Assembly (NCBI GenBank): GCA_900769705.1
Contig: CAAGHP010000016.1
Coordinates: forward strand, 13,210-77,209
Reading direction: 5' to 3'
DNA: 64,000 nt
From: Alphaproteobacteria bacterium
GTDB lineage: Bacteria; Pseudomonadota; Alphaproteobacteria; RF32; CAG-239
Below, one piece after another: positions 1-64,000 of the stretch; the first letter of the stretch is position 1, and every line of letters begins with the position of its first letter. Below the pieces are notes generated by a model. That model had not been told where the DNA came from. It saw nothing but the letters and a program-made list of their open reading frames with translations, and searched no databases. The position numbers and the translations under genes were made by a program.

Positions 1-7
1 TTGTTGC

Positions 8-526
8 TTATTTTTTGAGTTTTGCCAGCACGGCAAACGGATTTTCTTTTTTAGGCCCTTCCAAATCGCAATACAGCGAACCGTCAAAAATTTCTCCGTC
101 AGCTCTCGGATAATCTTCTAAATTCAAAGCAATCTGTTCAATCGCGATATCAGCTAAATTGATGCAGCCGTTTTCAATAATATCCGGCACTTCGTCTTCA
201 ATATTACATTCCAGCTCTTTGATATCATTATAAGTAGCGCGGGTATCAAAATTCAGTTCAAACGGAACTTCATAGTCTTTAATAAAATTATTGAGTGTGA
301 TTACGCTTTTGAGCTCTATTTTGGCAAAAACTTTGCCCCAAACGCGCAGATTGTTGGCGCGGTTGTTGAGCTTTAATAAAATTTCCGCTTTGAATTCATG
401 CACTTTTTCTACTTGCAATACCTGAGTTATATCCTCAAGTTCAGCCGTGTCGGCTTTAATTTCGTATTTATAGTCTGATTGTTTTAAATCCTCAATTTTA
501 ATCGGATATGAAAAATTTTTTTGCAT
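8..526 (-). CDS. YceD/DUF177-like protein (large-subunit rRNA accumulation protein family)
   Basis: 172-aa ORF; acidic, Cys-containing C-terminal half typical of DUF177; size and upstream-of-ribosomal/fatty-acid-cluster style context. Confidence 0.5.
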   Translation of the reverse strand: MQKNFSYPIKIEDLKQSDYKYEIKADTAELEDITQVLQVEKVHEFKAEILLKLNNRANNLRVWGKVFAKIELKSVITLNNFIKDYEVPFELNFDTRATYNDIKELECNIEDEVPDIIENGCINLADIAIEQIALNLEDYPRADGEIFDGSLYCDLEGPKKENPFAVLAKLKK

Positions 527-581
527 TCTGAAATCCTTGTGTTATATATAGCTTAATGTAAAAATATAAGGATAATAAAAT

Positions 582-1037
582 ATGTCAATACGCAAAATGC
601 TTTTTATGTTTGCTCTAATGTTTGTTTCAGCCTGTTCAAATGATTGGTTTTTGGTGCATAACGGCAATATGCCCGTAAACGAAAAAATTGCCGATGTGCA
701 TTTGGGGCAAAGCAAGCAAGATGTAATGAATATTTTGGGAGCTCCGAGTCTGACCACCGGTTTGAGCGATGACCATTGGATTTATATGGCTTCAACCATG
801 AAAAAAGTGGCGTTTTTCCGTCCGGAAGAATTGAATAGAAAGGTATTGGCTATAACCTTTGATGACGGACAAATCAGCAAAATTGAAAAACTGACTTTGG
901 CTGACGGCAACAATCTGAAAATAGATACGGATATTACGGAATCTACCGAGCAGGAACAAGGATTTTTCCGTAAATATTTCGGCGGCGTAGGTTCATATAT
1001 GCCGTTCGGCGGTACAAATTCCGGAAAGGAACTCTGA
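582..1037 (+). CDS. bamE: BamE (SmpA/OmlA)-like outer-membrane lipoprotein
   Basis: 151 aa; signal peptide ending in lipobox-like 'FVSACS'; 'GQSKQDVMNILGAPS' SmpA/OmlA-type motif. Confidence 0.45.
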   Translation: MSIRKMLFMFALMFVSACSNDWFLVHNGNMPVNEKIADVHLGQSKQDVMNILGAPSLTTGLSDDHWIYMASTMKKVAFFRPEELNRKVLAITFDDGQISKIEKLTLADGNNLKIDTDITESTEQEQGFFRKYFGGVGSYMPFGGTNSGKEL

Positions 1038-1038
1038 G

Positions 1039-2325
1039 ATGATTGAAAATTTACCGGTAAAATTAAATCAAATTTTAGCAAATTTCGGGATAAGCGGCGG
1101 TTCTTTCGGACAAATAAGCGACGGTCCGTTGGTTACGGACGTTGAATATAAACTGCCTGAGGGAACGCCTTTCAGCCGCATTCAAAAGTTTGAGCGCGAT
1201 ATCGGACGTGAACTGGGGATAACCGGCGTGCGTATTTCTGAAATTCCTAATTCGGTGTATATTCAAATTGAAGTGCCGCAAGCCGAACCGCAATCAGTGG
1301 CGTTTGGTCCTATTTTATATTCTGCTGAATTTTTGAAAGCCAACTATGCGCTGCCGATTTGTCTTGGTGTGGATATGCGCGGTAATCCGATAATGAAAGA
1401 CTTGTCTAAAATGCCGCATTTGCTGGTGGCCGGTACTACCGGTTCCGGCAAGTCGGTTGGGCTGAATTCTTTTATTGTGTCGTTGATACATAAAAAAACT
1501 CCGCAAGAACTGCAATTTGTTTTGATTGATCCAAAACGTATTGAATTCAGTGTCTATAATAATCAAAAATATATGCTGCGTCCGGTAATTACCGATATGA
1601 ATATTGCCAGCATATGTTTAAGCCAATTAGTCGGAGAAATGAACAATCGCTACACTTTGTTTGAGCAGCAGACAGTTCGTAATATTGCGGAATATAACGC
1701 CAAAGCAAATGTTAAACTGCCATACATTGTTTGCGTGATTGATGAATTTGCTGACCTGATAATGTTTGATAAATCTGTGGAACAGCAGGTGCAGATGCTG
1801 GCGCAAAAATCTCGTGCCGCCGGTATCCATTTGATTATAGCCACCCAACGTCCGTCAGTTGACGTTATCACCGGCAGCTTAAAAGCCAACCTGCCAACCA
1901 GACTTTCTTATAAAGTAGCAAGTCCGGCAGATTCTATAACTATATTGAACACGACCGGTGCAGAAACTCTAATCGGGCGCGGAGATTCGCTGTTTTTGGA
2001 AGAAAACGGCACATTAACACGTATTTTAGGTGCTTTTATTTCGGATTACGATATAGAAAACGCTCTTGCACCATATCGCTGCCAAATGCCAAAGCAAACC
2101 ACAGCCTATGAACTGGAACAGGCCAAATATGCCGAGCAAAAAGAAGAACAGAAAAAAGCTGTTGCAGAGAAAAAGTCAGGTGGATTTTTCGTTTGGATTT
2201 GCGATATGTGGAATCGTTTAGGTGTCCGCAACCAAACCAAAATTATCAAAGCTTTATTTTCGTTTGTTTTCGGTATGCTGGGAGCTAAAACAAGTTCCAG
2301 TACCACCACGCGCCGCCGGCGTTGA
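1039..2325 (+). CDS. FtsK/SpoIIIE-family DNA translocase ATPase, motor domain only (no N-terminal TM, no gamma domain)
   Basis: Walker A 'GTTGSGKSVGLNS'; 'VIDEFADL' Walker B; FtsK beta-domain-like N-terminus; unrelated Ser/Arg-rich tail in place of a gamma domain. Confidence 0.7.
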   Translation: MIENLPVKLNQILANFGISGGSFGQISDGPLVTDVEYKLPEGTPFSRIQKFERDIGRELGITGVRISEIPNSVYIQIEVPQAEPQSVAFGPILYSAEFLKANYALPICLGVDMRGNPIMKDLSKMPHLLVAGTTGSGKSVGLNSFIVSLIHKKTPQELQFVLIDPKRIEFSVYNNQKYMLRPVITDMNIASICLSQLVGEMNNRYTLFEQQTVRNIAEYNAKANVKLPYIVCVIDEFADLIMFDKSVEQQVQMLAQKSRAAGIHLIIATQRPSVDVITGSLKANLPTRLSYKVASPADSITILNTTGAETLIGRGDSLFLEENGTLTRILGAFISDYDIENALAPYRCQMPKQTTAYELEQAKYAEQKEEQKKAVAEKKSGGFFVWICDMWNRLGVRNQTKIIKALFSFVFGMLGAKTSSSTTTRRRR

Positions 2326-2327
2326 TT

Positions 2328-2933
2328 TCAGCAATGTCCGGTAATGTTCACAAAACGCTCCAGAGGAATGTTGGTTTCGCCTAATGCGCGTTGCCATTTT
2401 TCCTCGTCCGGTGTGCGGAACAAAATATCTTTATCTGCCTCAATAACCAACCAATCATTATTGTAAATTTCGGCTTCCAGTTGCCGCGGCTGCCAAAAAG
2501 AATAGCCTAAAGCCACCAGTTTTTCTTTTGGCCCATGACCAAAAGCAATATCCGAAATAATCTCTGAAGTAGAAGACACAGCCAGCCCATCGGCAACCGT
2601 AACTGTGCCGTCACGCATATAATCGGTGGTGTGCAAAACCATACCTCGTACTTGTTCCAGCGGTCCGCCGGTATAAAGGTTGACTTCATTTAATTTTTCA
2701 TAGTTTTTAACCGGCAGCTGAAAAGTCAAATCGGAAAACGTAAATTTATCCATACGTTTATTGATAATTAGTCCCATGGCGCCGTTGTTGCTGTGCGAGC
2801 AAATATAAACAACCGAACGCGAAAAACAGTCGCTGCCGTCCAAACTCGGCATAGCCACCAAAAATTTGCCCGTAAGGGCATATCTGTTGTCAAAACTGCT
2901 TGTAATTTCATCAGTCATCATTATATCTGCCAA
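2328..2933 (-). CDS. YqgE/AlgH family protein (UPF0301)
   Basis: 201 aa; 'GGPLEQ...G' and overall similarity to the YqgE/AlgH family. Confidence 0.5.
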   Translation of the reverse strand: MADIMMTDEITSSFDNRYALTGKFLVAMPSLDGSDCFSRSVVYICSHSNNGAMGLIINKRMDKFTFSDLTFQLPVKNYEKLNEVNLYTGGPLEQVRGMVLHTTDYMRDGTVTVADGLAVSSTSEIISDIAFGHGPKEKLVALGYSFWQPRQLEAEIYNNDWLVIEADKDILFRTPDEEKWQRALGETNIPLERFVNITGHC

Positions 2934-3011
2934 ATATATTATTATTTACATTTTATAAATTTAGTTTATCATAAAATTTGCAAATTTAAACATTTAAATA
3001 AGTCGCACATC

Positions 3012-5720
3012 ATGAAAAAACTATTAACTTATATAATTTTTTTAATTTTTGTTTTCAAGAGCTTTGCCGCTTATTCTGCTGAACCGCAGTTACCTGATGA
3101 CTTTAAAGGGTTGAATATGCGCGAGCGGCTGGCTGAACTTGCTGATGATGAAAGAGCCGAGCTTCCTTTGCTGCAAAGAATTTTGATTATGTATGAAATC
3201 GGAAATTATTTTAATAATAAGTATCCGAATGATGAAGTTTATGATGAAGATTTTGATGAAAAGTTGAAACCTTTTTTCCCAAACGCCGATGAATATCAGC
3301 TGCGTAAATACACAAATTTGCTGCGCACCGGTATAACCGTATATCGGCTGGGGCGTTTTGTGTATAACAAATATGTAACGCAAAAGCTGGTGCCGGCAGC
3401 TTATCGGCAAGTGCATTCCGAAAGTGATTTTGACCATCCAGACGAGGTTAAGTATCAGGAGGCTCCGACCGGAGAATTTATAAAAGTTTATAATTTCAAA
3501 AAATTTTTGACCTATAGCCATAATCCTGAAGAGCGGAAAGCAATTGAAGATTATAAAAAACTTCAGACTTCAAAAGATGATGTTTATGCTCAGTTTGAAT
3601 ATGCTTTGACGCATATCGAATGGAAAAAACTGCTGCTGTACGGGGAAAAATATAAGAATCCTTTGCTTTCGGATTTTGGAGTTGGAGAATTTGAGGAAGG
3701 TTTGGATGTCAGAGTGAGACTGCTGTCTGACGCCACTACTATTAACGGACAGAAAGAGTTTTATGCAGGACTGCAAGTCAATACGGAAAATAATAAGTTT
3801 GTATTGGCCAATAATTTGGCAAGTGATATGCAAAAGCCTCGGATAGATTTGCAAAAATCCAAAAATTTGGAAAGCTATCAGGTTTTGTATCCGGCACCGC
3901 AGAATTCTGTTTCTTTTCCGTTTGCTTACAAATATTTCGGCAATTTTCTCATTCCGATAAAAGTAACGGTAAAAAATCCGGAAGAGCCTCTGCTGCTGAA
4001 TGCTAAAGTAAATATGACGGTATGCGACGGAGCTTTGGCCTGTTTGGAACAAAGTTTTGAGCCGAAACTTATTGTTTTGACCGGAAAGGATTTTTCGTTT
4101 ACCAACGGTTATCAAAATTTCTTTCAGCAAAACATAAATATGCTGCCGAATAACGAATCGGAAAAGCTTAAATTGGAAAAATTTGTGGTTGATAAAGATG
4201 CTGACGGCGAATCTTTGCGGCTGGAATTTGAGTTGAACGGCGATATGGAAAGTTTTAATATTTTTATTGAAGACACAGACGGATATAATTTATTTTCGGT
4301 TCCGTTTATCAGTATTCAGGATAATAAAATTTTTGTCCGTTTTGAGCCTCTGAATAAGCATGCAAAACTGGAAAATACCGAGTATATAATCACAACCGTG
4401 CTGAACGGTTATGAGGCTTACCGTACAACCAGACTGGTGGCGCAAGCAGCATTGTTTGACACCGAAACGGCCTCTTTGAGCTTGGGACTGCTGTTGCTTG
4501 CAGTTTTGGGCGGTTTTATTCTTAATTTTATGCCGTGTGTATTTCCGGTTTTGTCGCTTAAAATCATCAGTTTGAGCCGAGCGCAGTCAATGCAGCAAAA
4601 ACGTCTGAAAAAATCGCTTTTTATAACGGTATGCGGCATTTTCAGTGGATTTACAATTTTGATTGTGCTGTTGCTGGCGGCAAAGTTTGCCGGATATTCT
4701 TTAGGCTGGGGCATGCAATATCAAAATATGACATTTTTAGTTATAATGTCGTTTGCTTTGGCTGGTTTTATGCTGATTTTACCAAGACTGCAAAGTTCAA
4801 GGCTGCAAAATATCAGTGTTTCGCAAGAAAAAAAACTTGGCTTTTTAATAGGTAATCTGATTGTGTTGCTGTCTACGCCGTGTACAGGACCATATCTGGC
4901 GACAGCTGTAGGTTTTGCTCTGGGTGGCAGCTATTCCGATATTATCCAGATAATGTATGCTGTGGCTTTGGGCTTGAGTATTCCGTATCTGCTAGCTTTG
5001 ACGATAAATAATCCGGAAACTTTGCTGCCAAAGCCCGGAAGCTGGCTGAATGTGCTGCAGAGTTGCATGCGCTTGATGCTGTTTTTGACTATTTGCTGGT
5101 TTGCTGTGCTGATTTATAATCAAACTGATTCTAATTGCGTGTTGATTTTGGCTGTATTTTTGCTGATATTTTGCGGAGTATTTGTCTTATATCGCCGTTT
5201 TACGGATTATTTAGATGGAGTTTTTGATGAAAGCGTAACGCTGGAAGTTATTGAGCGTCTGCGCAAAATCAGCCGAATAGCAATTTGCGGCTTATTTGCG
5301 GTTTTGGTTACCATAATGTCGTTTTATGCCGAAAATTCGCATCAGCATAATTTGCTTGAAAATGCCGTAACAAGGCAAACATTTTTAGATAAAAAAATGA
5401 TTGCCGAAAAGCTGGGAGCAGGGCGTTCAGTACTGTTGGAGATTGGAGCTGATTGGTGCTTGACCTGCCATTATAACGGCGTGATGACGCTGACGGATAA
5501 AAATTTAAAAATTTGGAATGAAATCTATAATATGGACTTTGTTAAAGTCGATTGGACCAATTATAATAAAGAGGTTTTGGATTTTATGGCTAAATACGGT
5601 CGCAAAGGATTGCCTTTTTATATTCTGTATACGCCGCTGATGCGCGACGGTCTGGTGTTGCCGGAGATTTTTACAAGCCGAGAGTTGGAAAATATTTTGC
5701 AGACATCGGCGCTGCGATAA
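3012..5720 (+). CDS. DsbD-family thiol:disulfide interchange protein with a long N-terminal periplasmic extension
   Basis: Start reassigned to 'MKKLLTYIIF' (signal peptide). Periplasmic Cys pair 'CDGALAC'; multi-TM core with 'MPCVFPVLSLK' and 'TPCTGP'; C-terminal thioredoxin-like 'WCLTC' CxxC. The track ORF's first 73 aa are a spurious extension. Confidence 0.6.
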   Translation: MKKLLTYIIFLIFVFKSFAAYSAEPQLPDDFKGLNMRERLAELADDERAELPLLQRILIMYEIGNYFNNKYPNDEVYDEDFDEKLKPFFPNADEYQLRKYTNLLRTGITVYRLGRFVYNKYVTQKLVPAAYRQVHSESDFDHPDEVKYQEAPTGEFIKVYNFKKFLTYSHNPEERKAIEDYKKLQTSKDDVYAQFEYALTHIEWKKLLLYGEKYKNPLLSDFGVGEFEEGLDVRVRLLSDATTINGQKEFYAGLQVNTENNKFVLANNLASDMQKPRIDLQKSKNLESYQVLYPAPQNSVSFPFAYKYFGNFLIPIKVTVKNPEEPLLLNAKVNMTVCDGALACLEQSFEPKLIVLTGKDFSFTNGYQNFFQQNINMLPNNESEKLKLEKFVVDKDADGESLRLEFELNGDMESFNIFIEDTDGYNLFSVPFISIQDNKIFVRFEPLNKHAKLENTEYIITTVLNGYEAYRTTRLVAQAALFDTETASLSLGLLLLAVLGGFILNFMPCVFPVLSLKIISLSRAQSMQQKRLKKSLFITVCGIFSGFTILIVLLLAAKFAGYSLGWGMQYQNMTFLVIMSFALAGFMLILPRLQSSRLQNISVSQEKKLGFLIGNLIVLLSTPCTGPYLATAVGFALGGSYSDIIQIMYAVALGLSIPYLLALTINNPETLLPKPGSWLNVLQSCMRLMLFLTICWFAVLIYNQTDSNCVLILAVFLLIFCGVFVLYRRFTDYLDGVFDESVTLEVIERLRKISRIAICGLFAVLVTIMSFYAENSHQHNLLENAVTRQTFLDKKMIAEKLGAGRSVLLEIGADWCLTCHYNGVMTLTDKNLKIWNEIYNMDFVKVDWTNYNKEVLDFMAKYGRKGLPFYILYTPLMRDGLVLPEIFTSRELENILQTSALR

Positions 5721-5737
5721 GGCTCTGATATATAAAT

Positions 5738-6700
5738 TTACATGCGGCTGTTTTGAGCTTTTTGAACAGCAGTTTGACTTTGCTGAAAATCTTTGGCTTG
5801 AGCGTAATAAGTATTATTGCCGCCGAGGTTGGCAAATTCAATAACTCTTTTATCTCCGCCAAACCAAGCGTATTTAGGAGCTTTTGCCGCAGATGGTGCT
5901 GTTTGGCAGTGTTTTTTGAAATTATTTATGGTTTGATTGTCTTTTTTCAAAACCGTATAGTTGCCTTTTGCATCTTTTTTTAAAACATCAGTAACTTTTA
6001 AGCCGCGCTGACCGCCGACGTAGAAAGCGTTTATATCCGCAGGCTGTAGATATCCCATATAAGTATAAAGCTCGGCGGCGCGGCGGATGGCTAAATGATC
6101 AACAAATTTTTCTTTTTTGGTAGAAACTCTTTTCATAAAATATTTTTCAATCGCGGCTTTATCATTTTTGTTAATAGCTTCAGCCAGCGGAGATTTTTTG
6201 CCGTTTACTCCCAGAACACTGGTGCCGCTGTTGTAGCACAGGCTGACTATAGCAGCTGTTTCATTTGGGGATAATTTGCGCGTAATATATTTATCCATAG
6301 CCGGATATACTTCTCTTTCCAGATGAGAAATTACGTAGTTGTAAACTTGATTGTTATTTATGAGACGGTCGTGTTGTGTTACTCTTTCTCCGCTTGGGCG
6401 TTTGGTGTTGCCGATGCCAATAGTCCAAATTCCGACTTGGTCTTTATAAGCTTTGCGGACACAACCTTCATAAAATACCAGCTGCTGCATTATTTGGCTT
6501 TCGGCGGGACGGTATTTGGCATACTTATCGGTATTGACCGTGATTTCTTTTTTATTTGGTTTCGCTGATTTTGCGGCTGCGGCTTGAGCTTGTAAAGAAG
6601 CTGCAGGCGATAAGACAACGGACGAGGCTAACAGCGCTGTAGCAAAATTTCTTTTTCGAACTGAATTTTTGTTTTTGTCATTTTCTAATTCGTCGGTCAT
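5738..6700 (-). CDS. secreted GH24 (phage-type) lysozyme-like muramidase with C-terminal extension
   Basis: N-terminal signal-like 'RKRNFATALLASSVVLSPAASLQAQA'; GH24 core 'EGCVRKAYKDQVGIWTIGIGNT'; ~120-aa Lys-rich C-terminal tail. Confidence 0.5.
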   Translation of the reverse strand: MTDELENDKNKNSVRKRNFATALLASSVVLSPAASLQAQAAAAKSAKPNKKEITVNTDKYAKYRPAESQIMQQLVFYEGCVRKAYKDQVGIWTIGIGNTKRPSGERVTQHDRLINNNQVYNYVISHLEREVYPAMDKYITRKLSPNETAAIVSLCYNSGTSVLGVNGKKSPLAEAINKNDKAAIEKYFMKRVSTKKEKFVDHLAIRRAAELYTYMGYLQPADINAFYVGGQRGLKVTDVLKKDAKGNYTVLKKDNQTINNFKKHCQTAPSAAKAPKYAWFGGDKRVIEFANLGGNNTYYAQAKDFQQSQTAVQKAQNSRM

Positions 6701-6868
6701 TTTATCCTCCGTATGACTTATTTCTTAATTATAGCGTAAAAACAAATGAAGGTCAATCAAATTATACAAAAAACAAAAAATTGAGGCTGTTTTGACAATA
6801 ACATATCTTGACAAGCAAAATACTTATTTATATACCTCTATAAATAAGATGTTATATGGAGAAATAAT

Positions 6869-8425
6869 ATGCTGAAAAAACTTATTTTGTTGTTGGCTGT
6901 TTCCGGTATTGCCGTCGGCAGCTGGTATGGTTGGCAGGAATACAGTGCCAATCGGGAGAGTGTCTTGAAAAGCCATATTGAAAAAGACTTTTCGTTTGAC
7001 AGTGTTGTCCGCAAAGCACGTAAATTGGCCGGCGAACCGTATCAAATGCCGAATACTTCACTGCCGGAAGAATTAAACAATTTAAGCTATGATGAACACC
7101 GCGATATTCGTTTTGTACGTGAAAACGGTCCGTGGTATAATCAAAATCTGCCTTATGAAATTCAATTTTTCCATTTGGGAAATATTTTTCAGATTTCTGT
7201 GCCGATTAACGAGGTTATAGACGGTGTTTCGCAAAGCATTAAATATTCCAGTAAGTTTTTTGACTACGGCAAAAATAATCTGCATACCGAACAGTTTGAA
7301 AATTTAGGCTATGCCGGTTTTAGAATCCACAGCCCGCTCAATACGTCGGCTTATTTTGATGAGCTGGTAACATTTTTGGGCGCCAGTTATTTCCGCGGCT
7401 TGGCAAAAGGGCAAAAGTACGGGCTTTCGGCACGCGGCTTGGCGATTGATACGGCGGAAATGACCGGAGAAGAATTTCCGGTATTCAAAGAATTTTGGGT
7501 GGAAAAACCAAAGCCTAAAGATAAATTTATCAAGCTTTATGCGTTGCTTGACAGTAAGAGCGTAAGCGGCGCCTATAGCTTTAAGATTATTCCGGGGACA
7601 AACACTATCATGGATATTGAAGCCCGCTTATTTGCTCGCGCCGATATTAAAAAAATTGGCATTGCACCGCTGACATCTATGTTTTTGTTTGGCGAAAATA
7701 ATAAGCATGAATTTGACGACTATCGTCCGGAAGTGCATGACAGCGATGGTTTGCTGATTCATAACGGCAATGATGAATGGCTGTGGCGTCCGCTGGATAA
7801 TTCTAAACATCTGCGCATCAGCTCGTTTATGGATAACAATCCAAAAGGCTTCGGTCTGCTGCAGCGCGACCGCGATATTGAAAACTATTTGGACTTTGAG
7901 GCAAATTATCAAGACCGTCCGAGCGCTTGGGTTGAGCCGTTAAACGATTGGGGCAAAGGTTTGGTGCAGCTGGTGGAAATTCCGTCTTTGCAGGAAATTC
8001 ATGATAATATTGTGGCTTATTGGGTGCCGGAACAGATGATAAAAGCCGGCGGAGAATATGATTTTTCGTATCGTCTGATTTGGCTGAATGAAGTTATGAA
8101 AGAGCGTGAGTTGGCCGCTGTTGTGGCAACACGCACCGGAGTCGGAGGCGTTTCAGGCATCAATTTAGGCAATACCGACCGCAAGTTTGTGATAGATTTT
8201 GCAGGTAAAGGTTTGAATGCTGAATTTGCCAAAAATAATATCAAACCGCAGGTTTCAGCAATTAAAGGTAAAATTAACGGCGTCAGCAGCATATACAATC
8301 CTGTTACCAAAGGAATTACCGTTTATGTCGATTATCATCCTGAAGACGGCGATGAAATTCGCGTGCTGCTGACAAAAGATGAAAATCCGATTTCAGAAGT
8401 ATGGAGTTATCAATGGTTAAACTAA
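6869..8425 (+). CDS. opgG: glucans biosynthesis protein G (periplasmic OPG biosynthesis)
   Basis: 518 aa with signal peptide; MdoG-family similarity throughout; sits upstream of opgH. Confidence 0.75.
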   Translation: MLKKLILLLAVSGIAVGSWYGWQEYSANRESVLKSHIEKDFSFDSVVRKARKLAGEPYQMPNTSLPEELNNLSYDEHRDIRFVRENGPWYNQNLPYEIQFFHLGNIFQISVPINEVIDGVSQSIKYSSKFFDYGKNNLHTEQFENLGYAGFRIHSPLNTSAYFDELVTFLGASYFRGLAKGQKYGLSARGLAIDTAEMTGEEFPVFKEFWVEKPKPKDKFIKLYALLDSKSVSGAYSFKIIPGTNTIMDIEARLFARADIKKIGIAPLTSMFLFGENNKHEFDDYRPEVHDSDGLLIHNGNDEWLWRPLDNSKHLRISSFMDNNPKGFGLLQRDRDIENYLDFEANYQDRPSAWVEPLNDWGKGLVQLVEIPSLQEIHDNIVAYWVPEQMIKAGGEYDFSYRLIWLNEVMKERELAAVVATRTGVGGVSGINLGNTDRKFVIDFAGKGLNAEFAKNNIKPQVSAIKGKINGVSSIYNPVTKGITVYVDYHPEDGDEIRVLLTKDENPISEVWSYQWLN

Positions 8426-8832
8426 AAGTTCAGAGCGCTGAAGATATTGTTGCTGCATATCTGACTTGTTTGGGCTTGAAAAAAAGTGATGCTCCGCAAG
8501 TGCTTAGCTTCTATCCGCAGTTGGCAGAATCCGGCAATATTATGGCTGAGCTTGATGATATAATATACCAGAAAGCTAGGAGTATTTATAAGCTGAAAAT
8601 GGCAAAAGTTCAGCTTGTTGCTGTGTATAAAGCAGCATTTGCTGATATCGGAGCTGCTAAAGAATATGGAGCTGAAGCATTGTTGCCGGAATTTGATGAT
8701 AAAAATTTTGCAGCGGCGATGCGGCAGGCTTATATTGAAGCTGCTCCATCGTATAAACTGACAGAAATGCCAACACAGAAAATTGAAACAATTCAGCTGC
8801 ATAAACACAAATCCAAGGGAGAAAAAAAGTGA
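8401..8832 (+). CDS. hypothetical protein between opgG and opgH
   Basis: 143-aa ORF overlapping both neighbours; no recognisable motif; the antisense ORF is larger, so coding status is uncertain. Confidence 0.25.
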   Translation: MELSMVKLKVQSAEDIVAAYLTCLGLKKSDAPQVLSFYPQLAESGNIMAELDDIIYQKARSIYKLKMAKVQLVAVYKAAFADIGAAKEYGAEALLPEFDDKNFAAAMRQAYIEAAPSYKLTEMPTQKIETIQLHKHKSKGEKK

Positions 8833-10856
8833 TGAAAACCCGCCCGATAAGCGCCGCGCAAATCACGTTCAGGCGTGTTTTGATTTTCGGCTTGATGATT
8901 TTAACGACAACGTTTTTGACTTTTAAATGGGCTGTTTCTATGCCGACTGACGCCAATATGTTTGCGCGCGTGGTTATGACTGTGTTGTTCGTGCTGACAA
9001 CCGGTTGGATTGCTTTGTTCTTTTGGGCAAGTATTTTCGGCTTTTTTGAACTGCTCGCCGGTAAGAATATGCCGGGGATTATTTGGCCTGAAAAGAAAAC
9101 GCCGCTTAAAACCAAAACCGCTGTCTTAATGCCGATATATAATGAGGAATGCGATATGGTTTATGCCCGTTTGCTGGCAATTGCCAATAGTTTGGTAAAA
9201 ACAGGGCAGGCGCAGGCTTATGATATGTTTGTGCTGAGCGATACTACAAATCCGAAAATTTGGGTAGAAGAAGAAAACGGCTGGATTAACACCAAAAAAC
9301 TGATGCCGAAAGAGATAAATCTGTATTACCGCCGCCGTCCGCTGAATGTGGCACGCAAAAGCGGCAATATTGCAGATTTCTGCCACAAATGGGGCGCACT
9401 CTATGACTATATGGTGGTGCTGGATGCCGATAGCTTGCTGGAAGGTAAAACCATTGTAGAAATGTCGCGTTTGATGGAAATCAATGTTGATACCGGCATT
9501 ATTCAGGCACCGCCGCAATGCATTAACAGCCATTCGCTGTTTGCCCGCGTGCAGCAATTTGCCGGCAAGGTTTACGGCAATATTGTTTCGGCAGGTTTGT
9601 GCTATTGGCAAGTACATGATAGCAACTATTGGGGACACAACGCCATTATCCGCGTCAAAGCTTTTATGGAATGCTGTGGGTTGCCGATTTTGAAAGGCCC
9701 AAAACCGTTCGGCGGTCATATTTTGAGCCATGATTTTGTGGAAGCAGCACTGATTCGTCGCGGCGGCTGGTATGCTTGGCTGCTGCCGGAATTGGGAGGA
9801 AGCTACGAAGAATGCCCGCCGACAATGATAGATTTTGCCACCCGCGACCGCCGCTGGTGCCAAGGCAATATTCAGCACTTGGAAATTTTGGTATCAAAGC
9901 ATATTCACCCAATCAGCCGCATTCATTTTACTATTGGCATTATGTCTTATCTGTCGTCGCCGCTGTGGTTTATCTTTTTGGTAGCCGGAATTTTAGTAGC
10001 GCTGGGGCATGTTTATTTTCCGCCTGAATATTTTCCTAACGAGCAGTCATTGTTTCCGAATTGGCCGATTTTTGATAAAATGGGAACAATCACGCTGTTT
10101 TTGATTTCTATGTTTATGCTTATTTTTCCTAAGTTTTTAGGTATGATTATTTATCTTAAAAATAACAAGTTCAAAAACATTGGCGGCTTTTTCGGTACCG
10201 TGAAAAGCGTGCTGGCCGAGATTGCTTTTTCAGCTTTGATTGCGCCGGTTATGATGGTTTTCCAAACTAAATTCGTCTGGGAGATTCTGACGGGGCAAGA
10301 TGTGGGCTGGAACACGCAGAGCCGCGATGGTTACACTACATGGAAAGAGGCTTTTGAACGCCATATCGGACACACTATTTTAGGTGTACTGACAACTTAT
10401 GTGGTATATACTCAGTTGCCGGCGCTGTTTTATTGGATGCTGCCGGTAACTTTGGGTTTGATGCTTTCCATTCCGCTTTCGGTGCTGTCTTCATACGAGG
10501 GATTGGGGCGCTTTGCCTTTAGGCATAACTGGTTTGTGATTCCTGAAGAAAAACATGCTCCGGAAATTACCTTAACTGTGCAAAAAGAAGCTCCTGTTTT
10601 GCAAAAACAAAGCAAAAAGCGCGGAGTTTTGGATGTGATAGAAGATAATTATCTGCTGCAAATTCATACGCTGATGCTGGAGGTCAACGGTCCGGCTCCC
10701 GATTTTGGCAAGTCGGTTTTAAATGAAGCGCGTATAAAGCTGGATAATTATTTGCATTACGGTAAGGAACCGGATTTCAGTCGCGAAGAAGAAATTGCCC
10801 TGTTGTACGAACCGGCAATTTTGGAAGAAGCCAGTTTGGAACTGAAATTAAAGTAA
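8829..10856 (+). CDS. opgH: glucans biosynthesis glucosyltransferase H (GT2, membrane)
   Basis: 675 aa; GT2 'DAD' and 'QxxRW'-type 'RDRRWCQGN'; multiple TM segments. Likely ATG at 8832. Confidence 0.8.
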   Translation: MMKTRPISAAQITFRRVLIFGLMILTTTFLTFKWAVSMPTDANMFARVVMTVLFVLTTGWIALFFWASIFGFFELLAGKNMPGIIWPEKKTPLKTKTAVLMPIYNEECDMVYARLLAIANSLVKTGQAQAYDMFVLSDTTNPKIWVEEENGWINTKKLMPKEINLYYRRRPLNVARKSGNIADFCHKWGALYDYMVVLDADSLLEGKTIVEMSRLMEINVDTGIIQAPPQCINSHSLFARVQQFAGKVYGNIVSAGLCYWQVHDSNYWGHNAIIRVKAFMECCGLPILKGPKPFGGHILSHDFVEAALIRRGGWYAWLLPELGGSYEECPPTMIDFATRDRRWCQGNIQHLEILVSKHIHPISRIHFTIGIMSYLSSPLWFIFLVAGILVALGHVYFPPEYFPNEQSLFPNWPIFDKMGTITLFLISMFMLIFPKFLGMIIYLKNNKFKNIGGFFGTVKSVLAEIAFSALIAPVMMVFQTKFVWEILTGQDVGWNTQSRDGYTTWKEAFERHIGHTILGVLTTYVVYTQLPALFYWMLPVTLGLMLSIPLSVLSSYEGLGRFAFRHNWFVIPEEKHAPEITLTVQKEAPVLQKQSKKRGVLDVIEDNYLLQIHTLMLEVNGPAPDFGKSVLNEARIKLDNYLHYGKEPDFSREEEIALLYEPAILEEASLELKLK

Positions 10857-10864
10857 AAAGAAAT

Positions 10865-10892
10865 AAGAGCCGGAGTTTTATTTCCGGCTCTT
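10865..10892. terminator. bidirectional intrinsic terminator hairpin between opgH and the maltokinase-like gene
   Basis: 'aagagccggag-tttta-tttccggctctt' perfect stem flanked by A/T runs on both sides. Confidence 0.55.
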
Positions 10893-10915
10893 ATGTTATA
10901 AAATTTTTACTGATT

Positions 10916-12433
10916 TCAGCGGCTTTTGCCTTTAGTGCGGGCTGCTTTATTTTCAGACTGAAGCATATCGGCCAAGCCGTTAATGGCAATATAGGCCATC
11001 TGCGGACGGTTGTTGACTTCATAGTTTACTTCATACAGATTTTTGCGCAGAACTTCAAGTCCGAGCCAGGCTTCTTTGAGACTGCGGCCGTTTAAGACCA
11101 AGCGTGAAGATTCATCTATCAGTGGTTTAATGGCTTTTTCGGCATAGCTGCGGCGGGATTTTGCACTGATTTCGTCAGAAGCTTCTGCCACAAATTCTTC
11201 TACGGCGGCGTTGCCCAGATATCCTTTAATTGAACGGTACATACCGGCTAAATCGCGGACAGAAACATGCTTTTGCGCACGTTCATCCAGCGGAGCTGCC
11301 GGTTCTCCGGCAAAATCTATAAAACGCAGGTCATTATCTTTTGTCACCATAACCTGTCCCAAGTGAAAGTCTCCGTGAACGCGAACCAAAGTGTCTTGAC
11401 TGTCGGCTGTACCGTTTATCAGTTTTTGCACATAGTCTTTAGAAAGTTTATCCCAATTCTGCAAAAGATGGGAGGCCTTTTCTTTGGTCGGTTCAGGCAG
11501 ATTTTCCAGATTATCGATGATGGCGGCTTTTGTTTTGGCAAACAAAAATTCCAAATGTTTTTGGTAGAGATGCACAAAACGTTTAGTAATAGGCTCCGGA
11601 GTAAAAGCAGGATTATTGTCGGGATGCGATAGACATTCCGACATTTCGGCAGTCTTTTTACCCAAAGTTTTCATCAATTGAATAAAATGCGGATTTTCAT
11701 CCGGCGTCAAATCTTTTTGCATCAAATAGCCGGCAGTCAGGCGCTTTTTCAGATAAGCCTGAGCATAATTCCACAAATCTCCCTGATTTTGCACATATTC
11801 CTGAATAATACCGGAAGAAGCCTGAGTGTTGTTTTCTGGATTATGCAAAACCAAGTAGCCATAGGTTTTCGGCATAACCGAACATTCTTCTCGCATCAAT
11901 TTTTCGTTCATCTCAAATTCGGGATTTTCTTTTTTAGAAAACTGCAGCATGCGTTCCAGTTTGAAAGCAATTTCATTGTCGCCGACAGCCAACGTGGTGT
12001 TGCTTTGCTGAACGTCGAGCGGATGGGAGGCAGAGCTGCGGTGCTGTTTCATAAATTCTGGAGGCACTAAGCTTTTATATTCCAGTTTCCAACCGTTCGG
12101 AAAGGTTACGCTGTTGTTGTTTTGGCGGAAAAATTCATTCATTTTTTGCCAGTAATCCGAGCACTGCAGGGCGTCAATATACGGTTTGCCATCAATCATT
12201 ATCACATCAGATTTATCTTTCTGTGCTTTGGCAACCGGCATCATAAAATAGCGTATAGGATCTTCATTATGTGGCGAAAGTGTAACTTTGCCTATAGTCA
12301 GCATTTTATCGCCTTTGTCAAACGGCAGAGACATAAAACTGAGGTTTTCTATTTTGTTCAGGCGAATTTCTTCTTTAAAATTGCACCAACGCTGACGGAA
12401 AAGGTAATCCGCTGTATTTTTATCCGGTACCAT
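10916..12433 (-). CDS. maltokinase (Mak/Pep2)-like sugar kinase, APH/ELK fold
   Basis: 'VHGDFHLGQVMV...FIDFAGEPAAPLDER' matches the maltokinase catalytic loop/DFE motif. Start reassigned to the ATG at 12433, preceded by RBS 'GGAGAA'. The upstream part of the track ORF is spurious. Confidence 0.55.
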   Translation of the reverse strand: MVPDKNTADYLFRQRWCNFKEEIRLNKIENLSFMSLPFDKGDKMLTIGKVTLSPHNEDPIRYFMMPVAKAQKDKSDVIMIDGKPYIDALQCSDYWQKMNEFFRQNNNSVTFPNGWKLEYKSLVPPEFMKQHRSSASHPLDVQQSNTTLAVGDNEIAFKLERMLQFSKKENPEFEMNEKLMREECSVMPKTYGYLVLHNPENNTQASSGIIQEYVQNQGDLWNYAQAYLKKRLTAGYLMQKDLTPDENPHFIQLMKTLGKKTAEMSECLSHPDNNPAFTPEPITKRFVHLYQKHLEFLFAKTKAAIIDNLENLPEPTKEKASHLLQNWDKLSKDYVQKLINGTADSQDTLVRVHGDFHLGQVMVTKDNDLRFIDFAGEPAAPLDERAQKHVSVRDLAGMYRSIKGYLGNAAVEEFVAEASDEISAKSRRSYAEKAIKPLIDESSRLVLNGRSLKEAWLGLEVLRKNLYEVNYEVNNRPQMAYIAINGLADMLQSENKAARTKGKSR

Positions 12434-12540
12434 ACTGTTCTCCTTTTTTATGGAATGCCGATAATATAGCACATAAAATAGGGGTTGTAAAGTAGCTATT
12501 TTCTTGTTAGGATAACAGCAATTTATAAGGAGAATGAATA

Positions 12541-14685
12541 ATGCAAAAGCTGCAAGAATTGGCCGAACTCGCCGGAATATCGTCATCATACGTGGATAAA
12601 ACCGGAAAAACTCATTACACGACAGACGAAGTCCGCCGCTTTTTTTTGAAAAATATGGGGTATGCCGCCGATACGGAGGAGGAGATAGAAAACTCTTTGC
12701 AGGTTTTGAAAAAACAACGTTTGCTGCCACCGGTTATGTCTTTTTATGAAAATGAAAAAATTGAATTTTATATAAACGGCGAGGGAGAATATGAGCTTTT
12801 GCTGAAAGATGAAGTTCAAAACACTGTGCAAACTCAAAAGGTATTAGGCGGGCAAAAAATCCGACTCGGCGGCTTAAAATTTGGATATTATACAGTGCTG
12901 GTGCAAGCCGGAAATCTGCAATGCGGAAGTTTTCTGATATATGCGCCGCAAAAGTGTTGGCAGCCTGAGTTTTTACAAAAGCATGAACATATTTACGGCA
13001 CGGCGGTAATGCTATATGCTTTGCATTCTGAACACAGCATGGGAATCGGAGACTTCGGCGATTTGACGGAAATTGTAAAGCTGACTGCGCAAAACGGCGG
13101 CGATGTCGTAGGTATAAATCCGCTTGGGGTAATGAGCCCGTTTACGCAGAATGAAGAACGTTTTGCCACAGGCAGACAAAGCGATGTTTCGCCGTACCGC
13201 ACGTTAAGCCGTTTGTTTGTAAATTATATCTATCTGGATTTGCCTGCAGAAGAAGATTTTAAAAATTCCGCTTTGGTGCAGGCGTATATGAATTTGCCTG
13301 AAACCAAAGAAAAACTTGCCAGATTAAAGGCTGGTAATAAAGTGGAATACGCCGCAGTTTTGCTGCTGAAAAAACAAATTTTGGAAATGATGTTTCAGCA
13401 CTTTGAAAGCATTGCTTCGGCCGAGCGAAAGAAAAAGTTTGCGGCATATATTCAGGAAAAAGGTGCTGAATTAGAAAATTTAGCGATATTTGAAACATTG
13501 CTGGAAAAACAAGAGCCGGCAGACTATTGGCGTTTTTGGCCTGAAGCCTATAAAAATGCAAAGTCGCCGGAAATAAATATGTTCAAGCACGAACAGCAGG
13601 CAAAAATCAAATTTTATCAATATTGCCATTGGCTGGCCGATAAACAAATCAAACAGGTGCAGAAATTGGCCGTGACTTTGAAAATGAAACTGGGGCTTTA
13701 TACTGATATGCCGATTGGCGCAGCCTCTAACGGCGCTGAGGTTTGGGAAAATTCGGATGTTTATGTTTTGGATGCCGGTATCGGCGCTCCGGCCGATCCA
13801 ATGCGTCCGCGCGGGCAAAGTTGGGGGTTTACGCCGTATCATCCGCAGCGGTTAGAGGCTCAGCATTATGCGCCGTTTATTAAATTGGTGCAGGAAAATA
13901 TGCAGTATTCGGGCGCTCTCCGTATTGATCACGCCATGGGGCTGCGCCGGTTGTTCTGGGGCTTTTTTACAAAAGATAATCCGGTAGTGCAGGGGGCGTA
14001 TGTCTATTACAATATCAAAGATTTAGTGGCAATTTTGTGCTTGGAAAGCAATCGTCGCCGCTGCTTGGTTATCGGCGAAGATTTAGGCACGGTTCCTGAA
14101 GGTTTCAGAGAATATATGGCTGAGCATAATCTGCTGTCGTATAAGGTATTTTGCCGCCAAAAAGAAAAAAACGGAAGCTTTATTGCACCGGAAAAATATA
14201 TGTATTTATCGCTGGCTCAGCCTTCTACTCACGACCAAGCAACAGCCTGCGGTTTTTGGAAAAACGAGGATATAGAAGTGTTTAACCGCAGCGGACTGTA
14301 TGTAAACCATATGCAATATCTGGATAATTTGGAAGGTCGCCGCAGCGATAGAGAAAATATGCTGAAAGCCTTTGAGCAGCAGCGTCTTATAAGCGTGGAC
14401 GAGCAGCGGCAAATGCAGCAAAGCGCGGTCAGCGGTACTCCGGCGCCGGAACATATTCAGCTACGGATAAATGAATATTGCGCCAGCACCAACAGCGCAG
14501 TGTTTTTGGTGCGTCTGAATGATATATACCGGCAGCAAGCTTTGGATAATGCTCCGGGGACGGTGCAGGAATATCCAAACTGGCGTATAAAAATGAGTGT
14601 TTCAATAGAACAAATAAAACAATCAAAAGAGTTTGCGGAGATGATGAGGCTGATTAAGACTAACCGTCCGCATAAAGGAGAATAA
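12541..14685 (+). CDS. malQ: 4-alpha-glucanotransferase (amylomaltase, GH77)
   Basis: 714 aa; MalQ-type N-terminal domain plus GH77 core; divergent from the maltokinase-like gene. Confidence 0.75.
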   Translation: MQKLQELAELAGISSSYVDKTGKTHYTTDEVRRFFLKNMGYAADTEEEIENSLQVLKKQRLLPPVMSFYENEKIEFYINGEGEYELLLKDEVQNTVQTQKVLGGQKIRLGGLKFGYYTVLVQAGNLQCGSFLIYAPQKCWQPEFLQKHEHIYGTAVMLYALHSEHSMGIGDFGDLTEIVKLTAQNGGDVVGINPLGVMSPFTQNEERFATGRQSDVSPYRTLSRLFVNYIYLDLPAEEDFKNSALVQAYMNLPETKEKLARLKAGNKVEYAAVLLLKKQILEMMFQHFESIASAERKKKFAAYIQEKGAELENLAIFETLLEKQEPADYWRFWPEAYKNAKSPEINMFKHEQQAKIKFYQYCHWLADKQIKQVQKLAVTLKMKLGLYTDMPIGAASNGAEVWENSDVYVLDAGIGAPADPMRPRGQSWGFTPYHPQRLEAQHYAPFIKLVQENMQYSGALRIDHAMGLRRLFWGFFTKDNPVVQGAYVYYNIKDLVAILCLESNRRRCLVIGEDLGTVPEGFREYMAEHNLLSYKVFCRQKEKNGSFIAPEKYMYLSLAQPSTHDQATACGFWKNEDIEVFNRSGLYVNHMQYLDNLEGRRSDRENMLKAFEQQRLISVDEQRQMQQSAVSGTPAPEHIQLRINEYCASTNSAVFLVRLNDIYRQQALDNAPGTVQEYPNWRIKMSVSIEQIKQSKEFAEMMRLIKTNRPHKGE

Positions 14686-14687
14686 AT

Positions 14688-15032
14688 ATGGAAAAGCCTG
14701 AAACAGAATTAGAAGTATTTTCGGCTTTGTCGCTGCTGGAATATGTGCGACTGATGACGGCGGCGCACTATATCAATATGGGGACCGATTCCGGTGCGGC
14801 GCGTTTTGTTATTTCGCCTGAAGATTTTGCCAAAATGGAGGCTGAGCCGCTGCAAACGCCGCTAATTGGGTTATCGTTGAATTATAAATCTGATGAAAAA
14901 ATTTTAGAAGTGACGGCTGATGAAGCTTTTTTGCATTTATATGAAAATAAAATTATGAACGAAGTGGCGCGGGTGTTTGCCATAAACTATAAAAACCGCT
15001 ATGCTTCAAGAATTATGGCTGAAAATGTATGA
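14688..15032 (+). CDS. hypothetical protein
   Basis: 114 aa; good RBS 'AAAGGAGAA' upstream; no recognisable domain. Confidence 0.35.
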   Translation: MEKPETELEVFSALSLLEYVRLMTAAHYINMGTDSGAARFVISPEDFAKMEAEPLQTPLIGLSLNYKSDEKILEVTADEAFLHLYENKIMNEVARVFAINYKNRYASRIMAENV

Positions 15033-15402
15033 AGAACTTTTTGCCGCATTAGCTAAATCAAAATTCCGCAGTCGATTTCATTTGAAAGGCAAAGACTTGG
15101 AATATGCCAAAGAAAAAGGTTGCGGAGTTTTGTGCCGACATGCCGCAGATTTTGTGCGTAAACGCTTAGCGGCTCCTGCAAGTTTGATGAAAAATGACGG
15201 TAAACAAACCCCAATGCACGGACATCCGGTGTTTGTGGCGCAGCACGCTTGTGCCTGCTGCTGCCGACAGTGTCTGTATAAATGGCACCGCATAGAGCCG
15301 AATCATTGGCTGAGCGAGGCTGAACAAGTTTACATCACGGACGTTTTAATGAAGTGGATTGAAAAAGAGCTGGAAAACACAAAACAGCCGCCTTATTGCT
15401 AA
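15001..15402 (+). CDS. DUF4186-like Cys-rich protein
   Basis: 'GKQTPMHGHPVFVAQHACACCCRQCLYKWHRI' resembles the DUF4186 family. True start may be an internal Met (~15025). Confidence 0.4.
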   Translation: MLQELWLKMYEELFAALAKSKFRSRFHLKGKDLEYAKEKGCGVLCRHAADFVRKRLAAPASLMKNDGKQTPMHGHPVFVAQHACACCCRQCLYKWHRIEPNHWLSEAEQVYITDVLMKWIEKELENTKQPPYC

Positions 15403-15420
15403 GACGGCTGTTTAATTTTA

Positions 15421-17265
15421 TTATTCTTCTTTTGAAATTTGTTCATAAAGCTGTTCAAGTGCTGAAAGATGTTCAGCCCCAAGAGTTAAGCCTTTTTGCC
15501 AAAAATCAGATTTTGAAGCGTCTACGCCGAAATGCGCCAAGGCTTCGCGGTAATTTTCCACACCGCCGTTGCGCAGCATTTGCATATATTTTTCCGCAAA
15601 GTTATCAACTGTTCCTTTTTGGTAAATTTCATACAGCGTATTGACTACGCAGCAAGCAAAGCAATAGGAATAGACGTAGAACGGATATTGGAAAAAGTGC
15701 AAAATTCCTGCCCACATTGGTGCTAAATTAGAAATGTCAACGCTTTCACCTAAATAGCCTTTCATTGAGCTTAGCCACAATTTTTCGAGCTTGACGGTAG
15801 AAATTTCTCCATTCAGGCGTTTTGCGGCGGCACAGCTTTCAAAGCAGTGAAAAGCAATCTGTCGATAAGCCGTGGAAATCATATCTTCAAGATGTTCTGC
15901 CAGCAGACAAAAACGCTCTTTAGGCGTTTTAGCCTTTTTCAGCAGCAAATTGAAAACCAGCTGTTCGGCAAAAATAGAAGCGGTTTCAGCTTGAGCGCAG
16001 GCTTTTCTGCGTCCGAGTTCACCTTGCTGTTTGCTGAGATATTCATGCACGGCATGTCCAAGCTCATGCGCCATGGTAATAACGCTGCCGGTAGAACCGG
16101 TAAAGTTCAAAAATACCATCGGCATGGCATCTCCGGCCATTTCCATGCAATAAGCGCCGCTGTCTTTGCCTTTGTAAGGACAGTAGTCTATCAAATCCTC
16201 ATCAAAGAATCGCTGAGCAATACTTGCAAATTCCGGCGAAAAAGCGTTAAACGCTTCCAATACCAAATCCTTGGCTTGTTCAATGGTGTAGGTTTCCTCT
16301 TTTACATCGGCAGAAAACGGATACGGGGCATTTCTATCCCAGTAAGAAATTTGCTGAACACCGAAAGCTTTTGCTTTCAGTGTATAGTAACGCTGCGGAA
16401 CAGTGTTGTTGCTGAGCACGGTGTTGACTAAATTATCCAAATCTTCGTTCTCAATGTTGTTTTCCAGCACTGATGGTTCTTCCGGATAGCTGTAGTTGTG
16501 CCACTGAGTGTCAATCTGTTGGCAGCGCAGCAAAGCGTTATAAATCAAAGCAAAGGTCGGGCGTTTTTTTGCATACTCTTTAGACAGAGCCTTGCCGGCT
16601 TCTTTGCGGAGTTTTGCATCGCCTGAGCTCATCAGCGCTAAAGCGTCGCCTTCGGAAAGCCTCTGGCCTTTGATTTTGAATGTCATCGCCGCACGGGTTT
16701 CATCATAAAGACGAATCCAATACTGATTGACGCTGTTTTCTTCTTCAAACAGCTGCTGAATTTTAGCGTCAACAGTGTGTTTTTTGAAGCGGCGCAGCTG
16801 TTTCAGCCAAACAAAAGTACCGGTCGGCAAAACCGACTTTAACTCGTCGAGATTGATATTTTCTCCGGTTTTGAGCCAGTTTACAAAAAATACCAGCTGC
16901 TTGTCAAATAAACTTATCTGGTCGCAAACGTTTTGATAAAACGTTGAAACAGAATTGTTGTTCAAATTTGTAGAATGCAGCAAATAGGCATAATCGTTGA
17001 CTCGTCCGGCGCCAATCAGCAGTTCGATATAGCGTTTCAGTACTATGTCAATAGCTGCAGCTGACAATGAAGCTAAACGATACTCATAAAAAACTTTAAA
17101 GTCTTTTACTTGATGCATTACTTCAGCCAGAGCCTTTTTTGCTTCGGCCTTTGAAGTGAAAACCACATTTAAATTCCAATTAACATTCATAATGATAAAA
17201 TTTAAAAATAAAACATAAAAAAATTCTTTAAGCATAAAAATATCGTATTTTTTGTCTAAAGTCAA
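15421..17265 (-). CDS. pepF: oligoendopeptidase F (M3 family zinc metallopeptidase)
   Basis: HEXXH zinc motif 'HELGHAVH'; ~600 aa, M3B architecture. Confidence 0.7.
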   Translation of the reverse strand: MTLDKKYDIFMLKEFFYVLFLNFIIMNVNWNLNVVFTSKAEAKKALAEVMHQVKDFKVFYEYRLASLSAAAIDIVLKRYIELLIGAGRVNDYAYLLHSTNLNNNSVSTFYQNVCDQISLFDKQLVFFVNWLKTGENINLDELKSVLPTGTFVWLKQLRRFKKHTVDAKIQQLFEEENSVNQYWIRLYDETRAAMTFKIKGQRLSEGDALALMSSGDAKLRKEAGKALSKEYAKKRPTFALIYNALLRCQQIDTQWHNYSYPEEPSVLENNIENEDLDNLVNTVLSNNTVPQRYYTLKAKAFGVQQISYWDRNAPYPFSADVKEETYTIEQAKDLVLEAFNAFSPEFASIAQRFFDEDLIDYCPYKGKDSGAYCMEMAGDAMPMVFLNFTGSTGSVITMAHELGHAVHEYLSKQQGELGRRKACAQAETASIFAEQLVFNLLLKKAKTPKERFCLLAEHLEDMISTAYRQIAFHCFESCAAAKRLNGEISTVKLEKLWLSSMKGYLGESVDISNLAPMWAGILHFFQYPFYVYSYCFACCVVNTLYEIYQKGTVDNFAEKYMQMLRNGGVENYREALAHFGVDASKSDFWQKGLTLGAEHLSALEQLYEQISKEE

Positions 17266-17317
17266 GCTTTATAAACAAAAAAAATCGCCTTAATTTTTAA
17301 GACGATTTTTTTTACAT

Positions 17318-18052
17318 TTATTTAGCAAAAGATAAAGCATTTTTGATAAAAGCTTCGCATTTTTGCAAATCCAGATGTCCGTTTGAGCCTTTTAATTTGC
17401 CTTCGGCGTCTATATAAATAGCGCGTTTAGACTTAACTACAAACGACAGTTTCTTTAGCTGCTCTGCAACATTATCAGCCGACAAACCGCCTGAATAGCC
17501 TTGCAGGCAATCTTTGAAAACCGGAGCCTGTTGCTGTTGCGGTAAAATACCTTCGCCGTGTGAGCTGTCATACAAGCAGTCAAACTTAATGCTTTTGTTG
17601 TATATTTTTTTTACAAAAACAGCATTGCTATTATTATAAGGCAAAATAATCGGGCGCGGCGCATGGTCAGTCATTGCCTGACAGAAACGACCAAAATCAA
17701 TACGATAATCATTACCTATCAAAAAATTGATTTGCAGGCGATTTACCAGCCAGCCTTTGCGACCGTTGTTAAGACTTAGAAAATAATCCAGCTCAGGAAT
17801 CATTGCCCGACTAGCAAACTGCTGCACCCAATTACCGTTTACATGCAAAGCTATGTTAGGGGTAAGTTTTTGTGCGGCAACTTTTTCTTGCAGAGCCAAA
17901 ATCCAGTCAAAACGAGCAGGATTTTCCGTAACTTTTTTGTCTGATACCTGAATACCTATTTCCATCATAGGGTATTCTTTCGCCAATGCCAACAAATCAT
18001 CAATGTTTGTATGTTCATTGGCGCCTGAACAAGTGATATACTTTAAAACCAT
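17318..18052 (-). CDS. hypothetical protein (possible TIM-barrel; TrpF-like 'GGL..NV' C-terminal motif)
   Basis: 244 aa; 'YSGGLSADNVAEQL' is reminiscent of PRAI-like barrels but the family assignment is not secure. Confidence 0.3.
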   Translation of the reverse strand: MVLKYITCSGANEHTNIDDLLALAKEYPMMEIGIQVSDKKVTENPARFDWILALQEKVAAQKLTPNIALHVNGNWVQQFASRAMIPELDYFLSLNNGRKGWLVNRLQINFLIGNDYRIDFGRFCQAMTDHAPRPIILPYNNSNAVFVKKIYNKSIKFDCLYDSSHGEGILPQQQQAPVFKDCLQGYSGGLSADNVAEQLKKLSFVVKSKRAIYIDAEGKLKGSNGHLDLQKCEAFIKNALSFAK

Positions 18053-18318
18053 AATTATAAAAATTTAAACAAAATTATACAAAATACGATTTTGAATATA
18101 GCTATTTTACGCAATTAGTCAAGTAATATTCCCTATCAGATAGAAATAATTATCCTGAAATCTGTTTTTAAAGCAGATTACATAATAACGGCGGCAATAG
18201 CTCTCAATCATAATAAATTAAGCAAATAACCGGCTTTGTAACTTAGACTAAAGCAAAAATATCTTTACAAAAAATCTTTTTCCGAATACTATCATTTTGA
18301 AAATGCAATAGCATTTTT

Positions 18319-18497
18319 GGGCGTGAGAACCCTTTTAGACCTAGTCGCCAAGCATAAGCGACTTTAAATTGCTATATGCCGATTTCTGCATTGTGCGGAT
18401 GTCGGCTAAATAAGGCTATGAGCTGAATAAGCCGAGCCGTTTAGGTCTATACGGTTTCTCAACATCCGCCCGCTTTTTAACAGCGGGTTTTGTTTTT
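18319..18497 (+). promoter_or_regulatory. conserved structured 5' leader element, copy A, ending in an intrinsic-terminator hairpin directly upstream of the prepilin-like gene
   Basis: 179 nt. Shares the blocks 'tatgccgatttc', 'ggatgtcggctaaataaggcta', 'gctgaataagccgagccgttt' and 'aacatccgcccgct..agcgggttttgttttt' with the copies at 40918-41097 and 52933-53112. The terminator stem is cccgct/agcggg plus a U-run. Confidence 0.45.
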
Positions 18498-18528
18498 ATG
18501 TATAACAAATTAAACGGAGTTAATAAAT

Positions 18529-19185
18529 ATGTATAAAAATTTTGAAACAGGGCGCTCTATGATAGAAATGCTTGGCGTACTGGCAATTGTCGGTGTTCTT
18601 TCGGTCGGGGGAATCGCCGGTTATTCCAAAGCGATGGAACAATGGAAGATAAATAAAATTTTAAATGAATATAGTTATTTGATTTATGGTTTAATGGAGC
18701 ATTTATCCGACTATAAAAAACTAACCACAGCCAACTCAGGAGATGCCTCCAGTATTGGTTTGGGAGAAGCTATTATGGCCGCAGGGATTGTACCGCAGAC
18801 TTGGACTAAGGGAAATAGAGGTCCGCGTCAGCTTTTCGATTCAGATGGCAATACTGTAAATATTTTTTCACGCAGCCAAAGACTGGTCGTTGACTTATAT
18901 ATAGGAACTCAATACATAAATGATGATGGTAAAAGTGTGTCGGCAAATTTCTCTGCAGGATTATGCCGCGAATTGTTTTTAAACTTAGCCAAGCCGATTG
19001 CCGGTACTTTACATTGGGCCAGACTATACCGCAGCAACGAAACATCTCCGGTTTTGTTTTGGGGAAACAACACATGCAACGGAGCCGATAGAAAATGTCT
19101 GAACAGTATAACTTTATCAGAAATTGACGCTGCCTGTAAATTATGTATGAAAGATGACGTCTGTTGCATTGGATTAGAATTTTAA
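18529..19185 (+). CDS. prepilin-like protein (class III signal peptide-like N-terminus, Cys-rich C-terminus), paralog 1
   Basis: Leader 'MYKNFETG' then 'RSMIEMLGVLAIVGVLSVGGIAGYS' (Glu at +5 after Gly); C-terminal 'C..KCL..ITLS.I..C..C...C' motif shared with 3 paralogs. Confidence 0.5.
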   Translation: MYKNFETGRSMIEMLGVLAIVGVLSVGGIAGYSKAMEQWKINKILNEYSYLIYGLMEHLSDYKKLTTANSGDASSIGLGEAIMAAGIVPQTWTKGNRGPRQLFDSDGNTVNIFSRSQRLVVDLYIGTQYINDDGKSVSANFSAGLCRELFLNLAKPIAGTLHWARLYRSNETSPVLFWGNNTCNGADRKCLNSITLSEIDAACKLCMKDDVCCIGLEF

Positions 19186-19274
19186 TAATCCTAAAAAATC
19201 TCTTGACTTAGAGTAAGCTCTAAGTTTTATGCTGAGCACAGAATCGTTACATTATAATTTTTAAGGAGAAAATT

Positions 19275-21020
19275 ATGTTATTGGAAACAATAAACTCACC
19301 TAAAGATATAAAAAAACTTTCACTGACAGAATTACAGCAGTTGGCTCAGGAAATCCGCGAGGGTATTTTGAACCGAGATAGCTTGATTGGCGGTCATGTG
19401 GGACCAAATTTGGGTATTGTGGAAACTATTATCGCTTTGCACTATGTTTTTGATACGCCGAAAGATAAAATTGTTTATGACGTTTCGCACCAATGCTATC
19501 CGCATAAAATGCTGACCGGTCGTTGGAAAGGCTTTTTTGACACTGAAGAAATGCGGAAGATTTCCGGCTACACTAATCCGGCAGAAAGTGAATACGACAG
19601 CTTTATCGTGGGACATACTTCTACTTCTGTCAGCTTAGCAACCGGTTTGGCTAAGGCTCGCGACCTGCGCGGCGAACAACATAAGGTTATCGCTCTTATC
19701 GGCGATGGTTCTCTTTCCGGCGGCGAGGCTTTAGAAGGCTTTAGCAATGCTGCGGTTTTAAACGGTAATATTTTGATTATTGTCAACGATAACGAAATGT
19801 CTATCGCCGAGAATCACGGCGGAATTTATAACAATCTGCGTCTGTTGCGCGAAACCAACGGCGCGGCGGAATGTAATATGTTTAAGGCTTGGGGATTTGA
19901 ATATCGCTACGTTGCCGATGGTAATAATCAAGAAAATATGATTAAGGTTTTGCAAGAACTTAAAGATGTGAAAAAGCCAACGGTTTTACATATTCATACC
20001 CTAAAAGGCAAGGGGTATGCACCGGCAGAAGAAAATAAGGAACGTTGGCATTGGAGTTTGCCGTTTAACCGCAAAACCGGAGAAATTACAGCTGACATAT
20101 CTGGTGAAAATTACAATGATATAACCTACGATTTTTTATATACCCGTCATCAGCAAGATAAAAATATGGTGGTTATTTCCGCCGGCACTCCGGGGGCATA
20201 CGGCTTAAATCCGGAACGCCGCGCTTCATTCGGCGAAAACTATGTTGATGTGGGGATTGCCGAAGAACAGGCCGTGGCAATGGCGTCGGCTTTGGCAAAA
20301 GGCGGCTGCCGTCCGGTGTTTATGGTTTACAGCAGCTTTTTACAGCGCACTTACGACCAGCTGTCGCAGGATTTGGCTTTAAACAACAATCCGGCGGTTA
20401 TTTTGGTGTTCAGCGCCGGTATCAGCGGTATGGACGCCACCCACTTGGGCAGCTTTGATATTCCGCTGGTTGCCAATATACCAAACCTTGTTTATTTGGC
20501 CCCGACCGGCAAAGAAGAATATTTGGCTATGCTGAATTGGGGTTTGAAACAAAATGAACATCCGGTGGTTATTCGTGTGCCGTTAGCTGTGACTAAAGGC
20601 GGAAAAGCCGAAGAAAGTTATGCCGATTTGAACCGCTATCAGCTAGTTAAACAAGGTTCTAAAGTTGCGGTTTTAGCGCTGGGTAGTTTTTTTGAACTTG
20701 GTGAAAACGTGATGGCTGAATTAAAAGAGCAGGGCATTGACGCGACCTTGATTAACCCTCGCTATATTACAGGTGTTGATGAAAAATTGCTCAATGAATT
20801 AGCAAAAAATCATCAGGTTGTTGCAACTTTGGAAAATGGCGAACTGGACGGCGGTTTCGGTCAAAAAATTGCCTCATTTTACGGCGCCAGCAATGTAAAG
20901 GTTTTGAATTTCGGTGCTAAAAAAGAATTTACCGACCGTGTTCCGTATGATGAGCTTATAAAGCGCTATCATTTGACAGCCGAACAAATAACGGCTGATA
21001 TTCTGGCGGTTTTAAAATAA
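19275..21020 (+). CDS. dxs: 1-deoxy-D-xylulose-5-phosphate synthase-like transketolase
   Basis: N-terminus 'LLETINSPKDIKKLS...GGHVGPNLGIVETIIALHYVFDTPKDKIVYDVSHQCYPHKMLTGR' is DXS-specific; TPP-binding 'GDG' motif. At 581 aa it is somewhat shorter than typical DXS. Confidence 0.6.
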   Translation: MLLETINSPKDIKKLSLTELQQLAQEIREGILNRDSLIGGHVGPNLGIVETIIALHYVFDTPKDKIVYDVSHQCYPHKMLTGRWKGFFDTEEMRKISGYTNPAESEYDSFIVGHTSTSVSLATGLAKARDLRGEQHKVIALIGDGSLSGGEALEGFSNAAVLNGNILIIVNDNEMSIAENHGGIYNNLRLLRETNGAAECNMFKAWGFEYRYVADGNNQENMIKVLQELKDVKKPTVLHIHTLKGKGYAPAEENKERWHWSLPFNRKTGEITADISGENYNDITYDFLYTRHQQDKNMVVISAGTPGAYGLNPERRASFGENYVDVGIAEEQAVAMASALAKGGCRPVFMVYSSFLQRTYDQLSQDLALNNNPAVILVFSAGISGMDATHLGSFDIPLVANIPNLVYLAPTGKEEYLAMLNWGLKQNEHPVVIRVPLAVTKGGKAEESYADLNRYQLVKQGSKVAVLALGSFFELGENVMAELKEQGIDATLINPRYITGVDEKLLNELAKNHQVVATLENGELDGGFGQKIASFYGASNVKVLNFGAKKEFTDRVPYDELIKRYHLTAEQITADILAVLK

Positions 21021-21160
21021 TCTTTCATTATTGCGGCAAAAAGGGCTTCTGCTTAAATAAAAGAAGCTCTTTTTTGTTTGGCTGATGTAAAATCCGGCTT
21101 GCAAAGAAAGCTGAAACAACTTATTATACAAAATAATTATGACTATACTAAGGACTGAAA

Positions 21161-22288
21161 ATGAAAAACAAATATAATTATGATGCAAAGTTAGCCAAGC
21201 TGCAGCAGGATTTTTATATCTATTATCAAAAAAATTTACTGCAGGATTTCAAAAAACTGGAACAGGAAAGATATAAATATTTGGCCGGGTTTATTTTGTG
21301 TTGTACAATACTTTTTGCAGTGCATGCTGTTTTGTATTATGTTTTAGGCCGAAGTGACTTTATTGAGTGTATAACATCTAAAGCCGGTTTTTGCGGTGTG
21401 GCTATAGGCGTTTGGCTCTGCACGGTGCCGATTTCAAAATATAAAGGAGCCACTAAGTCTTTGGTGGCTGATAAGATATTGAAATTTTGGACAGATTTTC
21501 ATGAGAATAAAGCGAATATTCTAGCTGGTAATGATATTAAAAATTCCGAATTGTTTGACACATTTAATGATTATGAAAAAGATGATGAATTTGCCGGAAA
21601 ATATAAAGATAACGATGTTTGTATTTCGGAATATAATCTGAATTACAGGCGGCAAAAATCGGATATTACATTGTTTGATGGTATTTTGATATGGATAAGG
21701 CTAAAGAAAAAAGTCAGCTGCAGAACTATTTTGCGGTCTAATAAAGTGATATTGCCCGGCGGACTGACCGGAAATATTTATGTGGTGCTGAATTGTTTTG
21801 TATTGCTTTTTTTGATGGGATTGATGATTTATATGCAGACGATGTTCGGTCGGCCGTTTGAAATAGATGTTGTTACACTGTTTTTTAATTATGCCGTGTT
21901 TGCGGTAATGCCGATATTACTGATTTATATTTTATACCGAATATTTATCAAAACTCAGCTGAAAAGCAGCTTGAAACATAGTATCAATTTGGAAGATATA
22001 GATTTTGAAAAAAAGTGGAAAGTGTATTCGCAAGACCAGATAGAAGCCAGATGTTTACTGAATCCAAAATTTATGGAACAGCTTAAAAATGTGCAAAAAT
22101 ATTTTCATGGTAAAAAAATTGATTGTTCATTTTGGAAAAATAATCTGCTGATTGCCATTCATACCAATGAAGATATGTTTGAAACAACTTCGCTTTTTTC
22201 ATCGGCTTTGAGCTATAAAAATATGCGGAAAGTGGTTACGCAGTTTTACAGCGTTTTTGCTATTATTGAAGAGCTTAATGAAAAATAA
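21161..22288 (+). CDS. hypothetical membrane protein (two TM regions), AT-rich
   Basis: 375 aa; hydrophobic segments at ~40-90 and ~200-250; no catalytic motif recognised. Confidence 0.4.
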   Translation: MKNKYNYDAKLAKLQQDFYIYYQKNLLQDFKKLEQERYKYLAGFILCCTILFAVHAVLYYVLGRSDFIECITSKAGFCGVAIGVWLCTVPISKYKGATKSLVADKILKFWTDFHENKANILAGNDIKNSELFDTFNDYEKDDEFAGKYKDNDVCISEYNLNYRRQKSDITLFDGILIWIRLKKKVSCRTILRSNKVILPGGLTGNIYVVLNCFVLLFLMGLMIYMQTMFGRPFEIDVVTLFFNYAVFAVMPILLIYILYRIFIKTQLKSSLKHSINLEDIDFEKKWKVYSQDQIEARCLLNPKFMEQLKNVQKYFHGKKIDCSFWKNNLLIAIHTNEDMFETTSLFSSALSYKNMRKVVTQFYSVFAIIEELNEK

Positions 22289-22439
22289 ATTAGCATAGCA
22301 ATAAACTAAAAAAGCCTTACTATTAGACAGCGAAGATTTTTAGTATAAGATGCAAGGCTTTATTTACTAAAAACTCTAGGGTATAAGCCAAATATATACA
22401 ACTTTTTTCGCATAAAATTAACAAAAATATTATATAAAT

Positions 22440-23306
22440 TTAGGAAATTTTACTAAATTTTATTTTATAATTTAGTGCTTTTTGCGCCATCCAATTATAA
22501 ATGCGCTGCATGGATATATCTCCGTTGGCAGCAAAGTCTTCTGGGTGCCATTGAATGCATAAAATATTCTTTTCGACGTTTCCCCAAGATTCTGGAATAT
22601 TGTCTTCGGTTCTGGCATAAATCGTCAGTTTACTATCCGAAGCATAAGGCAACATGGATTCCGTATGGCGGGAATTTGTTTCAATTTCTTCTGTCTGCAA
22701 AATGTCATACAGCGGTGATGGATTTTTAATTAAAACTTTGTGCGCGTCTAAAATCTTGGTTTTATGTTCAATATCTGTATTTGTATATTGTTTGGTGTTG
22801 CGGTACATTTTCATACCCAACACGCCGCCAATCATTTGCGCACCGGCACAAATGCCAAGCATTGGCAGATGTTCTTTCAAGGCCTCGGTAATACAATTCA
22901 AATATGCGGCGGCTCGCGGTTCGTATTTTGTCGAGGTGTTTGGAGCGGCGTCGCAATAAAATTGCTCAGGGGATGGAAATCTGCCGCCCGGCAAAATCAA
23001 GCCGTGAATTCCGTTCATTTGCTCGGCGCAAGAGGAGTAGGTTAAAAAACGTATGTTTACGCCGGATTGTAAAATAGCGCGGGCGTAGTTGTAGTCAATA
23101 GTATAGTAATTTTCATCGCGTCCCAGCAAAAAAGCAACAGTCGGTTTGTTATCTTTAGACGCGTCGGCAAGCTGCTCAATATCCTGAGGAGCTAAAGAAA
23201 TAAAAGGAATTATGTTTTGTTTTTCAAATACGTTTATTTTTTCATCGCTGATGCCGTAAGCTTTATATTGCGGCAGATATTCTAAAGTAACAGATTGTGT
23301 GTGCAT
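22440..23306 (-). CDS. class I glutamine amidotransferase-like / peptidase C26 (gamma-glutamyl hydrolase-type)
   Basis: Nucleophile 'GICAGAQM' and 'IQWHPE' His motif of the GATase1/C26 fold. Confidence 0.6.
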   Translation of the reverse strand: MHTQSVTLEYLPQYKAYGISDEKINVFEKQNIIPFISLAPQDIEQLADASKDNKPTVAFLLGRDENYYTIDYNYARAILQSGVNIRFLTYSSCAEQMNGIHGLILPGGRFPSPEQFYCDAAPNTSTKYEPRAAAYLNCITEALKEHLPMLGICAGAQMIGGVLGMKMYRNTKQYTNTDIEHKTKILDAHKVLIKNPSPLYDILQTEEIETNSRHTESMLPYASDSKLTIYARTEDNIPESWGNVEKNILCIQWHPEDFAANGDISMQRIYNWMAQKALNYKIKFSKIS

Positions 23307-23460
23307 TGCTTTTCCTTTTTTTATACTAATGATTTTTACGGAAATAAATTTTTTGTGTCAAGAGTACATGAAATATAAAATTACATTTTTTCAATAGAAA
23401 AAGTGCTGAATATGACATTTTTTAGTAGGAAAAAAGTGTAAATGGCAGGAGAGATAAAGC

Positions 23461-23490
23461 AAAAGCCTCACTTTGCAGTGAGGCTTTTTA
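23461..23490 (-). terminator. intrinsic terminator downstream of the 23496-24266 gene
   Basis: 'aaaagcctcac-tttgca-gtgaggctttt' perfect 10-bp stem with flanking U/A runs. Confidence 0.5.
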
Positions 23491-23495
23491 GGTGT

Positions 23496-24266
23496 CTATT
23501 TAAGTTTATAGACTGTTATCTGACGAACTTTGAAACGCTCAACCAACATACCAGGTTTGGCGTTAGCCCATTTAGGGTCATTATAAATATGTAATCTGAC
23601 TTTCTGACCGCTGGTAAAGGTTACATCAATAATTGAGATTGTAGTTTTGCTTTGTGTTTTGTAATTTCTGATTATTGTTTTGTTAATTTCAGATTGCGTA
23701 TTAGCATAAGACCAATGAGTTACTTGATCTATGCTTGGGTTTAAATTTGCTTCAAATTGTTTTGTAGTCCAATTATCACTTAAATGTACTGAATAATCTT
23801 TATAAGCCGAAACCAATTTAACATTTTTAATTTTCAGAAGCTTTCTGTCTTTTTTATAAACAGGTTGAAGAATTCTGTCATCAGAATAGAGCAGCATACC
23901 TTTTCTATATAATCCTTCTTTATACTTATGAAAAATTGAACTGACTTTTTTTGCTGGGTAAACTTGTTTGTAATCATTATGATAATTAGATATTGTAGTG
24001 ATGATTACTTTTTTCAATTCACTGTCATATATATAATTAGGTTGAGAGTAGCGGAATTCAAGCGAAGTTGTAGCATCTGATTTACAAATAACTCTTGAGG
24101 TGTACCAATCACGCATTGCATAACGCATACCTTTAACAAAGAAAGAGGATTTTTCATATAAGCTTTCTTTAACTTTTATATTATCCAGTCTATAGAACCT
24201 GATTTGAGCCGAAGCGTTAAAGTTAAACACAAAAGTCATCAAGATAACTAAAAATAATCTCATCAT
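23496..24266 (-). CDS. hypothetical secreted protein (signal peptide), AT-rich
   Basis: 256 aa; N-terminal signal peptide 'MMRLFLVILMTFVFNFNASA'; Lys/Tyr-rich; no known domain recognised. Confidence 0.4.
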   Translation of the reverse strand: MMRLFLVILMTFVFNFNASAQIRFYRLDNIKVKESLYEKSSFFVKGMRYAMRDWYTSRVICKSDATTSLEFRYSQPNYIYDSELKKVIITTISNYHNDYKQVYPAKKVSSIFHKYKEGLYRKGMLLYSDDRILQPVYKKDRKLLKIKNVKLVSAYKDYSVHLSDNWTTKQFEANLNPSIDQVTHWSYANTQSEINKTIIRNYKTQSKTTISIIDVTFTSGQKVRLHIYNDPKWANAKPGMLVERFKVRQITVYKLK

Positions 24267-24508
24267 AATAAAACCGGAATGTTTAAAGAGTCTTTGTTTG
24301 ACCGGATACTCTGTATATAATAATAAATAGATAAACGTAATGTAAAATATTTGAAAATTTTTGTCAATATTGTTTTGCTGGATTAAATTTAAAAAACACT
24401 TGAATTTAAAATTTATTTGCGGTATAAAGCTTTTTGTCTGAGTTGTTCGGGCGAATTGGCATGCCTGACAGCTTGTTGTTTAATTCCAGTTTATTGAAAG
24501 GGAATAAA

Positions 24509-24703
24509 ATGCCTAAATTAAAAACTAAAAGAGCCGCTGCTAAACGTTTCAGCGTTACCGGCACCGGCAAATTGAAAAGAAACCATTCGTTCAAGAGACA
24601 CCTTCTCTTCAACAAACCGACAAAGCAAAAAAGACAAGCTCGCGGCTCTATGATTATTGCAGCAGCCAACAAGTTTGTTAAAAAGTTTTTACCGTTTATT
24701 TAG
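24509..24703 (+). CDS. rpmI: 50S ribosomal protein L35
   Basis: '[24 protein letters not shown]' is canonical for L35. Start reassigned to 24509; the track ORF has a spurious 25-aa extension. Confidence 0.8.
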
Positions 24704-24716
24704 GGGAGGATAGGAT

Positions 24717-25076
24717 ATGTCTCGTGTTAAAAGAGGTTTAACGGCTCACGCTCGCCATAAAAAAATTTTGGATATGGCTAAAGGCTATAGAGGTCGTAAT
24801 AAAAATGTATTCAGAGTTGCTGTTGAAAAAGTTGAAAAAGGTTTGCAATATGCTTACCGCGACAGAAAAGCAAAGAAAAGAAGTTTCCGCTCTTTGTGGA
24901 TTCAACGTATCAACGCTGCTACACGTATCCATGATATGACTTATTCTCGATTTATCAGCGGGCTGATTAAAGCCGGTGTTGAACTTGATCGTAAAGTTCT
25001 TGCTGATATCGCTTTGAAGGAGCCCCAAGCATTTGCTAAGTTGGTAGAAACTGCCAAAGCGGCTCTTAAGAAATAA
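24717..25076 (+). CDS. rplT: 50S ribosomal protein L20
   Basis: '[27 protein letters not shown]' is canonical for L20. Confidence 0.9.
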
Positions 25077-25163
25077 AATAGATACAAAGTAAAAAGAATA
25101 AAAAAGAGTTGGCTAAAGGGCAGTCCCGAGGCGGACTCTTTTTTATGTTTTAAAAAACTAAGG

Positions 25164-26282
25164 TTGCAAATAATGGAAAATTTAGAAGAATTAAAAAACG
25201 ATACCCTGACAAAAATCAGGGCGGCCGCAAATTTGAAAGAATTAGATGAAATCCGCGTGGCTGTTTTGGGTAAAAAAGGTAAGCTGACCGAACAAATGAA
25301 AGGCTTGGGTGCTTTGCCGCTGGAAGAAAAAATTGCCGCCGGTAAGGCTTTGAACGTTATCAAAAACGAAATTGACGCCGCGATTACAGAACAAAAATCT
25401 GTGTTGGAAGAAAAAGCCTTGAATGAAAAATTGGCAAGCGAAACCATTGATGTTACTTTGCCGGTTCGTCCCGAAACTCAAGGACGCATTCACCCTGTAT
25501 CAAAAATTTATGAAGAAGTTGTCGCTATTTTTGGCGAAATGGGATTTGATGTGGCAAACGGTCCGGATATTGAAGACCAGTTCCATAACTTTAACGCTTT
25601 GAATATGCCGGCAAACCATCCGGCACGTCAAATGCAGGATACATTCTACCTCAGCAGCAACCCTGAGGAACCGTTTGATATGGACACCGCATACGTTATC
25701 CGTACTCACACATCGGGAATGCAAATCCGCACAATGGAAAAACAGCAGCCGCCAATCCGCATTATTGCTCCGGGGCGTACCTATCGCTCGGACTATGACG
25801 CCACTCACACTCCGATGTTTCATCAAGTTGAGGGCTTGGTGATTGATAAAAACATTACCATGGCACATCTTAAGGGCTGCTTGTATGACTTTATGAAAGC
25901 CTTTTTTGAACTTGATGATTTACCGGTGCGCTATCGTCCGTCATATTTTCCGTTTACCGAACCTTCGGCAGAGATGGACATCGGCTGTCTGAAAACTAAA
26001 AACGAGCTGAAAATAGGCGCGGGGACAGATTGGCTCGAAGTTTTGGGCTGCGGTATGGTTCACCCGAATGTTTTGAAAGCCGGCGGAATTGACCCTAACG
26101 AATATCAGGGTTTTGCTTTTGGCTTGGGAATTGACCGTTTGGCTATGCTGAAATATGGTATTCCTGATTTGCGCACATTCTTTGAATCTGATGTTCGTTG
26201 GCTCAAACACTATGGTTTTACACCGCTCGATTTTTCTTCTATGACCGGCGGTTTAAGCAATAACGGAGGACTTACACGATGA
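25164..26282 (+). CDS. pheS: phenylalanine--tRNA ligase alpha subunit
   Basis: Class II aaRS motifs; 'FPFTEPSAEMDI' and 'GFAFGLGIDRLAML'. Confidence 0.9.
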   Translation: MQIMENLEELKNDTLTKIRAAANLKELDEIRVAVLGKKGKLTEQMKGLGALPLEEKIAAGKALNVIKNEIDAAITEQKSVLEEKALNEKLASETIDVTLPVRPETQGRIHPVSKIYEEVVAIFGEMGFDVANGPDIEDQFHNFNALNMPANHPARQMQDTFYLSSNPEEPFDMDTAYVIRTHTSGMQIRTMEKQQPPIRIIAPGRTYRSDYDATHTPMFHQVEGLVIDKNITMAHLKGCLYDFMKAFFELDDLPVRYRPSYFPFTEPSAEMDIGCLKTKNELKIGAGTDWLEVLGCGMVHPNVLKAGGIDPNEYQGFAFGLGIDRLAMLKYGIPDLRTFFESDVRWLKHYGFTPLDFSSMTGGLSNNGGLTR

Positions 26283-28663
26283 AATTTACTTTATCTTGGC
26301 TCAAAGAACATTTAGACACAACAGCTTCTTTGGAAGAAATCAGCGAAACATTAACCCGTATCGGTTTGGAAGTTGAAGAAGTTTACAATCCGGCCGCTAA
26401 TTTAGACGGTTTTATCACCGCTCGTTTGGATAGCGTGGAAAATCATCCGGATTCTGACCATTTGCACGTTTTGTGCGTGAACGACGGAACCAATAAATAT
26501 CAAGTTGTTTGCGGCGCGCCGAATGTTTTTACCGGTTTAATCGGAATTTTCGCTCCGTCCGGAACATTGATTCCTTTGTTTAATGAACGTTTGAAACCAA
26601 CAAAAATTCGTGGTGTTGAAAGCTGCGGTATGATGTGCGCTTTTGATGAGTTGGGGATTGGTTCGGACCACAATGCCATTATTGAATTGCCGGCGGACAC
26701 GCAGCTTGGCAAACCGGCGGCAGAAGTTTTGGCTATTGACCCGGTGATAGAAGTTTCTATTACTCCTAACCGCGCCGAATGTTTGGGTGTGCGCGGTATT
26801 GCTCGCGATTTGGCGGCGGCCGGATTGGGTAAGTTAAAGCCGCTGAATATTGTTAAAACTCCGGCTAAATTTGCTAATCCGCTAAAAGTTACGGTGGAAT
26901 GTCCGGCGGAATGTCCGACTTATACAGCGCGCTATATTCGCAACGTAAATAATAAAGCCGAAACACCGAAGTGGATGAAAGACCGTTTGGAGGCAATAGG
27001 TTTACACTCTATTTCTCCGCTTGTTGATATTACCAATTACATAAATTATGATTTGGCGCGTCCGTTACACGTTTTTGACGCTGATAAGGTAAGCGGCGAT
27101 ATTGTTGTCCGTATGGCGAAAGACGGCGAAAAATTTACCGCACTGAATGAAAAAGAATATGTTTTGAATGATAAGGCCTTGGCTATTTGTGATGCTGAAG
27201 GTGTGCAATGTCTGGGCGGTATTATGGGCGGTTTGGCTAAAGGCTGCTCGACAGATACGACCAATGTTTTGCTGGAATGCGCTTTGTTTAAGCCGGAATG
27301 CATTGCCTGCACCGGCCGTCATCTGCAAATAGATTCGGATTCCCGCTATCGTTATGAACGCTGGGTTGATCCTAAATCAAATATCAGTGGTTCGGACTAT
27401 GCTACTGCGATGATTTTAAACATTTGCGGCGGCGAGGCGTCGGAATTGACCGTGGTTGGTTCGGAAGAATGCAAGCCGCAAGTGGCTTATTTGCGTCCGG
27501 AGCGCTTGGAAACTTTAATCGGTTTGCCGGTAAGCGCCGAAAAATCTATGGAAATTTTGAACAAACTCGGTTTTGAAACTTCTTTGGAAAACGGCAAAAT
27601 TAAGGCGGTTTCACCAAGTTGGCGCGGCGATATTGAAGGTGAGCATGATTTGGTTGAAGAAGTTGTGCGTATGATTGGTTTGGATGAAATTCCGGCTGTG
27701 TCTTTACCGCATGATAAATTCCCGAAAGAGACTTTGTCGCCGGCACAGCACAATGCCGTGATTGTAAAACATGAGCTGGCTTCGCGCGGTATGTATGAAA
27801 CCGTAACTTGGAGTTTTGCCGACAGCGATTTGGCGCAATATTTCCGCAAAGGACATGAAGCAATTATCTTGGCTAATCCTATTGCCAAAGAGCTGAATGA
27901 AATGCGTCCGTCAATTTTGCCGAATTTGCTGACAGCGGTTAAAAATAATATTGCCCGCGGTTATACCAATGTTTCTTTGTTTGAAGTTGGTCCGGAATTT
28001 TACGGCCGCAATCCGCAAGAGCAAAATATGGCGGCAAGCGGTGTTCGCTGCGGTCAAACGTCTAAAAAAGATTGGACGCACAGCAACCGCGATTATGATG
28101 TTTTTGACGCTAAAGCCGATGCTTTGGCTGTGATTGCCGCGGCTAAAGGGCCGTTTGAAAATCCGCAGATTACTTTGGACGCGCCGTCGTATTATCATCC
28201 GGGGCGCTCAGGAACTTTGCGTTTGGGTAAAAATGTGTTGGCCTACTTTGGTGAGATTCATCCGGCAGTTTTAAAAGCCTTTGACATTAAGACCCGTGTT
28301 GTTGCTTTTGAGGTGATTTTGGATAATATTCCGTTGCCGCGCAACACACAAGGTAAAGCACGCAAAAAACTGGAATTATCGCAATTCCAGCCGGTGGATA
28401 AGGATTTGGCCTTTGTGGTAGACAAGTCGATTAGCGCCGCAGCGATTATTGCAGCCGCTAAAAACGCCGACCGCAATCACATTACCGATGTGCGCGTGTT
28501 TGACGTCTATGAGGGCGAAAATATGCCGGAAGGTAAAAAATCCGTGGCGATTGCTTTGACATTCCAGCCGGTGGAACAAACCTTTACCGATAAAGATATT
28601 GAAAATTTGATGAATAAAGTTATAGCTGAAGTCGGTAAAAAGACCGGCGGCGAATTGAGATAG
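26279..28663 (+). CDS. pheT: phenylalanine--tRNA ligase beta subunit
   Basis: 794 aa; tRNA-binding N-terminal domain; B3/B4, FDX-ACB C-terminal; start overlaps the pheS stop. Confidence 0.9.
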   Translation: MKFTLSWLKEHLDTTASLEEISETLTRIGLEVEEVYNPAANLDGFITARLDSVENHPDSDHLHVLCVNDGTNKYQVVCGAPNVFTGLIGIFAPSGTLIPLFNERLKPTKIRGVESCGMMCAFDELGIGSDHNAIIELPADTQLGKPAAEVLAIDPVIEVSITPNRAECLGVRGIARDLAAAGLGKLKPLNIVKTPAKFANPLKVTVECPAECPTYTARYIRNVNNKAETPKWMKDRLEAIGLHSISPLVDITNYINYDLARPLHVFDADKVSGDIVVRMAKDGEKFTALNEKEYVLNDKALAICDAEGVQCLGGIMGGLAKGCSTDTTNVLLECALFKPECIACTGRHLQIDSDSRYRYERWVDPKSNISGSDYATAMILNICGGEASELTVVGSEECKPQVAYLRPERLETLIGLPVSAEKSMEILNKLGFETSLENGKIKAVSPSWRGDIEGEHDLVEEVVRMIGLDEIPAVSLPHDKFPKETLSPAQHNAVIVKHELASRGMYETVTWSFADSDLAQYFRKGHEAIILANPIAKELNEMRPSILPNLLTAVKNNIARGYTNVSLFEVGPEFYGRNPQEQNMAASGVRCGQTSKKDWTHSNRDYDVFDAKADALAVIAAAKGPFENPQITLDAPSYYHPGRSGTLRLGKNVLAYFGEIHPAVLKAFDIKTRVVAFEVILDNIPLPRNTQGKARKKLELSQFQPVDKDLAFVVDKSISAAAIIAAAKNADRNHITDVRVFDVYEGENMPEGKKSVAIALTFQPVEQTFTDKDIENLMNKVIAEVGKKTGGELR

Positions 28664-28674
28664 GGAGAAAATAA

Positions 28675-30192
28675 ATGGCTTTGAAAAACAGTCGTAAACA
28701 AAATTATCCGGAATGGTATCAAAGTGTGGTTGCCGAAGCCGATATGGCAGAAAACTCTGTTTCTCCGGGGTGTATGGTTATAAAATCCTGGGGCTATGGA
28801 ATTTGGGAACGCATCCAGCATGAAATGGATTATCGTTTTAAGGAAACCGGCCACGAAAACTACTATTTTCCGCTGTTTATTCCGCTTTCTTTCTTTCAAA
28901 AAGAAGCCGACCACGTTGAAGGTTTTGCCAAAGAAATGGCTGTGGTTACGCACTCTCGTTTGGTTAATGAAGACGGCAAGCTGAAACCGGCTTCTGAGTT
29001 GGACGAGCCTTTAATTGTGCGTCCGACCAGTGAAACAATCATCGCCGACTCGTTTTCTAAATGGGTAAAATCTTATCGTGATTTGCCGATTTTGCTAAAC
29101 CAGTGGGCAAACGTTGTGCGTTGGGAAATGCGTCCGCGTTTGTTTTTGCGCACGCGTGAATTTTTGTGGCAAGAGGGACATACCGTACACGCCACGGCTA
29201 AAGAAGCCGAAGCCGAGACAACTAAAATGTTGAATGTGTATAAAGAAGTTTCCGAAGATGTTTTGGCTATGCCTGTGATTGCCGGACGCAAGCCGGAACA
29301 TGAAAAATTTCCGGGGGCGGTAGATACATATTGTATTGAAGCCATGATGCAGGACGGTAAAGCTCTGCAAGCCGGAACTTCTCACTTTTTGGGACAAAAT
29401 TTTGCTAAGTCGGCGGATATTAAATTTGTTAATCAAAACAATGAGCAAGAATATGCTTATACGACTTCTTGGGGCGTTTCTACCCGTTTAATCGGCGGGG
29501 TGATTATGTCGCACGCTGATGATGAGGGAATGGTTGTTCCGCCAAGAATTGCACCGTATCAGATTATCTTTATTCCGTTGATTAAAAAGAATGATGATGC
29601 CGCAAAAATTATGGCGTATATTGAAAACATTCAAGCTCAGCTGAAAAATAAAACCGCGTTTGGCGAAAGACTGCGCACCAAAATTGATTCTCGCGACAAA
29701 TCCAGCGTGGATAAAGTTTGGGAGTGGGTTCGCAAAGGTGCGCCTATGGTTTGCGAAATCGGCGCCCGTGATATTGAAAACGGCGGTTTGATGGTTAAAG
29801 AGCGTATTTTCTTTGGTCAGCCGGAAGGCAAAAAAATTCTGAAAACTGAAGAATTTGCGGCTACTGTCAGCGAGCGTTTGGAATTTTTGCAACATGAAAT
29901 GTTTAAGCGCGCAAAAGAGCGTTTGGAACAAAATATTCGTACCGATATTAAAACTCCGGAAGAATTTGCCGCTTATTTTGCCAACGGCAATGAATGGATT
30001 GAAGATGGTAAACAAGGCAAAGTTGCGTTTGTGCGCGGTAAATGGTGCGCAGACCCGGCAACCGAAGAATTGCTCAAAGCTATGAAAATCACCATTCGCT
30101 GCATTCCGTTTGACCAAAGCGGTACAACAGGCAAATGTCTGCTGACCGGTAAAGATGCGACTTTAGATGTGATTTATGCACGCAGTTATTAG
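28675..30192 (+). CDS. proS: proline--tRNA ligase, eukaryote/archaeal-type (no editing insertion; C-terminal Zn domain ending in Tyr)
   Basis: 505 aa; class II motifs; ends '...IYARSY' with the terminal Tyr characteristic of archaeal/eukaryotic-like ProRS. Confidence 0.85.
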   Translation: MALKNSRKQNYPEWYQSVVAEADMAENSVSPGCMVIKSWGYGIWERIQHEMDYRFKETGHENYYFPLFIPLSFFQKEADHVEGFAKEMAVVTHSRLVNEDGKLKPASELDEPLIVRPTSETIIADSFSKWVKSYRDLPILLNQWANVVRWEMRPRLFLRTREFLWQEGHTVHATAKEAEAETTKMLNVYKEVSEDVLAMPVIAGRKPEHEKFPGAVDTYCIEAMMQDGKALQAGTSHFLGQNFAKSADIKFVNQNNEQEYAYTTSWGVSTRLIGGVIMSHADDEGMVVPPRIAPYQIIFIPLIKKNDDAAKIMAYIENIQAQLKNKTAFGERLRTKIDSRDKSSVDKVWEWVRKGAPMVCEIGARDIENGGLMVKERIFFGQPEGKKILKTEEFAATVSERLEFLQHEMFKRAKERLEQNIRTDIKTPEEFAAYFANGNEWIEDGKQGKVAFVRGKWCADPATEELLKAMKITIRCIPFDQSGTTGKCLLTGKDATLDVIYARSY

Positions 30193-30210
30193 TTTTTAGA
30201 GGGTATAAAA

Positions 30211-30546
30211 ATGTCAAAACAAACTTGTTTTATGATTTTTATTGCGGCTTTGGTGGTGATTATGGCTTCATTTATTTTTGGTTTTGGCGCCGTAACCGCT
30301 CCGGTTTCGGAAACATTCGGCGCAATGAAAGGACTATATTTAGCTATATCCGCCTTGGTAATTTCTTTGCTGCTCTTGAAGCAAAAATATTATTGGCTGC
30401 TGATTTTGGGCTGCGCGGTTGTTGCTGCTGTTTTAATCCAGCTTTTAATTGTCGGCGGTTCGGTTATGAGCATAGCCGTGCTTTATAAAATTGCTGCGTT
30501 TGCGGTGTATGCTTATTTGGTACAGCTTGTCCGCTTTATGATATAG
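30211..30546 (+). CDS. hypothetical small membrane protein
   Basis: 111 aa, almost entirely hydrophobic (3-4 TM). Confidence 0.4.
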   Translation: MSKQTCFMIFIAALVVIMASFIFGFGAVTAPVSETFGAMKGLYLAISALVISLLLLKQKYYWLLILGCAVVAAVLIQLLIVGGSVMSIAVLYKIAAFAVYAYLVQLVRFMI

Positions 30547-30860
30547 AGAAACTCGTCTAATGGCTTTCTGCTGGTAAGATTTTTTCTTATGTACTGGTTT
30601 GTACACTGCGAAAAAATCTTACTTTGCATTAAGCTCATTATCCGAGTTTCTGAGAGCTATGTGAATTTTGCGCTCGTGTACTAGTTTGTACACAGCGCAA
30701 AAAAGTTAATGTGTATTAGCCTCATTATTCGGCATTTTAAACTCGTCTAGCAGCGCATCTGGCGCCAAAACTACGAAAGAGAGAAAATTTACGTACATCA
30801 ATGTACGCTGGAATTTTCTCTCTTTTTGTATAAAGAAAAGCGTAAAGTTTAAAAACTTTA
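30547..30860. repeat. composite REP/MITE-like intergenic repeat block (locus 1)
   Basis: Starts right after a stop codon with 'gaaactcgtcta'. Contains the hairpin units 'gtactggtttgtacac...atccgagtttctgagag' and 'gcgctcgtgtactagtttgtacacagcgc', both also present at 38497-38840. Ends with two terminator-like hairpins. Confidence 0.55.
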
Positions 30861-30881
30861 CGCTTTCAGAAATTAGAATTG

Positions 30882-31259
30882 TTAAGCGGTCAAAATCTTG
30901 AGGCAGTCAAACATAACACGAATATGATGTTTTGTGCCGGAGGAAATTACGCTCATAAAGCCTTTAGTACACAGCTCGTCATAATCCTTGAAATCTTCAG
31001 ATTTGACCAGATTTTGCAGTTTGCGTTGTACCAAAATCATTGCCATCTTATCGTGGTAATGACCTTTTACTACTTGTTCCAATGCCAAAATAATGGAACC
31101 GGAAATTTCATACAAACCAAACAAAATACCTTGAATATCCTCTGCACCAAACTGCCAGCCTTCACGGATATCGTTAGCCCAGCCGGAGCGATAAATTTTC
31201 AAATCAGAAATCTGCTGTAAAACATCGCTGCTTAAAACATCTAATTTAGCCATAATCAA
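30882..31259 (-). CDS. hypothetical protein
   Basis: 125-aa ORF with a plausible terminator downstream ('gcgtaaagtt-taaaa-actttacgc'); no domain recognised. Confidence 0.4.
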   Translation of the reverse strand: MIMAKLDVLSSDVLQQISDLKIYRSGWANDIREGWQFGAEDIQGILFGLYEISGSIILALEQVVKGHYHDKMAMILVQRKLQNLVKSEDFKDYDELCTKGFMSVISSGTKHHIRVMFDCLKILTA

Positions 31260-31611
31260 TCTGGGTTTGTTTAAAGAGGGGGTGCCCTATTACACGTCCC
31301 GTTCCCTCTGAAAAGTTAATAATATTAAAAATAATTTCAAATATAACTATTTTATAGCTTATTTATAGACAAAAGTCAAGGAGAGTTTTTGAAATATTTT
31401 GGCAAAACTTAGCCCTTTACTTTTTTCAAGATGTTTGTTAGTTTAGCAAACAGATGGGCAATAGTCTGTCTGGGGTGTGGTAGCCTCTTCAGTATACGTC
31501 TGCAGTATCAGACGATAAATAATACCTTCTGGCTAAAGGGCTGGAAGGTAGCAGAATGTGCTATAAGCTAATATGCTACACTATTTTATACTGAATAGCT
31601 TACCAACTTCC

Positions 31612-31636
31612 AGCTGTCTCGCCGACAGCTTTTTTG
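31612..31636 (+). terminator. terminator-like hairpin + T-run ~30 nt upstream of the start codon of prepilin-like paralog 2
   Basis: 'gctgtc-tcgcc-gacagc' followed by 'ttttttg'. Confidence 0.4.
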
Positions 31637-31665
31637 TTGTAATTCCAAAATGATAGGAAGTTGTT

Positions 31666-32466
31666 ATGATATTAAAAAATTTGAAAAATTGTTTGGTCTT
31701 TCGTCTGTTCTCTTTCATTCTCAACTTCATGCTTGCGTGCGAGCATAGCGAACTACTGCAAACATTTAGGAATGTAATGTCAATATTATTGAAGCGGATG
31801 TACAATCCTGTATCCTCTGCGAATGAGCTGACGCTCAAAGCAAAGGATGATAAAAATAGGGTGTTGCAAATTGGTCGTTCAATGATAGAAATGCTCGGCG
31901 TGCTGGCTATCATCGCTGTACTGAGTGTCGGCGGAATAGCAGGATATTCAAAAGCCATGGAAATGTATAAAATCAATAAAACATTGGAGCATTATAACTA
32001 TTTAGTTTTGGGAATGCTTGACTACGTTAGAGAAACTAAAAATTTGGCAGAACAAACAAATACAGGTATGACAATGATTGCCGAAGCAGCTGGGCTTATT
32101 CCGGCAACATGGCAAAAGGAAAACAACTTTAATCTAAGAGATGACATGGAAAACATTGTGCAGATTTTTGCTAACAAAACACATCTTTCTATTGATTATA
32201 TTTTCCAAAATTCTGAAAAACACTCAATAACAGATAAATTATGCAATAATTTGTTCAATAACACATTAAAACCGTTAAGCAACAGTATTCAGGTTATTTA
32301 TGTTACAATAGCCAATAAGATAAATTTTGCTATTTATTATGGTAATACAACCTGTGATGCAGCCAAATCAAAAAAATGTCTCAGAGATGTAGAATTAAGC
32401 GATATAAGAGATTCCTGTAACTTTTGTGCCGAGCAAAAATTTTGTTCTATAGCTGTAAAGTTTTAA
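31666..32466 (+). CDS. prepilin-like protein, paralog 2, with ~70-aa N-terminal extension before the 'GRSMIEML' hydrophobic segment
   Basis: 'MILKNLKN...ACEHSEL...RMYNPVSSANELTLKAKDDKNRVLQIG|RSMIEMLGVLAIIAVLSVGGIAGYS'; C-terminal Cys motif 'C..KCL...LS.I...C..C....C'. Confidence 0.5.
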   Translation: MILKNLKNCLVFRLFSFILNFMLACEHSELLQTFRNVMSILLKRMYNPVSSANELTLKAKDDKNRVLQIGRSMIEMLGVLAIIAVLSVGGIAGYSKAMEMYKINKTLEHYNYLVLGMLDYVRETKNLAEQTNTGMTMIAEAAGLIPATWQKENNFNLRDDMENIVQIFANKTHLSIDYIFQNSEKHSITDKLCNNLFNNTLKPLSNSIQVIYVTIANKINFAIYYGNTTCDAAKSKKCLRDVELSDIRDSCNFCAEQKFCSIAVKF

Positions 32467-32631
32467 CTTAAATTCGGCAACTCTAAATTTTTAAGCGTCG
32501 GCTCAAAATAGAAATATTACATTTTGCTATGATATTAAATCATATTTTTGTTGACTTTTTGTCAAAAAAAGCGGATAACATAAATATATTTAAATTATGA
32601 TTTCTATTATTAACTCTTAAATTTTCAGCTT

Positions 32632-32871
32632 ATGTTAATTGATATTATTTTTTGGCTGGTTGCTGTTTTTTGTTTGTGTGCAGGCGTTTATTGCTTGGTC
32701 GTGTACAAGGACAAAGTTCCTCCGGTTATCAAGATTGTCTTTTGGGCTATATTGATGCTTTTAGCCATGGGGGCGGCAGTTTGGTTTTTGGCTTTATACC
32801 ATACTTTGTTCTATCCTTTGGATGTTGACGTTCATGCACCGATAATGATTTACGGCGTTTACTTTCAATAA
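32632..32871 (+). CDS. hypothetical small membrane protein
   Basis: 79 aa with two hydrophobic helices; weak support. Confidence 0.3.
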   Translation: MLIDIIFWLVAVFCLCAGVYCLVVYKDKVPPVIKIVFWAILMLLAMGAAVWFLALYHTLFYPLDVDVHAPIMIYGVYFQ

Positions 32872-32938
32872 AAACATCAGCTTTGGAAAGCTAATATAAA
32901 AAAACAGCGTTATCACTAAAGATAGCGCTGTTTTTTTG

Positions 32939-34036
32939 TTATTTTGCGGTTATAAAACTATCTATGCCCAGCTGTTGATGAAAAAGTAAAGCTATGCCGA
33001 TAATGGCCGCAAAGCATAAAAATATAACCAATATGTTGGCAAAAGCAGAGGTCCTTTGCGGTAAATTAGGCGTTATACCCTCGTCGCAAGCGTAGTTGAT
33101 GTATATGCGGCAAGCAGAAATAATGTATAGCGGACGAAACAAAATCATTATAATAAGCAGCGCCAAAATTAGTGGAAATCCGGCGTAAAAATACCATGAA
33201 TAGATATCGTATTCGTCCGGCATTTTATCCATATAGCAAAAGAAAAGAACTGTACCGGTATAGCAGCCGATACCAATTATCCAACAAACAAAAGAGTAGC
33301 CAAGGCGCAATTTAATCAGCGGTAAAAAGCGTTTTTTGAGCAAAAACAAAGAATCTTTACAGGCATCTTTAAAGCTGCGTCCGTAGAGAAGCGCAGGAAT
33401 AAAACCAAGGCTAATCATTTTCCAGAGTTGATAGAGTAGTTCCCTTTCATATTTTACAGCGCGTGATGTGTGGTCGTTTTTCTTCGGCAGTCTTTCTAAG
33501 ATGCGTTTAACCGTCCACCAGCCGTCTATCCAAGAAAAAATCCAAAGCGTGCCGGCGCGGCTAAACGCGGCTTTCATACAATCTGTAAAAGTGGACTCTT
33601 TGTTTTGAAAGCGCAAAAGACAAGATGCATTCATACATGCTGTTAAAATTCCAAGCGGAAAAGCGGCTAGCCCCACACAGGCCAGCGACCAGACTAATAA
33701 AATTATGTTTGCGGCTGTGTTTTCTGTGTCATTTTTCCATATTTCTTCGGGTATCCAAGACAAACCTTGTGTCCAAATAAAATAAACCAAAGCAATAGTA
33801 GCCCATTGTAAAAGCGCAAATACAATATTTTCTTTTTCGGTAAAAATAAAGCGCAGAGAAGCGGCGATGCTGGTAAAAAAGCTGCCGATAGAACCAAAAT
33901 ATCCCGGATTTTCGCTAAAATCAGTTTCTTTATAGGCTTTCGTTTTTAGTCTGTCAAACTCAGATTTCATGGTAAATAATGACATAATTTTTCTCCTTTT
34001 TATTTTGATTGTAGCGGAATAAAAGCAAGTCTGCAA
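32939..34036 (-). CDS. hypothetical polytopic membrane protein
   Basis: 365 aa with >=8 predicted TM segments; likely start at the internal Met 'MSLFTMKSEF'; no motif recognised. Confidence 0.45.
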   Translation of the reverse strand: MQTCFYSATIKIKRRKIMSLFTMKSEFDRLKTKAYKETDFSENPGYFGSIGSFFTSIAASLRFIFTEKENIVFALLQWATIALVYFIWTQGLSWIPEEIWKNDTENTAANIILLVWSLACVGLAAFPLGILTACMNASCLLRFQNKESTFTDCMKAAFSRAGTLWIFSWIDGWWTVKRILERLPKKNDHTSRAVKYERELLYQLWKMISLGFIPALLYGRSFKDACKDSLFLLKKRFLPLIKLRLGYSFVCWIIGIGCYTGTVLFFCYMDKMPDEYDIYSWYFYAGFPLILALLIIMILFRPLYIISACRIYINYACDEGITPNLPQRTSAFANILVIFLCFAAIIGIALLFHQQLGIDSFITAK

Positions 34037-34092
34037 TAAAAAAGCAGCATTATCCTTATAGATAATGCTGCGAAATGCTGCTGTATTTCTGC

Positions 34093-34992
34093 TTATTTAG
34101 AATTTTGCTTTTGTTTCATCGCATACAACGCAAAAGAGCTGCTTTCTTGTCCTTCAATGTATACTGAATTTTTTACTAAAGGCTTGTCTTCCATGGTAGC
34201 CACAGTTTTTTCCGGTTCATAAGGCTTTGCAAATTGATTGTCTGTTATCTTTGCACCTATGCTTTCAACAGCTTTACTCAAAGGATTTTGAATATTGAAA
34301 CCGGCTTTTGAATTGTTGATGCGATCAATAGTCTTTTGAGTTTCCTGAACAGTCTTTTTTATCTCGGCCTGAGTTTTCAGAACGCTTTTCAAATCCATTT
34401 CTTTTTTCATTAAAGCTTGGTCGGCGTTTTGTTCGGATGCTTGGCACAATGCGCTGATGGCCTGACGAGAAGTTTTTATGCTTGCATCGCCGATATATTG
34501 AGCAAAATTGCTTGGTTCATTAACAGCCATAGTTAAAAGCTCCAGAGCTTTTTCTCCGAATTTTTCTATCAGCTGGCCGGTTATTTCTTCGGAATTAACG
34601 GTTTTGCCGGCACCGTTTACTTTATTCATATAATTGAGAATTCTGACCATCTTATCATGCTGAACATCTTGAGGTCGAGCCGCTGCCTGTTCTGCTTTTT
34701 TCTCAACATTTGCTTTGGCATTTTTCCAGCCGTTTTTCAAACCTTCGTTTATTTCTTCTTTTCTTTTGGCAACGGCATCAACTGCTGCTTTGCCATAGTT
34801 TGTGTTGAGAGGTTTATCTTTAGGAGCCATTACGTATATTTCAGGATGTGCTTCATTGGAAGTTTGTTTTTGCGGAGCAGCTTTTTTCTGAGCCTCTTTT
34901 TCCGCATGAGCCTTGCCCCAAGGAGTCATTGTTTGAATATTGGATTTATTGTCTTCCGGTGCCTTAATGTATGAGCCATTGTTGTCAGTCAT
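34093..34992 (-). CDS. hypothetical Lys/Glu/Ala-rich protein (possible secreted/effector-like)
   Basis: 299 aa; low-complexity charged helical composition; AT-rich gene; no signal peptide. Confidence 0.4.
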   Translation of the reverse strand: MTDNNGSYIKAPEDNKSNIQTMTPWGKAHAEKEAQKKAAPQKQTSNEAHPEIYVMAPKDKPLNTNYGKAAVDAVAKRKEEINEGLKNGWKNAKANVEKKAEQAAARPQDVQHDKMVRILNYMNKVNGAGKTVNSEEITGQLIEKFGEKALELLTMAVNEPSNFAQYIGDASIKTSRQAISALCQASEQNADQALMKKEMDLKSVLKTQAEIKKTVQETQKTIDRINNSKAGFNIQNPLSKAVESIGAKITDNQFAKPYEPEKTVATMEDKPLVKNSVYIEGQESSSFALYAMKQKQNSK

Positions 34993-35159
34993 AATTTTTC
35001 TCCTAATAAGATATGTTATTTTGTCTAAGCATAGCAGCTAATTATATATAAGACAAGCAAAATCGGCAAAAGACTGCTTTTGTCATATTTCTGTAACAAT
35101 TTTGCAATATTATTACATTAAACAGCTGAGTTATAAAAATGTTGTTTTGCCAGAACTTT

Positions 35160-36521
35160 TTAGCGTCGGTTTTCGGATTTTAACTTTTTCAGCTGCAGCA
35201 AGGCTGAAGCATGCTGCTGTTTTTGAGCATTGTCGGCGTTATTATAGTGGCTGAAGCCAGACAATTTGCCGTTATACAGCTGCATAGCCATCTTTTTAGC
35301 GCCTGCGCCTTTATTGCCTACCGCTAAAATATCTTTAACGAGCTTCTTTTGAGCTTTGTCAGAAAGCTTTTGCTTAGCGCTGAAAGCTTGGTTTAGAGAT
35401 GAGCTTAAGCCGTATTGGTCGTACATTACTTTAGCATAAGCGGCTTTTTCTACGCTGATGTTCTGTGGAAGGCTGAAGTTTCCGGCGGCAATTTGCTTTT
35501 CAATTTTTTGATACAGCAGGTCGCGTTTAGCTTTAGAAGTCAAAAGTTCTATGGTGTTGTCATAGTAATTTTTCCAGATTTTTTCGGCAGAAGACGGCTT
35601 ATGTGCCGAGGTTTGGTCTTGCCGCTGAGCCGGAGCAGCAAACTCAGCCGTTTTAGCTTCGGCTTTTTTAGGTGTATATTGTTTTATAGTAATGGTGTTT
35701 TGCTTGGCTACCGGAGTTTTATTTGCGGTTTTAAGCCCTAAAAAGCCGATAAGCCCGATACCGGCAATAACTGCAGCGGCTTTAAGATTGTTTTTGGCTG
35801 CGGAAAACTTTTTCTTTAATCTGGAAAAAATAGAAACTTTTTCCGCTTTGGCAGCAGGCTGGGTTGAAACAGCTTGCGGCTGTGCTTTTGTTTGCACATG
35901 TGCCTGCGGTCTGATAATGCTTAGAGCCTGCCGGTCAAGCTTTTGAATAGCATTATAAATTTCTGAATCTTCGTAAAGATGTCCGCCGACCGTATTAAAA
36001 TATTCTTTGGTTAAGGCAATGTCTTTGTTTGGCACAACCGTTAAATTGCGAAGAATATTTGCAGCATAAACTTCAGCGGCGCGGCTCATGCTATCAAGCT
36101 CTATCAAGGCATCAGCATCCGAAGTATTTTTCTTTAATTTGCAGTAAGTTTTGCATTTTTTCCGCAATTCTTTCTCTGTCAGCGCTGTATATTCGTCTTT
36201 TGCTCCGAAAATTTTCTGCCAAAGAGTCTTTCGGCTTTCATTGATATAAGATGTAACGTCAAATTTTGCCTGTTTTTGCAGTTTAGCCAGATACTCCGGT
36301 TTGTGATAACCTCCGAAAGCGTTGATATATATGGCAAAAGGTCTTTTCAGCTCGCTGCTGAGAATCAGTCGGTTGTTTTTGAAATCAGATAAAATAGTTA
36401 AAGCTTTTTGTTCCAGTATTTCTCGTCTATTATATTTCTTTTCGGAAAAATCGCCTCTAAATGTTTTTTGATAGTTTTTTACATCGCGCAAAAGTTCTTT
36501 GGCTGTAAGTTCTGTGTTCAT
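35160..36521 (-). CDS. hypothetical protein with central TM helix and Pro/Gln/Ala-rich linker
   Basis: 453 aa; single TM 'AAVIAGIGLIGFLGL'; no catalytic motif. Confidence 0.4.
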   Translation of the reverse strand: MNTELTAKELLRDVKNYQKTFRGDFSEKKYNRREILEQKALTILSDFKNNRLILSSELKRPFAIYINAFGGYHKPEYLAKLQKQAKFDVTSYINESRKTLWQKIFGAKDEYTALTEKELRKKCKTYCKLKKNTSDADALIELDSMSRAAEVYAANILRNLTVVPNKDIALTKEYFNTVGGHLYEDSEIYNAIQKLDRQALSIIRPQAHVQTKAQPQAVSTQPAAKAEKVSIFSRLKKKFSAAKNNLKAAAVIAGIGLIGFLGLKTANKTPVAKQNTITIKQYTPKKAEAKTAEFAAPAQRQDQTSAHKPSSAEKIWKNYYDNTIELLTSKAKRDLLYQKIEKQIAAGNFSLPQNISVEKAAYAKVMYDQYGLSSSLNQAFSAKQKLSDKAQKKLVKDILAVGNKGAGAKKMAMQLYNGKLSGFSHYNNADNAQKQQHASALLQLKKLKSENRR

Positions 36522-36606
36522 TTTTTTTCACTCTTTTTTTAATTTTTTACCGATTCTTAATTCTTGGTTAGAATATGCCAAAATCATCTTTTTGTCAATA
36601 ATTTTA

Positions 36607-36627
36607 TACAAAAAAACGTCCCCAAAG
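36607..36627 (-). terminator. intrinsic terminator after the DUF2312 gene
   Basis: 'acgtccc-caaa-gggacgt' with A7 on the plus strand (= U-run on the minus strand). Confidence 0.5.
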
Positions 36628-36655
36628 GGACGTTGCGCTAAAAAAGTCCGGAATA

Positions 36656-36916
36656 TTAAATATCCAAAGCTTTGCGGTAGGTGTCCACCACCAATTCCTG
36701 TTCGTCGCGGTCAGCAGCGTTCATTTTGCGCAGTTTCAATACGGTACGCATTGCTTTTACATCAAAGCCTGCGGATTTTGCTTCGGCAAAAATATCACGG
36801 ATATCGCTCTGAATGCCTTTCTTTTCTTCTTCCAAACGCTCAATTCTTTCAATCAGCGAGCGCAAACGGTCAACAGCTACGCCGCCGACTTCTGCTGTTA
36901 CATTTTCTTCTGCCAT
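36656..36916 (-). CDS. DUF2312/UPF0335 family protein
   Basis: 'LIERIERLEEEKKGIQSDIRDIFAEAKSAGFDVKAMRTVLKLRK' is the conserved core of this largely alphaproteobacterial family. Start reassigned to 'MAEENV', preceded by RBS 'AAGGAGAAA'. Confidence 0.65.
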   Translation of the reverse strand: MAEENVTAEVGGVAVDRLRSLIERIERLEEEKKGIQSDIRDIFAEAKSAGFDVKAMRTVLKLRKMNAADRDEQELVVDTYRKALDI

Positions 36917-37074
36917 TGTTTTTCTCCTTAAAAAATTTGTCTGTAGTGTTTGTAGCAAACAAAAATTATTTTGACAAGTGGAATTTTTATCTAAAAATTA
37001 TCTTTAAACTAACAAGTTTTTAACCTATATGTGTGTATAGTTATTGTAAAGTTTAACATTATGAGGAAAAAATA

Positions 37075-38496
37075 ATGCCTATTGATACACATACAAAAAT
37101 TCTAGCCACCGTAGGACCGGCAACCGCTTCGGAAGAAATGCTGGAAAAGCTGGTGCTGTCCGGCGTTGATGCTTTTCGTTTTAATTTTAGCCATGGTACG
37201 CATGAAGAGCATGCCGAACGCTATCAAATCGTGCGCAAATTGGCCGAAAAATATAAGCGCCACTTAACAGTAATTGCAGATATGCAAGGCCCTAAACTGC
37301 GTGTCGGCACTTTCAAAACCGATAAAGTCCTTCTCAAAAACGGCAGCACTTTTGTTTTGGATATGGATGAAAAGCCCGGTGATGAAACTCGTGTTATGTT
37401 GCCGCATAAAGAAATTTTTGAGGCGGTTAAAACCGGTGATATGCTGCTGCTGAACGACGGTAATATTGAACTTAAAGTCATTAAAAAAGACGGCTACAGA
37501 ATGGAAACCAAAGTTGTGGTTGGCGGTTATTTGTCAGCGCATAAAGGCGTAAACCTGCCAAATGTTAAACTGCCGATTTCCGCTATTACCGAAAAAGACA
37601 AGGTAGATTTGCAGTTTGCACTTTCTTTGGGTGTGGACTGGATTTGCCTTTCATTTGTGCAAAGCGTGGAAGATGTGCGTAATGCCCGCAAGCTTATAGG
37701 CGATAAAGCTTGGATAATTTCTAAATTGGAAAAGCCAAGCGCTATTACCGAATTGGATGATATTATTAAAGAATCTGACGGTATTATGGTAGCCCGCGGT
37801 GATTTGGGCGTGGAATGCCCGATTCAGACTGTGCCTGTGCTGCAGAAGCGTATTGTTAAAACTTGCCGTAAATATGCTCGTCCGGTGATTGTAGCCACTC
37901 AGATGCTGGAATCTATGATTAACAATCCGACTCCGACAAGAGCTGAAGTTTCTGACGTAGCAACCGCGGTTTATGACGGAGCCGATGCCGTTATGCTTTC
38001 GGCCGAAACCGCAACCGGCAGCTATCCGGCAGAAACTGTTTCAATGATGCACCATATTATCATGCAGGTTGAAAACGACCGTTCTTATTATTCATTTATT
38101 CAGCGTGACAAAGACTTGTCCGGTTGTGAAGATATGGCAGATGCCATTACTTATGCTGCCAGCGAAATGTCTGATGTTTTGCCGAATGTGGCTGCTGTTG
38201 TGACTTATACGGCTTCAGGTTTTACCACATTGTCTATGGCGCGCGAGCGTCCTGATTTGCCGATTTTAGCCGTTACCATGTCTTTGGAAGTTGCCCGCCG
38301 TATGGGTATTGTCTGGGGTGTAAAGAGTGTGGTAAATCATGAAGTTTTCCAAAATTTTGACCGTATGGAGCAAACGGCTGTTGAGGTTGCTCAAGAAAGC
38401 AAGCTTGGTAAAAAAGGCGATTATCTGATTATCACTGCCGGATATCCGATTGGACAGAGGGGGATGACTAATTTGATTCACACCGTCCAAATATAA
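37075..38496 (+). CDS. pyk: pyruvate kinase
   Basis: 473 aa; 'MVARGDLGVE' and 'IVATQMLESM' PK signature regions; RBS 'GAGGAAAA'. Confidence 0.9.
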   Translation: MPIDTHTKILATVGPATASEEMLEKLVLSGVDAFRFNFSHGTHEEHAERYQIVRKLAEKYKRHLTVIADMQGPKLRVGTFKTDKVLLKNGSTFVLDMDEKPGDETRVMLPHKEIFEAVKTGDMLLLNDGNIELKVIKKDGYRMETKVVVGGYLSAHKGVNLPNVKLPISAITEKDKVDLQFALSLGVDWICLSFVQSVEDVRNARKLIGDKAWIISKLEKPSAITELDDIIKESDGIMVARGDLGVECPIQTVPVLQKRIVKTCRKYARPVIVATQMLESMINNPTPTRAEVSDVATAVYDGADAVMLSAETATGSYPAETVSMMHHIIMQVENDRSYYSFIQRDKDLSGCEDMADAITYAASEMSDVLPNVAAVVTYTASGFTTLSMARERPDLPILAVTMSLEVARRMGIVWGVKSVVNHEVFQNFDRMEQTAVEVAQESKLGKKGDYLIITAGYPIGQRGMTNLIHTVQI

Positions 38497-38840
38497 TGAA
38501 ACTCGTCTAGCTGGTATCTGCTAGGGATTTTTGCGCTCGTGTACTAATCTGTACACGTCGCTTAAAAATTCCGTCGCATCTACGCACGCTATCCGAGTTT
38601 CTGAGAGTTTGTGCCGGTTGCAGCAATAAGCAGCCGGTATTTTTGTACGTTAAAATTTTCTCTCTTCTGGTTTTAACGCTATCTACACTACTATTTGCAA
38701 TTTTTGAGTTAGTGTATTTTGTGCTTATGTACTGGTTTGTACACTGCGAAAAAATCTTATTTTGCATTAAGCTCATTATCCGAATTTTTGCGAGTGAGAA
38801 CCGGTTGTTAGAAAATAGCAGCCGGTATTTTTGATAGGCT
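38497..38840. repeat. composite REP/MITE-like intergenic repeat block (locus 2)
   Basis: Begins at the first base after the pyk stop with 'gaaactcgtctag'. Shares the 'gcgctcgtgtacta..ctgtacac' and 'gtactggtttgtacactgcgaaaaaatctta.tttgcattaagctcattatccga' units with 30547-30860. Contains two copies of a 'ccggttg..cagccggtattttt' terminator-like hairpin. Confidence 0.55.
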
Positions 38841-38904
38841 AAAATTTCCTTTGCTTGGGATAGATTTTATTTATCTGCTTACTAAATAGTAGATAAAAAT
38901 ATAT

Positions 38905-39324
38905 CTATAGTGTATAAAATTTTTTTTCGGCAGGAGAAAATGTTATTGAAGAACGGATTGAAGATTTTACTTTTGTCTGAATAGCTTCAGGCAGAGTGCC
39001 GATTATTTTAAATTTTCCATTATTATACAACTCTTTAATTTGTTGCTTTTCAATTTTTTGCATACCGCCTTTACCGCAATGAATGCAGCAATCTTTAGTT
39101 AATTCTTCAGGCCAATCTTTTGTTGATAACTCTACTACTGAGGTCGTATCATATCTTGCGCGCAGTTTTACTTTTTCTACTTTTGAAGTAATGTATAAAT
39201 ATTCCATTGTTTCGGCGTTTACTATTATAATTAAGCGATGCTCTTTATCGCTGCCTATGGGTAAGGGCGCCTTGTAAACTTTCCATCTGTCCAATGGAAT
39301 CATCTTAAATGGCAAATCAATCAA
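38905..39324 (-). CDS. hypothetical protein; candidate toxin partner (PanT-like) of the upstream Panacea-domain protein
   Basis: 139 aa; start overlaps the stop of the Panacea-domain gene by 8 nt (operonic); no known toxin fold recognised; contains 'DCCIHCGKGG'. Confidence 0.4.
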   Translation of the reverse strand: MIDLPFKMIPLDRWKVYKAPLPIGSDKEHRLIIIVNAETMEYLYITSKVEKVKLRARYDTTSVVELSTKDWPEELTKDCCIHCGKGGMQKIEKQQIKELYNNGKFKIIGTLPEAIQTKVKSSIRSSITFSPAEKKFYTL

Positions 39325-39919
39325 TTTTATCTCTTAACGCATTTAAAAAATCTTCGTCCATGGTAAATACATCGTCATGCAAGCCTTTTGTTTTAGATTT
39401 TTCTAAAGTATCAGGGTTTAGTAAAAAGTCTTTTTCATCCATTAAAAAACGATTGCCATCAACACCCAATTTTTTCTCAAATTTTTTCCATTCAGGGTAA
39501 TCATGTGAAATATCACTCAAATCAAATTGACTGAACTTTCCAAAATTTGAAATAGAAAAATCTAAAGCTTCTTTAAAACTTTCTGAAAGTTCATCATCAC
39601 TTTGTGGTTTAATATAAACTGAATATTTATTAAGATTTTCAACGTCTTTTAATAAATTTGCGTCCGAAACTGCTGCACACTCAGGCAACCGGTGTTCCAT
39701 TATATCTTTAGCAGCTGAAGCAATTGGTCCCTTTTTTATGGCATAATAAGAATCATCAGAAGCTAAGCATCCATAATGACGCATATGATAACGATCTGCA
39801 AAGAATAAAATTTTTAAAAAATACATAACAGTTTGCTTGCTGTTGTTTGCAGCAGGAGCATGGTTTTGAATATAAAAAAGCGCTTGCAATATTTTGCGCA
39901 TAGAAATTGTATAAGACAT
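39317..39919 (-). CDS. Panacea (DUF4065) domain protein, putative antitoxin (SocA/PanA-like)
   Basis: 'KQTVMYFLKILFFADRYHMRHYGCLASDDSYYAIKKGPI' matches the DUF4065 core ('KLqKLlYfaq...AwkyGPV'). Confidence 0.55.
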   Translation of the reverse strand: MSYTISMRKILQALFYIQNHAPAANNSKQTVMYFLKILFFADRYHMRHYGCLASDDSYYAIKKGPIASAAKDIMEHRLPECAAVSDANLLKDVENLNKYSVYIKPQSDDELSESFKEALDFSISNFGKFSQFDLSDISHDYPEWKKFEKKLGVDGNRFLMDEKDFLLNPDTLEKSKTKGLHDDVFTMDEDFLNALRDKID

Positions 39920-40012
39920 TTTAATTCCTTTTCTTTACTAATTATATATTATTTTTATATAAAAATCAATATGTTTTATATCAGCTTGTTTAGTATTTAG
40001 TCATTTATATCA

Positions 40013-40891
40013 TTATTCCATTTCAACTGTAACTGAGCAGCTTTCGGTTGCGCCTGTACATTTTTTGCAAACTTCATTGATTTGCTGAGGGGTAATGCTT
40101 GTTAAACACTGTTTATTAGAACTCTTGCAATATTTGTCGCCGTACCAATAATTTGCGGAGTCATTATTACCTTTGCCGGAGCGCCATACACCGGTAAAGG
40201 TAATAAAGCTGTGCAAGGGCGCAAAAACATTAGCCATGATTTCTTCACAGAATTTAGCAGAAAATGCCGGAGTTGTGGCAGCTCCGTCTGCGTCATAGTT
40301 TGCACCGCCTATTCCTATGCTGAATACGACTCTGTTCCAGCGGGAAAATAAAGAGCTGTGGTTGCCGTAAGCATCTAAAAAAGATGTGTTGTGATATGCG
40401 GCGGCGTTTTGGTCTATAGTCCAATTATCAGGGACTAATCCTAAGGCTTGTATGGTGTCAGCTATGCCGTATACATCGCCTCTGGAATTTAGTTTTTTAA
40501 AGTCTGAAAGATGTTCTACTAACCCCTGAACAAGCAGGTTATATTCTCCGATTGCCTTGGTTAGTTTAAATTTTTCCATGGCTTTGGAATATCCGGCAAT
40601 ACCGCCGACACTCAGCACAGCGATTATTGACAGAACGCCCAGCATCTCAATCATGGAACGGCCAAGTTGCAACACACTCCTATTGTCATCCTTGGCTTTG
40701 AGCGTCAGCTCATTCGCCGAGGATCCAGGATGGTACATCCGATTCAATGGTATTGCCTTTATATTCCTGGATTCTCGCGATAGTTCGCTATGCTCACACG
40801 CAAGAATGACGTTGCGAGAGAAGGCGAAAAAACGAGAGATATTACTATTTCCTTCTGTAAATTTATCGTTGCTTTTCAAATTCTTATACAT
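40013..40891 (-). CDS. prepilin-like protein, paralog 3, with long N-terminal extension
   Basis: Start reassigned to 'MYKNLKSND', with RBS 'GGAG' 9 nt upstream, the same context as paralogs 1 and 4. '...RMYHPGSSANELTLKAKDDNRSVLQLG|RSMIEMLGVLSIIAVLSVGGIAGYS'; C-terminal Cys motif. Confidence 0.5.
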   Translation of the reverse strand: MYKNLKSNDKFTEGNSNISRFFAFSRNVILACEHSELSRESRNIKAIPLNRMYHPGSSANELTLKAKDDNRSVLQLGRSMIEMLGVLSIIAVLSVGGIAGYSKAMEKFKLTKAIGEYNLLVQGLVEHLSDFKKLNSRGDVYGIADTIQALGLVPDNWTIDQNAAAYHNTSFLDAYGNHSSLFSRWNRVVFSIGIGGANYDADGAATTPAFSAKFCEEIMANVFAPLHSFITFTGVWRSGKGNNDSANYWYGDKYCKSSNKQCLTSITPQQINEVCKKCTGATESCSVTVEME

Positions 40892-40917
40892 ATTTTCTAA
40901 CTCCGAAATTGTTACAT

Positions 40918-41097
40918 AAAAACAAAACCCGCTGTACAAAAGCGGGCGGATGTTAGTAAACCGTATATATGCAAACGGCTCGGCTTATTCAGCCATATAG
41001 CCTTATTTAGCCGACATCCGTCCAACGGAAATCGGCATAAAAAATTTAAGTCGTTTATGCTCAAGCGACCGCATATATAAAGGGTTACTACGCCCTG
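40918..41097 (-). promoter_or_regulatory. conserved structured 5' leader element, copy B, with terminator hairpin, upstream of prepilin-like paralog 3
   Basis: Reverse complement aligns block-for-block with 18319-18497 and 52933-53112. Terminator 'cccgct-tttgtac-agcggg' plus 'ttttgttttt'. Confidence 0.45.
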
Positions 41098-41197
41098 AAA
41101 GCACTATTGCACTTTCACATTTTAATTTAGCTGAGACGTATTGAAAAGTAAAGCTAAAAAAACACCCCTGATAAAAAATCAGAGGCGTTTTTTTTGA

Positions 41198-42136
41198 TTA
41201 GTCATCCAAAAACGGATGTATCATAACCGTGCGGTAGTTGTGCATAAATTCACTTTTAACCGCTTCTGCCCTAAATCTCGGAGCCATTTGCTTGAAATAG
41301 AGATTCTTCTCGCGAAACAGCTCAACGCATTTGTTTAGGTTGATTTTCTGATTGCGGCTTTTAGCCAGCCAATCCAGAGTTTTCAAAAACAGTTCAACCG
41401 GTTTCATCAGGCTCAAATTCTGTGGAATTTGCTGAATTATATAGTCCAGAGGTTTGCCGGTGGTATCCATATCCTCAATGATTTTGTTCAAATCATGCAC
41501 AATATTACCAATCAGGCGTGTTGCTTGGATATATACCACGTCATTTTTAGAATCCGGCTCCAGCTTATCGACTAACAAGTCATGCGCATATTCAGTCAAA
41601 TCACAACCGATGTCATCATTCATCTGTTGTCCGAAAAGGTAATTTGCATTGTCCTTTTTGCGGGCTTCATCCAAATCGGCTATAGCCGGTTGGACGGAAT
41701 CTGGATCAATCGCCAAGCAAACCGGAAGCATCAACAGCAGCTTGTTACGGTAAAAATGTATCAGCGTTGCAAACGCATTTAGTGGTTTGTCCGGCTTTGT
41801 CAAAGCGGCGCAGTCCCAATCAATATACATTTGCACCAGCTGCTGCACTTTGCTTTGCGGGTAGTCAACGTGGTGAGACTGATGTCTGCGGTGAATGCGT
41901 TGTATCTGCTTTTCATTAAGCCAAGGCACAGCGTATAAAAGCAGTTTGTCGCAATCGTGCAGCCAACCGGAAAGAGAATAGCGTCCGGTTAAATAGTGTT
42001 CGCGTTCCAAAAAGGCAAGCTTATGCTCAAGTGTATAAGCTTCATCCGGAATTCGCCAAAAACTGTTCGGCTGCCATTTGGCACTGATTTTACCTAAAAC
42101 CTGTTTACTGAAATCATTTAAAAAATGTATAGCCAT
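41198..42136 (-). CDS. hypothetical protein, possible HD-domain phosphohydrolase
   Basis: 312 aa; 'GWLHDCDK' followed by 'HRRHQSHHVD' suggests an H..HD..H..H..D metal-binding pattern; weak. Confidence 0.35.
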   Translation of the reverse strand: MAIHFLNDFSKQVLGKISAKWQPNSFWRIPDEAYTLEHKLAFLEREHYLTGRYSLSGWLHDCDKLLLYAVPWLNEKQIQRIHRRHQSHHVDYPQSKVQQLVQMYIDWDCAALTKPDKPLNAFATLIHFYRNKLLLMLPVCLAIDPDSVQPAIADLDEARKKDNANYLFGQQMNDDIGCDLTEYAHDLLVDKLEPDSKNDVVYIQATRLIGNIVHDLNKIIEDMDTTGKPLDYIIQQIPQNLSLMKPVELFLKTLDWLAKSRNQKINLNKCVELFREKNLYFKQMAPRFRAEAVKSEFMHNYRTVMIHPFLDD

Positions 42137-42271
42137 AAATATAAAAAATTAAAAATTTATAATTGTGTTTAGTATACAGTTTCTAAAAAGAAAGTCAAGC
42201 ATTTTGTCTAAAAATAGCCCGATATAAATAAAGACCGTATTTCTACGGCCTTTAACAAAATTGTGATATTT

Positions 42272-42739
42272 TTATTCCATATTTCCCAGCAGGCGGTTTT
42301 TAACTACATCTCCGACTTTTATATTGTTGGCTTTAACTTGTCCGGCATTGACTTCCAACACGGCGCGCGGACGTTTCGGCGGATAAATTCCGTCTGTTGA
42401 ATAAGGCTTTGCATTTTCATAAATGTAAAAAATTCTACCTGTGGCATCAATAAATATCATGTCCAGCGGAATAAGGGTGTCTTTCATCCACATAGCAACG
42501 TCTATATCTTGCGGAACAATGTTTACATCCATAATCAAACCTGAATCTTCTGCCAACGAGCTGCGTCCCATTAAGCCTTGATAAAGCAGTTCTTTTGTGT
42601 CGGCAACTTCAACGTTGTATTCGTATTGCGCATTTTCAGACTGAATAATCAATTTTTCGGTTTTGTTATCATCTTTTTTAGAGCAGGCAGCAGCCAAAAT
42701 CAAAGCTGATAACGCAAAAACTTTTAATAACTTATACAT
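42272..42739 (-). CDS. DUF192 family protein (signal peptide/lipoprotein)
   Basis: 155 aa; lipobox 'LAAACS'; 'MWMKDTLIPLDMIFID' is the DUF192 (COG1430) core. Confidence 0.5.
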   Translation of the reverse strand: MYKLLKVFALSALILAAACSKKDDNKTEKLIIQSENAQYEYNVEVADTKELLYQGLMGRSSLAEDSGLIMDVNIVPQDIDVAMWMKDTLIPLDMIFIDATGRIFYIYENAKPYSTDGIYPPKRPRAVLEVNAGQVKANNIKVGDVVKNRLLGNME

Positions 42740-42904
42740 AATTTCTCCTTATTCAGTATTAACACTGAAAAACAGTATAGCAAATTTTTTACCAAATTCA
42801 ATACTAAAAAAGCAGAATATATTTGTTATAAAATAGATTTTAAGGCTTGTCACGCTCAAGTATTTTTAGTAAAATGCAGCAAAATTAACAAAATACGGAG
42901 ATGC

Positions 42905-43396
42905 ATGATGAAAGCGCTTGGTTTATTGGTATGTGCAAGTTTAATGTCGGGCGGATGCACCGATTTGCTTAACGGTAGGCCGTGCAGGTATCAGCTCAAA
43001 GAAACTGTTTCGCTTATGCATATTCAAAAAACGCCGAAAACGAAAAAATTGGCTCAGGTTATTTATTTTGCTGACGGAAGTGCTAATTTGACCAAAGCCG
43101 AAAAGTATAGTTTAAGGTTGATTGCGCAAAAAGCCCGACAAATGAATGTCGATATAACGGTTATGGGGCATTCTTCAAGCCGCACTAAGCCTGTTTCGGT
43201 GGTGGAACATACAATGATTAACCTGAATATTTCCAATCTACGTGCTGTCAATGTTATAAATGTTTTAGCCGAAGACGGTGTGCCTTTGCACAAAATGCGC
43301 TATGAGGCGCTTTCGGACAGCAGTCCGGCCGAGTCTGAAGTAAATGCCAAAGCCGAAGCCTTAAACCGCCGTGTTGAAATTTTTTATGTATATTAA
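42905..43396 (+). CDS. OmpA-family (OmpA/MotB C-terminal domain) lipoprotein
   Basis: Lipobox 'LMSGGC'; C-terminal 'NRRVEIFYV' peptidoglycan-binding OmpA-like signature. Confidence 0.5.
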   Translation: MMKALGLLVCASLMSGGCTDLLNGRPCRYQLKETVSLMHIQKTPKTKKLAQVIYFADGSANLTKAEKYSLRLIAQKARQMNVDITVMGHSSSRTKPVSVVEHTMINLNISNLRAVNVINVLAEDGVPLHKMRYEALSDSSPAESEVNAKAEALNRRVEIFYVY

Positions 43397-43411
43397 GGTT
43401 TTGGGCGGCAA

Positions 43412-45172
43412 ATGGAAGATAAAAAAATATCTTTAGGCGGAAATATTTGGAAATTGGCAGCTGTGGACGACGGTTTGGCCGATAGAATGGCTTTGGCCTA
43501 TAACCTGCCTAACTTTTTGGCTCGTTTATTGTGTGTGCGGGAAGTGGCTTTTAATGAGGTGAATAATTTTATTAACCCCAAGGTGCAGAATCTGATGCCG
43601 GATCCGTATGTGCTTAAAGATATGAAAAAAGCGGCCGAACGTGTGGCGCAGGCAATACTGAATAATGAAAAAATCGCGATTATCGGCGATTATGATGTGG
43701 ACGGCGCGACGTCAACTTCGGAACTGACCAGATTTTTTAGAGCCGTCGGAATAAAACCGCAAATCCATATTCCAAGCCGTGAAGAAGGGTATGGACCGAG
43801 CGATTTGGCCTTCAACGAATTTAAAGAAACCGAAACAAAACTGGTTATTACCATAGATTGCGGCACAACCGCTTTTGATGTTTTGAACAGAGCTGCGGAA
43901 AACGGGTTTGAAATAATAGTTATCGACCACCACGAAGCAGAAGCAAAATTGCCGGCAGTTTTTGCAGTGATAAATCCCAAAAGATTAGATGAAGACAATC
44001 AATATCCGTATTTGGCTTATATGTCGGCAGTGGGCGTAGGTTTTATGTTTTTGGTTGCCCTAAATCGCGTGCTGCGCAATAAAGGATTTTATCAAAACCG
44101 TCAAACACCGGATTTGATGAGTTTATTGGATTTGGTGGCATTGGGAACGGTGTGCGACGTTGTGCCTTTACTTGGATTAAATCGGGCTTATGTGCGGCAA
44201 GGGCTGAAAGTGATGGCTCAACAGCACAATATGGGATTGAAAAGCCTACTGAAAGTTTCGGGCGTAGATAGTGCGCCGAGTGCGTATCATCTAGGGTTTG
44301 TCTTGGGACCGCGTATCAATGCCTGCGGGCGGGTAGGCGATGCATCTTTGGGCAGCCGTCTGCTTTGCACCGAAAATGAAACGGAAGCGCAAATGCTGTC
44401 AGAAAAGTTTAATGCATTTAATGCTGAGCGCAAAGATATAGAAAATTATGTGCTGCTGCAAGCCATAGAACAGGTTGAGGGAAAAGTTCAGGAATATCCC
44501 ATCGCTTTTGCCTGCGGCGATGACTGGCATCAGGGAGTAATCGGCATTGTAGCCGGAAAATTGAAAGAACGCTATAATGTTCCGGCGTTTGTGATGTCGA
44601 TTGAACCGGATGAAGTTAAAGGCTCGGCGCGTTCAATTGAAGGCATAGATTTGGGCGCATTGATTATTGCCGCTAAGGAAAAAGGCGTAATAACCGGCGG
44701 TGGCGGGCATATTATGGCGGCTGGTTTTTCGCTGAAAACAGAACAGATACCGGAATTTAAAAAATTTGTCGGAGAATATGTGGAAAAGCAATTAGGCAAA
44801 GAAAAAATCATTCCGGAAATAAAAATAGATTTGGCTTTGTCTTTGCAGGGTGTAACCGAAGAATTTGCCGATGGTTTGGCTAAGCTGGAACCTTATGGCG
44901 CCGGAAATCCGGAACCGGTTATTTTGCTGAAAAACGTAAATATCGGCAGAGCGCGTTTAGTAGGCAGCGGTCATGTCAGCTGTTTTTTAGGCTCGCCGTA
45001 CGGAGGAAGTCTTAAAGCTATTGCATTCAGAGCGGCAGATAATGAAATCGGCAGTGCAATGCTGAACGGCAACGGCGAACTGTTTGATGTGGTCGGACAG
45101 ATAAAAACTGATGTTTGGCAAGGACGCAAAACAATTCAGATGATTATTAACGATATAAAAAGAGTTGGATAA
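43412..45172 (+). CDS. recJ: single-stranded-DNA-specific exonuclease RecJ
   Basis: DHH motifs 'IIGDYDVDGATS', 'ITIDCGT', 'VIDHHE'; DHHA1 'GGGHIMAAG'. Confidence 0.85.
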   Translation: MEDKKISLGGNIWKLAAVDDGLADRMALAYNLPNFLARLLCVREVAFNEVNNFINPKVQNLMPDPYVLKDMKKAAERVAQAILNNEKIAIIGDYDVDGATSTSELTRFFRAVGIKPQIHIPSREEGYGPSDLAFNEFKETETKLVITIDCGTTAFDVLNRAAENGFEIIVIDHHEAEAKLPAVFAVINPKRLDEDNQYPYLAYMSAVGVGFMFLVALNRVLRNKGFYQNRQTPDLMSLLDLVALGTVCDVVPLLGLNRAYVRQGLKVMAQQHNMGLKSLLKVSGVDSAPSAYHLGFVLGPRINACGRVGDASLGSRLLCTENETEAQMLSEKFNAFNAERKDIENYVLLQAIEQVEGKVQEYPIAFACGDDWHQGVIGIVAGKLKERYNVPAFVMSIEPDEVKGSARSIEGIDLGALIIAAKEKGVITGGGGHIMAAGFSLKTEQIPEFKKFVGEYVEKQLGKEKIIPEIKIDLALSLQGVTEEFADGLAKLEPYGAGNPEPVILLKNVNIGRARLVGSGHVSCFLGSPYGGSLKAIAFRAADNEIGSAMLNGNGELFDVVGQIKTDVWQGRKTIQMIINDIKRVG

Positions 45173-45837
45173 TGAAAGAGGAAAAAATTGAAGAAGCCTC
45201 ACGCAAAGTGAGCAGTAAAATAAAAAGCTATTTTTTTACAGGCATTGTGGTAACGGCGCCGGTAGCAATTACGGTATATATGTCATATCATCTTTTGATA
45301 TGGATTAACGATGTTACCAGCCGTTTGGTTCCAAAACAGTGGACAATCGGCGATTTTGTGCCGTATGCAGTGCCGGGGGCAGGGTTGGTGTTGCTGATAG
45401 TGGCGATGATTATTATCGGTATGCTTACAACCGGCTATGTCGGAAAGTTTTTTGTGCGTTTATGGGAAGCTTTGGTTCGTAAAATGCCGATTGTATCCAG
45501 CATTTATTCGCTGATGAAACAGATTTTTGAAACATTTTTATCGCAGAAAACCCGTTCATTCAGCGAAGTGGTTTTGGTGGAATATCCGCGCAAAGGACTG
45601 TGGACAATCGCTTTTGTAAGCAAAGACGAAACCGGAGGCGAGGTTGATACCAAAATCAAAAACAAAACAATCAGTATTTTTGTACCGACTACACCGAACC
45701 CGACTTCCGGCTTTTTGATTTTTGTACCGGAAAATGATGTGGTTAAGTTGGATATGAGTGTTGAAGAAGGTATAAAATATGTTATATCGTGCGGTATAGT
45801 CGCACCGACAGAATTAGAAGATAGGATAAAAGAATAA
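45172..45837 (+). CDS. DUF502 family membrane protein
   Basis: 221 aa; two N-terminal TM helices; 'PTTPNPTSGFLIFVPE' DUF502 signature. Confidence 0.5.
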   Translation: MKEEKIEEASRKVSSKIKSYFFTGIVVTAPVAITVYMSYHLLIWINDVTSRLVPKQWTIGDFVPYAVPGAGLVLLIVAMIIIGMLTTGYVGKFFVRLWEALVRKMPIVSSIYSLMKQIFETFLSQKTRSFSEVVLVEYPRKGLWTIAFVSKDETGGEVDTKIKNKTISIFVPTTPNPTSGFLIFVPENDVVKLDMSVEEGIKYVISCGIVAPTELEDRIKE

Positions 45838-46382
45838 TGAAAAAAACAGGACTACTGCTTGCTTTGCTGCTTTTGAGCGTTAAACCTGCCGCAGCTGGGA
45901 CTTTGGCTGAATGGGGAAAATTTTTGGCAGAAGATATAAAAGATATCAGATGTCAGCATAATTATGATGTTTATTTGCCATTTTATGCTTGGCACAACCG
46001 TTTAGCGTACGATCAAGAGCATATTGATAAATATAATGAAAACGCCTGGGGTTTTGGTTTGGGCATTTCACATACCAATGACGAGCACACTTGGTCTGGT
46101 TTATATGCTATGGGCTTTAAGGATTCCAATTCTTATTTGGAAACATATTTCGGCTATGCCCGACAATGGAATTGGACCGCGGGAGATGAAAATCAATGGA
46201 GCGCCGGAATCGGCTACACTTTGGGTTTAACCCAACGCCACGAGTATGCTTATATTCCTGTGCCGCTGCCTCTGCCTTTGTTTGGTGTCGGCTATCGCAA
46301 TGTTAATCTGCAGGCAGCGTATGTGCCGGGGATTAAAAATGACGGCAACGTTTTGTTTGTGTTCACTCGTTTTAGTTTTTAG
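45837..46382 (+). CDS. pagP: lipid A palmitoyltransferase PagP (outer-membrane beta-barrel)
   Basis: Close match to PagP. 'WHNRLAYDQEHIDKYNENAWGFGLG...GLYAMGFKDS...YIPVPLPLPLFGVGY...GNVLFVFTRFSF' parallels E. coli PagP '[26 protein letters not shown]...GLYAMAFKDS...YIPLPVLLPLASVGY...GNVYFAWMRFQF'. Confidence 0.7.
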   Translation: MKKTGLLLALLLLSVKPAAAGTLAEWGKFLAEDIKDIRCQHNYDVYLPFYAWHNRLAYDQEHIDKYNENAWGFGLGISHTNDEHTWSGLYAMGFKDSNSYLETYFGYARQWNWTAGDENQWSAGIGYTLGLTQRHEYAYIPVPLPLPLFGVGYRNVNLQAAYVPGIKNDGNVLFVFTRFSF

Positions 46383-46403
46383 TTTGTTGTAAGGAGCAAA
46401 ATT

Positions 46404-47249
46404 ATGGAACAGAAAGTTATAAAAGTCGGTAAGGTTGAAATCGGCAATAAACTGCCTCTGGCAATTATTGCCGGCCCGTGTCAAATCGAAAGTCGCCAGC
46501 ATGCAATTTTTATTGCCGGTAAAATGGTGGAAATTGCTGAAAAACTCGGTGTTCCATATATTTTTAAGGCTTCTTTCGATAAAGCCAATCGTACTTCAAT
46601 TAACAGTGCGCGCGGTGTTGGATTGGAAGAAGGCATGCGTACTTTTGAAGAAATCCGCAAATTATATCCTGATTTGCCGCTTTTGACCGATATTCATGAA
46701 CGCGAGCAATGTTCGATTGTCGCTCAATATGTAGATATGCTGCAAATTCCGGCGTTTTTATGCCGCCAGACTGATTTGGTGGTGGCTGCGGCAAAAACCG
46801 GTAAAGTGGTTAATATTAAAAAAGGTCAATTTTTGGCACCGTGGGATGTAAAAAACATTGTAAAAAAAGTTGAAGATTCCGGCAACTTTAATATTTGCGT
46901 GACCGAGCGCGGCACCAGTTTCGGCTATAACACTTTGGTAACAGATATGCGTGCATTTCCGCAAATTGCCAAAGATTGCGGATATCCGCTTATTTTTGAC
47001 GCTACTCATTCGGTTCAGCAGCCGGGAGGTCTTGGCGGCTGTACCGGAGGTCAGCGTGAGTTTGCTCCGGTTTTGGCGCGTGCGGCGGTGGCAGTGGGTG
47101 TAGCTGCCGTATTTATTGAAACGCATGAAAATCCGGAAAAGGCTTTGTCTGACGGGCCAAACTCTATTTATCTGTCGGATATGGAAAGAGTTATCAGCGA
47201 GTTGATGGCGTTTGATAAGGTTAATAAATCTATAATTCATGAGTATTAA
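46404..47249 (+). CDS. kdsA: 3-deoxy-8-phosphooctulonate (KDO8P) synthase
   Basis: 281 aa; DAHP/KDO8P synthase fold motifs 'KASFDKANRTS', 'DATHSVQ'. Confidence 0.85.
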   Translation: MEQKVIKVGKVEIGNKLPLAIIAGPCQIESRQHAIFIAGKMVEIAEKLGVPYIFKASFDKANRTSINSARGVGLEEGMRTFEEIRKLYPDLPLLTDIHEREQCSIVAQYVDMLQIPAFLCRQTDLVVAAAKTGKVVNIKKGQFLAPWDVKNIVKKVEDSGNFNICVTERGTSFGYNTLVTDMRAFPQIAKDCGYPLIFDATHSVQQPGGLGGCTGGQREFAPVLARAAVAVGVAAVFIETHENPEKALSDGPNSIYLSDMERVISELMAFDKVNKSIIHEY

Positions 47250-47255
47250 GCTAAA

Positions 47256-47990
47256 ATGCAGTTCAGCGGCGAAGGATATATTATAAAGCTGAAAAATCAC
47301 GGTGAAAAGTCGATGATTGCTACTTTAGTATGTCCTGAACACGGCAAAATTGTCGGCTTTATTAACGGAGCGCACAGCAAACGCGGCTTGGGTATTTATC
47401 AGCTTGGCAACTATATTTCTTTTAATGCTTATGCGCGGGTTGAAGAAAATATGCTAAGTCTGAAAGGCGTGGAACTGATGGAAGCGCATACGGCGGATTT
47501 TATGCTGGATACCGATAAAATCGGCGCGCTTTCTTCGCTTTGCCGGCTGTTGGATGTCTGTGTAGCCGAAAATGATAATTTAGGCAGTTTTTACAAAGTG
47601 ATAAAAGATTTTTTTCAGCATATTCATGAGGATAATTGGCTGGTATATTATTCATTTTTTGAATATTATCTGCTGGATTTTTTAGGTGTTGGGCTGGATG
47701 TGAGCGAATGCGCTGTAACCGGCAAAACCAATGATTTATCATACATATCTCCAAAAACAGGATGCGCCGTGTGCACAAAAGTCGGAGAGCCTTATAAGGA
47801 CAAGCTCTATGCTTATCCGCACTATATTGTAGATAAAAACTACCGTCCGCAGCGTGCCGAAGTGGCAGATTTACTGGCAATGACCGGAGGATTTTTGACA
47901 AAAAATTTTTTAGCCGGACATAACTTGCAATTACCGGAAAAACGTGCTAATTTGCTGAACAGTGTTAAAAAATATCAGATGAAAATGTAG
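47256..47990 (+). CDS. recO: DNA repair protein RecO
   Basis: 244 aa; OB-fold N-terminus plus Cys4 zinc motif 'C..TG.......C..C' in the RecO arrangement. Confidence 0.65.
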   Translation: MQFSGEGYIIKLKNHGEKSMIATLVCPEHGKIVGFINGAHSKRGLGIYQLGNYISFNAYARVEENMLSLKGVELMEAHTADFMLDTDKIGALSSLCRLLDVCVAENDNLGSFYKVIKDFFQHIHEDNWLVYYSFFEYYLLDFLGVGLDVSECAVTGKTNDLSYISPKTGCAVCTKVGEPYKDKLYAYPHYIVDKNYRPQRAEVADLLAMTGGFLTKNFLAGHNLQLPEKRANLLNSVKKYQMKM

Positions 47991-47997
47991 GTGAAAA

Positions 47998-50217
47998 ATG
48001 GTTGAAGAAAATGCCAAAATAAAAGATGTGCAATTGGGCGAGGAACTTAGCAAACGCTATTTGTCGTATGCCATGTCAACCATTGTTTCGCGTTCGTTGC
48101 CTGATGTGCGCGATGGTTTGAAGCCTGTGCATCGCCGTTTGATGTATGCAATGAGGCAACTGCACTTAGACCCGAAAAACGGCTTTAAGAAATGCGCACG
48201 TGTAGTCGGCGACGTTATCGGTAAATATCACCCGCACGGCGATACGGCGGTTTACGGCGCAATGGTGCGTTTGGCGCAGGATTTCTCGGTGCGCTATCCG
48301 TTGGTCGACGGGCAGGGCAATTTTGGCAATATTGATGGCGACGGCGCAGCGGCTATGCGTTATACCGAAGCTCGTTTGACAGAGTTTGCCATGGATTTGA
48401 TGGACGGTTTAAACGATGATGCCGTCGATTTTATGGATACGTATGACGGCGAAGACAGCGAACCGGTTGTGATGCCGGCGATGGTACCAAACTTGCTGTG
48501 CAACGGTTCTATGGGTATTGCTGTGGGTATGGCAACCAACATCCCTCCGCATAATTTGAGTGAAATAAGCGATGCTTTGCTGTATCTTATAGAAAATCCT
48601 GATTGTGACGATGAACCGTTGGTGCGCCGTTTAAAAGGCCCTGACTTTCCGACCGGAGGAGTGATTGTTGATTCGTTTGACACTATTTTGAATAATTATA
48701 AACAAGGCAAGGGAAGTTTTCGTATCCGCGCCAAGTGGACAACCGAAGATTTGGGGCACGGACAGTATCAAATTGTAGTAACAGAGATTCCGTATCAGGT
48801 AATTAAGTCCAAATTGATTGAAAAAATTGCTGAACTGCTGCTAAATAAAAAACTGCCTTTTTTAAGCGATGTGCGCGATGAATCGGCGCAAGACGTGCGT
48901 ATTGTGCTGGAACCTAAAAACCGCACGGTTGACGCCGCTATGCTGATGGAGCAATTATTCCGCCAAACCGATTTGGAAGCTAAATTCAATATGAATATGA
49001 ACGTGTTGGATTTAGACTGTGTGCCGAGAGTTATGAGCATCAAAGAAGTACTGCATGATTATTTGGTGCACCGCAATGATGTTTTGCTGCGTAAAATTAA
49101 GTTCCGTTTGAGTAAAATCAATGCGCGTTTGGAAATTTTGGAAGGCTATTTGACCGCTTATTTGAATTTGGATGAAATTATCCGTATAATTCGTGAAGAA
49201 GACGAGCCGAAAAAAGTGATGATGGCAGAATTTAAGCTGACAGATAATCAAGCTGAAGCTATTTTGAATATGAAACTGCGTAACTTGCGCAAGCTTGATG
49301 AAGAACAGATTAACGCCGAACATTCGGATTTGCTGGAAGAAAAGGCCAAATTGGAAATTTTGCATGACGATGAATCGCAGCGCTGGAAGGCTATTGCCGA
49401 AGAAATTAAAAAGACTAAAGAAAAATACAGTAAAAAAACGGCTCTGGGCCGCCGTCGCACCGAATTTGCCGAAGCTCCGGCGGATATAGATGTTCCGGTG
49501 GAAGCACTGATAGAAAAAGAGCCGATTACGGTTATTTTGTCGCAAAAAGGCTGGATACGCTGCATTAAAGGACATGTGGATTTGAATGACGACTTTAAGT
49601 TCAAAGACGATGATGCTTTGCTGTATGCTATACATGCTCAGACTACCGATAAAATTGTGTTGCTGGATAATAAGGGTAAATTCTTTAATGTCGCAGCAAA
49701 AGATATTCCTAGCGGTCGCGGTTTCGGACAGCCGGTGCGTCTGATGATAGATTTAGCCAATAATGATGAAGTTATTTCTATGTTTGTTTATGAGCAGGGA
49801 GTAAATTATTTGATTGCTTCTGATAAGGGGTACGGATTTATTGTGGACGAAAATCATCTGTTGGCACAAACCCGCAGCGGACGTAAAATTATGAACGTGG
49901 CTGACGGCGAAAATATGAAATTCTGCTTGCCAATGACCGGCGATTATGTGGCTGTAGTTGGTGAAAACCGCCGCTTATTGGTGTTTAAGGCCGAAGAAAT
50001 TCCGACTATGGCGCGCGGTCATGGCGTATTGCTGCAAAAGTTTAAGGACGGCAATATTTCCGATATTCAAATTTTCAAAGGCGAAGACGGCTTCAGTTAT
50101 AACCGCGCCGGCGGAATTAGTACTGAAAAAGAGCTTATCGGCTGGCTGGGGCATCGGGCACAAATCGGTAAAGTTGTGCCTTTCGGCTTCCCTAAGAGCA
50201 ATAAATTTCTAAAATAA
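47998..50217 (+). CDS. parC: DNA topoisomerase IV subunit A
   Basis: Type IIA topoisomerase A-subunit '[11 protein letters not shown]' active-site Tyr region; 739 aa (ParC length rather than GyrA). Confidence 0.75.
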
Positions 50218-50220
50218 TCA

Positions 50221-50257
50221 AAAAAAAATCTGCGTTGATTCGCAGATTTTTTTTTAC
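50221..50257. terminator. bidirectional intrinsic terminator after parC
   Basis: 'aaaaaaaatctgcg-ttgatt-cgcagattttttttt'. Confidence 0.6.
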
Positions 50258-50340
50258 GCTAATTTAAACTTGACAAAAACAATCAATCTCGCTACTTTAT
50301 AAAATATAATTTATATTATTAACTTTTATATTTTTGTTTT

Positions 50341-50799
50341 ATGGGACAGTTATCTAAATTTGCGACGCCTATGCCTTTGGTATATGCTCATGGCGACAAT
50401 CTTTCGATTGTTTCGGAATTGGATTTGTCAAATAAGGACAGTCTGATTGGTATTAAACTGGACAGATTTACATTGTCTTTAACGCAGGATTTGGTTTCTT
50501 GGTATAACGCCTATTGGCTGATTGAGCAGAATTGTTTGCTGCACAAAACTCCGCGTTTGCCTGATGAAACAGACTGCTACAATATGATGCGCGATGTCGA
50601 TAGAATCAATGCTACATTGCAAATTTTGAAAGAGCAGGGTATTCGTGCTGATTTGCTGGATGTGGAAGGTATTTATTGGCTGCGTACAGAGTATTCGCGT
50701 GTTAAGTCATTTGCTTATATGATGAAAGAGCGTCTGAAGACACTGCGTGAAAAGTTTGATGATAATTCTTGCTGGGCCAGAATGATTTGGTATAACTAA
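50341..50799 (+). CDS. hypothetical protein, member 1 of a tandem paralog triplet
   Basis: 152 aa; shares an 'MPL(V/L)(Y/F)' segment and acidic/aromatic block with the next two ORFs (weak). Confidence 0.35.
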   Translation: MGQLSKFATPMPLVYAHGDNLSIVSELDLSNKDSLIGIKLDRFTLSLTQDLVSWYNAYWLIEQNCLLHKTPRLPDETDCYNMMRDVDRINATLQILKEQGIRADLLDVEGIYWLRTEYSRVKSFAYMMKERLKTLREKFDDNSCWARMIWYN

Positions 50800-50805
50800 A
50801 TTTTT

Positions 50806-51336
50806 ATGTCTATGAGTTCAAAAAATTCTAAGTTTTTCGTTATGGCAGCTTCTTTGTATAAACAGCTTTCTAAGCCGGAATTTTTTAAGCTGGATTTTGA
50901 AAAGCTGCAGGGAGCGCTGCTTCATTATGAAGCCTTAAAATTGACAAAGGCACTGATTCAAAACAGAAAAATGCCTTTGCTGTTTCCGTCAAACAATGCG
51001 GCGGAGGTGCTGAAATTTATGGCTGAACATTCGTATGGAACTGGTAATGATTTTTGTCATTGCTACTGTTCGCAGGACGAATTATGGAAAATGGTGCAGG
51101 CAGAAGATGACTACAACTGGTTTAAGGCCGCCGTTTCTGCCGATAAAGCTGATGATGTTTTAGGAAAATGGGCGGGGCTTATTACCGACTATGTTGCATC
51201 TCGCGGCAATTTTCCTAAGTCGCGCAAAAACATGTATGTGGCTGTGCTGACTTTAGATATTGAAGCTTTTGGAATGGTCTGCTCGTCAGCTTTCTTTTGC
51301 TGCTCATTTTTGAAAACTATGAAATTGCATGAATAA
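50806..51336 (+). CDS. hypothetical protein, member 2 of a tandem paralog triplet
   Basis: 176 aa; 'MPLLFPSNNAAEVL' and 'DELWKMVQAEDDYNWFKAAV...GKWAGLITDYV' align with 'GIMFPDKNVAALF' and 'AFLKMISSDEDYVHFKSLV...EKWCRMIRNTV' of the next ORF. Confidence 0.4.
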   Translation: MSMSSKNSKFFVMAASLYKQLSKPEFFKLDFEKLQGALLHYEALKLTKALIQNRKMPLLFPSNNAAEVLKFMAEHSYGTGNDFCHCYCSQDELWKMVQAEDDYNWFKAAVSADKADDVLGKWAGLITDYVASRGNFPKSRKNMYVAVLTLDIEAFGMVCSSAFFCCSFLKTMKLHE

Positions 51337-51345
51337 GATTAAAAA

Positions 51346-51378
51346 AACTTCCGATATTTAGTATCGGAAGTTTTTTTG
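51346..51378 (+). terminator. intrinsic terminator (hairpin identical to the one at 52041-52073)
   Basis: 'aacttccgatat-ttag-tatcggaagtt' plus 'tttttttg'. Confidence 0.55.
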
Positions 51379-51390
51379 TTAAATCAGAAT

Positions 51391-51419
51391 TTGACAAAAA
51401 TAAAAAAATAGGTTATACA
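51391..51419 (+). promoter_or_regulatory. sigma70-like promoter for the 51455 gene
   Basis: 'ttgaca' (-35), 17-nt spacer, 'tataca' (-10). Confidence 0.4.
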
Positions 51420-51454
51420 TTAACCATAATATTTATTATTTATTTTATTTTTTT

Positions 51455-52027
51455 ATGACAGATATTAAAAATTTTGTAAAAACTGTCAAAGAGTTTAATT
51501 CTCAGTTGACAGCAAAGATATTTACCGGCTTTGATTATGACTTTATTAACAAAGTTATAGTGTATTATTTTATACACAATAATGCCGGTATTATGTTTCC
51601 TGATAAAAACGTTGCAGCGTTGTTTGATAATCAACTGGCAGATAGCGGTTTTAGATCTTTTAAGGTAGATAAAGATGCTTTTTTGAAAATGATATCATCC
51701 GATGAGGATTATGTTCATTTCAAATCTTTAGTTTTGCCTAAGAACGGCGATATACTTCTTGAAAAATGGTGCCGCATGATTCGCAACACTGTTGACCGCA
51801 ATGTTAAATCAACGATGTCAACAAAGCTCGGACGCCATTCTATACCAGAAAAAACTATTGAGGTGATGATGGCTAAAGGTTTGTATAAAACGACAGAAGA
51901 AGCTAGAGCCGGCTATATTGAATCTCAAAAGCTGACAAAGTTTATTATGGGAACTTTTATATTTATGAGGGCAAGCTCTTATGTTTTTAGCTTTTTCAAA
52001 GAACAAGCCGAAAAGAAAAATGCTTGA
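51455..52027 (+). CDS. hypothetical protein, member 3 of a tandem paralog triplet
   Basis: 190 aa; paralogous to 50806-51336 (see above). Confidence 0.4.
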   Translation: MTDIKNFVKTVKEFNSQLTAKIFTGFDYDFINKVIVYYFIHNNAGIMFPDKNVAALFDNQLADSGFRSFKVDKDAFLKMISSDEDYVHFKSLVLPKNGDILLEKWCRMIRNTVDRNVKSTMSTKLGRHSIPEKTIEVMMAKGLYKTTEEARAGYIESQKLTKFIMGTFIFMRASSYVFSFFKEQAEKKNA

Positions 52028-52040
52028 AACTGCAACAAAA

Positions 52041-52073
52041 AACTTCCGATATTTTGTATCGGAAGTTTTTTTG
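52041..52073 (+). terminator. intrinsic terminator (same hairpin sequence as 51346-51378)
   Basis: 'aacttccgatat-tttg-tatcggaagtt' plus 'tttttttg'. Confidence 0.55.
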
Positions 52074-52246
52074 TCTTCAGAAAAAACACGTTGTTAACTG
52101 TTTCCTGATGAACTTCTTCCTTAAAGGGGGATTTCCTCTTTCTGGGGTACAGTTCATAAAATGCGTTGGTCTCTTTTTTATATCTTCAGTATTGATAAAT
52201 AATTTCAAAACATTCACATCTCTTACCTTGTATTTACTTGCGCAAA

Positions 52247-52903
52247 CTACAGGATAATCGTCAAGGCGCATCTTTTTGTTTTATCACAAGAGGAACACAT
52301 TGATTTCATTTTAGATAAAGTCATTGTGTTCAAACACGGACGACCGGTACTGCAAAAAGTGTCACCGTAGTAATACCCATTGCCGCCGGGCATTAAAATT
52401 CCTCTTATGGTATAATGAAGTGGCACCGCGATTTTATCCAAAACTTCAAAACATAAATTTCCGTTAAAGTTAGCTGCGATTTTTTCACCTTTGTCATTTT
52501 CCGTCAACCCGCCGAATATAAAGTCAATAATAATCCCCGATTCCTCTGGACTGGCATATCCGTACGCATTGCTGTACTCTCTGTAAAACGTACCAATAAA
52601 ATTTCCATAATTATCCTGTATATATTGAGATGAAATTTTTTGCCAAGTGTTGGGTATTAAATTTAAAGAAATCAACATATCAGACAAAAAAACTTGACCT
52701 TTTAGCTGCTCTTGCAAATTTTGTCTGTATTCCAACAGCCCGAAAATTAAATTATTATAATCGGTTATCAGTTTATTTATCTTGTACTTTTCCATAGCTT
52801 TTGAATATCCGGCGATACCACCTACACTAAGTACTGCGATAATCGCCAGAACGCCCAACATCTCAATCATACTGCGCCCGTTTTCTATAAATTTTTTGTA
52901 CAT
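52247..52903 (-). CDS. prepilin-like protein, paralog 4
   Basis: 'MYKKFIENG|RSMIEMLGVLAIIAVLSVGGIAGYSKAMEKYKINK'; C-terminal 'CSTGRPCLNTMTLSKMKSMCSSCDKTKRC'. Confidence 0.5.
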   Translation of the reverse strand: MYKKFIENGRSMIEMLGVLAIIAVLSVGGIAGYSKAMEKYKINKLITDYNNLIFGLLEYRQNLQEQLKGQVFLSDMLISLNLIPNTWQKISSQYIQDNYGNFIGTFYREYSNAYGYASPEESGIIIDFIFGGLTENDKGEKIAANFNGNLCFEVLDKIAVPLHYTIRGILMPGGNGYYYGDTFCSTGRPCLNTMTLSKMKSMCSSCDKTKRCALTIIL

Positions 52904-52932
52904 ATTTCTAACTCCGTTTATTTTGTTACACT

Positions 52933-53112
52933 AAAAACAAAACCCGCTGTTTTAAGCGGGCGGATGTTAGCAAACCGTATCAGTATAAACGGCTCGGCTT
53001 ATTCAGCGCTTAGCCTTATTTAGCCGACATCCGTCCAACGGAAATCGGCATAACAAATTTTAAGTCGTTTATGCAAAAACGACTATACTGATAAAGGGTT
53101 GCTACACCCTAA
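52933..53112 (-). promoter_or_regulatory. conserved structured 5' leader element, copy C, with terminator hairpin, upstream of prepilin-like paralog 4
   Basis: Aligns with copies A and B. Terminator 'cccgct-taaaac-agcggg' plus 'ttttgttttt'. Internal hairpin 'agtcgttt-ttgcat-aaacgact'. Confidence 0.45.
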
Positions 53113-53271
53113 AAGCATTATCGTGCTTTCAGCAATCAGTTTAACTAAACAAACAAAAAATGTAAAGCTTAAAATTGTAATGCTCTATAAAACATCCACG
53201 CCGTTATTTTTCTATTTTAAACGGTATTAACTTTTATCAGAAAAGGTAACAAAGCAATTTTATATCGCCGG

Positions 53272-53712
53272 TTACTCAAAATTTTCAACGCTGCGGTGAT
53301 GTGTTTCAAAATCTTTTACCACAATCGTGGTTACATCGGCCTTTGAATATTTTTGAAAAATCAAACCGTGCCCAAGACATTGCCCAACGTTGATATTAAA
53401 TTCCGTTCCGCAGTCATTAAGATAGTCTGCCTGTGAAATCGGGTCGCAGGACGGCCCTTTTAGCTTTGGCGAAATTGTTTCGCCTTCCAAACCACTGTCG
53501 CGGCAGCTCATTGAATATACTTCAAATCCGGCTTGCTCTAAAATTTCTTTAAGGTGGGATGCATATTTCTGCATAAAAAAGCAATTAGCAATGCCAAGTT
53601 TGTGATATCCGCTAAGCTTTGCAAAATCAATCAGTTCTTTTAGGCGCGATTTATTACAGGCGAGGGCTGAAATATTCATTCTTTTAATATCGTCGTCCGT
53701 GTATTCTGTCAT
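53272..53712 (-). CDS. hypothetical Cys-rich protein
   Basis: 146 aa with Cys at 'ACNKS', 'ANCFF', 'SCRDSG', 'SCDP', 'DCGTE', 'QCLGHG'; possible metal-binding; family not recognised. Confidence 0.35.
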   Translation of the reverse strand: MTEYTDDDIKRMNISALACNKSRLKELIDFAKLSGYHKLGIANCFFMQKYASHLKEILEQAGFEVYSMSCRDSGLEGETISPKLKGPSCDPISQADYLNDCGTEFNINVGQCLGHGLIFQKYSKADVTTIVVKDFETHHRSVENFE

Positions 53713-53746
53713 ATAAATCTCCTTGTGACTGATTGATTTAGAAGGT

Positions 53747-55831
53747 TTACTGGTCTAGGAATGAACGCAGGCGCTTAGAACGGCTAGGGTGTTTCAGCTT
53801 GCGCAAAGCTTTGGCCTCAATCTGGCGGATGCGTTCACGCGTAACGTTAAATTGCTTACCGACTTCTTCCAAGGTGTGATCGGTGTTCATGCCGATACCG
53901 AAACGCATACGCAAAACACGCTCTTCTCTTGGTGTTAAAGAAGACAGGATTTTAGTGCAGGTTTCTTTCAGATTGGAATGAATAGCCACATCCAAAGGCT
54001 GTAAAGCGCTTTCATCGGCAATAAAATCGCCAAGCGAAGAATCTTCTTCATCGCCGACCGGAGCCTCCAGGCTAACCGGCTCTTTGGCAATTTTCATCAC
54101 CTTGCGGATTTTATCCAAAGGCATAGACAAACGTTTAGCCAATTCTTCAGGTACCGGCTCGCGTCCCATTTCCGAAAGCATCTGACGTGAAGTCCGCACA
54201 AGTTTGTTGATTGTTTCTATCATGTGAACCGGAATACGAATTGTACGGGCTTGGTCGGCAATAGAGCGTGTGATAGCTTGTCTAATCCACCATGTTGCAT
54301 AAGTAGAAAACTTGTAGCCGCGGCGATATTCAAATTTATCTACGGCTTTCATCAAACCGATGTTGCCTTCTTGAATCAAATCTAAGAACTGCATACCGCG
54401 GTTTGTGTATTTTTTAGCAATAGAAATAACCAAGCGCAGGTTGGCTTCAATCATTTCTTTTTTAGCACGTTCGGCCTCTCGTTCGCCTTTTTTGATGGTA
54501 TCAACCATTTTGCGGTATTCGCTTATCGGCAGACCGCATTCCTGAGCCATTTGTGCCACATTACTGCGGATTTCAATTATTTCATCTTTATATTTTGAAA
54601 TAAACGCTGCCCAATGCTTATCTTTTTTGAGCGAAATTTTTTCGAGCCAATTCGGATCCAATTCTGATTTTTGATAAGCGTCCAAAAAGTCTTCGCGTTT
54701 GATTTTGCAGGCGAGGGCATAGCGCAAAAGCTTGCCTTCCTGTCCCATCAGACGTTTGTTCATTTCATTAAGCTGTTCCACCAGCTGTTCAACTTTATTG
54801 CTGTTCAGGTGAATTGAACTCATTAGTTCTACCAGCTCTTTTTTGAGTTTAAGATATTTTTTCTCGGTTGCCGGAATAATTTTGCGTCCGGCCAAAATTG
54901 TTGCCATACGCTGGCTTTGTACTTTTTTTAAATCATCATAATAGCTGGCTATTTTGTTCAAAGTTTCCAAAACAGGCTCCAACAGCATGCTTTCCATGGC
55001 AGAAACAGAGGTGGAAACGTGTCCGACACCTTCGCCGTCTTCTTCCTCGCTGCTTTCGCTGTTTTCATCTTCATCATCAAGACTTTCCATACCGTCGTCG
55101 GCATCTTCCATGTCATCGGTAACATCGCTGTCAAGCTCAATGTCAGTATCTAAATCATCATCAATTTCATCCAGATTTTTTTCATTGAGTTCTTTGGTAA
55201 CTTTTTCCAAGTCGTCAACTCCGGTGTTTTCCGGCTCATCGTCATAGACCATGGCTTCGGTGTCATCACCGTACATAACTTCCAAATCAACAATATCGCG
55301 CAGCTGCATTGTTCCGGCAACCAGCTCGTCGCGCCAATCAGAAATGGCCTTAATAGTCATCGGACTTTCGCAAAGTCCGCCTATCATTACGGTTTTGCCG
55401 GCTTCAATACGTTTGGAAATAGCAATTTCGCCTTCGCGGGAAAGCAGCTCGACCAGCCCCATTTCTTTCAAATACATGCGAACCGGATCATCAGAATGAC
55501 CGACATCTTTGGTGTCAATATTTCCGACATCGGTATCGTTGTCATCTTCATTTTCATAATCATATTCGTTAGAGTCTTCCTCTTCACTTTCATCAACATC
55601 CGAATCGGATATAATGTTGATGCCCATATCAGAAATAGAAGACATAATATCTTCGAGTTTGTCTGAAGACTGTTTATCCGGCGGAAGGACTTTATTAAGC
55701 TCTTCCATTGTGATATACCCAAGATTTTTACCTTTGGCGAGAAGGTGTCTGAAGGCTGTACTCATAGCTTCGGTATTAACGGAGTCTGCGCCATCGTTTT
55801 CGTACAAGTCTTGATTTTCTTTATCTGACAT
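53747..55831 (-). CDS. rpoD: RNA polymerase sigma factor RpoD (sigma-70) with long acidic non-conserved region
   Basis: Regions 2-4 present, including '[57 protein letters not shown]'; Asp/Glu-rich insertion. Confidence 0.9.
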
Positions 55832-56037
55832 AACGTTCCTTAAAAAAATCGATTTTTATCCTTAACGGACAACATAAATTGCTAGCGACTAATTTTTAGT
55901 TAATTTTATTTAATTTGTCAATATGTGCTTTTCAATATTCGTCAATTTTTTAATAAATTTAATTTAGCTTGCATTTATAAAATGATGTTTTATGCTTTGA
56001 GCAATAATCAAACAGAGAAATTTTAAAGATAATTACA

Positions 56038-57201
56038 ATGAAGCAAGATAAGCAACCATATTTTAAAAGTATAGTTATAGGTGCCGGAGCCTCCGGTTTG
56101 ATGTGTGCGGCGCACATCGCAGATGATGGCAGTGTACTGATATTGGAAAAGCAGTCACAAATTGCCGCTAAGGTTAAAATTTCCGGCGGCGGCAGATGTA
56201 ATTTTACGAATCTCGGCGTGGCTTCGGCTAATTATCTTTGTGCTAACAAACATTTTGTAAAATCGGCGTTGGCGCGTTTTACGCCTCAGAATATTGTAAA
56301 AATTATGCAGCAAAATCATTTAAAGTTTGAAGAACGGCAAAATGGGCAGCTGTTTGCATTTAGCGCCGCCGATGTTGCCGGAATGCTGTGGAAAAGGTGT
56401 GCGGAAAAAAAGGTAAAACTTCAAACAAATTGCGAGATAAACAAAGTTAGCAGAGTAAATGATATTTTTAGAATTGAAACAAATTGCGGCGTTTTTATCT
56501 GTGAAAATTTGATTGTGGCCAGCGGCGGCGTTTCGTATCCTAAAATCGGGGCTACGGATTTGGGATATAAAATAGCCGGCCAATTCGGACATAAAATTAT
56601 AAATCCGCATCCGGCGCTGGTTGGATTGGTTGCACCGGCCGTCATACGTTCTTTCTTTTCGGAATTGGCGGGTATTTCCGTGTCGGTAATTATAACGGTG
56701 GATAAGAAAAAAATCTGCGGCGATTTGTTATTTACGCATTTGGGAATCTCCGGGCCGGCTGTGCTGAATGCTTCTCTTTATTGGCAAAACGGACAAAAGC
56801 TCTATATCGATTTTTTGAACGGTCATAGCTTTGAAAAATTAGCGGAACAGCAATCTAAAAAGAGCGTAAGTCAAATTTTGAGTACGGTTCTGCCTGCAAA
56901 ATTTGCAAAAAGGCTGGTTGTCGGATTGGACTGTAATATTGAAAATTTAAGCAACAAAAACAAACAGATATTGAATGATAGACTGAACAATTATGCCTTT
57001 ACTCCGCAAAAAACAATGGGGCTTGACCGTGCCGAAGTTACGGCTGGCGGCGTTGATGTTAGCCAAATTTCTTCTCAAACCATGGAAAGCAAGCTGTGTC
57101 CACATTTATTTTTTATCGGCGAAGTTTTGGACGTGACCGGCGAACTTGGTGGTTTTAATCTGCATTGGGCGTGGGCGTCGGCAAATGCTGTAAAAATATA
57201 A
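56038..57201 (+). CDS. HI0933/BaiN-family NAD(P)/FAD-dependent flavoprotein
   Basis: N-terminal Rossmann 'IVIGAGASGLMCA'; 'ISGGGRCNFTN' is typical of the HI0933 family. Confidence 0.65.
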   Translation: MKQDKQPYFKSIVIGAGASGLMCAAHIADDGSVLILEKQSQIAAKVKISGGGRCNFTNLGVASANYLCANKHFVKSALARFTPQNIVKIMQQNHLKFEERQNGQLFAFSAADVAGMLWKRCAEKKVKLQTNCEINKVSRVNDIFRIETNCGVFICENLIVASGGVSYPKIGATDLGYKIAGQFGHKIINPHPALVGLVAPAVIRSFFSELAGISVSVIITVDKKKICGDLLFTHLGISGPAVLNASLYWQNGQKLYIDFLNGHSFEKLAEQQSKKSVSQILSTVLPAKFAKRLVVGLDCNIENLSNKNKQILNDRLNNYAFTPQKTMGLDRAEVTAGGVDVSQISSQTMESKLCPHLFFIGEVLDVTGELGGFNLHWAWASANAVKI

Positions 57202-57227
57202 GCCTTGAAAAAATTCAAGGCTTTTTG
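57201..57227. terminator. bidirectional terminator between the flavoprotein gene and tRNA-Ala
   Basis: 'agccttgaa-aaaa-ttcaaggct' plus 'ttttg'. Confidence 0.5.
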
Positions 57228-57229
57228 AT

Positions 57230-57305
<76 letters not shown>

Positions 57306-57429
57306 GACAAAACAGAGAATGTCAACAAAACGTTACTTTAATAACATAAAGTTTTTTTATTGTCAAATTTATTTTTGAAAAATTTTGCAAAAGAGATAAA
57401 AGATAAGAACGCTGCAGCTATTTAAGGTA

Positions 57430-58092
57430 TTAGATGGTTTCAATCAGGTTTTTCATATCGGACAGTCTATCTTCGGGATATTCAATATTTTTGTCATCAT
57501 CTTTTAAGTGATTTACATAATTATAAAGTGTTTTGCGGTTACAATTTAAAAGTCCGGCAATTTGGGCGATTGGTATATTTTCATCCATCATCTGTATAAT
57601 TTTGTCAACATGCTCATCCAGCCTTTTTTTGTTGTTTTTGTGTCCTGAGGGGCGTCCCAGCGGCCGACCTTCGTTGCGGACACGGTTTAAAGCTTCTTTG
57701 GTGCGCTGAGAAATTAAATTGCGTTCAATCTCTGCCGAGAGGCCGAAGGCAAAAGCTAAAACTTTGCTTTGAATATCGGCGCCGAGCCGGTAATTGTCTT
57801 TGATTGTCCAGACCTGAGCTTCTTTATTCAGGCAATAGTGTAAAATACTCATTACTTGCAGCAAATTTCGGCCCAAGCGCGACAATTCTGTGGCAATCAA
57901 AATATCATTCTGTTTCAGGTTTTCGAGCAAAAAGCCGAGCTTGCGTTTTTCTAAAGATTCAGTGGCGCTGATTGTTTCCATAATCCAGCGATTAACTTTC
58001 ATTTTTTCTCTTTTGCAAAACTGTTCAATCTCAAATTTTTGGTTTTTAGTTGTTTGTTTGTCCGTGCTGACACGGATATAACCGTATATCAT
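57430..58092 (-). CDS. serine recombinase (resolvase/invertase family)
   Basis: N-terminal 'MIYGYIRVSTDKQ' with catalytic Ser; ~220 aa; C-terminal HTH; AT-rich gene. Confidence 0.8.
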   Translation of the reverse strand: MIYGYIRVSTDKQTTKNQKFEIEQFCKREKMKVNRWIMETISATESLEKRKLGFLLENLKQNDILIATELSRLGRNLLQVMSILHYCLNKEAQVWTIKDNYRLGADIQSKVLAFAFGLSAEIERNLISQRTKEALNRVRNEGRPLGRPSGHKNNKKRLDEHVDKIIQMMDENIPIAQIAGLLNCNRKTLYNYVNHLKDDDKNIEYPEDRLSDMKNLIETI

Positions 58093-58754
58093 TTTTTCTC
58101 CTTTAATTGTGATATAAAGCTATATTTTGAATGAATAATCAAAAACTTGCTACTAAATAAATTTTTGAAAAGCCGTTTATTTCATGTTAAAGTTTTAATC
58201 TGAATAATAATTTAATACATTCGTTACAGAAATACCCCGATTTATCGGGAGTTGAATGCAAAGGTGTCGTTAGACACCGTTCCACGCCAACGAGCGTGGT
58301 CAAACCGTAGGTTTGTATCAATAATAGAACCACCAGTTTACCGGGGGATATCTATTAACAAAAACCTTATTTTCGTGGATTTTGTTAATTTAAATTTACA
58401 AAAACGCAAAAAATGAAAAACGCAAAAAATGAAAAATTGTAAATTCTAATTTACAAAAATTTATGAGGTGGTCTTAAAATGATAGTGGTATGATTTTGCA
58501 ATGTTTTATATGTCGATTGTCATCGTTTCCCTGTGTTTTGAGCACGAAAATAGAGTTTTTATGATAAATGATGTACAAAACAGTACCACTGCGTTGTATG
58601 ACGAAAAAATGCAAGGGAATTGATATTGGTATATTTTAGCATACGGTGGTTTTAAAAATAATAGTTTCATTTTTGCAACTATTATCTTGATTCTGTTAAA
58701 TATTTGTTTAAGACTTCCTTTCGATTTAATCGGTTTTGAGGGCGAAATCATAAT

Positions 58755-61700
58755 TTATATGAACTGGTCGTAAATTTTCAAGGCTAACTTATTTATACAT
58801 TTTTCAATGAATGTTATATCCTTACCTTGCTTCACTTTCTTGTGTGCTTGTTTTGATAAATTTGCTAATCTTCTGTGGAACTTATTTTTCTTATCATATT
58901 TATCCAATTTAATCGGCAAATCTGTTTTATAAGAACGTGTATCTGAAGATCCTTTTATATAAGATGTAACAATTTCAGAATTCAGTATAGCACATATATA
59001 ATGAGCTTCATCTTCCTCAATAAAATTATTATTTAAATCTTGAGAAATAGAACAAGCATGATCCAATAAAATAGGAGTTGTTTTACCAATAATTGTATTA
59101 ATCGTAGAGACAACACAGGCCAGCCATTTAGTATTATTTCTAAATACAACTCTATATGGAGCAAAGGAATAGTCACCTACACGTGTTAAACTATAAAATT
59201 CTCCCTTATTCCCTTGCACCTTAGTGTTATAAGATGTCTTATTAAAATGCGATTTGTTAGCTTCATAATAAGATAGTAAAAGAGGACTTTCTTTTTGCAA
59301 AACATTTTTAACTATAGGTATTTTTCGGTTTTCTTTTTTATAAGGAAAAGGTGCAAAAAATTGTAAATCTTTTAAACCAAATTTAATGATATCAGGGCCT
59401 TCAATAACAGGATGAATATATTTTCTTTCTAATAGAGTAGTAATTTTGGCTATTTTCTTCTCACTTTTAGAATTTTGATAATTTTCTACAAGGATATTAT
59501 TTCCACGTATATCTTTTATCTCAAACAATAGTAATTCTTTCGGATATAATCCCAAACCAACTCTTCCTTTATAATGACATTCTCCTGGTATATTTTTTAA
59601 GATTTCAATTTCTTTCTTTTCTTCAGTGAAAGTGAAATTATTAAATATCTTAGTATTTTGAAAACAATATAAATTTTCTTCATTTAAACGAGATAATGCT
59701 TCCGAATAGCTTAAATTATATGTGTCTTTATTAATAGTCATTTTATTTTTTAATTTCATCTTTACTGCAATCGTTTCGGATAAATACTCATTAGTCTTTT
59801 TTAAATAATAGCTCATAAATTTCTCGGAAACAGGGTCAAAAGGCTTTCCAGCCAAACTCCAATCAAATAATTTATCAAACTTTAAAGGCACACCATCTGT
59901 TTGGCATAGATTTCTGAAACCGGTATAAGACTGTTGGAATAGCATAGATTTTGGCATTAAAAATGCAAGTGTTCCTTTTTCTTTAAGCCAATTATTTGCA
60001 ACAACGTTTGTTATTAACGCACAAATATTTAAATTGATACCACCTGTGAAATTATCACCTGAAAACAAATGTTTATCAATACATATCTTCTTTAAAGTTT
60101 CTTTATATTTCTCAGGGAGATATTTCCAATCAACCCAAGGTGGATTACCCACAATAAAATCAAATCTATCAAATGTAGCAATTTTTAAGAAACCAATAAT
60201 AATTCTTACCCAAATTCTATCCCAATTTTGTTTTTCAAGCCAAATGAGTGCATCTGAAAACTGAGATAAATGTTCTAAAACTAAATTTTTTCTCTCTTTT
60301 GAAGGTAGTAAGTCTGTTAATATATTTACTAGAGCACCTTTATCTTGATTGATTACAGCATTTTCTATGCCCACAATCTTATTAATTATATTTTTGTCTT
60401 TTTTTATTAAACTGACAGGTAAGATAAAATTTAAATCACCTTTATTTGTGTATATTGTATATTTTACCAATTCTATATTTTCTTCTATTATTATTTGTGG
60501 AATAAAGGCACTATCTCCTAAGTAGACAGGAATTTCTATTTTTTGTGTAAAGTCAGTATTAATGAAAGGTGCAATGGCAATAAAATAATTTACACGACAT
60601 GTTAGAATTGCTAAGGGATTTACGTCAACAGCTTTTACACGTCTTAAAATATCATCAAGAGTAACGTTATTTTCATTTTGTAATATATTATCTATCATTT
60701 GCAATACAAATGTTCCTGATCCTGCACATGGATCTAAACCTGACCATCCATTAGGTTTATCTGCGTGTTCAATAACATGTCTAGCCAACCAAGATGGAGT
60801 ATAGTATTCTCCCAGAGAATGCCTTACTTCAGAAGGTATTATTGACTGGTATAAATCGATAAATAAATCATGGACATTGTTCGTAGCAAAAAGATATTCA
60901 TTTGAACTATATTCAGTAAGTTTATAAATGACATCTAATACAGCTTTAAATATATCGTTATTCCAAGCATCTTCATAAACATACCAAGAAAAAAAGTCAC
61001 CTTCTAATAAATTATTCAGACCAATTTGCTTAAATATTTCTCCATTTTCTATGTAATTCAATCTAACTCTTAAACCCTCAGATTCTAAGGATAGTAAATC
61101 TTGAATCTTTAATGAAGATGTGCCGAAGAATATTTCTGCTACTTTATAATAAGCAATTAATTTTATTATAATAGTGTATGCAGTATGTAATGCAAATAAA
61201 CCTCTTTGTGGATCAATAACACTCCCACAAGAAAAACATCCTTGTATGGCTTTATTCCTTGCTTTGATTGGTTTCATATTGTTTGTATCGTTACTATTTG
61301 CTAACTTAAATAAGTGTTCCCATTCTGTATACAACATAAAAGTTCTTTCAGAAGGCTTTTCCAAACATTTATATAAAGCATTGAGTAAATTTTGTGTAAC
61401 ATTAGATGTGGATTCAATAGCAAAATCCTGTAATAAATTTTGAGAAGATAATTCTCTCTTATCGATTGAAATGATAAGGCATATAATTTTCTTTAGTACA
61501 TTTTTATCAATATCAAATATAGGACTTTCTATAAATTTATCATTTTCTTTATTAACAAATATACATTTACGACCATCTATTAAAATTCCGACATATTTAG
61601 ATTCTTCTTGTTTTTCTTTTTCAGCAGCTAAAGTAATGTATTTTTTTGTTTGTATAAGATAATTATCAAGATTATCAAGAATATCTTTTTTATATTCAAA

Positions 61701-61985
61701 AATAATATTGTTGAATTTACTGTCAATTCGTCTGTTGAAATATTTTCCCGATAAACTTTTTTCTTTTAGTGACAGCTCACGTATTGGAGAATATTGTATT
61801 CCATAGTATGATAACGCTGTTTTAAGGCAATCCTCAATTTTACAAGCAATTGTTTCTTCAGAATTAGCTTGAGCTGTTTCATTTCTTAAATTTGTAGAAA
61901 TACACTCTAGTAATTTGGAATAATCCTTCGAATTTAAAAGGGCTTTATTTATTTTTGTTTTGATATCTTGATAAATGTTTGGCAT
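58755..61985 (-). CDS. single-chain type IIG (MmeI-like) restriction-modification enzyme: N-terminal PD-ExK nuclease + gamma-class N6-adenine methyltransferase + C-terminal target-recognition region
   Basis: 1076 aa. N-terminal 'RRIDSKFNNIIFEYKK' (D..ExK). MTase motif I 'LDPCAGSGTF'; motif IV 'FIVGNPPWVDW'. ~440-aa C-terminal region. Confidence 0.7.
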   Translation of the reverse strand: MPNIYQDIKTKINKALLNSKDYSKLLECISTNLRNETAQANSEETIACKIEDCLKTALSYYGIQYSPIRELSLKEKSLSGKYFNRRIDSKFNNIIFEYKKDILDNLDNYLIQTKKYITLAAEKEKQEESKYVGILIDGRKCIFVNKENDKFIESPIFDIDKNVLKKIICLIISIDKRELSSQNLLQDFAIESTSNVTQNLLNALYKCLEKPSERTFMLYTEWEHLFKLANSNDTNNMKPIKARNKAIQGCFSCGSVIDPQRGLFALHTAYTIIIKLIAYYKVAEIFFGTSSLKIQDLLSLESEGLRVRLNYIENGEIFKQIGLNNLLEGDFFSWYVYEDAWNNDIFKAVLDVIYKLTEYSSNEYLFATNNVHDLFIDLYQSIIPSEVRHSLGEYYTPSWLARHVIEHADKPNGWSGLDPCAGSGTFVLQMIDNILQNENNVTLDDILRRVKAVDVNPLAILTCRVNYFIAIAPFINTDFTQKIEIPVYLGDSAFIPQIIIEENIELVKYTIYTNKGDLNFILPVSLIKKDKNIINKIVGIENAVINQDKGALVNILTDLLPSKERKNLVLEHLSQFSDALIWLEKQNWDRIWVRIIIGFLKIATFDRFDFIVGNPPWVDWKYLPEKYKETLKKICIDKHLFSGDNFTGGINLNICALITNVVANNWLKEKGTLAFLMPKSMLFQQSYTGFRNLCQTDGVPLKFDKLFDWSLAGKPFDPVSEKFMSYYLKKTNEYLSETIAVKMKLKNKMTINKDTYNLSYSEALSRLNEENLYCFQNTKIFNNFTFTEEKKEIEILKNIPGECHYKGRVGLGLYPKELLLFEIKDIRGNNILVENYQNSKSEKKIAKITTLLERKYIHPVIEGPDIIKFGLKDLQFFAPFPYKKENRKIPIVKNVLQKESPLLLSYYEANKSHFNKTSYNTKVQGNKGEFYSLTRVGDYSFAPYRVVFRNNTKWLACVVSTINTIIGKTTPILLDHACSISQDLNNNFIEEDEAHYICAILNSEIVTSYIKGSSDTRSYKTDLPIKLDKYDKKNKFHRRLANLSKQAHKKVKQGKDITFIEKCINKLALKIYDQFI

Positions 61986-62168
61986 AAATACAATCCATAT
62001 AATAAAACTAACTACTAAAATGATATTATAAAATAGTTAAAATATGACAAATTTTTTTGTTTTTTTAAATCTTCGAAGAATCTCTGCATAATTATTATAT
62101 TTTTGTTAGTTCTTAGATTTTATTGTAATACTGTATAGATAACAAAAAACAGCTACATAGGTGACTAT

Positions 62169-63893
62169 ATGAGAATTAATAGATTAACAATCCAGAATTA
62201 TCGGTCTTTTGCTGATGAAGTTGCAATAGAGTTTCCAAACATTGCTAAACCAATAGCTATAATCGGGCATAATAATGCTGGAAAGTCAAACCTGATAGAT
62301 GCTTTACTGATGGTTATGGGAAAAAAGAGCGTATATGGTAATAATTTTTCTAAAAACGATTTTTTCAATCATAATATTAACGAGGATATAATAATAAGTG
62401 CCAAAATTACGGATGATGATTGCCTAATACAAGCCGATGCATTTAATAAGACACAGACCATAGATAGTATTAAATTAATTATAAGTTGTGAGGACGGTTT
62501 TTGCGATAGCAATCATATTTTGTGTGATAATAATGGTAAACAAATAAGATTATCTCAATCTATACCACAATCAAAGAAAAATGATTATTCTGATGAAGAA
62601 AAAAAGGCTTTCAAAGAACGCAGAACAGATGGACTTTTATATTTTACGAAAATCAAAAATAAGATACCGCTATATTTTATTGATCCAACAAATATTCAAG
62701 ATGAATTATCTCCAAAAAAGAACAGTATACTTGCTGATGTGATGAAAAAAGTTAAAGTAAGTTTTGAAAAAGATAGATTTCCTAAAGATTTTCCTAAAGA
62801 AACATGGCAAGGAAAAACGAGAAAAGACATATTTAACAACTATCTAAAATTTGTTGAAAATAATGTGCTTAAAACAAAAGAGTTAGATGAGTTGGTTGAG
62901 TGTATAACAGAAGAGATAATGTCTCAACTTGGATTAGATTCAGATAACTTTGATTTAAGTCTAAGTATTCCTGATATAGATGTTTTCTATAAAAATTTAG
63001 ACTTTTTGCTAAAAGATAATGACGACCCTCAAAAACCGAAGTTACCAATATGTAATTATGGTCGAGGATTTTCATTGCTGTTTATTGTTGCATTATTAAA
63101 AATATTGTCAAAGTCAAAGGATGGTGGAAAAATATTTGTTATCGAAGAACCAGAAACATTTTTACACGAGCATTATCAAGAATATTTCTATCAAGTGTTA
63201 TGTGAGTTAGCGAAAAATAATCAAGTAATATACACCACTCATTCAAAAAAGTTTATTGATTTATTTAATCCTAAAACAATAATTAAGCTTGATAATCAAG
63301 GATATAAACATACAGAAGTTATTCAAAATAAAGACGAATTTATAACATATCCGAATGACTATGCAAAATATATTACTTCCATAGAACCTAATTTGGGTAA
63401 TCTTATTTTTTCAGATAAAGTGCTTATAGTAGAAGGTTCTCATGATATTTTAGCTTATAAAATGGCATTTAGTGATGTTAATTTTGGGTTAAATAATATA
63501 TCAATAGTAGCCGCTTTTGGTAAAGATGGAATAGTGAATCTTATTAATTTATGTAAGTTGTATAAAATTGATTATTTTGCTGTGCATGATTGGGATATTG
63601 AAAGAGAAGATATTGATGTTTCTATTGAGTCAGATAGTAGTTCCGATTATGCAGCATTAACTAAAGAAGAAAAGGCTCAATATACCAAAAATCATAAGTT
63701 ATTGACTGTTGCAGGTACTAATAAAATACATCAAAATAAAAAACGTTTAGAAGAAGTCCTTGGTATTCCTCAAGCAGATAAAGGGTGTGAAGCAATTTAT
63801 GAAAAACTAAAAGATTTATCCAGAGAAGAAATACAAAAACAATATCCTAAGCTGATTGATGACAACTTATTAAATTTTTTGGAGTTTAAATAA
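62169..63893 (+). CDS. OLD-family ATP-dependent nuclease (ABC-type ATPase + C-terminal Toprim)
   Basis: Walker A 'GHNNAGKSNLIDAL'; Walker B 'IFVIEEPETFLHE'; H-loop 'IYTTHS'; Toprim 'VLIVEGSHDILAY' and 'AVHDWDIE' (DxD). Confidence 0.7.
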   Translation: MRINRLTIQNYRSFADEVAIEFPNIAKPIAIIGHNNAGKSNLIDALLMVMGKKSVYGNNFSKNDFFNHNINEDIIISAKITDDDCLIQADAFNKTQTIDSIKLIISCEDGFCDSNHILCDNNGKQIRLSQSIPQSKKNDYSDEEKKAFKERRTDGLLYFTKIKNKIPLYFIDPTNIQDELSPKKNSILADVMKKVKVSFEKDRFPKDFPKETWQGKTRKDIFNNYLKFVENNVLKTKELDELVECITEEIMSQLGLDSDNFDLSLSIPDIDVFYKNLDFLLKDNDDPQKPKLPICNYGRGFSLLFIVALLKILSKSKDGGKIFVIEEPETFLHEHYQEYFYQVLCELAKNNQVIYTTHSKKFIDLFNPKTIIKLDNQGYKHTEVIQNKDEFITYPNDYAKYITSIEPNLGNLIFSDKVLIVEGSHDILAYKMAFSDVNFGLNNISIVAAFGKDGIVNLINLCKLYKIDYFAVHDWDIEREDIDVSIESDSSSDYAALTKEEKAQYTKNHKLLTVAGTNKIHQNKKRLEEVLGIPQADKGCEAIYEKLKDLSREEIQKQYPKLIDDNLLNFLEFK

Positions 63894-64000
63894 CTATCTT
63901 TTCTTCTATCCCAGCCTTGATAAATTTATGGGTTTTGTTTTTGTACGGTGAGAAACGGCAGATACCGCCGTGAGGGGTAGTGGTTTTCTTTCCGCAAAAT

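Follow-up and report, generated by a model that had tools for sequence, protein, structure and literature searches.

Does a nuclease gene that lies at the very end of a sequenced stretch of DNA act alone, or has the stretch simply been cut off before its partner? The 64,000-nt stretch analyzed here (the window) closes with an OLD-family nuclease gene (positions 62169 to 63893, plus strand) that starts with ATG and encodes 574 aa, and only 107 nt separate its stop codon from the window edge, a distance that the initial annotation had given correctly. That annotation regarded the gene as either a stand-alone Class 1 OLD or the GajA component of a Gabija system, and held that a gajB partner could be neither confirmed nor excluded. 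[quoted passage not shown] Based on profile, structure and neighborhood comparisons, the gene very probably encodes a stand-alone nuclease of this class, which would serve as a single-gene anti-phage defense.

Integrity and family placement of the OLD gene

The gene is intact, and both of its principal domains score above the curated Pfam cutoffs (AAA_15 at aa 1 to 363, 4.5e-26; OLD-like_TOPRIM at aa 413 to 476, 3.1e-10). The ABC ATPase region (aa 1 to 363; 62169 to 63257, plus strand; Pfam AAA_15/AAA_21/SMC_N) contains a mostly helical inserted region at approximately aa 140 to 290, a putative dimerization region. It carries a Walker A motif, G33-H-N-N-A-G-K39-S40 (K39 at 62283-62285, plus strand), a Walker B-like motif, I-F-V-I-E326-E327-P-E329 (E326 at 63144-63146, plus strand), the D-loop residue H333 and the H-loop residue H358 (63240-63242, plus strand). 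The Toprim core (aa 413 to 476; 63405 to 63596, plus strand) supplies E422-G423, D426 and D474-W-D476, and the protein ends in a short C-terminal extension (aa 477 to 574; 63597 to 63890, plus strand) with an invariant H521-x-N523-K-x-x-L-E528 motif and K538. In a family alignment of 39 OLD homologs (A1), the motif residues are invariant or nearly so (at least 36 of the 39 sequences, or 35 for G423), with a few exceptions at G33, G38, E326 and G423. K39, H333, H358, E422, D426, D474 and D476 are invariant; the E326 position holds E in 36 sequences and D in 3, and position 423 is G in 35. Compared with alleles that are 69% and 97% identical to it, the gene has a dN/dS of 0.10 to 0.18 and is under purifying selection. 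The ABC ATPase with Walker A/B and H-loop motifs and the Toprim domain with E-G and D-x-D motifs that the initial annotation described are thus borne out, all mapped catalytic residues being present. Neither of the outcomes it had warned of, missing Toprim catalytic residues or membership in an unrelated ABC ATPase family, occurred: the residues align and OLD profiles match.

We carried out the profile comparison that had been proposed for distinguishing Class 1 OLD from GajA. The best PADLOC model for the protein is Old, over its full length (121 bits, 1.3e-35); many GajA models also match (1e-16 to 1e-25), at no more than 88 bits over the full length. The GajA-like length that had served as a hint is not diagnostic, as the Class 1 enzyme P2 Old has 586 aa, and Bp OLD, put forward as a Class 1 reference, is a Class 2 enzyme (PMC6755086, PMC7049728, PMC10568477). 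A domain-split PADLOC scan was discarded as a means of separating Old, GajA and AriB, since neither part alone was discriminating: the Toprim part scored 33.8 bits with Old versus 32.4 bits with GajA, and the ATPase part 91 bits with AriA (2.9e-26) versus 84 bits with Old.

Comparisons with known structures also favored Class 1. A phmmer search of PDB sequences returned Ts OLD (6P74) as the sole OLD-family match (7e-25); at E ≤ 0.01, no entry for GajA, Bp or Xcc appeared. When an AlphaFold2 model of the protein (pLDDT 83.8, pTM 0.79) was submitted to Foldseek, 6P74 again ranked first (1.5e-32, TM 0.65/0.72, the latter normalized to the target, 22% identity), followed by GajA (5e-21, TM 0.58/0.54, 15 to 17% identity); the retron-Eco8 OLD protein was matched at 3e-15. 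No close homolog was found among 50,697 phage records. A separate search of the GTDB representative set gave a best match of 45%.

The variable cassette and the sequence beyond the window edge

The OLD gene forms part of a 5.5-kb low-GC cassette together with a Type IIG restriction-modification (R-M) gene and an 81-aa ORF. The IIG enzyme (1,076 aa; 58755 to 61985, minus strand) was recognized by PADLOC (REase_MTase_IIG, 2.4e-156) and by Pfam (N6_Mtase, Eco57I). The 81-aa ORF (58506 to 58751, minus strand) lies downstream of the IIG gene and has no Pfam match, and its DNA recurs in other cassettes, with 78 to 79% matches in L096 and L101. The IIG gene and the OLD gene are divergent neighbors, separated by an AT-rich intergenic region (61986 to 62168) in which a single, weak promoter-like site (62064-62092) was not above chance. 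In L101, homology to the window begins at 62079, so that the last ~90 nt of this region accompany the OLD gene into another cassette. The OLD gene and these ~90 nt are 96.9% identical inside that different cassette, and the gene therefore behaves as an autonomous module. The IIG gene, for its part, is frameshifted in L001 to L003 and L099, and it is disrupted at a minimum of three independent positions in strains in which the OLD gene is intact.

At the left boundary of the cassette (58357 to 58396; blastn breakpoints at 58356, 58390 and 58396 in L091 to L100), conservation with all other strains stops and the GC content falls from ~0.40 to ~0.27. The conserved flank on this core side contains a gene for an Mpi-family serine invertase (57430 to 58092, minus strand; NCBIfam PRK13413, 289.7 bits against a cutoff of 272), present in all of L091 to L100, and a tRNA-Ala(GGC) gene (57230 to 57305, minus strand; ARAGORN; Rfam tRNA, 65.3 bits). 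At the right boundary (63911 to 63917), the flank common to strains with other cassettes resumes, and the sequence from 63911 or 63917 to 64000 is 83 to 87% identical to L096 and L095 beside their DUF6538 genes. Direct repeats were sought at the cassette flanks, and none was convincing. These data indicate that the locus is a strain-variable (hypervariable) defense hotspot, bounded on one side by the flank with the tRNA-Ala and Mpi-invertase genes and on the other by a decayed DUF6538 gene.

The last 115 nt of the window (63886 to 64000, minus strand) are the tail of this decayed ORF, whose stop codon (63886-63888) overlaps the 3' end of the OLD gene by 8 nt; their minus-strand translation matches the C-terminus of 182-aa DUF6538 ORFs in L099 and L101. 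Pfam identifies DUF6538 and supports nothing beyond it, so that we can only infer that the ORF is probably an integrase N-terminal remnant. The GC content rises from 0.26-0.28 within the OLD gene to 0.316 over the final 500 nt because the window ends in this tail; the GC-richer composition noted earlier is accordingly real, but it marks the cassette boundary and the DUF6538 remnant and does not signal that a partner gene begins there. Similarly, the GTG start that had appeared open to the edge does exist (63970), but in L001 (99.1% identical) its frame closes 101 nt beyond the edge (6823-6825), could encode ~43 aa at most and runs antisense to the minus-strand DUF6538 ORF.

To look past the edge, we used contigs of strains that are 99.1 to 99.2% identical at the nucleotide level and whose OLD proteins are identical or 99% identical. 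In L001 to L003, the OLD gene is followed by a spurious 57-aa ORF, the minus-strand DUF6538 gene and then DUF262 and HEPN genes, with no UvrD/GajB helicase; in L099 and L101 to L104, the DUF6538 ORF abuts the OLD gene, again with no helicase. The search for a UvrD/PcrA-like helicase that the initial annotation had suggested therefore came back negative in all of these loci, and the matter of gajB can be settled from these near-identical strains. In the wider OLD family, none of the 38 same-strand downstream neighbors contains a UvrD domain. No credible noncoding RNA or tRNA fragment was found by Rfam in the GC-richer tail, and no terminator was found after the OLD gene.

Other candidate partners and systems were considered and rejected. 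A 250-aa downstream ORF was not a family-wide partner: it occurs only in the Sedimentisphaerales-type homologs L006, L009 and L020, among which the protein is 86% identical, and tblastn detected no trace of it in L001 or in the window itself. Past the window edge, the DUF262 protein of L001 resembles NsnA of the Menshen (Nsn) system (5e-62), and the OLD ATPase has a weak match to NsnB, but the DUF262 and HEPN genes are separated from the OLD gene by the DUF6538 remnant and are absent from L099 and L101, and so belong to a separate cassette. Three adjacent genes match mad1, mad2 and mad3 of MADS in PADLOC through shared domains only; against the NCBIfam equivalogs they reach 27.5 bits for MAD3 (cutoff of 420) and 24 bits for MAD2 (cutoff of 720). 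As for the remaining OLD classes, no reverse transcriptase domain was found among the neighbors and Rfam detected only the tRNA-Ala, which offers no Class 3 (retron effector) context, and the separate AriA and AriB genes of the Class 4/PARIS layout are replaced here by an ATPase and a Toprim domain fused in a single ORF.

Alternative readings

The presence or absence of a helicase partner separates Gabija from Class 1, and here the evidence decides, by way of the contigs of 99.1 to 99.2%-identical strains, for a predicted Class 1 enzyme. A GajA with gajB just past the window edge would be in keeping with the length of the protein, with the many PADLOC GajA models that match it and with the second place of GajA structures in the fold ranking. 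However, a minus-strand DUF6538 remnant, and not a helicase, follows the OLD gene in five independent near-identical loci, and the final 115 nt of the window itself already encode the tail of that remnant. UvrD domains are likewise missing from the downstream neighbors across the family, the PDB sequence search gave no GajA match, and the protein has no C-terminal helical domain of the Class 2 kind, with 46 aa after E528 compared to 48 aa after the equivalent E480 in Ts OLD. The Gabija reading is effectively refuted, and with no helicase partner the gene would simply add one more ordinary member to a known family. A fused PARIS-like (Class 4-type) enzyme, with a Toprim domain directed at tRNA and not DNA, is also a highly improbable reading, even though the isolated ATPase region has AriA as its best PADLOC match and fused AriA-AriB forms have been mentioned (PMC12392090). 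The C-terminal region matches only Old and GajA models in PADLOC, with no AriB match, Pfam assigns it to OLD-like_TOPRIM, the best full-length match is Old, and the nearest structure is that of a DNA nuclease, Ts OLD.

We also considered whether the OLD protein might be coupled to the adjacent R-M system as a backup or "guard" effector, firing when a phage anti-restriction protein blocks restriction; PrrC with EcoprrI and PARIS sensing Ocr are analogs. For the OLD clade, this would mean that an AriA-like ATPase senses anti-restriction proteins, or failure of the neighboring restriction enzyme, and unleashes the fused Toprim nuclease, which would explain why OLD genes recur beside Type I, Type IIG and other R-M genes and would make OLD a single-polypeptide analog of PARIS or PrrC. 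We regard both the coupling and its extension to the clade as unlikely. An R-M-type module does adjoin the OLD gene in both cassette types (IIG in the window, MTase-S-ATPase in L101), and R-M genes are next door in L009 and L013. Type I HsdS is the immediate upstream neighbor in 11 of the 38 family members, often 4 to 30 nt away, several further upstream neighbors are other R-M genes, and the ATPase part alone scores best against AriA. Payne et al. reportedly described embedded defenses in 2024, including TOPRIM-OLD modules within R-M and BREX loci. A backup-effector role has likewise been ascribed to TOPRIM/OLD modules that lie within BREX/R-M-like loci (PMC12839542). In contrast, L005 and L006 carry the OLD gene without any nearby R-M gene, the gene and the ~90 nt upstream of it shuffle as a unit that is independent of the IIG gene, the OLD gene stays intact where the IIG gene is repeatedly frameshifted, and the two genes are divergent in the window, not operonic. 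R-M genes are common in all defense islands, so 11 of 38 is a raw count, and the HsdS-linked members form a single, mostly Bacteroidota subclade of ~30% identity, so that the 11 cases are not independent.

A review describes Class 1 OLD genes as "not proximal to other defense genes" (PMC10568477), and the gene in the window, in a defense hotspot beside a Type IIG R-M gene, departs from that statement, which is a descriptive generalization rather than a defining criterion. Later papers place OLD genes near R-M/BREX loci (PMC12839542), and the frequent position of family members beside R-M genes is a pattern already in the literature.

Proposed activity and comparison with known systems

As a stand-alone Class 1 nuclease, the protein would bind and hydrolyze ATP through K39, E326, H333 and H358 of its N-terminal ABC ATPase, which bears the inserted helical dimerization domain, and the ATPase would control the C-terminal Toprim nuclease. 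DNA would be cut by two-metal catalysis, in which E422, D474 and D476 would coordinate metal A. D426 and E528 would coordinate metal B, probably assisted by N523 or H521, and K538 probably takes the place of R487 of Ts OLD. Upon phage infection, replicating phage DNA would be nicked or degraded, as for P2 Old, Ts OLD and Vc OLD. The comparisons thus suggest an enzyme that dimerizes, takes DNA as its substrate, protects against phages and works autonomously from the neighboring R-M enzyme.

Class 1 OLD nucleases were detected by DefenseFinder in only 0.45% of genomes (PMC12392090), and those studied in the literature are limited to P2 Old, Ts OLD, Vc OLD and E. coli YbjD. The locus leaves knowledge of the OLD family unchanged, and it adds a well-delimited, intact and selectively maintained Class 1 member from a metagenome-assembled genome of an uncultured alphaproteobacterium. 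Because one OLD gene occurs in two cassettes and its R-M neighbor is intact or frameshifted depending on the strain, it is also a convenient case for comparing solo defense with cooperation with restriction.

The closest characterized enzyme is Ts OLD of Thermus scotoductus (6P74, Class 1), likewise a single gene without a helicase, which has in common with the OLD protein an ABC ATPase with inserted dimerization domain, a Toprim domain and a short C-terminus. The two are only 22% identical, and the OLD protein is ~46 aa longer, all of the surplus lying in the ATPase/dimerization half and not in the Toprim/C-terminal part that sets Class 2 apart. Residues were mapped with the phmmer alignment and the roles reported for Ts OLD (PMC7049728). 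K34, E276, H283 and H310 of Ts OLD have identical counterparts in K39, E326, H333 and H358, as do E377, D381, D431, D433 and E480 in E422, D426, D474, D476 and E528. The metal-B ligands of Ts OLD are D381, S478 and E480, the last assigned as such in the same report (PMC7049728); D426 and E528 are kept, but S478 corresponds to R526, at a position that varies among N, K and R in the family, and the metal-B site therefore differs in detail from that of Ts OLD. Ts OLD R487 aligns with Q535. For S478 and R487, the invariant N523 or H521 and K538 nearby are likely substitutes. The metal-B triad of Vc OLD also departs from that of Ts OLD (PMC12392090).

P2 Old, the founding Class 1 member, is similar in length to the OLD protein (21% identity, E = 3e-13), and the ATPase and Toprim motifs of the two are collinear through D-x-D. 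It too is an accessory gene, for lysogenic conversion or defense, at the variable end of a mobile element, but P2 old is phage-borne and cotranscribed with tin, whereas the OLD gene here belongs to a cassette in a chromosomal hotspot and has a Type IIG gene beside it. The RecBCD-linked trigger of P2 Old cannot be assumed for the OLD protein, and with only 21 to 22% identity to the characterized Class 1 enzymes, substrate and trigger are not transferable with confidence. By description, the gene also resembles Vc OLD, a Class 1 nickase of Vibrio cholerae and a bacterial single-gene OLD that acts in phage defense (PMC12392090). GajA of Gabija (Class 2; 8SM3, 8U7I) has the ATPase-Toprim fold in common with the OLD protein, but differs in its GajB helicase and its Class 2 C-terminal helical domain, neither of which was found for the OLD gene. 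Finally, the TOPRIM-OLD "backup effector" modules (PMC12839542) place OLD genes next to or within R-M-type loci, as is also the case in the window, in L101, L009 and L013 and in the 11 HsdS-linked members; those modules are embedded in R-M loci, whereas the OLD gene in the window is divergent from its R-M neighbor and shuffles independently of it.

The OLD gene and the sequence downstream

The OLD gene (62169..63893, plus strand) opens with an ATG and encodes 574 aa, its stop codon lying 107 nt from the window end. Pfam matches exceeding the curated cut-offs identified an ABC-type ATPase (AAA_15 at aa 1-363, AAA_21, and SMC_N) and, at aa 413-476, an OLD-like TOPRIM domain; together with the ORF reading and the conserved residues, this confirmed the ORF and the ABC ATPase-Toprim architecture claimed in the initial annotation. 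In an alignment of 39 homologues, the catalytic positions were invariant or near-invariant (at least 36 of the 39 sequences), with G33, G38, E326, and G423 differing in a few. They comprise Walker A G33..K39-S40, E326/E327/E329, H333, and H358 in the ATPase and E422-G423, D426, D474-x-D476, H521, N523, E528, and K538 in the Toprim and C-terminal part. Given dN/dS values of 0.18 against a 97%-identity allele and 0.10 against a 69%-identity allele, the gene is evolving under purifying selection.

Whether OLD is a stand-alone Class 1 enzyme or a GajA with gajB past the window edge had been left as a question. We retrieved related-strain contigs via an exact-protein look-up of OLD. Three of these (L001-L003) match window 57260-64000 at 99.1% identity, with an identical OLD protein; another strain locus, L099, is 99.2% identical across 10.7 kb. 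In L001, OLD is followed by a 57-aa ORF without a domain, a minus-strand DUF6538 ORF (230 aa) with frameshifted remains, a DUF262/GmrSD_N protein, and a RiboL-PSP HEPN protein. In L099 and in the further OLD loci L101-L104, a 182-aa DUF6538 ORF adjoins OLD directly and overlaps its 3' end by 8 nt. In the window, 64000-63889 read on the minus strand encodes the same DUF6538 C-terminal tail (...FCGKKTTTPHGGICRFSPYKNKTHKFIKAGIEEKIVI*; stop at 63886-63888), which explains the GC-richer sequence that the initial annotation had correctly noted after the OLD stop. For the plus-strand GTG (63970) noted there as a possible in-frame start, the reading frame ends 101 nt past the window edge in L001.

No UvrD/PcrA-like helicase, the expected gajB product, was found beyond OLD in L001-L003, L099, or L101-L104. 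We also scanned 185,579 reference genomes (the window's own genome not included), which yielded 80 loci with OLD homologues of 27 to 45% identity, and searched same-strand ORFs within 250 nt of these genes with Pfam; a UvrD-helicase domain was present in 0 of 38 downstream neighbours. The Gabija reading is thus effectively refuted by the lack of such a helicase in both related loci and family neighbours.

OLD classes are set by genomic context, Class 1 being a single gene and Class 4 being PARIS (PMC7049728, PMC10568477, PMC12392090). By gene context OLD belongs to Class 1, an assignment with which independent lines of evidence agree. Among full-length PADLOC models, Old scored highest (121 bits, 1.3e-35, covering profile positions 2-501 of 578) and no GajA model exceeded 88 bits, so that the profile comparison suggested earlier favours Old. 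When all sequences in the PDB were searched with phmmer, Ts OLD (6P74) was the sole OLD-family match (7e-25), with neither GajA nor Bp/Xcc OLD matching at E<=0.01. Similarly, an AlphaFold2 model (pLDDT 83.8, pTM 0.79) matched 6P74 first (E 1.5e-32, TM 0.65/0.72, 22% identity), followed by GajA (5e-21, TM 0.58/0.54, 15-17% identity) and retron-Eco8 OLD (3e-15). Domain-split PADLOC profiles did not separate the classes, either for the Toprim part (Old 33.8 versus GajA 32.4 bits, with no AriB match) or for the ATPase part (AriA 91 versus Old 84 bits), and the Class 1 call therefore depends chiefly on gene context, the full-length profile, and structural ranking. The length of 574 aa, previously taken as a pointer to GajA, is not one, because P2 Old has 586 aa and aligns collinearly with the query at 21% identity.

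A strain-variable defence hotspot

Window ~58,360 to 63,915 has ~27% GC and its flanks ~40%. The cassette adjoins an Mpi-family serine invertase (NCBIfam PRK13413, 289.7 bits; cut-off, 272), look-up of which provided ten strains (L091-L100) for comparison. All ten share a ~99% identical core flank consisting of a gyrA-like gene, rpoD, an HI0933-like gene, tRNA-Ala, and the invertase, while the cargo past the invertase varies: GmrSD and Mrr (L091, L097, and L098), AIPR (L093 and L094), a Type IIG enzyme of 1296 aa accompanied by PIN and HipA genes (L095), GmrSD with Fic and MTase/S (L096), Hxs-like radical-SAM genes (L092), or IIG and OLD (L099). L100 is without defence genes and adjoins phage (terminase) genes. 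The region bounded by the tRNA-Ala/Mpi-invertase flank on one side and the DUF6538 gene on the other (window 58357-63917) is a hypervariable defence hotspot. All-strain conservation stops at 58356-58396 and the shared flank restarts at 63911-63917; the window cassette therefore comprises an 81-aa ORF, the Type IIG enzyme, and OLD.

Several further features were observed around this site. Downstream of the IIG gene, a stretch of ~100-260 nt (window 58424-58684, the 81-aa ORF region) has ~78% identical copies between the genes of unrelated cassettes (L096 7001-7241; L101 3541-3643), and could be a junction/recombination element or a shared small gene. The DUF6538 ORF varies in length (308, 230, 182, and 158 aa; L001 6618-7700 versus L099 and L101), the 182-aa form arising from a ~470-nt internal deletion that joins it in frame to the sequence adjoining the stop codon of OLD. 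The frameshifted continuation in L001 contains a '…LYSGMRL…' stretch recalling tyrosine recombinases; Pfam did not confirm an integrase domain there. On the far side of this remnant, past the window edge, the L001 DUF262/GmrSD_N protein (398 aa; PADLOC NsnA 5e-62, PD-T4-2_A 5e-39) and HEPN protein (332 aa), at 7966-10153, look like a separate two-gene defence module. Within the otherwise conserved flank, a second strain-variable insertion (window 52001-53270) is shared by the window with L091, L092, and L098 and is missing from L093-L097, L099, and L100; it carries a 218-aa ORF (52247-52903, minus strand) with a pilin/pseudopilin-like N terminus (…GRSMIEMLGVLAIIAVLSVGG…).

OLD and its restriction-modification neighbours

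The divergent neighbour of OLD, a Type IIG enzyme (1076 aa, 58755-61985, minus strand; PADLOC REase_MTase_IIG 2.4e-156), is intact in the window. In L001-L003 a single missing A (CCCAAACC to CCCAACC; L001 2241-2280) shifts its frame at window position 59554, and in L099 it is broken at another place (6903-7048). Its 90% cluster includes fragments of 259, 397, 651, 768, and 822 aa, while OLD stays at 573-575 aa. These data suggest that the IIG gene has been repeatedly inactivated while OLD remained intact, although assembly errors are possibly responsible. A 97% identical OLD allele (P0001) occupies another cassette, in L101, where nucleotide homology to the window sets in at 62079, just 90 nt before the OLD start. 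Ahead of that allele and co-directional with it (L101 4589-9815) are an MTase (719 aa), an S subunit (447 aa), and a second OLD-like ATPase (574 aa; Pfam AAA_21/AAA_15 and a sub-threshold OLD-like_TOPRIM of 22.1 bits). The two OLD genes are tandem paralogues, and one is apparently operonic with an R-M-like module.

R-M genes recur beside the wider family. Type I specificity subunits (Methylase_S) account for 11 of the 38 upstream neighbours, often 4-30 nt away, and HsdR, N6_Mtase/Eco57I, or Type II enzymes make up several more (Pfam). The hsdS-linked members (L024, L026-L029, L031, L043, L053, L054, L059, and L080; ~30% identity, mostly Bacteroidota) seem to lie within Type I R-M operons, and earlier work has described OLD/TOPRIM modules next to or within R-M- and BREX-type loci (PMC12839542; embedded defences). 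This adjacency would fit a model in which OLD guards restriction and backs up the R-M enzyme, in analogy to PARIS or PrrC. We consider this improbable, since OLD occurs in another cassette, persists intact beside a broken IIG gene, and has homologues with no R-M gene nearby (L005 and L006), and since the adjacency figures are raw counts. OLD itself appears to act as an autonomous module.

A different partner was seen in Sedimentisphaerales-type OLD loci (45% identical to the query), where a 250-aa gene, its copies 86% identical, lies 6-15 nt downstream (L006 7801-8553, L009 7795-8547, and L020 7801-8550). It has no Pfam domain and a weak PADLOC AbiJ match (0.0077), is confined to this clade, and left no remnant at the query locus; the pair may be a clade-specific two-gene OLD system.

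Comparison with characterized Class 1 enzymes

Using the phmmer alignment to Ts OLD together with the residues listed by Schiltz et al. 2020, we mapped ATPase residues K34/E276/H283/H310 to query K39/E326/H333/H358, metal-A residues E377/D431/D433 to E422/D474/D476, and metal-B residues D381/E480 to D426/E528. Ts OLD S478 lies opposite R526, a variable N/K/R position in the family, and R487 opposite Q535; the nearby invariant N523/H521 and K538 are likely substitutes, judging from the alignment. Variation in the metal-B triad is also on record for Vc OLD (PMC12392090). The query has 46 residues after E528, compared with 48 after Ts OLD E480, and thus lacks the Class 2 C-terminal helical domain; its ~46 extra residues relative to Ts OLD all precede Walker B. 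OLD is most likely a dimeric, ATPase-regulated, two-metal Toprim DNA nuclease that, in analogy to P2 Old, Ts OLD, and Vc OLD, would nick or degrade phage DNA upon infection. It adds one more enzyme to Class 1, a known kind of OLD, and is set in a well-resolved defence hotspot; its significance is modest.
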